Part shown: positions 1 to 6,745 of the stretch, piece after piece
How positions within the stretch are numbered: position 1 is the stretch's first letter
Layout: the number at the start of each line of letters is the position of its first letter
Source: a virus
Taxonomy: Duplodnaviria; Heunggongvirae; Uroviricota; Caudoviricetes
Reading direction: 5' to 3' (one strand)
Length of the DNA stretch: 6,745 nucleotides
Virus record (IMG/VR): IMGVR_UViG_2675903606_000013
Location: 1 to 6,745 of that record
Translations under genes and position numbers: made by a program
The notes under the pieces: model-generated
The model's input: the letters and a program-made list of their open reading frames with translations, nothing else
The model's database searches: none
Told to the model about the DNA's origin: nothing

Positions 1-76
1 GGCCCTTTAGCTCAGTGGTGAGAGCGAGCGACTCATAATCGCCAGGTCGCTGGTTCAAATCCAGCAAGGGCCACCA
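1..76 (+). tRNA. ileZ: tRNA-Ile2-like (anticodon CAU; formally also readable as Met)
   Basis: Hand-folded cloverleaf with canonical numbering: perfect 7-bp acceptor stem (GGCCCTT/AAGGGCC), D-arm GCTC/GAGC, anticodon loop CT-CAT-AA, T-loop TTCAAAT, discriminator A and encoded CCA. Closely resembles E. coli ileX/ileY-type tRNA as remembered. The symbol follows the 933W ileZ-argN-argO naming and is tentative. Confidence 0.88.
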
Positions 77-83
77 TCACATA

Positions 84-157
84 CCGCCATTAGCTCATCA
101 GGAAAGAGCGCCAGCCTTCGAAGCTGGCTGCGCGGGGTTCAAGTCCCCGAAGGCGGT
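84..157 (+). tRNA. argN: tRNA-Arg (anticodon UCG)
   Basis: Cloverleaf: D-arm GCTC/GAGC, anticodon stem CCAGC/GCTGG with loop CT-TCG-AA, 5-nt variable loop, T-arm CGGGG-TTCAAGT-CCCCG. The acceptor stem has one A-A mismatch (positions 6-67) and the 3' end is TCA, not CCA. The symbol is by position in a 933W-like cluster and is tentative. Confidence 0.72.
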
Positions 158-173
158 TCATTATCTGTATCCT

Positions 174-250
174 GCGTTGTTAGCTCAGCCGGACAGGGCA
201 ATTGCCTTCTAAGCAATCGGTCACTGGTTCGAATACAGTAGAACGCGCCA
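174..250 (+). tRNA. argO: tRNA-Arg (anticodon UCU)
   Basis: Cloverleaf: D-arm GCTC/GGGC, anticodon stem ATTGC/GCAAT with loop CT-TCT-AA, T-loop TTCGAAT, discriminator G and encoded CCA. One mismatch each in the acceptor stem (G-G) and the T-stem (G-A). The symbol is tentative. Confidence 0.72.
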
Positions 251-265
251 CACTTATTTTCCCTG

Positions 266-289
266 GCTCGCTTTTGCGGGCTTTTTTTT
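266..289 (+). terminator. Intrinsic terminator downstream of the tRNA cluster
   Basis: Hairpin GGCTCGC-tttt-GCGGGC (6 bp including one G-U pair) directly followed by T8 (282-289). Confidence 0.75.
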
Positions 290-500
290 AAATGTCTCAC
301 AATTCAGGCGGTTGACTGTTGTCTGGTTTGCGGGGAGTTTGTTAAAAGAAACTGGCATGGTGAATCCCCCTGTGCGGAGGGGCAATCAGCAACTGGTGTT
401 TTGTCACCGACCCTTATCCTTTCTGTGCGGGTTCAGGTGCTGATACTGAACTCACCGGGAGGCACCCGGCACCATGCAATGGCACATAGCGCCACTCTCC

Positions 501-527
501 AGCCCCTCTCCGGAGGGGCTTTCTTAT
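501..527 (+). terminator. Intrinsic terminator (+ strand)
   Basis: Perfect 8-bp hairpin AGCCCCTC-tccg-GAGGGGCT followed by TTCTTAT. Confidence 0.65.
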
Positions 528-531
528 GGAC

Positions 532-560
532 AAAAAAAGCCCGCGCAGGGAGACGCGGGC
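532..560 (-). terminator. Intrinsic terminator oriented for leftward transcription
   Basis: 7-bp GC-rich stem GCCCGCG/CGCGGGC with an 8-nt loop. The A7 run at 532-538 on + becomes a U7 tail on the minus-strand transcript. It faces the + terminator at 501-527. Confidence 0.6.
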
Positions 561-753
561 GGCAAGGAATAAACAACAAAACGTGAAGTAATATTTCAGC
601 TGGCGAATAATATCCGACAGTAATCACTCTGCGCAATAGCGCGGCCTTTTTCGTATTGCGGGCTGTTGTCTCTCTTCTGCCATTGTCCTGTAACTTCCGG
701 ACTTCAGCCCGCTCCTCATTTTACTCACAATATTATCCAGGCCGGGAGGATTC

Positions 754-2715
754 ATGGCATTTAAACACTATGACGTGGTCAGGGCGGCGTCGCCGTCAGA
801 CCTTGCGGAGCGACTGACACAAAAACTGAAGGAGGGGTGGCAGCCATTTGGCAGTCCGGTGGCCATCACGCCTTATACCCTGATGCAGGCCATTGCGGCG
901 GAAGGTGATGTCACCACACCTGTGGTGGTGAAGCCGTCGGATGGAGAAGGCGCAGTTATCAGCACCACCAGCAACCCGGAGTATTACTTTGTTGTTGCCC
1001 TGGCCGGGCAGTCAAACGGTATGGCGTATGGTGAAGGGCTTCCGCTGCCGGAGACATATGACCGTCCGGACCCGCGTATTAAACAGCTGGCGCGTCGCAG
1101 CACTGTCACGCCGGGTGGTGCGTCCTGTAACTACAATGACATTATTCCTGCGGACCACTGCCTGCATGATGTTCAGGATTTGAGTAAGTTTTCACACCCG
1201 AAAGCCAGCGCAGCTCAGTATGGATGCGTGGGGCAGGGATTACATATCGCGAAGAAATTGTTGCCGTTTATTCCGGCGAATGCCGGTATTCTTCTGGTTC
1301 CGTGCTGCCGTGGTGGTTCTGCATTTTTGGCGGGCGATGAAGGTACCTTCAGCGAATCCACCGGCGCAAGCGAGACCTCGGCACGCTGGGGTGTAGATAA
1401 GCCACTGTACAAGGACCTGCTTACCCGTACTCAGGCCGCACTGAAGGCTAACCCTAAAAATATTCTGCTTGCAGTGGTCTGGATGCAGGGCGAGTTTGAT
1501 TTGAAACAGGGTGCATACGCCACTCAGCCGGGGCTGTTTGATTCCATGGTGGAAAAATATCGTTCTGACCTGTCGGAATTCGGAGGTCAGTGTCTCGGGG
1601 GCTCTCCGTCATCGGTTCCCTGGATTTGTGGCGACACGACCTACTACTGGAAGCAGACTTATTCTTCGCAATACGATGCGGTGTATGGTGCATACAAGAC
1701 GAAATCCGCAAAAAAAATCTTCTTTGTGCCGTTTATGACGGATGAAAACGGGCGAAATGTGGGTACCAACGAGCCGTCAGAAGATCCGGATGTTGCGGAT
1801 ATTGGGTATTACGGAGCCGGTGGTCGAACGGACGCCAAAACCTGGACGACGGCCGACCGTAAAACGCATTTTGGATCATGGGCACGTCGTGGGATTATTT
1901 CCGACCGTCTGGCAACGGCGATTCTTGTGCATGCCGGGAGAACCGCTGAATTCATTACCGGAAAACAGCCTGATACGGTGAAGCCCACCGGACCTTCCGG
2001 TGAAGGTACGGAGAGAGAGCCGGAAGCCCCGGTCAGTAACCGAACCCTGATGAGTCTGCTGGCGTCCGGCGAAGACCTGGCATCACAGGGCTGGCGCTAT
2101 TATCACAAACCGGCGAGCGGAGACAATGTTAACAAAAACATTGCTGAAGCGGTGGTCAGTGATGCGGGGGCTACGGGAGGTAAGGCCCTGCAACTGAATA
2201 AACCGGAAAACCACATCTGGTTTCTGGAGCATGATGCAGCCGGACAGGGAGTGGAGTTACTGAAGAAGGGGGGACGTGTGAGCGTACGGTTTAAGTTGCC
2301 GGGTTCACTGGTGCCGAATCGGTTTGCCCTGGGCATTTACTGGCAGTTGTCGTCCCTGCCGGAGGGAGTGACGCTGGCAGAGGAAGGCAACGACATGCTG
2401 ATGTCCTTCTTCCTGCAGACGGATGCGACGAACCTGAACGCGATGTACCACAAGAAGCCGAATGCGAAGCTGGATACGTTCGGGGTCTTTGATAACGGAT
2501 GGCACACACTGGCTTTTGAGTTTGCCGGAAACAACAGCATTCAGGTGACGCCGGTACTGGATGAGAAACGGGGGACGCCGTTCACACTGGTGAAATCTCC
2601 GGCATCAGGGGCGGCGGACAAACTGCAACTGACAGGCATATCAAAGGCGGCGACATATACGCTGCTGATTGACAGTGTGAAGGTGGAAGTGAACAACGCG
2701 GATGCCGCGGCATGA
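754..2715 (+). CDS. nanS-p: Prophage sialate O-acetylesterase, NanS-p type (N-terminal DUF1737-like region, SGNH/DUF303 esterase domain, C-terminal lectin-like domain)
   Basis: 653-aa ORF with SD GGGAGGA 6 nt upstream of the ATG. The block YYFVVALAGQSNGMAYGEGLPLP...PRIKQLARR matches the GQSN catalytic-serine block of E. coli NanS/YjhS as remembered. Length and position (after the tRNAs, before the lysis genes) match the large esterase ORF of Stx-type phages. Confidence 0.9.
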   Translation: MAFKHYDVVRAASPSDLAERLTQKLKEGWQPFGSPVAITPYTLMQAIAAEGDVTTPVVVKPSDGEGAVISTTSNPEYYFVVALAGQSNGMAYGEGLPLPETYDRPDPRIKQLARRSTVTPGGASCNYNDIIPADHCLHDVQDLSKFSHPKASAAQYGCVGQGLHIAKKLLPFIPANAGILLVPCCRGGSAFLAGDEGTFSESTGASETSARWGVDKPLYKDLLTRTQAALKANPKNILLAVVWMQGEFDLKQGAYATQPGLFDSMVEKYRSDLSEFGGQCLGGSPSSVPWICGDTTYYWKQTYSSQYDAVYGAYKTKSAKKIFFVPFMTDENGRNVGTNEPSEDPDVADIGYYGAGGRTDAKTWTTADRKTHFGSWARRGIISDRLATAILVHAGRTAEFITGKQPDTVKPTGPSGEGTEREPEAPVSNRTLMSLLASGEDLASQGWRYYHKPASGDNVNKNIAEAVVSDAGATGGKALQLNKPENHIWFLEHDAAGQGVELLKKGGRVSVRFKLPGSLVPNRFALGIYWQLSSLPEGVTLAEEGNDMLMSFFLQTDATNLNAMYHKKPNAKLDTFGVFDNGWHTLAFEFAGNNSIQVTPVLDEKRGTPFTLVKSPASGAADKLQLTGISKAATYTLLIDSVKVEVNNADAAA

Positions 2716-2716
2716 T

Positions 2717-2753
2717 AAAAAAAGCCGCCAGCGGCAGGAACGGAAGCTGGCGG
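2717..2753 (-). terminator. Intrinsic terminator oriented for leftward transcription, abutting the nanS-p stop codon
   Basis: 8-bp stem CCGCCAGC/GCTGGCGG (2725-2732 with 2746-2753) and a 13-nt loop. The A7 run at 2717-2723 gives a U7 tail on the minus strand only; the + strand side has no U-tract. Confidence 0.6.
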
Positions 2754-2850
2754 AGGTAATCCCAATGGAGAATGTAAAGAAAAGATGCTTTCGTATATCG
2801 GTTTTTTAAATGAAAACAGTTCTCATTGTCAACCATAACGGTAAGAAACT

Positions 2851-3033
2851 ATGACATTTATTCATCAGGTGATGCTGTACTTCTGTACGGCGGTCTGTGT
2901 GCTGTATCTTCTTTCGGGTGGGTACAGGGCAGTGCGCGATTTCTGGCGCAGGCAGATTGATAAAAGGGCCGCAGAGAAAATCAGTGCCAGTCAGTCAGCC
3001 GGAACAAAACCCGAAGAGCCTCTCATTCCGTAG
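2851..3033 (+). CDS. Hypothetical small membrane protein (60 aa; N-terminal TM segment, basic C-terminus)
   Basis: ORF with a weak RBS. Hydrophobic stretch VMLYFCTAVCVLYLL followed by a charged tail. No family recognised. Confidence 0.35.
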   Translation: MTFIHQVMLYFCTAVCVLYLLSGGYRAVRDFWRRQIDKRAAEKISASQSAGTKPEEPLIP

Positions 3034-3070
3034 CAACTTTCTTAACAACACCTTTCAACGAGAAAATACC

Positions 3071-3340
3071 ATGTCAGAAATAAAATCGCTGGTCACTGCT
3101 GAAGCAGTGAAGGAAGTCCTGCGCTCTGAAGAAGTCAGAAGCGCACTGAAACAGCAACTTCGGCAGAACCTTGAGGCGCGTCTTGATGCAGAAGTGGATG
3201 CCATTCTGGATGAACTGCTGGGCGCACCGACTGTTCCGGAGCCGGAAGGCATTGCGGATGACAGTGCTGTTTCAGATGGCGTCGGGTCTCAGCCTGATGG
3301 TAGCAGTGAGCCTCAGCCTGACGGCGAAATGATGATGTAA
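3071..3340 (+). CDS. Hypothetical acidic protein (90 aa from the internal ATG; helical N-terminus, D/E/P-rich tail)
   Basis: Uses the internal ATG at 3071 of track ORF 2897..3340, with a weak GAGA SD 7 nt upstream. The 5' extension from 2897 overlaps the previous ORF out of frame and looks non-coding. No family recognised. Confidence 0.45.
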   Translation: MSEIKSLVTAEAVKEVLRSEEVRSALKQQLRQNLEARLDAEVDAILDELLGAPTVPEPEGIADDSAVSDGVGSQPDGSSEPQPDGEMMM

Positions 3341-3415
3341 CCATGCGCAGGGGCTGTCGGTGTGAGCTGATGCCCCTCTTGTTGTTGTGAGCTTCCGGAT
3401 TGCGGGAGACGGGGT

Positions 3416-3631
3416 ATGTACCAGATGGAAAAAATCACAACAGGTGTGTCATACACCACGTCAGCGGTGGGAACGGGCTACTGGTTCCTGCAGTTGCTGG
3501 ACAGGGTTTCCCCGTCTCAGTGGGCGGCAATAGGTGTGCTGGGAAGTCTGCTGTTTGGCCTGCTGACGTATCTGACAAACCTTTATTTCAAGATTAAAGA
3601 AGATAAGCGTAAGGCGGCGCGGGGAGAGTAA
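3416..3631 (+). CDS. S: Class II holin, phage 21 S-type pinholin (71 aa), dual-start motif Met1/Met4
   Basis: The translation ([64 protein letters not shown]) closely matches the S21 pinholin as remembered, with two TM segments and a basic C-terminus. SD GGAGA about 7 nt upstream. Lies immediately upstream of a SAR endolysin. Confidence 0.88.
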
Positions 3632-3635
3632 AGCG

Positions 3636-3968
3636 ATGAAGAAAAAATACGAACTGGTTGTTAAAGGGATAAATAATTACCCGGATAAGATTACTGTTAC
3701 TGTGGCACTGGAAATTGGTGGGTATCCGTCACTGTTGTTGCCAGATGTGGCGATTAGTCTTGACCGTACTGAAGGTGCCACGCTGGAGTTTTACGAAGCT
3801 GAGGCGAAAAAGCAGGCGAAGCAGTTTTTCATGGATGTTGCTGCCGGGTTATGTGAAGGGGATGGTCCGTTGCCGGAAAAGCGGCCCATCATTTTAGAGG
3901 CGCAGGATGTGTTGATAATCTACAGAGGAAAACTACCGGGAATAATTACTGGTTCTCTGAAGACTTAA
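3636..3968 (+). CDS. Hypothetical protein (110 aa) inserted between holin and endolysin; no TM segment or signal peptide
   Basis: Strong SD GGGAGAG 7 nt upstream; the start is 4 nt after the holin stop. Soluble-looking sequence. It sits where some E. coli prophages carry a ydfR/DUF1327-type gene, but membership cannot be verified from memory. Confidence 0.65.
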   Translation: MKKKYELVVKGINNYPDKITVTVALEIGGYPSLLLPDVAISLDRTEGATLEFYEAEAKKQAKQFFMDVAAGLCEGDGPLPEKRPIILEAQDVLIIYRGKLPGIITGSLKT

Positions 3969-4010
3969 CATATCCAGGGATTTGAAATCGATAAACCCTG
4001 ATAAATATCC

Positions 4011-4544
4011 ATGAACACCAAAATCAAATACGGCCTGTCGGCTGCCGTTCTGGCGCTGATTGCCGCAGGTGCGCCTGCGCCTGAAATCCTCGACCAGTTT
4101 CTGGATGAAAAGGAAGGTAACCACACCACGGCATACCGTGATGGCGCGGGTATCTGGACCATCTGTCGCGGTGCCATTCTGGTGGATAGTAAACCTGTCG
4201 TCCCGGGCATGAAGTTGTCGAAGGAAAAATGCGACCAGGTTAACGCCATTGAACGTGATAAGGCGCTGGCATGGGTGGAGAAAAACATCAGAGTGCCACT
4301 GACCGAACCCCAGAAAGCGGGGATCGCGTCATTCTGTCCGTACAACATTGGTCCCGGTAAGTGTTTCCCGTCGACGTTTTATAAACGAATTAATGCAGGT
4401 GATCGAAAAGGTGCCTGCGAAGCGATTCGCTGGTGGATTAAGGACGGTGGCAGAGACTGCCGTATTCGCTCAAACAACTGTTACGGTCAGGTATCCCGTC
4501 GCGACCAGGAGAGTGCGCTGGCGTGCTGGGGAATTGACAGATAA
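4011..4544 (+). CDS. R: SAR endolysin, T4-lysozyme-like (GH24) phage lysozyme R, 177 aa
   Basis: N-terminal Gly/Ala-rich signal-anchor-release segment YGLSAAVLALIAAGAPAP. Catalytic triad spacing E35-x8-D44-x5-T50 within EGNHTTAYRDGAGIWT. The size and sequence match the Stx-phage/phage-21 R family as remembered. Confidence 0.92.
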   Translation: MNTKIKYGLSAAVLALIAAGAPAPEILDQFLDEKEGNHTTAYRDGAGIWTICRGAILVDSKPVVPGMKLSKEKCDQVNAIERDKALAWVEKNIRVPLTEPQKAGIASFCPYNIGPGKCFPSTFYKRINAGDRKGACEAIRWWIKDGGRDCRIRSNNCYGQVSRRDQESALACWGIDR

Positions 4545-4633
4545 GCAGAATATTTTGCTGAAAAATAAGGCGTGGCCACGCGGGCGGATAACACGAAATC
4601 CTGCGAACTGGCGAAACGTAAGTGAATAAAAGT

Positions 4634-4677
4634 AAAAACCCCGTTTGTTGGCACCAAGCGGGGGTTTGTGTTTCTGA
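4634..4677 (+). terminator. Intrinsic terminator-like hairpin downstream of R
   Basis: A-run, stem CCCCG/CGGGG (extendable with A-U pairs), a 15-nt loop, then TTTGTGTTTCT. Confidence 0.5.
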
Positions 4678-4700
4678 CCTTGAGTAAGGCAAGGGAGAAC

Positions 4701-4883
4701 ATGGCGAAGTATAAACGAATTCTGTTGAGGTTGACCATGAAAAACGGCCTTGAACTGAAAGCGCCTGTAACTGATGACATCAGCAGAGCACTGGCTTTTG
4801 CCATTAAGTGGGTGGCGGTCGGTGTTGCTGTGTCCCCGATGCTGTATGGGCTGGCAAAACTGGTCATTGCGTTGAAATCGTGA
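4701..4883 (+). CDS. Hypothetical small membrane protein (60 aa; basic N-terminus, C-terminal TM segment)
   Basis: ATG at 4701 preceded by AAGGGAGA (short spacing). C-terminal hydrophobic segment [22 protein letters not shown]. The track ORF begins at a GTG inside the terminator hairpin, which is judged unlikely to be the start. Confidence 0.45.
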
Positions 4884-4897
4884 AGGGAGGATTAAGC

Positions 4898-5029
4898 ATG
4901 TCAGACAAACTCATAACGCTGGCGAAGATCCTCTGTGTAATTGTCGGCATTTCATTTTCACTAATGCTGGTTGCTCTTTTTCTTTCCATGGCCTGGATGA
5001 TGTTGTCTTCGTCGGGGCTGCTGGGGTGA
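4898..5029 (+). CDS. Hypothetical 43-aa hydrophobic peptide (single TM segment)
   Basis: ATG at 4898 with a strong SD AAGGGAGGA 7 nt upstream that overlaps the stop of the previous ORF. Translation [43 protein letters not shown]. Its stop TGA (5027-5029) overlaps the GTG at 5026 at the head of the Rz ORF. Confidence 0.45.
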
Positions 5030-5526
5030 ACATAAACCGAATGCTTTCCGCGTTTATCGTTATTCTGCTGGTGGCCTGTGGTGCGCTGTGGATGGCAACA
5101 GACCATTACCGTGATAACGCGATTACCTACAAAGCGCAGCGCGATAACAAAGCCAGTGAACTGAAGCTGGCGAACGCAACCATTACTGATATGCAGGTGC
5201 GCCAGCGCGATGTTGCTGCGCTCGATGCAAAATACTCGAGGGAATTAGCCGATGCGAGAGCTGAAAATGAAACTCTTCGCGCTGACGTTGCCGCTGGTCG
5301 TAAGCGCCTGCGGATCAACGCCACCTGTCCAGGCTCCGTGCGTGAAGCCCCCACCACCTCCGGCGTGGATAATGCAACCGGCCCCCGACTGGCAGACACC
5401 GCTGAACGGGATTATTTCATCCTCAGAGAACGGTTGATGACAATGCAGAAGCAGCTGGAAGGGGCGCAGGAATATATCCGCACTCAGTGCACTAAGCTGG
5501 CTTTTTATTATCCGGAGGATATATGA
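5026..5526 (+). CDS. Rz: Rz inner-membrane spanin (i-spanin)
   Basis: N-terminal TM segment ([16 protein letters not shown]) followed by [14 protein letters not shown]...[19 protein letters not shown]...[11 protein letters not shown], closely matching lambda Rz as remembered. Start is either the GTG at 5026 (coupled to the upstream peptide) or the ATG at 5041. Confidence 0.9.
5252..5437 (+). CDS. Rz1: Rz1 outer-membrane lipoprotein spanin (o-spanin), embedded in the +1 frame of Rz
   Basis: Lipobox LVVSAC, then the Pro-rich core [26 protein letters not shown], matching lambda Rz1 as remembered. The ORF lies entirely inside Rz. An alternative start is the ATG at 5267. Confidence 0.85.
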
Positions 5527-5747
5527 AGAAATTACTGGTAACCGTAAAGCCTTTTCAGGGAACAATTCTGTTCCGTATTTTGCAGCGTGGTCGTGTTCTT
5601 GTTGAAGGTTCGTTCAGTGGTAAATGTACGCAATTACACTCCCGGACCTTTCAGGTGAATGCCACGAATGAAGAGCTAACCGTGGAGTGTACGATGAATG
5701 CCGCTAAATGCCGCATGGTATCCGCTGCATTACAGCCAGTGTGTTGA
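5523..5747 (+). CDS. Hypothetical protein (74 aa, four Cys), translationally coupled to Rz
   Basis: ATGA overlap with the Rz stop (ATG 5523-5525, TGA 5524-5526). SD GGAGG 5 nt upstream. No signal peptide and no recognised family. Confidence 0.6.
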
Positions 5748-6022
5748 GCGACCTTATTATCCATGCGCGGTATTGTCGCCGTATTCCCGCATTAACAGAG
5801 ACCGCAGCCCGACCGGGAGACTCCTCTTCGCGAGTGTGCGGGGATAATCAAAAACGATACACACCGGGGTTTACCGCGTTAACGGAGCGCGGCGTTGCCC
5901 CTCATAGTCGCCTGTCCGGTGCGATGGTGGAAGAAGCCGGACGATGTGTTACCTCGCAAGCCCTGTTATGTGTCTGATTTGTGATTTAAGTCGGATAATT
6001 GTCGTTGCCATCAAGCAGAGGA

Positions 6023-6065
6023 TTGATGACCGACAGGGTGGCATTGTTAGAATAAGACTTATTCT
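6023..6065 (+). promoter_or_regulatory. Promoter-like element with an overlapping perfect palindrome, upstream of the TonB-C lipoprotein gene
   Basis: TTGATG at 6023-6028 and TAGAAT at 6048-6053 (a long 19-bp spacer). A perfect 8-1-8 inverted repeat AGAATAAG-A-CTTATTCT at 6049-6065 overlaps the -10 region. Confidence 0.4.
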
Positions 6066-6079
6066 TATCTGTGCCGGGA

Positions 6080-6412
6080 ATGAAAATGAAAAGAAATCTT
6101 CCGTTAATTATTTTGTTGTCTTCTCTGGTTATGGGCTGTACGCAACATAAAACAGATATGCCCCGACAGTTGGTGAAGGCATTACCACAATATCCGGCCT
6201 ATGCAGCGGCAAATTATATAAAGGGACGGGTTGATGTGAAGTTTGATATTGGTGCTGATGGTACTGTCACCCGAATTGAGTTTATCCGTTCAGAGCCGCA
6301 CCATCTGTTTGATGAGCAGGTTGTAAAGGCGATGGCAAAATGGCGATTTGAGAAGGACAGGCCGCGTAAAGGCGTGAAGAAAACGTTTATCTTTAGTCCT
6401 TCTGCACCCTGA
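6080..6412 (+). CDS. Lipoprotein consisting of a stand-alone TonB C-terminal domain
   Basis: Signal peptide MKMKRNLPLIILLSSLVMGC with lipobox and Thr at +2. The mature part (LPQYPAYAAANYIKGRVDVKFDIGADGTVTRIEFIRSEPHHLFDEQVVKAMAKWRFEKD...) aligns along its length with the E. coli TonB C-terminal domain as remembered, including the QYP motif. There is no Pro-rich spacer and no N-terminal TM anchor. Alternative starts are the GTG at 6071 and the ATG at 6086. Confidence 0.8.
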   Translation: MKMKRNLPLIILLSSLVMGCTQHKTDMPRQLVKALPQYPAYAAANYIKGRVDVKFDIGADGTVTRIEFIRSEPHHLFDEQVVKAMAKWRFEKDRPRKGVKKTFIFSPSAP

Positions 6413-6543
6413 TTATTTCATCAGAAATTAATTATCACTCTGTTGTTATTCTGTACATCCCGGCTGGGTAAGTCTTGTTCCGCCGGGTATGAAGATGAAA
6501 TATTGTTGGAGGACAGTGGGTACCTGCTCCTGTAACCGAACGT

Positions 6544-6744
6544 TCATTTCTCGTTATTTGTCATGCTGGCCGTACGCAGATGCGTTGCATCTGTTGCCAG
6601 CCTTCTCCTGCAGGCTTCAATAACCCACGCTGAAAAGTTACCGGAACCTTTATGTTCAAGGGCGATGTTGATCTGTTCAATCATGTGATTGGGGAAACGG
6701 ATATTGCGGGTTGTGGTTCTGCGGGTCCGGTTTTTCGATGACAT
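6544..6744 (-). CDS. Small ribbon-helix-helix-like DNA-binding protein (possibly YlcI/YnfO-type); 5' end may lie beyond the window
   Basis: Minus-strand ORF of 66 aa from the first in-window Met. The segment NIRFPNHMIEQINIALEHKGSGNFSAWVIEACRRRL has a strand-helix-loop-helix pattern typical of RHH proteins. Its position before the expected terminase genes matches small prophage ORFs of the YlcI/YnfO type, but this is from memory only. Confidence 0.55.
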   Translation of the reverse strand: MSSKNRTRRTTTRNIRFPNHMIEQINIALEHKGSGNFSAWVIEACRRRLATDATHLRTASMTNNEK

Positions 6745-6745
6745 A

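Follow-up and report, generated by a model that had tools for sequence, protein, structure and literature searches.

The tRNA-to-esterase interval of a tailed-phage sequence as a probable late-region sRNA module with an unoccupied cargo junction

The 503-bp interval that separates the last tRNA gene (argO) from the esterase gene in the phage DNA analysed here (positions 251–753 of a stretch of 6,745 nucleotides, hereafter the window) represents, with an estimated probability of about 0.88, a standard late-region module of lambdoid/Stx-type prophages, in which a tRNA-end hairpin is followed by an empty cargo junction, an STnc100 sRNA gene, and a convergent minus-strand RNA gene. This assignment builds on Rfam membership, homology, junction positions, and hairpins, all of them observed here. 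The initial annotation had described the interval as empty; instead, it holds a full-length STnc100 gene (143 bits) and a convergent RNA locus of the EcOnc08/21 type.

In the proposed organization, the tRNA cluster would end in the terminator-like hairpin at 265–289, directly followed by the cargo junction at ~288–293 with nothing inserted. The STnc100-family gene, predicted to encode an Hfq-binding sRNA of 206 nt or more (326–531, plus strand), would stop at its own terminator at 501–527, while the EcOnc08/EcOnc21/EcOnc42-type RNA gene of the minus strand would start within or beside the esterase leader and end at 560–532, adjoining the STnc100 terminator. A lysogen is expected to make both RNAs independently of the late operon, and these would target host mRNAs or sRNAs in trans via Hfq. 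The back-to-back terminators would provide each RNA with the stem and U-tail typical of Hfq-dependent sRNAs, and would also keep convergent transcription from colliding. Upon induction, Q-modified RNA polymerase would continue past the plus-strand terminators and transcribe the esterase and lysis genes. Finally, the minus-strand cassette at 538–628 is predicted to be an exchangeable unit at the place taken by AsxR or AgvB in other prophages.

Layout of the interval

The 5' end of the window consists of three tRNA genes identified by ARAGORN, with a Met/Ile-CAT tRNA at 1–76, Arg-TCG at 83–159, and Arg-TCT at 174–250; the order ileZ-argN-argO and its annotation are identical in phage 933W and in prophage Sp4 of E. 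coli O157:H7 Sakai. On the other side of the interval lies the esterase gene, whose homologues are annotated as NanS, SASA esterase, or yjhS (Table 1). The interval had been described as about 500 bp long and devoid of any credible ORF, which agrees with the present data: all of its ORFs are mechanical, and the two tested, at 401–586 (+) and 433–636 (−), were rejected as coding candidates, as neither gave a Pfam match and both span terminator hairpins.

Table 1. Features of the tRNA-to-esterase region, in window coordinates
Feature	Position	Strand	Basis or remark
tRNA cluster ileZ (CAT), argN (TCG), argO (TCT)	1–250	+	ARAGORN and Rfam tRNA; lambdoid/Stx phage type
Terminator-like hairpin (265–271/276–282) with T8, directly 3' of argO	265–289	+	Last element of the left conserved block
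Moron/cargo insertion junction, unoccupied	285–293		Block-boundary mapping in relatives
STnc100-family sRNA gene (EcOnc05/EcOnc27/sRNA103/PasD relatives)	326–531	+	Rfam RF02076
Intrinsic terminator of the STnc100 RNA	501–527	+	Aligns to RF02076 model positions 175–206
Intrinsic terminator of the antisense-strand RNA	532–560	−	Hairpin and T7
EcOnc08-equivalent Hfq-bound segment	533–606	−	Sp4 peak 1179938–1180010 maps to window 534–606, 100% identity
Promoter-like site TTGCGC-18-TATTAT	607–636	−	TSS near 600; −10 TATTAT at 612–607
EcOnc21-equivalent Hfq-bound segment	612–697	−	Sp4 peak 1180016–1180101 maps to 612–697
Conserved short hairpin CTGCGC/GCGCGG with CCTTTTT	629–651	+	Stem 629–644; overlaps the minus-strand −35
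Second promoter-like site ATGCCA-17-GATAAT	732–760	−	TSS near 725
nanS-p-type sialate O-acetylesterase gene	754–2715	+	653-aa ORF; DUF1737, SASA, and DUF6645

The cargo junction

The stx operon of relatives such as Stx2_95 and 933W does lie downstream of the tRNA cluster and ahead of the esterase gene, as had been stated. When the window is aligned with the Stx2a phage Stx2_95, positions 1–288 match up to 37 bp past argO and the alignment restarts 42 bp after the stx2B stop codon, covering 293–995; therefore, the 1335-bp stx2 cassette replaces only the 4 bp at 289–292. The same junction is occupied by stx2AB in 933W and in locus L001, where window 1–288 corresponds to 1877–2165 (92.8%) and window 293–995 to 3501–4220 (79%). 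The spacer between stxB and the esterase gene in Stx1 and Stx2 phages is itself 486–510 bp long and homologous to window 293–753, so the length of the interval says nothing about emptiness and, being equally present 3' of stxB in toxin phages, positions 293–753 constitute a flank and not a slot. Thus, the view that the cargo site is unoccupied is correct in that nothing is inserted, but the slot is a point at ~285–293 instead of a 500-bp interval. Likewise, the alignment to Stx phages located the insertion boundary (288/293) and, at the same time, identified 293–753 as the conserved right flank 3' of stxB.

The boundaries were mapped in a sample of 123 loci with an STnc100 core, ~30 of which have the last tRNA ending ~106 nt before this core, as in the window. 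The left conserved block ends at 288–290 in the Stx2 and TerB-type representatives, just past the T-run of the argO-distal hairpin, and earlier (at 181 or 250) in the TolA-like and 118-aa-ORF loci, while the right block starts at 285–297 in 50 loci. Of 5426 complete E. coli genomes, 937 have the closed junction; partial matches in E. coli genomes stop at 285–290. The cargo found at the junction in relatives comprises stx2AB, a TerB-like gene with a small membrane protein, a 118-aa ORF, a TolA-like lipoprotein, and small membrane proteins, among others, which bears out the proposal that this stretch marks a site for foreign cargo. In Stx1 loci, stx1AB lies upstream of the STnc100 core, without tRNAs. 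A second recombination boundary exists at the STnc100 terminator (520–543), on the far side of which relatives have different sequence or another sRNA copy, or have TolA-like genes instead of the esterase gene.

Several of these loci have contents of their own. In L029, L053, and L045, the cargo between argO and the STnc100 core encodes a 167-aa protein, which by eye looks like a TerB family member, and a 54-aa hydrophobic protein; this cargo is frameshifted in L045, and L053 has ~600 bp extra with two small ORFs. Genes for small TolA-like lipoproteins (~142 aa, PGAP tolA) are located at the stx junction in L105/L107 and in L003 (GmF052), and one or two copies of TolA-like genes are located downstream of the sRNA in L013, L038, and L064, where the esterase gene was not found. 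In L007, L012, and L014, an AT-rich segment of ~630 bp with a 111-aa minus-strand ORF (core +150 to +780) replaces window 521–752, from the STnc100 terminator up to the start of the esterase gene.

That the interval could be a functionless toxin-cargo slot, either unoccupied or emptied, whose convergent terminators only insulate, would agree with the absence of any cargo, stx included, from the tRNA-to-esterase interval, and with the fact that relatives have stx2 and other genes within the same boundaries. This explanation is hardly tenable in view of the full-length STnc100 gene and the EcOnc08/21 locus in the interval, the equal presence of 293–753 downstream of stxB in toxin phages, the very strong conservation of 500–715 among the sampled relatives sharing this block, and the lack of stx remnants. 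In a tblastn search of 251–753 with Stx1A/B and Stx2A/B (E ≤ 10), no stx remnants were detected, including the residual 3' stxB or 5' stxA fragments that had been anticipated, and TolA-like remnants were equally absent from the interval (tblastn, E ≤ 10). The junction also lacks stx-specific flanking bases, and the description of the site as emptied is thus not sustained. In phi296, which represents another "empty" type, the spacer measures 29 nt and likewise bears no relation to stx. The right flanks of stx2 and stx1 differ from the sequence of the window junction, so it is unlikely that stx once occupied the site.

A secondary loss of some other cargo has to be considered as well, in which the empty junction would result from a precise deletion, with the T-run that follows argO recombining with the one before the sRNA module. 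TerB-type and 118-aa-ORF cargo loci end in ...TTTTAAAT-CTCACAATTCAG, with a T-run and then AAAT-CTCACAATTCAG, and the TerB-type loci L029 and L053 have the exact 22-nt string TTTTAAATGTCTCACAATTCAG in common with the window junction. Since cargo ends and window junction share these T-run strings, T-runs flank the cargo on both sides. However, the pattern is compatible with either process, as insertion into an empty site would give the same T-runs as a deletion between them. Furthermore, cargo-derived bases are absent from the junction, and the empty form is the commonest class in the sample and is present in those 937 genomes, all of which makes such a deletion unlikely.

Similarity to the Sakai Sp4 copy and published Hfq data

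The interval is near-identical to the spacer between argO1 and ECs_1088 in Sakai prophage Sp4. Window 1–900 shares 834 identical positions over 916 columns with the Sp4 segment from ileZ1 through the start of ECs_1088, and window 452–738 is 100% identical to it. Expression, Hfq binding, and northern bands have been reported in the literature for this near-identical Sp4 copy. In Sp4, Hfq-crosslinking peaks define EcOnc05 on the plus strand (northern ~222 nt) and EcOnc08 and EcOnc21 on the minus strand (northern ~271 nt each), with EcOnc42 of Sp15, a Stx1 phage, given as a homologue of EcOnc08/21 (Tree et al. 2014 Table S2, PMC4104026). On the window, these Sp4 peaks fall at 387–510 (EcOnc05), 534–606 (EcOnc08), and 612–697 (EcOnc21), assuming that the coordinates of the paper are those of NC_002695.2 at 1.18 Mb, which is supported by the fit between peaks and features. 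The Sp15 coordinates of EcOnc42 are offset by ~123–135 bp between the genome version of the paper and NC_002695.2, as judged solely by the position of StxS (EcOnc15), so the placement of EcOnc42 at window ~615–697 is approximate. The assignment of the minus-strand locus to the EcOnc08/21/42 type follows from its identity to the Hfq-crosslinked sites of Sp4 and from the Rho-independent terminator at 560–532.

The moron site downstream of pR' has been reported to have "carried convergent sRNA genes", exemplified by EcOnc27/AsxR 3' of stx2B, with a similar convergent organization in Sp3, 4, 9, 10, 11, 15, and 17 as well (Tree et al. 2014, PMC4104026). At least eight Sakai prophages are described as having convergent pairs of Hfq-binding sRNAs at their moron site (Tree et al. 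2014, PMC4104026; 2021 review). The 2021 review uses the term dyads for these pairs and gives unknown targets for EcOnc42/21/08. Sequence variation in the spacer from stxB or the tRNAs to the esterase gene has been linked in the literature to the clinical outcome of O157 infection.

Hairpins and terminators

The first 1200 positions of the window contain 6 terminator-like sites, compared with 1.6 ± 1.5 in shuffled sequences. Both of the terminators described as facing each other are real: the plus-strand hairpin at 501–508/513–520, followed by TTTCTTAT, has a folding energy of −18 kcal/mol (z −2.7), and the minus-strand hairpin at 560–553/546–539, followed by T7, reaches −16.7 kcal/mol (z −3.7), a value equalled by none of 200 shuffles. 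The role assigned to them as boundaries of the cargo site has to be replaced, as they are the 3' ends of two RNA genes, equivalent to STnc100/AsxR in 933W and to STnc100/AgvB in L045. In fact, the site at 532–560 (−) corresponds to the position of the AsxR terminator in the former and of the AgvB terminator in the latter, and all of them adjoin STnc100.

Two plus-strand hairpins had been overlooked, at 265–282 with T8 and at 629–644 with CCTTTTT. The first of them (−11.4 kcal/mol, z −2.9) is kept in stx2-, TerB-, and other cargo-bearing loci, and the equivalent of the 265–289 element in 933W is annotated as a [quoted passage not shown]. As for the second, an L019-type relative has a hairpin homologous to 629–651, followed by T8, directly 3' of a shorter STnc100 variant.

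The 7-bp inverted repeat that had also been pointed out does exist, although its arms are at 632–638/654–660 and do not start at 634. It was rejected as a functional hairpin: it falls outside the favoured fold, in a region that folds no better than shuffles (z −0.13, +0.08). Among relatives, one position is compensated and another broken, some variants lose both, and the repeat is broken in many of them. The repeat is no better than chance.

The STnc100-family sRNA gene

The match to RF02076 is full length (model positions 1–206 of 206), scores 143.2 bits (gathering score, 47), and has an E-value of 1.3e-32; the true 5' end of the RNA is probably somewhat upstream of 326. RNAalifold, applied to 78 unique variants, keeps four core helices (358–362/470–474, 367–371/378–382, 429–435/447–453, and 455–459/465–469) in 75–78 of the 78. 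Compensatory changes among these variants occur at 431:451 (AU in 47, GC in 26) and at 435:447, although the support from covariation is modest because most pairs are invariant. The 5' part and the internal segment at ~384–426 vary.

This internal segment is hypervariable between otherwise near-identical copies. With respect to Sp4, it exhibits substitutions and a 15-nt length difference, and the homology to many loci stops at 383–394 and restarts at 427–448. The segment 384–426 may be a swappable target-recognition region and, given that 391–426 differs from the Sp4 copy, the targets of the window RNA may differ too.

The gene has the late-region context of its family, with Q, tRNAs, or stx on the 5' side and the esterase and lysis genes on the 3' side. 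Members of the family are also located 3' of stx2B (Stx2_95, 933W), 3' of stx1B (VT1-Sakai), and in stx-negative relatives; in the published literature, STnc100 has been placed 75 nt downstream of stx2, overlapping EcOnc27, and has been related to PasD. Tandem STnc100-family genes are present between the tRNAs and the esterase gene in L032 (4210–4400 and 4678–4887), and also in L017 and L022; in these three tandems, the EcOnc08-type cassette only appears after the second STnc100 copy.

No sigma-70-like promoter for the plus-strand RNA was detected by a promoter tool or by a relaxed scan of 200–360, so this RNA may be processed from a longer transcript. A conserved block, TCACAATTCAG-N4-TTGAC, is located at 297–316, with no confident −10/−35 assignment. 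This lack of a promoter of its own, together with the location of all the elements upstream of nanS-p on the late transcript, could suggest that the interval is the 5' leader or regulatory region of the esterase gene, in which the hairpins would attenuate late transcription and STnc100 would be a structured leader, not an independent sRNA. In the same direction, Stx2 phages have no terminator between stx2B and STnc100, so the STnc100 RNA could be derived from a 3'-UTR or a leader. However, the STnc100 unit of relatives is separated from nanS-p by unrelated sequence, is arranged in tandem, or lies upstream of TolA-like genes, and so behaves as an autonomous module. Moreover, homologues are detected on northern blots as discrete RNAs of ~222–247 nt, and the 247-nt EcOnc27 is destabilized without Hfq (Tree et al. 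2014, PMC4104026), while a minus-strand terminator cannot act on a plus-strand leader. An exclusive leader function is thus very unlikely, and an STnc100 gene within a late-region module is the preferred reading.

The minus-strand RNA locus

From position 760 to the TTGCGCAG motif at 636–629, the minus strand of the window aligns as a homologue of the regions upstream of AsxR and AgvB. The TTGCGCAG motif represents the −35 of the first promoter-like site, and past it the homology to the AsxR and AgvB loci ends, giving way to another spacer, −10, RNA body, and terminator. Consistently, the element was rejected as an Rfam member of AsxR (RF02703) or AgvB (RF02702), as no covariance match was obtained even at relaxed thresholds (E ≤ 1 on the whole window, E ≤ 10 on 500–760).

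The promoter-like site at 607–636 predicts a short minus-strand form of ~68 nt (600 to 533). The site at 732–760 could start a longer antisense-strand RNA, but its conservation is confounded because it overlaps the ribosome-binding site and the start codon of the esterase gene. The EcOnc21-equivalent segment probably belongs to a longer antisense-strand transcript. The sizes predicted from the two sites (~68 or ~193 nt) differ from the northern band of the homologues (~271 nt), and the candidate 5' ends are therefore ~600, ~725, or, if the 271-nt northern size is exact, ~803.

Based on this organization, it can be proposed, only tentatively and as a rather doubtful reading, that 538–628 (−) provides the exchangeable "anti-sRNA" position with a third cassette, not homologous to the other two, which under the AsxR/AgvB promoter context would yield an Hfq-dependent RNA of ~68 nt; alternatively or additionally, a longer form (~190–270 nt), antisense to the leader, ribosome-binding site, and start codon of the esterase gene, would control nanS-p in cis. 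The ~68-nt RNA would expose a single-stranded G/U-rich stretch, GUUUUGUUGUUUAUU. If true, either reading would give EcOnc08/21/42 a function. A duplex between the G/U-rich stretch and the 5' end of AgvB, which is C/A-rich, was also considered and rejected, as its energy (−10.5 kcal/mol) was matched by 12% of the shuffles (−8.1 ± 1.9 kcal/mol).

The esterase-to-lysis region

Downstream of the interval, a minus-strand terminator-like hairpin at 2716–2737 (CTGCCGCTGGCGG and then T7) adjoins the stop codon of the esterase gene, and may be the 3' end of a further antisense-strand sRNA in the spacer between the esterase gene and the DUF1378 gene. This spacer is the reported region of PasA/PasC (Zhu et al. 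2026) and of EcOnc52 (Tree et al. 2014). The identification of this terminator with the EcOnc52 of Sp4 was abandoned as unmappable, as IS629 interrupts Sp4 at this point. A DUF1327 ORF between the holin and lysozyme genes (3636–3968) and a 113-aa ORF with a TonB C-terminal domain after the Rz gene (6071–6412) look like further small moron-like genes of the lysis region. The gap of ~480 bp between the lysozyme and Rz genes (4545–5025) contains short overlapping ORFs only and a plus-strand terminator-like hairpin at 4639–4663; 933W has an ant gene at this position.

Significance and comparison with known systems

The convergent sRNA dyad and the right flank of the cargo site are already known from the literature, and the current understanding is unchanged by the present result. 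The remaining aspect is that, from its sequence, the EcOnc08/21/42-type RNA appears to be a third type of cassette in the AsxR/AgvB position. For annotation purposes, the DNA 3' of a prophage tRNA cluster or of stxB should not be read as empty, since a conserved pair of Hfq-binding RNAs located there reprograms host regulation, with AsxR and AgvB as the studied examples. In addition, the junction at ~288–293 is a practical landmark for toxin or moron cargo in new prophages.

Like AsxR and AgvB, the minus-strand element of the window is convergent with and adjoins STnc100, lies behind a shared upstream sequence that includes the TTGCGC −35, and ends at an intrinsic terminator whose tail is U7. 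The layout is the same in 933W, where STnc100 (3778–3983, +) adjoins AsxR (4037–3985, −), and in L045, where it adjoins AgvB. Unlike these anti-sRNAs, however, the window element does not hold their conserved ~42-nt 3' region, and its body and terminator are unrelated; AsxR and AgvB are only 51–60 nt long and belong to a class that sponges core sRNAs through a variable 5' seed, whereas the homologues of the window element are ~271 nt on northern blots. With respect to EcOnc08/21 of Sp4, the window is 100% identical across both Hfq peaks, with the same strand and terminator, and the comparison with Sp4 detected no difference in the sequence of these peaks. The EcOnc08/21/42-type sequence of the window is also present in VT1-Sakai (Sp15), 3' of stx1B.

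On the plus strand, EcOnc27/sRNA103 (Sp5/933W) and EcOnc05 (Sp4) are reports of STnc100, to which PasD1 and PasD2 of EPEC are related. The window copy shares with known STnc100 genes the terminator and the site, which follows tRNAs or stx and precedes the esterase gene; compared with the Sp4 copy, it is near-identical outside one internal segment. It differs in its variable segment 391–426, which is unlike those of Sp4 and 933W, and in having no toxin operon upstream. Finally, the window matches the stx moron site of 933W, Sp5, and Stx2_95 in both flanks: the left one comprises the tRNAs and the hairpin, and the right one STnc100, the dyad, and nanS-p. It differs from this site in holding 4 bp, without stxAB, in place of the 1335-bp cassette.

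Follow-up and report, generated by a model that had tools for sequence, protein, structure and literature searches.

Lysis by lambdoid phages is commonly treated as a closed problem of four genes, encoding a holin, an endolysin, and two spanins, and Shiga toxin exits the cell through phage lysis. Accessory membrane proteins encoded beside SAR endolysins have been described, such as the Mu releasin (PMC9239132) and P1 LydC and LydD (PMC9025707). The releasin, Mu gp25, is a late non-holin protein with a single transmembrane domain (TMD), encoded within a few genes of the SAR endolysin, and it helps the SAR domain to leave the membrane; it has 99 aa, with an N-out TMD at the N-terminus and an anionic cytoplasmic domain of 73 aa that belongs to the DUF2730 family (PMC9239132). 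P1 lydE (in the order lyz-lydD-lydE) is a tiny late ORF located just 3' of the SAR endolysin and pinholin genes and overlapping the end of the preceding gene; it was once suspected to be a lysis regulator, and its removal from a plasmid-borne operon gave no lysis phenotype (PMC9025707). A different kind of neighbour is represented by HK97 gp15, a YebO-like superinfection exclusion protein, which is a small inner-membrane add-on in a late operon with a mosaic spread (PMC3594210). Its gene carries a dedicated promoter and terminator and is active in the prophage. The type I toxins (Hok/Gef, Ldr, TisB, Ibs, ShoB, and ZorO), for their part, are single-helix hydrophobic peptides no longer than 60 aa.

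Here, we analysed the junction between the endolysin gene R and the spanin gene Rz in the window, i.e., the whole stretch of 6,745 nt of phage DNA. The R–Rz interval is an optional, mosaic accessory slot within the late (lysis) operon of a lambdoid E. coli prophage. A hairpin and two small ORFs had been placed between R and Rz by the initial annotation, and they were present when the region was re-computed; the hairpin and both small membrane-protein genes are real. The features are as follows, with the supporting evidence in parentheses.

3416-3631: pinholin/antiholin S21 68/71 of the same cassette (Pfam Phage_holin_2_1)
4011..4544, + strand: R, an R21-like SAR-type phage lysozyme, the upstream neighbour (profile match, hydropathy, comparison of loci)
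4545..4633, + strand: conserved leader, directly 3' of the R stop codon (prophage comparison)
4634..4673, + strand: intrinsic-terminator-like RNA hairpin (folding, covariation, G-U pairs valid on the + strand only)
4672..4699, + strand: candidate second small hairpin, UUCU..CCUUG/CAAGG..AGAA, over the ORF1 Shine-Dalgarno (SD) sequence
4701..4883, + strand: ORF1, 60 aa, WP_001151823 (RefSeq, PHROG, pN/pS, AlphaFold)
4884..4897, + strand: 14-nt spacer with the ORF2 SD sequence AGGGAGG (4884-4890)
4898..5029, + strand: ORF2, 43 aa, WP_001280932 (RefSeq, PHROG, pN/pS, RIBOseq of a homolog)
5026..5043, + strand: ORF2–Rz junction, with the invariant GGGGTGA closing ORF2 and two candidate Rz starts
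5041..5526, + strand: Rz i-spanin (PF03245, E = 3e-49)
5252-5437: Rz1 o-spanin, embedded in Rz

As the first and second genes after R, both ORFs lie within five genes 3' of the endolysin, which is the distance expected of a releasin gene. However, the ORF1 helix is C-terminal and its N-terminus is basic, ORF2 has no soluble domain and also occurs with a non-SAR endolysin, and neither ORF matched DUF2730 or a holin family in Pfam. P1 lydE resembles the two ORFs in size, timing, and position but shows no sequence relationship to them; moreover, the ORFs here are two, belong to different families, and lie 5' of the spanin genes. Like S21 68/71, the products would be small inner-membrane proteins of a late cassette, and translation of ORF1 may likewise begin at two sites (M1 and M13). 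The ORFs lack, however, the pair of TMDs and the highly basic C-terminus of S21, and they match no holin family profile. The ORF1 helix was weakly similar to TMD2 of the S21 protein in the window (4/1000 shuffles; 3/2000 for the TM segment alone). A role of this helix as a mimic of pinholin TMD2 was rejected and kept as a lead only, since the similarity was absent against the Salmonella holin and marginal after about 20 comparisons, and the hhalign probability of ORF1 versus S21 was 1.4%. Compared with HK97 gp15, no promoter was found here, the hairpin precedes the genes, and there is no sequence similarity. The ORFs are extra DNA relative to a close relative (strain 190), as in morons (Juhala 2000; Cumby 2012), but neither a promoter-like site of their own nor a terminator-like hairpin between ORF2 and Rz was found.

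ORFs of such size were frequent by chance in the window, and both stand above chance owing to their conservation, frame-specific substitution, annotation, and the RIBOseq signal of an ORF2 homolog. The pN/pS values were 0.17 and 0.46 in the ORF1 and ORF2 frames, respectively, versus 0.84–1.78 in the other + strand frames. This ratio alone cannot separate a sense frame from the antisense frame that shares its wobble positions, and the latter frame scored the same for ORF2; pN/pS was thus discarded as proof of the strand, whose assignment rests on other evidence. Both ORFs are annotated as CDSs for hypothetical proteins in RefSeq, are intact in the isolated plaque-forming phage PhiR5_2, and are retained, with 67–98% protein identity, in E. 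coli, E. marmotae, and Salmonella. The initial annotation had considered that related prophages might show the interval as drift with broken frames; instead, about 90% of the copies were intact. With high confidence, we regard both ORFs as real genes.

Each product is a predicted single-helix microprotein of the inner membrane. AlphaFold modelled both as single long helices of ~37 residues (pLDDT 85–89), in concordance with hydropathy (best 19-residue windows of 1.88 and 2.89 for ORF1 and ORF2, respectively). ORF1 consists of a basic N-terminal segment (N-flank net charge +5) and one long C-terminal helix (residues 23–59), ending in ...ALKS with a C-flank net charge of +1, in agreement with the C-terminal TM segment originally proposed for this 60-aa ORF. 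Its SD sequence AAGGGAG (4691–4697) ends 3 nt 5' of the ATG. An internal ATG at 4737 (M13), preceded by its own GAGG (4727–4730), would yield a 48-aa isoform, and pN/pS was 0.10–0.14 from M13 onward. ORF1 matched the phrog_1115, 4493, and 3246 HMMs (E = 2.6e-42, 4.3e-30, and 4.5e-19, respectively), and ORF2 matched phrog_4906 (E = 2.1e-23); all are labelled 'unknown function'. ORF1 belongs to a broader family, which includes a 28-aa relative and follows SAR endolysin genes in both E. coli and Salmonella.

ORF2 is a single helix (residues 2–38) that ends in ...SSSGLLG, with a C-flank net charge of 0. Across 17 diverse sequences, 14 residues were invariant, and the C-terminal half was poorly conserved. 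Among 71 loci that were fetched through ORF1, 63 had an intact ORF2, and about 10% of ORF2 copies were disrupted. Frameshifted or truncated copies were seen in the L133 group, L201, and L050. The variable C-terminal half, the disrupted ORF2 copies, and the narrow Escherichia/Salmonella range count against a role in lysis. Homologs include Sakai ECs_1966/XECs191 (O157:H7) and P8983 ORF53; for the former, published RIBOseq data in LB gave an RNA RPKM of 30.0, a footprint RPKM of 12.6, an RCV of 0.43, and a coverage of 0.55, a low signal from uninduced cultures that could reflect either spontaneous induction or lysogenic expression. Given the strong SD sequence AGGGAGG 7 nt 5' of the ATG, the intact frame in most loci, and the RIBOseq support for the Sakai homolog, ORF2 is very probably translated. 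This bears out the original description of a translated, hydrophobic 43-aa peptide with an excellent SD sequence. The idea that ORF2 is a relic of a spanin N-terminal TMD was rejected, as its scores against three Rz N-termini were within the shuffled range (Salmonella Rz was marginal, 10/500), and tblastn at E ≤ 10 matched only full-length ORF2 homologs.

At the junction with Rz, the ORF2 TGA (5027–5029) overlaps the GTG at 5026, the 5'-most candidate start codon of the Rz ORF. The overlap that had been proposed therefore exists, but RefSeq starts Rz at the ATG at 5041, 11 nt 3' of the ORF2 stop. Related loci have an ATG at the codon that reads ATA in the window, so the real Rz start is ambiguous in this class. 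Every ORF2 allele closes with GGGGTGA immediately before or overlapping the Rz start, and this motif is the sole SD-like G-run for Rz.

Upstream of ORF1, the leader is shared widely. Its first ~85 nt are common even to ant-type Stx phages, and query positions 1–155 matched many prophages at 85–96% regardless of the downstream gene. The hairpin has a 9-bp stem (4639–4647/4655–4663) and a 7-nt loop (4648–4654), with an A-run (AAAAA, 4634–4638) 5' of the stem and GTTTGTGTTT 3' of it; the T-rich tail (4664–4673) is weakened in the window by a T->G change. The copy in the window folded at -15 kcal/mol (z = -1.67), and the commonest allele in relatives, CGGGG-TTTTGTGTTT, folded at -18.9 kcal/mol (z = -3.66), with 0/200 shuffles as stable. 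Across 10 distinct variants, 94.4% of the cells were paired, versus 31–58% when the partners were slid. Compensatory changes were present at two pairs, and the hairpin, with such changes, was conserved in E. coli, in Salmonella, and in a further phage record. On the minus strand, the window hairpin reached only -11.6 kcal/mol, and its G-U pairs are invalid there, although the stem of some alleles is perfect on both strands. Since the G-U pairs are valid solely in the + strand RNA, the hairpin, which has the anatomy of a terminator, is judged from its sequence to work in the rightward transcript. Folding and covariation thus confirmed the terminator-like hairpin initially reported after R. A second hairpin that would occlude the ORF1 SD sequence fits the data (96% paired), yet its covariation was unconvincing (48/500 shuffles reached its score) and its energy was ordinary (-7.4 kcal/mol, z = -0.9); it was therefore not accepted.

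Promoter-like sites in the region numbered 3, versus 2.0 ± 1.5 expected by chance. None was found on the + strand within 3946–5700, and the R–Rz region of 933W contained 0. A terminator-like hairpin between ORF2 and Rz was also not found, the sole one being upstream of the ORFs. The lack of a + strand promoter-like site in the window segment and in 933W, together with the covariation and G-U pairs of the hairpin, makes it likely that the ORFs depend on expression of the late operon.

The hairpin and ORFs occupy a slot that is filled differently among relatives. In strain 190, whose holin/YdfR/lysozyme set is the same, the lysozyme (912–1445) directly overlaps rzpD (1442–1903); the comparison suggested in the initial annotation, with related cassettes in which R abuts Rz, thus yielded an example and implies that the insert is optional. 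Related cassettes function without the insert, an observation that counts against a role in lysis. To our knowledge, lambda and phage 21 also lack it. Four microprotein families were found at the R–Rz junction, namely ORF1, the 28-aa peptide, ORF2, and a 45-aa '...IRWW' protein, and the slot also holds the antirepressor gene ant and two kinds of DNA methyltransferase. The junction is thus a mosaic slot with interchangeable microprotein families. The sharing of the slot with ant and methyltransferase cargo speaks against a lysis role, as does the phage record pPE4, in which the hairpin-leader and the 45-aa gene lie between genes for the baseplate, so that the cassette need not accompany lysis genes.

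ORF1 and ORF2 are not confined to each other's company. In Salmonella, ORF1 lies alone, without ORF2, between a SAR endolysin and Rz and with a different holin, and in Stx phages ORF2 occurs without ORF1 behind ant; they are therefore not obligate partners. ORF2 was located directly 5' of Rz in S21/R21 cassettes, ant-containing Stx phages, and an M15-peptidase endolysin cassette. An R21-like lysozyme was upstream in 195 of the 198 loci with enough upstream sequence; a specific association with SAR endolysins was nonetheless rejected because of three loci with ORF2 behind the M15-peptidase endolysin.

At least 80% of the ORF1+ORF2 interval was present in 990 of 5,426 complete genomes, and at least 80% of the 1-kb query from the end of R to Rz was present in 1,565 of them. 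One of the ORFs was found in 276 phage records, which are mostly Stx-converting; in the 933W reference, it is unannotated. An exhaustive profile search of 1.84 billion representatives returned 29 matches, all close relatives or fragments, and no relatives were found in contigs representing one genome per species (GTDB representative genomes) or otherwise detected beyond Escherichia and Salmonella. Literature searches by RefSeq accession or locus tag found nothing on the ORFs, and they are not mentioned in the Stx-phage architecture paper or the spanin census.

Our best explanation, which we favour tentatively and put somewhat short of an even chance, is that ORF1 and ORF2 encode late-operon accessory proteins of the inner membrane that are translationally chained into Rz and modulate lysis. 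The association with lysis is drawn from the occupation of the junction by four microprotein families, the position of ORF1 beside a SAR endolysin in Salmonella, and the constancy of ORF2 beside Rz. The ORFs would be expressed solely if late transcription, antiterminated by Q, continues past the hairpin, and short spacers would chain them in translation (the ORF1 stop, 14 nt with a strong SD sequence, ORF2, and a stop overlapping or abutting the Rz start). The microproteins would then be made at the time of lysis, alongside Rz/Rz1, and may enter the inner membrane in the late phase of infection, where they would be accessory modulators of envelope disruption. Because ORF2 accompanies Rz in three holin/endolysin backgrounds, it would most likely act with the i-spanin or on its expression, while ORF1 would most likely tune membrane events before or at endolysin release. 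Both would be dispensable fine-tuners, not core lysis genes. An extended form of this explanation, which we consider doubtful, is that single-helix microproteins of at least four families form a fifth component of lambdoid lysis cassettes, interchangeable and so far unrecognised. They would be carried in a portable 'hairpin-leader-microprotein' unit, be made at lysis time only, and govern when, or how completely, the envelope breaks down via the TMDs of the pinholin, SAR endolysin, or Rz.

It is possible, though on the unlikely side, that the ORFs are cargo or exclusion genes, i.e., shuffled membrane-acting genes unrelated to lysis, which would most likely block DNA injection by superinfecting phages as HK97 gp15 does or else modify the host membrane in some other way. 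The slot is an insertion hot-spot for an optional insert, which also receives ant and methyltransferase genes, and the hairpin-leader with the 45-aa gene is portable, lying among tail genes in pPE4 as HK97 gene 15 does (PMC3594210). The GC content of the insert was about 5 points below that of R and Rz (0.48 vs 0.54), but the GC3 of the ORFs (0.57–0.59) was equal to that of the adjoining genes. Ribosome footprints in uninduced Sakai cultures would also fit expression from a prophage, although their low level is compatible with spontaneous induction. By definition, however, morons bring a promoter and a terminator of their own and can thus be expressed while the prophage is repressed, whereas no promoter-like site serves the ORFs here, and the sole terminator is upstream of ORFs that run into Rz. 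In addition, PADLOC provided no match.

It is improbable that ORF2, like the 28-aa and 45-aa ORFs, matters mainly through being translated, as a leader that, after an insertion had parted Rz from R, ends at the Rz start, restores translational coupling, and opens the structure around the Rz start site. In insert-free cassettes, the R stop and the Rz start overlap, three unrelated small ORFs hold the last position before Rz, and the G-run at the ORF2 stop could serve Rz in every allele. The free variation of the C-terminal half of ORF2, its pN/pS of only 0.46, and the precedent of P1 lydE, a comparable small overlapping ORF that could be removed without a lysis phenotype (PMC9025707), also agree with such a leader. 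However, the constraint on ORF2 is frame-specific, with 14 invariant residues, and all the alternatives keep a long hydrophobic helix, of which a pure leader has no need. Moreover, ORF2 is intact even at L132 and L221, where a methyltransferase gene lies between it and Rz, and ORF1 is left unexplained.

A type I toxin–antitoxin system, or a toxin with a partner, in which a membrane-depolarising peptide is restrained by either an antisense RNA or its companion peptide, is very improbable. The size and hydrophobicity of the peptides are indeed those of type I toxins, and this part of the initial comparison stood; its remainder did not, as no antisense RNA gene or toxin promoter was found, and the ORFs are embedded within a late operon. 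Pfam, NCBIfam, and PADLOC provided no match to a toxin or defence family, and Pfam gave only DUF3930 (E = 0.08), below its threshold. The search for an antisense RNA suggested earlier pointed to a single minus-strand promoter-like site inside ORF1 (4737–4708), from which a leftward transcript could end at the hairpin in alleles whose stem is perfect on both strands, and the candidate structure over the ORF1 SD sequence might be added to such a scheme. This candidate RNA was rejected, because promoter-like sites were at the chance level, a common allele turns the putative -10 TATACT into TACACT, the G-U pairs of the hairpin belong to the + strand, and Rfam gave no family match within 4545–5040. 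As the ORFs occur and are inherited independently, the proposal of a toxin with its partner also failed: ORF1 and ORF2 are most probably not a toxin–antitoxin pair. Finally, non-functional leftovers, i.e., decaying remnants or chance frames kept by linkage to R and Rz, are hardly credible and already largely refuted, for although some copies are broken, fusion proteins exist in databases, the families are narrow and young, and ORFs of this size arise by chance, the frame-specific substitution bias, conserved SD sequences, mostly intact copies, persistence across three host taxa, presence in viable phages, RIBOseq support, and lack of any above-control similarity to spanin N-termini all stand against them.

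A large share of E. coli prophages therefore carries conserved, little-studied membrane microproteins at the R–Rz junction, where a small hairpin-plus-leader travels with differing microprotein genes. If they are exclusion genes, they would constitute a new anti-phage family of minimal membrane proteins. If they tune lysis or spanin expression, they would matter for the timing of the burst and for Shiga toxin release; and if the fifth-component reading is true, ORF2, which lies 5' of Rz in hundreds of Stx1/Stx2 phages, would influence the timing of that release.

The window, the late region of a lambdoid prophage of E. coli, has an identical copy in E. coli strain PRO_A-1443-6M-A_ESBL, where RefSeq lists ORF1 (4701-4883, 60 aa) as WP_001151823 and ORF2 (4898-5029, 43 aa) as WP_001280932, both 'hypothetical proteins'. 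The two ORFs lie between the endolysin gene R and the spanin genes Rz/Rz1.

Gene order of the window
1-250: three tRNA genes
326-531: full-length match to the STnc100 sRNA family (143 bits, E = 1e-32)
after the STnc100 match: NanS-p-like SASA esterase
between esterase and holin: DUF1378 and DUF826 ORFs
3416-3631: S21-type class II holin
3636-3968: YdfR/DUF1327 ORF (110 aa), between holin and endolysin
4011-4544: R, R21-like SAR lysozyme, followed by the interval in question (4545-5029)
after the interval: Rz (PF03245, E = 3e-49) with Rz1 embedded
5523-5747: 74-aa ORF whose start overlaps the Rz stop (ATGA); phrog_2571 ('unknown function'), no Pfam match
6071-6412: lipoprotein with a TonB-C-like domain (RefSeq 'TonB family protein')
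after the lipoprotein gene: YlcI/YnfO gene

The first tRNA was called tRNA-Met (CAT) by ARAGORN and tRNA-Ile by RefSeq, the latter presumably read after lysidine modification; the second and third are tRNA-Arg (TCG and TCT). The STnc100 match sits just 3' of these genes, the place of stx in Stx phages. The YdfR/DUF1327 ORF, a second uncharacterised insert of the lysis cassette, occurred in 128 of the 198 examined loci, and the 74-aa ORF is also kept 3' of Rz in a Stx2c phage locus (L240). The TonB-C-like lipoprotein gene occupies the site of bor or iss in other lambdoid phages, and the PHROG it matches best (1267) carries the doubtful-looking label 'Rz-like spanin'.

ORF1 and ORF2 are genes. 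The pN/pS of ORF1 was 0.17 in its own frame versus 0.88 and 1.78 in the other plus-strand frames, with the tightest constraint from Met13 onward (0.10-0.14), and that of ORF2 was 0.46 versus 0.84 and 1.41, with 14 residues invariant in 17 diverse sequences. Since the antisense frame sharing wobble positions scores equally for ORF2 and contains no stops, its strand assignment rests on strong Shine-Dalgarno (SD) sequences, operon direction, RefSeq calls, and a published ORF call. AlphaFold predicted a single helix for ORF2 (residues 2-38, pLDDT 89), and, for ORF1, a long helix (residues 23-59, pLDDT about 85) preceded by a weak N-terminal one; the ORF1 N-flank, with a net charge of +5, suggests N-in topology. 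The frame-specific pN/pS, the RefSeq annotation, and the predicted helices thus bear out the two small membrane-protein ORFs that the initial annotation placed between R and Rz. Its proposal that ORF2 is translated is supported by ribosome footprints on the Sakai homolog ECs_1966, which sits between ant and Rz of prophage Sp10, on the same strand as the lysis operon, and was reported as XECs191 among novel translated ORFs (Hücker et al. 2017). In LB, XECs191 showed an RNA RPKM of 30.0, a footprint RPKM of 12.6, an RCV of 0.43, and a coverage of 0.55, and its product was predicted to reside in the inner membrane with a single TM helix (Hücker et al. 2017).

Between E. coli and Salmonella, ORF1 codons 3-19 (4707-4757) are nearly unchanged: 1 difference falls in the ~48 nt that follow codon 2, against 34 in the 132 nt beyond. 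This block holds an internal ATG (4737, Met13) that has a GAGG SD of its own and from which many gene callers annotate a 48-aa form, and RNAalifold placed an invariant hairpin around this start. The low divergence could reflect a dual start, RNA structure, or recent recombination of this patch.

The terminator-like hairpin noted after R was confirmed by its 9-bp stem (4639-4647/4655-4663, loop 7), an A-run on one side, a T-rich tail on the other, and compensatory changes at two pairs among 10 distinct variants (E. coli prophages, Salmonella, a Stx2c phage, and the 'Actinobacillus' phage pPE4 record). Across these variants, 94.4% of cells were paired, compared with 31-58% with slid partners. 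The tail in the window is weakened by a T->G change, and the hairpin folds locally at -15 kcal/mol (z = -1.67); the commonest allele among relatives, CGGGG-TTTTGTGTTT, folds at -18.9 kcal/mol (z = -3.66), which none of 200 shuffles equalled. Because two positions form U-G pairs that would be A-C mismatches in a leftward transcript, and because the minus-strand version of the window hairpin folds at only -11.6 kcal/mol, the hairpin acts in the rightward, late-operon RNA. In lambdoid late transcription, Q-modified RNA polymerase passes through terminators of this type, and the hairpin would insulate downstream genes against transcription without antitermination.

No promoter-like site was found on the plus strand of 3946-5700 or in the R-Rz region of 933W. 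ORF1 and ORF2 are separated by a 14-nt spacer that includes AGGGAGG, and all ORF2 alleles terminate in GGGGTGA. In one locus class, Rz (MNRV...) starts at an ATG 7 nt past this motif; the window's class has ATA in its place (5026-5043 region), and Rz must start either at GTG 5026, with the N-terminal Arg that typifies Rz retained, or at ATG 5041, without it. The stop-start overlap initially noted is present between the ORF2 stop and GTG 5026; RefSeq starts Rz at ATG 5041. Given the lack of a promoter-like site, the short spacer, and the stop-start junction, ORF1 and ORF2 are read most simply as late-operon genes chain-translated into Rz.

The R-Rz interval is a mosaic slot with many forms, and comparison with prophages in which R abuts Rz, as had been suggested, identified strain 190 as lacking the insert.

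Forms of the R-Rz slot (L numbers denote fetched related loci)
strain 190: empty, R stop overlapping Rz start
window: hairpin, ORF1, and ORF2 (~496 nt), commonest in the fetched locus set
Stx phages, P8983 ORF53, 933W, Sp10: ant and ORF2
L126: hairpin, ORF1, and 28-aa peptide MSAEFIRAMAFSIRIVAIAVLVWAIRWW
L046: ORF1, ORF2, partial ORF1, and 28-aa peptide
L132: ORF1, ORF2, and 311-aa methyltransferase (3337-4272)
L221: ant, ORF2, and Dam-like methylase (255 aa; 3271-4038)
Stx2c phage, AR_0372: hairpin and 45-aa '...GQIRWW' protein

ORF2 was intact in 63 of 71 loci fetched through ORF1; among those fetched through ORF2, 105 had an intact ORF1, 3 a disrupted one, and 37 none. Salmonella has an HP1-type holin, SAR lysozyme, hairpin, ORF1, and Rz 10 nt on, without ORF2, and in three loci ant, ORF2, and Rz come after an M15-peptidase endolysin accompanied by a multi-TMD holin pair. 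Because each ORF is found without the other (Salmonella; ant and ORF2 loci), they are independent units; the constant neighbour of ORF2 is Rz, and ORF1 goes together with the hairpin-leader. Alignment relates the 28-aa peptide to the ORF1 helix (0/500 shuffles reached the score), and the peptide matches the PHROGs of ORF1. In pPE4 (PP818812.1, 'Actinobacillus phage vB_Apl-pPE4', L241 2496-2711), the window's hairpin, leader, and SD precede a 45-aa '...GQIRWW' membrane ORF flanked by baseplate genes; therefore, the leader-plus-microprotein unit is portable, which implies its horizontal movement between a lysis operon and a tail operon.

In L132 and L221, the DNA methyltransferase genes that separate ORF2 from Rz differ from each other. 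In L046 (712-nt interval), a GTG overlapping the ORF2 stop opens a 40-aa partial ORF1, followed by the 28-aa peptide. Such rearranged loci, or frameshifted ones, are the source of the database fusion 'proteins' P0205, P0213, and P0218, which join the ORF2 N-terminus, a +1-frame ORF2 tail, and the ORF1 C-terminus. Recombination appears to have used GGGGTGA as a junction repeatedly.

Among 5,426 complete E. coli genomes, 2,121 contained parts of the interval and 990 covered 80% or more of it; a 1-kb query from R end to Rz start was covered to that extent in 1,565. Relatives of ORF1 were found in E. coli, E. marmotae, and Salmonella, and full-length ORF2 in 276 phage records, the majority Stx1- or Stx2-converting. 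Both ORFs match PHROGs annotated 'unknown function'; Pfam, NCBIfam, and PADLOC gave no match, and an ORF2 profile search of 1.84 billion representatives returned 29 matches, all close or fragments. In the 933W reference, the 153-nt gap between ant and Rz (L242 2924-3077; record 27424-27576) is left without an annotated gene, although a 48-aa ORF2 homolog is intact there.

Overall, the initial observation was confirmed and its interpretation partly supported; the ORFs represent already catalogued microprotein families in a well-known cassette, and no new kind of system. Three known classes do not fit: holin or antiholin, for lack of the charged C-terminus and of profile matches; releasin, on DUF2730, topology, and charge; and canonical moron, on promoter and terminator placement, base composition of the insert being equivocal. 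Judging from sequence, we tentatively favour ORF1 and ORF2 as possible accessory proteins of the inner membrane that are made late and modulate lysis or the function of the spanins. That they are membrane-acting cargo or exclusion genes is somewhat unlikely, and ORF2 alone serving as a coupling leader for Rz is improbable. The toxin with a partner initially proposed is very improbable, as the ORFs are inherited independently and the defining features of a type I TA were lacking (no antisense gene, own promoter, or family match); there is likewise very little chance that the ORFs are relics. The question posed by ORF1 and ORF2 is widespread and bears directly on Stx phages.

Follow-up and report, generated by a model that had tools for sequence, protein, structure and literature searches.

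The locus considered here raises the question of why a prophage should carry a stand-alone C-terminal domain of TonB on a lipoprotein, and whether such a protein would act as a decoy for the TonB boxes of outer-membrane transporters, as the original prediction proposed, or serves another end. The gene lies in a 6,745-nucleotide stretch of a tailed-phage record (IMGVR_UViG_2675903606_000013), referred to below as the window.

A TonB C-terminal domain behind a lipoprotein signal peptide

The longest open reading frame of the gene opens at GTG 6071 and closes with the stop codon at 6410-6412. This frame had been taken as the gene, and it does exist on the plus strand, but the start is better placed at ATG 6086, which is favoured by the RefSeq start of WP_000828070, by the family alignment and by the GGGA Shine-Dalgarno upstream of it (Table 1); the phage 21 allele has AGGA at the equivalent place. 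RefSeq names WP_000828070 'TonB family protein', and in complete genomes the two E. coli alleles bear no other annotation.

The protein matches the Pfam profile PF03544 (TonB_C; E=5.5e-15, 56 bits against a cut-off of 24.6) and TIGR01352 (E=2.6e-15, 56.5 bits against 27.1), and matches the E. coli TonB C-terminal domain (CTD) structures 1u07, 2gsk and 2grx over 79-81 residues with E values of about 1e-16 to 3e-16. The AlphaFold2 model has pLDDT 96-98 throughout the TonB_C domain and shows the elements E-H-E-E-H-E, in agreement with the TonB CTD fold of two helices against a three-stranded sheet, and the top 16 Foldseek matches in the PDB are all CTDs of TonB, FusB or TonB2. The best of these is 2gsk_B, TonB in its complex with BtuB (rmsd 1.0 Å, 79 columns, TMt 0.92). 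Against the four E. coli structures 1u07, 1xx3, 2gsk and 2grx the fold is the same (rmsd 1.0-1.4 Å, target-normalised TM 0.88-0.92) at 37-42% identity, the YP motif and an aromatic/glycine core being common to both, and the family has the signature S-E-P-x-H-L-F-D where TonB has A-x-P-A-N-M-F-E. The similarity is far beyond chance. The predicted alignment of the mature protein with the C-domain of E. coli TonB was therefore upheld both by the profile search and by the structural superposition that had been proposed as checks, with Pfam, the PDB, AlphaFold2 and Foldseek in agreement, and the architecture of lipoprotein signal peptide, tether of about nine residues and complete TonB C-terminal domain is confirmed.

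At the residue level, P-Q-Y-P is kept at the equivalent of TonB P161-Q162-Y163-P164, so that the Q-Y-P motif singled out originally is present and aligned to Q162-Y163-P164. The equivalents of Y163, P164, F180, G186, F202, W213 and F230 are all kept, and that of Y215 is changed conservatively to Phe. Two positions differ more. TonB Q160, the position genetically linked to the TonB box, is replaced by Leu in the window allele and by Tyr in the phage 21 allele, and R166, which touches the FhuA plug, is Tyr in the window protein and in 11 of 13 family members. The protein terminates with S-P-S-A-P at the equivalent of TonB residue 235, and thus spans the stretch of TonB (81 residues) visible in the chain of the BtuB complex, without most of the C-terminal tail, which in free TonB runs along the same beta-3 edge at which TonB boxes would be captured in the mechanism proposed below.

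The likeness to TonB stops at the N-terminus, where TonB has a transmembrane anchor and a Pro-rich spacer and the prophage protein has a lipoprotein signal peptide in their place. NCBIfam TonB equivalog models, PRK10819 among them, score it at 50-73 bits against cut-offs of 265-448, below threshold, with the match confined to profile positions of about 152-240. No transmembrane signal anchor for coupling to ExbB/ExbD was found at the N-terminus by sequence, lipobox pattern or profiles, and the sequence and the AlphaFold2 model leave no Pro-rich periplasmic spacer, the gap from Cys18 to the domain being only 9 residues. Equivalog scores and N-terminal sequence thus agree with the absence of anchor and spacer that had been predicted.

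The lipobox, MKRNLPLIILLSSLVMG followed by Cys18 (codon 6137-6139) with Thr19 at +2, fits the PROSITE-type pattern. All 13 family members compared have its cysteine, which is also present at the genome loci, in support of the predicted signal peptide (LVMGC, Thr at +2). Relatives have Ser, Thr, Ala or Val at +2, and Asp was found there in none of those examined. By the +2 rule, lipoproteins without Asp at this position undergo Lol-dependent sorting to the outer membrane; Thr at +2 therefore predicts outer-membrane sorting, and the protein should be acylated and reside there. The AlphaFold model is of lower confidence across the tether region (pLDDT 57-84 at residues 11-30).

Table 1. Features of the TonB_C lipoprotein locus (positions in the window)
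Feature	Positions	Strand	Basis or remark
Conserved lambdoid non-coding element	5748..5942	+	The only part matched in about 400 phage records
Candidate sigma-70 promoter, ATGACC-16-TAGAAT, extended -10 TG	6026..6053	+	Promoter-like match
Perfect 7-1-7 palindrome GAATAAGaCTTATTC (GAATAAG-a-CTTATTC)	6050-6064	.	Sequence
Weak Fur-box match, 13/19	6051-6069		Overlaps palindrome; covers -10 and predicted start site
Shine-Dalgarno-like GGGAA	6075..6079	+	GGGA core 7 nt 5' of ATG 6086
CDS, TonB_C lipoprotein, 108 aa + stop	6086..6412	+	RefSeq start WP_000828070, family alignment
Lipoprotein signal peptide: MKR n-region, hydrophobic core, lipobox L-V-M-G-C	6086..6139	+	Sequence, pattern test
Tether TQHKTDMPR between lipidated Cys and folded domain	6140..6166	+	Low-confidence model
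TonB C-terminal domain	6155..6397	+	E. coli TonB residues about 151-231

Genomic setting, transcription and upstream sites

Homology with phages that lack the gene ends exactly at position 5942, which is thus the left edge of an inserted cassette. The slot, between the Rz/spanin genes and terminase, is the same in unrelated lambdoid backbones. A 74-aa open reading frame between Rz and the TonB_C gene in the window and in L013 was considered as a conserved partner and rejected, the two frames being unrelated. No significant terminator structure was detected downstream of the gene (z = -1.0).

Transcription is documented for a sister allele. In the LF82 prophage Perceval the phage 21-type gene LF82_160, 71% identical to the window allele, stands 8-fold over the prophage background in RNA-seq of the lysogen, while the flanking lysis (holin, endolysin, Rz) and terminase genes are silent (PMC9928086). 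Its level is moderate (log2 fpkm about 5-6.6), and neither DMEM nor macrophages induce it (log2FC 0.26, not significant; PMC9928086). The phage 21-type allele is therefore transcribed autonomously in this lysogen; the expectation of expression in the lysogen holds for LF82_160, whereas the window allele offers only a weak promoter-like site. The best explanation is that the gene is a prophage accessory gene, or 'moron'. The only mention of it found in the literature lists it among the expressed morons of LF82, as a 'TonB fragment' (PMC9928086), and no functional study was found there.

The Bor/Iss lipoprotein moron of lambda-like phages is instructive in this respect. It occupies the same slot from Rz to cos/terminase, bor adjoins the TonB_C gene in phage 21, and both products are outer-membrane lipoproteins (the TonB_C protein by prediction) expressed from a prophage. 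The two have, however, no kinship in sequence or fold, and bor is read from the other strand and responds to DMEM and macrophages with strong induction, which the TonB_C gene does not show (PMC9928086).

Upstream of the gene, the promoter with an operator-like palindrome that had been described was confirmed in its second part only: the palindrome is perfect, but the promoter match is no better than chance, with 2 sigma-70-like sites found in the region against 1.9 expected. The phage 21 allele has only TGTyAGAATAAGAC in common with the window in this region; it lacks the -35 and the right palindrome arm of the window. The Fur-box match in the window (shuffle p about 0.02-0.05) is a consensus match only, and the best such match in the phage 21 allele is 10/19. 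A different picture emerges from a scan of up to 120 nt upstream of the gene in 21 related loci, again by consensus match only: 13 of the 21 have matches of 14-17/19, located 9-46 nt 5' of the start codon and frequently in pairs 6 nt apart, and such matches are rare elsewhere in the 216 kb scanned. Most relatives outside E. coli thus have strong Fur-box matches directly upstream, a feature new in this analysis. They occupy the same position as the palindrome and weak Fur-box site of the window, and the palindrome is, judged by its sequence, a weak (13/19) version of the putative Fur box of the relatives. Fur-like matches also occur in phage 21, L003 and L033 near cos or 5' of terminase; these are not read as regulators of the TonB_C gene.

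Distribution and selection

The two E. coli alleles are present in 415/5426 and 1225/5426 complete genomes, so that the gene is carried by between about a quarter and a third of E. coli genomes. It is very common in pathogenic E. coli, carriers including O157:H7, UTI89 and LF82, which rely on TonB-dependent siderophore uptake. Between the window and phage 21 alleles dN/dS is 0.13 (dS about 1.4), and the gene is under purifying selection. Lipobox-bearing relatives, sought also by a genome scan with a 6-sequence alignment, are spread across the Enterobacterales, in prophages, on a plasmid and on chromosomes, and the lipobox is conserved over relatives at 34-49% identity. A Serratia chromosomal relative has dsbB-, nhaB- and fadR-like neighbours (named by eye), those of Raoultella and Klebsiella have a LacI-type regulator nearby, and that of Erwinia is likewise chromosomal. 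sitABCD is also present in every phage record that has the phage 21-type allele; this linkage is taken to reflect shared ancestry, since most sit-carrying phage records (about 19 of 27) are without the TonB_C gene.

A candidate TonB-box decoy and its alternatives

In the mechanism proposed here, the signal peptide would be cleaved before Cys18 after export and the cysteine then lipidated, and the tether of about nine residues would keep a complete TonB C-domain directly beneath the TonB-dependent transporters. There the domain would capture exposed TonB boxes as TonB does, by strand addition at its beta-3 edge, its targets being ligand-loaded transporters and incoming group B colicins. Because it has neither the ExbB/ExbD membrane anchor nor the Pro-rich rod, the lipoprotein should be unable to deliver energy and would act as a competitor of TonB. 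At the moderate native expression, TonB-dependent entry would probably be damped or gated, not abolished, and the benefit selected in the lysogen would be reduced entry of TonB-dependent phages and colicins. To this reading, a moron lipoprotein that binds TonB boxes at the outer membrane, competes with TonB and lowers phage and colicin entry, a probability of about 0.4 is assigned; we infer the binding, the competition and the exclusion phenotype from the architecture described above and from precedent.

The decoy idea is plausible because an over-produced periplasmic TonB domain inhibits transport. PMC9841981 cites two precedents: with such a domain in excess, the import of iron through TonB-dependent transporters is reported to be inhibited (Howard et al. 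2001, J Bacteriol 183:5885), and a TonB-box pentapeptide is reported to inhibit both killing by colicins and infection by phi80 (Tuckman and Osburne 1992). The engineered TonB fragments, dominant-negative inhibitors, resemble the prophage protein in having a periplasmic C-domain uncoupled from ExbB/ExbD, but they are artificial, soluble and over-expressed, whereas the prophage protein is natural, lipid-tethered (by prediction) and moderately expressed. The decoy reading also draws support from the fold, which is nearest to TonB as bound to BtuB; from the retained YP motif and aromatic/glycine core in a domain that covers what is resolved of TonB in the BtuB complex; from the invariant lipobox cysteine with no Asp at +2; from the low dN/dS; from the recurring slot in unrelated backbones; and from transcription of the sister allele in a lysogen whose neighbouring late genes are silent. 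Against it stand the replaced equivalents of Q160 and R166, the attachment of the lipid anchor, through a 9-residue tether, at the domain's N-terminal end, the one that faces the inner membrane in TonB, and the lack of a PADLOC match to any known defence family. The moderate expression in LF82 also weighs against it, as under iron starvation the transporters could far exceed such a protein in number.

TonB-dependent transporters admit siderophores, vitamin B12, many phages, group B colicins and siderophore-antibiotic conjugates. If the decoy reading is correct, the lipoprotein would be a naturally occurring TonB C-domain on a lipid tether and the first protein known to compete with TonB; it would show how the TonB gate is tuned by cells or prophages, and could account for the way in which strains differ in their sensitivity to phages, colicins and 'Trojan horse' drugs.

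A further objection to the decoy reading comes from iron. The strong Fur boxes imply that most relatives outside E. coli should be made just when TonB-dependent uptake is needed, a condition under which blocking TonB is costly, and putative Fur control of the relatives together with carriage by siderophore-dependent pathogens argues against a blanket shut-off. It is possible, though somewhat unlikely, that the protein is instead an envelope factor for iron limitation, a member of the Fur regulon and no inhibitor, borne by phages, as sitABCD is, because it raises fitness in iron-poor niches. It might assist or stabilise TonB-dependent transporters, for example by covering exposed TonB boxes or by arranging the transporters at the outer membrane, or its fold might bind another ligand (peptidoglycan, the TonB CTD itself or another periplasmic strand); a protein that aids iron uptake would be a new accessory component of a long-studied system. 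The Fur-consensus matches, scarce elsewhere in the sequence scanned, speak for such a role, as do the many relatives in ordinary chromosomal settings, the constant company of sitABCD with the phage 21-type allele and the frequency of the gene in pathogens that need siderophores. Yet a domain without a link to ExbB/ExbD cannot energise transport, and we know of no positive role for a free TonB CTD. Moreover, the Fur box of the E. coli prophage alleles is weak (13/19) or absent (10/19), the LF82 allele is not induced in either condition, and the sit association is bound to one lineage. The decoy reading and the putative iron control of the relatives could be joined in a wider scheme, offered tentatively and to be regarded as doubtful, in which an Enterobacterales family of Fur-controlled, TonB-box-binding outer-membrane lipoproteins gates transporters, and lambdoid phages have repeatedly captured the gene and loosened its iron control, gaining broad protection from TonB-dependent phages and group B colicins. 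An exclusion mechanism of this sort would differ from that of Llp and Cor and be present in roughly 1/4 to 1/3 of E. coli genomes. A narrower form of exclusion, in which the protein inactivates a single receptor such as FhuA and protects only against the phages of that receptor, is improbable. Llp of T5 and Cor of phi80 and N15 are likewise small phage outer-membrane lipoproteins, which silence FhuA at its periplasmic face; the TonB_C protein is similar in being a predicted outer-membrane lipoprotein of a temperate phage expressed in the lysogen (as its sister allele), and TonB binding occludes the site of Llp on FhuA. The analogy drawn originally with Llp and Cor stands at most for the phenotype, which could be similar. 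Llp has a fold of its own, with many relatives in BFVD, and no match to it or to any viral protein was obtained for the TonB_C lipoprotein in the Foldseek PDB list or in BFVD (E <= 0.001), so that a common fold was rejected. The action of Llp is allosteric and directed at one receptor; a TonB_C domain would instead recognise a motif common to all TonB-dependent transporters, and single-receptor specificity is not expected. The llp and cor genes lie by tail genes, whereas the TonB_C gene follows the lysis cassette and adjoins no tail or receptor-binding genes, and it has chromosomal relatives with Fur boxes outside phages.

Two further readings follow from existing annotations, and both are highly improbable. 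The whole protein matches phrog_1267 (E=1.9e-42), whose label 'Rz-like spanin' would make it a lysis accessory or spanin component, and a lipoprotein gene directly 3' of the lysis cassette on the same strand is suggestive in this respect. However, the window already contains a complete Rz (5026-5526) in which Rz1 (5252-5437) is embedded, the protein is a globular TonB_C domain with neither the form of a short Pro-rich o-spanin nor a C-terminal transmembrane segment, transcripts of the sister allele are found in a lysogen whose holin, endolysin and Rz are silent, and plasmid and chromosomal homologues have no lysis genes nearby. The spanin reading was rejected on the separate Rz/Rz1, the fold and the silence of the lysis genes, and the label looks wrong. 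Whether the protein blocks TonB or aids iron uptake, this label and that of 'TonB fragment' need correcting. The latter, with 'partial tonB-like membrane protein', is found among older annotations and suggests a captured tonB gene reduced to a non-functional remnant, as does a frameshift near the 3' end of some database copies of the phage 21-type allele. Such a remnant is effectively refuted by the selection and conservation data: dN/dS is low, the lipobox was acquired and then conserved among divergent relatives, and the sister allele is transcribed on its own. Nor is the gene a recent truncation, as identity between its domain and the TonB CTDs of enterobacteria is only about 39%.

A lipoprotein with a lone TonB C-terminal domain

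The open reading frame flagged in the original prediction is real. Its longest form runs from GTG 6071, but the RefSeq annotation, the alignment of the family and a ribosome-binding site (GGGA) placed 7 nt ahead agree on ATG 6086 as the start, for a protein of 108 aa. The N-terminus (MKRNLPLIILLSSLVMG followed by Cys, with Thr at +2) is the expected lipoprotein signal peptide, and neither the TM anchor nor the Pro-rich region of TonB, both said to be missing, is present. The claimed alignment with the TonB C-domain was borne out by the Pfam TonB_C profile, matched above its gathering cut-off (E=5.5e-15), by TIGR01352 (E=2.6e-15) and by E. coli and Salmonella TonB CTD structures, matched over 79-81 residues with E ~1e-16. 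An AlphaFold2 model from a 20-sequence alignment has pLDDT 96-98 throughout the domain, the signal peptide and tether being of low confidence. Superposed on the PDB with Foldseek, its top matches are exclusively TonB-type C-domains, the closest being TonB bound to BtuB (2gsk_B; rmsd 1.0 Å, 79 columns, TM 0.92, target-normalised).

Adding 127 to the 108-aa numbering gives TonB numbering, in which the mature protein is the equivalent of TonB 145-235. The predicted Q-Y-P motif is retained (P161-Q162-Y163-P164), as are F180, G186, F202, W213 and F230, and Y215 is replaced by Phe. The Q160 equivalent is Leu in the window allele and Tyr in the sister, phage 21-type allele; at the R166 equivalent, 11 of 13 lipoprotein relatives have Tyr. 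The C-terminus, S-P-S-A-P, lies five residues beyond the F230 equivalent, and the protein covers roughly the 81 residues of the TonB chain that are ordered in its complex with BtuB. Scores against the TonB equivalog models fall far under their cut-offs. The protein belongs to the TonB_C domain family without being a TonB: it fails every TonB test.

The 'Rz-like spanin' label of PHROG 1267 (phrog_1267), which matches window 6080-6412, is almost certainly a misannotation, because Rz and Rz1 are separately present, the fold is a globular TonB_C, the gene is expressed with the lysis genes silent, and there are non-phage homologues. The PHROG is in fact the TonB_C lipoprotein family, and the label looks carried over from the position beside the lysis genes.

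Prophage setting, family and selection

The window covers the late region of a lambdoid, Stx-phage-like E. coli prophage, and E. coli chromosomes hold near-identical DNA, with genes for HNH endonuclease, terminase and head proteins coming next. The esterase gene product is of the NanS-p type, typical of Stx prophages. In Stx phages the same succession of tRNA genes and STnc100 precedes stx, but in the window the stretch from the tRNAs to the esterase gene holds no toxin genes. The 74-aa ORF matches phrog_2571, a PHROG of unknown function, only at positions 100-172 of 291, and may be a truncated remnant since only part was matched. Another fetched locus, L013, also has a 74-aa ORF in this position, but the two ORFs are unrelated.

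Features of the window (positions 1-6,745) and of fetched loci
Feature	Location	Remarks
Three tRNA genes	1-250	Anticodons CAT, TCG, TCT; the CAT one is tRNA-Ile in RefSeq
STnc100 sRNA	326-531	Full-length family match, 143 bits, E=1.3e-32
Sialate esterase gene, NanS-p type	754-2715	653-aa protein; DUF1737, SASA sialate O-acetylesterase domain, DUF6645
Holin, phage 21-type	3416-3631	
YdfR/DUF1327 gene	3636-3968	
Lysozyme	4011-4544	
Rz	5026-5526	Rz1 embedded at 5252-5437
74-aa ORF	5523-5747	Overlaps Rz end by 4 bp
Non-coding element	5748-5942	~74-96% identity in ~400 lambdoid phage records, lambda relatives included
Candidate extended -10 promoter	6026-6053	ATGACC-16-TAGAAT; sole window candidate, weak
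TonB_C lipoprotein gene	6086-6412 (+)	Between the 74-aa ORF and the YlcI/YnfO gene
YlcI/YnfO gene	6544-6744	Minus strand
Fur-consensus matches, 14-17/19	L007, L010, L017-L022, L024, L026, L028-L030	9-46 nt before start codon
sitABCD iron/manganese importer	L032 (phage 21), 21967-25416 of OL657228	TonB not needed

The phage slot is constant, between Rz/spanin genes and terminase, whatever the holin, endolysin and terminase of the backbone; in phage 21 the gene adjoins bor. Between the window and phage 21, conservation is higher in the non-coding element than in the TonB_C gene; the 3' end of the element holds a short ORF start (MVEE..) common to phage 21 gene CPT_21_72. Homology with phages without the TonB_C gene ends exactly at 5942, and it is therefore concluded that the gene and ~140 bp of upstream DNA form an inserted cassette. 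Every phage record with the phage 21-type allele (phage 21, Perceval, ev017, PhiR47_2, PhiR57_1 and PhiR63_2) also carries sitABCD. This probably reflects shared ancestry, since about 19 of 27 sit-carrying phage records are without the TonB_C gene.

Outside phages, one family member (P0062) directly follows parM/stbB-type partition genes on a plasmid-like metagenomic contig (L012, 5348-5737), and others have ordinary chromosomal neighbourhoods. P0062 lies a few kb from KAP NTPase, QatB and TatD-type genes resembling the Qat defence system. An exhaustive HMMER search recovered short full-length relatives (107-133 aa, 34-49% identity), nearly all with a lipobox. A scan of one genome per species added loci in Raoultella, Klebsiella, Serratia, Erwinia, Pantoea and Pseudescherichia, every complete-frame locus having the lipobox Cys and no Asp at +2. 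The lipoprotein domains average 47% identity among themselves and 39% to enterobacterial TonB CTDs, and are marked by a signature of their own (S-E-P-x-H-L-F-D, with Tyr where TonB has R166 and Ser where it has A196); the gene is thus not a recent truncation of host tonB.

Among 5426 complete E. coli genomes, counted as two separate sets, the window-type allele is found in 415, O157:H7 included, and the phage 21-type allele, whose protein is 71% identical, in 1225, UTI89 included. Between the two, dN/dS is 0.13 with dS ~1.4 (Nei-Gojobori), which rules out a decaying fragment despite the labels 'TonB fragment' and 'partial tonB-like membrane protein'. In six database copies of the phage 21-type allele (P0012, P0013, P0015, P0018, P0019, P0021), a frameshift inside the last beta strand or immediately ahead of it substitutes other sequence for the predicted TonB-box-binding edge; either prophage decay or faulty assembly could account for these copies.

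Expression and the upstream region

In published RNA-seq of E. coli LF82, the sister allele in prophage Perceval, LF82_160 ('TonB fragment'), stands 8-fold above prophage background, with expression much the same in LB, in DMEM and in macrophages; the adjoining genes for endolysin, Rz and terminase do not rise above background (PMC9928086, Table 1 and S1). At least the sister allele must therefore have its own promoter. The suggestion of a dedicated promoter holds to that extent; the window allele offers only the weak candidate in the table, and such sites are in no excess over shuffled sequence in this region. The promoter regions of the window and phage 21 have only TGTyAGAATAAGAC in common.

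The operator-like palindrome noted earlier (GAATAAGaCTTATTC, 6050-6064) overlaps both the -10 and the predicted start site, and agrees with the 19-bp Fur consensus at 13 of 19 positions (shuffle p ~0.02-0.05). Alone this is weak, and the phage 21 allele reaches no more than 10/19. Among relatives, matches reach 17/19 in Serratia grimesii, 16/19 in another Serratia, Erwinia typographi and a Klebsiella, 15/19 in four Raoultella loci and one metagenomic chromosomal locus, and 14/19 in several more. Many form pairs offset by 6 nt, as Fur hexamer repeats would. Strong matches lie upstream of the TonB_C gene in 13 of 21 loci, thereby preceding most family members outside E. coli, and are rare elsewhere in the 216 kb of fetched loci. 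By consensus matching, the family thus looks ancestrally iron-regulated, with control weakened or lost in E. coli prophage copies. AT-rich 15/19 sequences also occur in several lambdoid phages (loci L001, 6042-6066; L003, 8601-8625; L033, ~1700-1730). Because of their position, close to cos or preceding the (small) terminase gene, they are not read as regulators of the TonB_C gene; they are probably packaging-site elements rather than Fur sites.

Proposed competition with TonB and other possible uses of the fold

The C-terminal tail of free TonB runs along the beta-3 edge of the domain. This tail is absent in the lipoprotein, so that the binding site could be left open, and the exposed edge would, judging from the fold, bind TonB boxes in the manner of TonB. 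As nothing connects the protein to ExbB/ExbD, no energy would be delivered, and binding would therefore compete with TonB; engineered dominant-negative TonB fragments are proposed to be analogous. There is experimental precedent in PMC9841981, which, citing Howard et al. 2001 and Tuckman and Osburne 1992, reports that an excess of the periplasmic TonB domain inhibits iron import by TonB-dependent transporters and that a TonB-box pentapeptide lowers colicin killing and phi80 infection. Architecture and fold being established, competition with TonB is given a probability of roughly 40%.

Several observations speak against a simple shut-off of uptake. The relatives' Fur boxes imply synthesis under iron limitation, LF82 expression is moderate, and carrier strains depend on TonB-dependent siderophores. 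Positions Q160 and R166 of TonB are linked to transporter contact, and both equivalents are changed; the lipid anchor would sit at the domain end that faces the inner membrane in TonB. The main rival, that the family supports the iron-limited envelope, or serves it through another use of the fold, and that phages carry it as a fitness gene, is somewhat less likely; co-carriage of sitABCD in the phage 21 lineage fits it, though reflecting shared ancestry. As between inhibition and assistance the evidence is mixed, function being something that we infer. The competitor and rival models might be reconciled: a fixed, modest decoy could possibly cover the few transporters of iron-replete cells, blocking phages and colicins, and Fur derepression would flood the membrane with transporters that outnumber it.

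Annotations of the gene go back to the first O157 genomes, and the phage 21 record names it 'TonB C-terminal domain protein'; its existence and domain were therefore already known. Full-text searches, reaching only a minority of subscription journals, found no functional study, and the protein is absent from PADLOC. What the analysis adds is the delineation of this lipoprotein family within Enterobacterales, evidence that the gene is under purifying selection, the boundary of the cassette, the pattern of Fur boxes and the correction of two misleading labels. This is a known domain in an uncharacterised architecture, probably with a new role; the hypothesis is specific and cheap to test, and the gene is in a large share of E. 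coli genomes. By analogy, its phenotype may resemble that of Llp and Cor, the FhuA-silencing phage lipoproteins, although it is not a member of that group, differing in fold and gene position. Whereas Llp and Cor target one receptor, the expected target of the TonB_C lipoprotein is common to all transporters.
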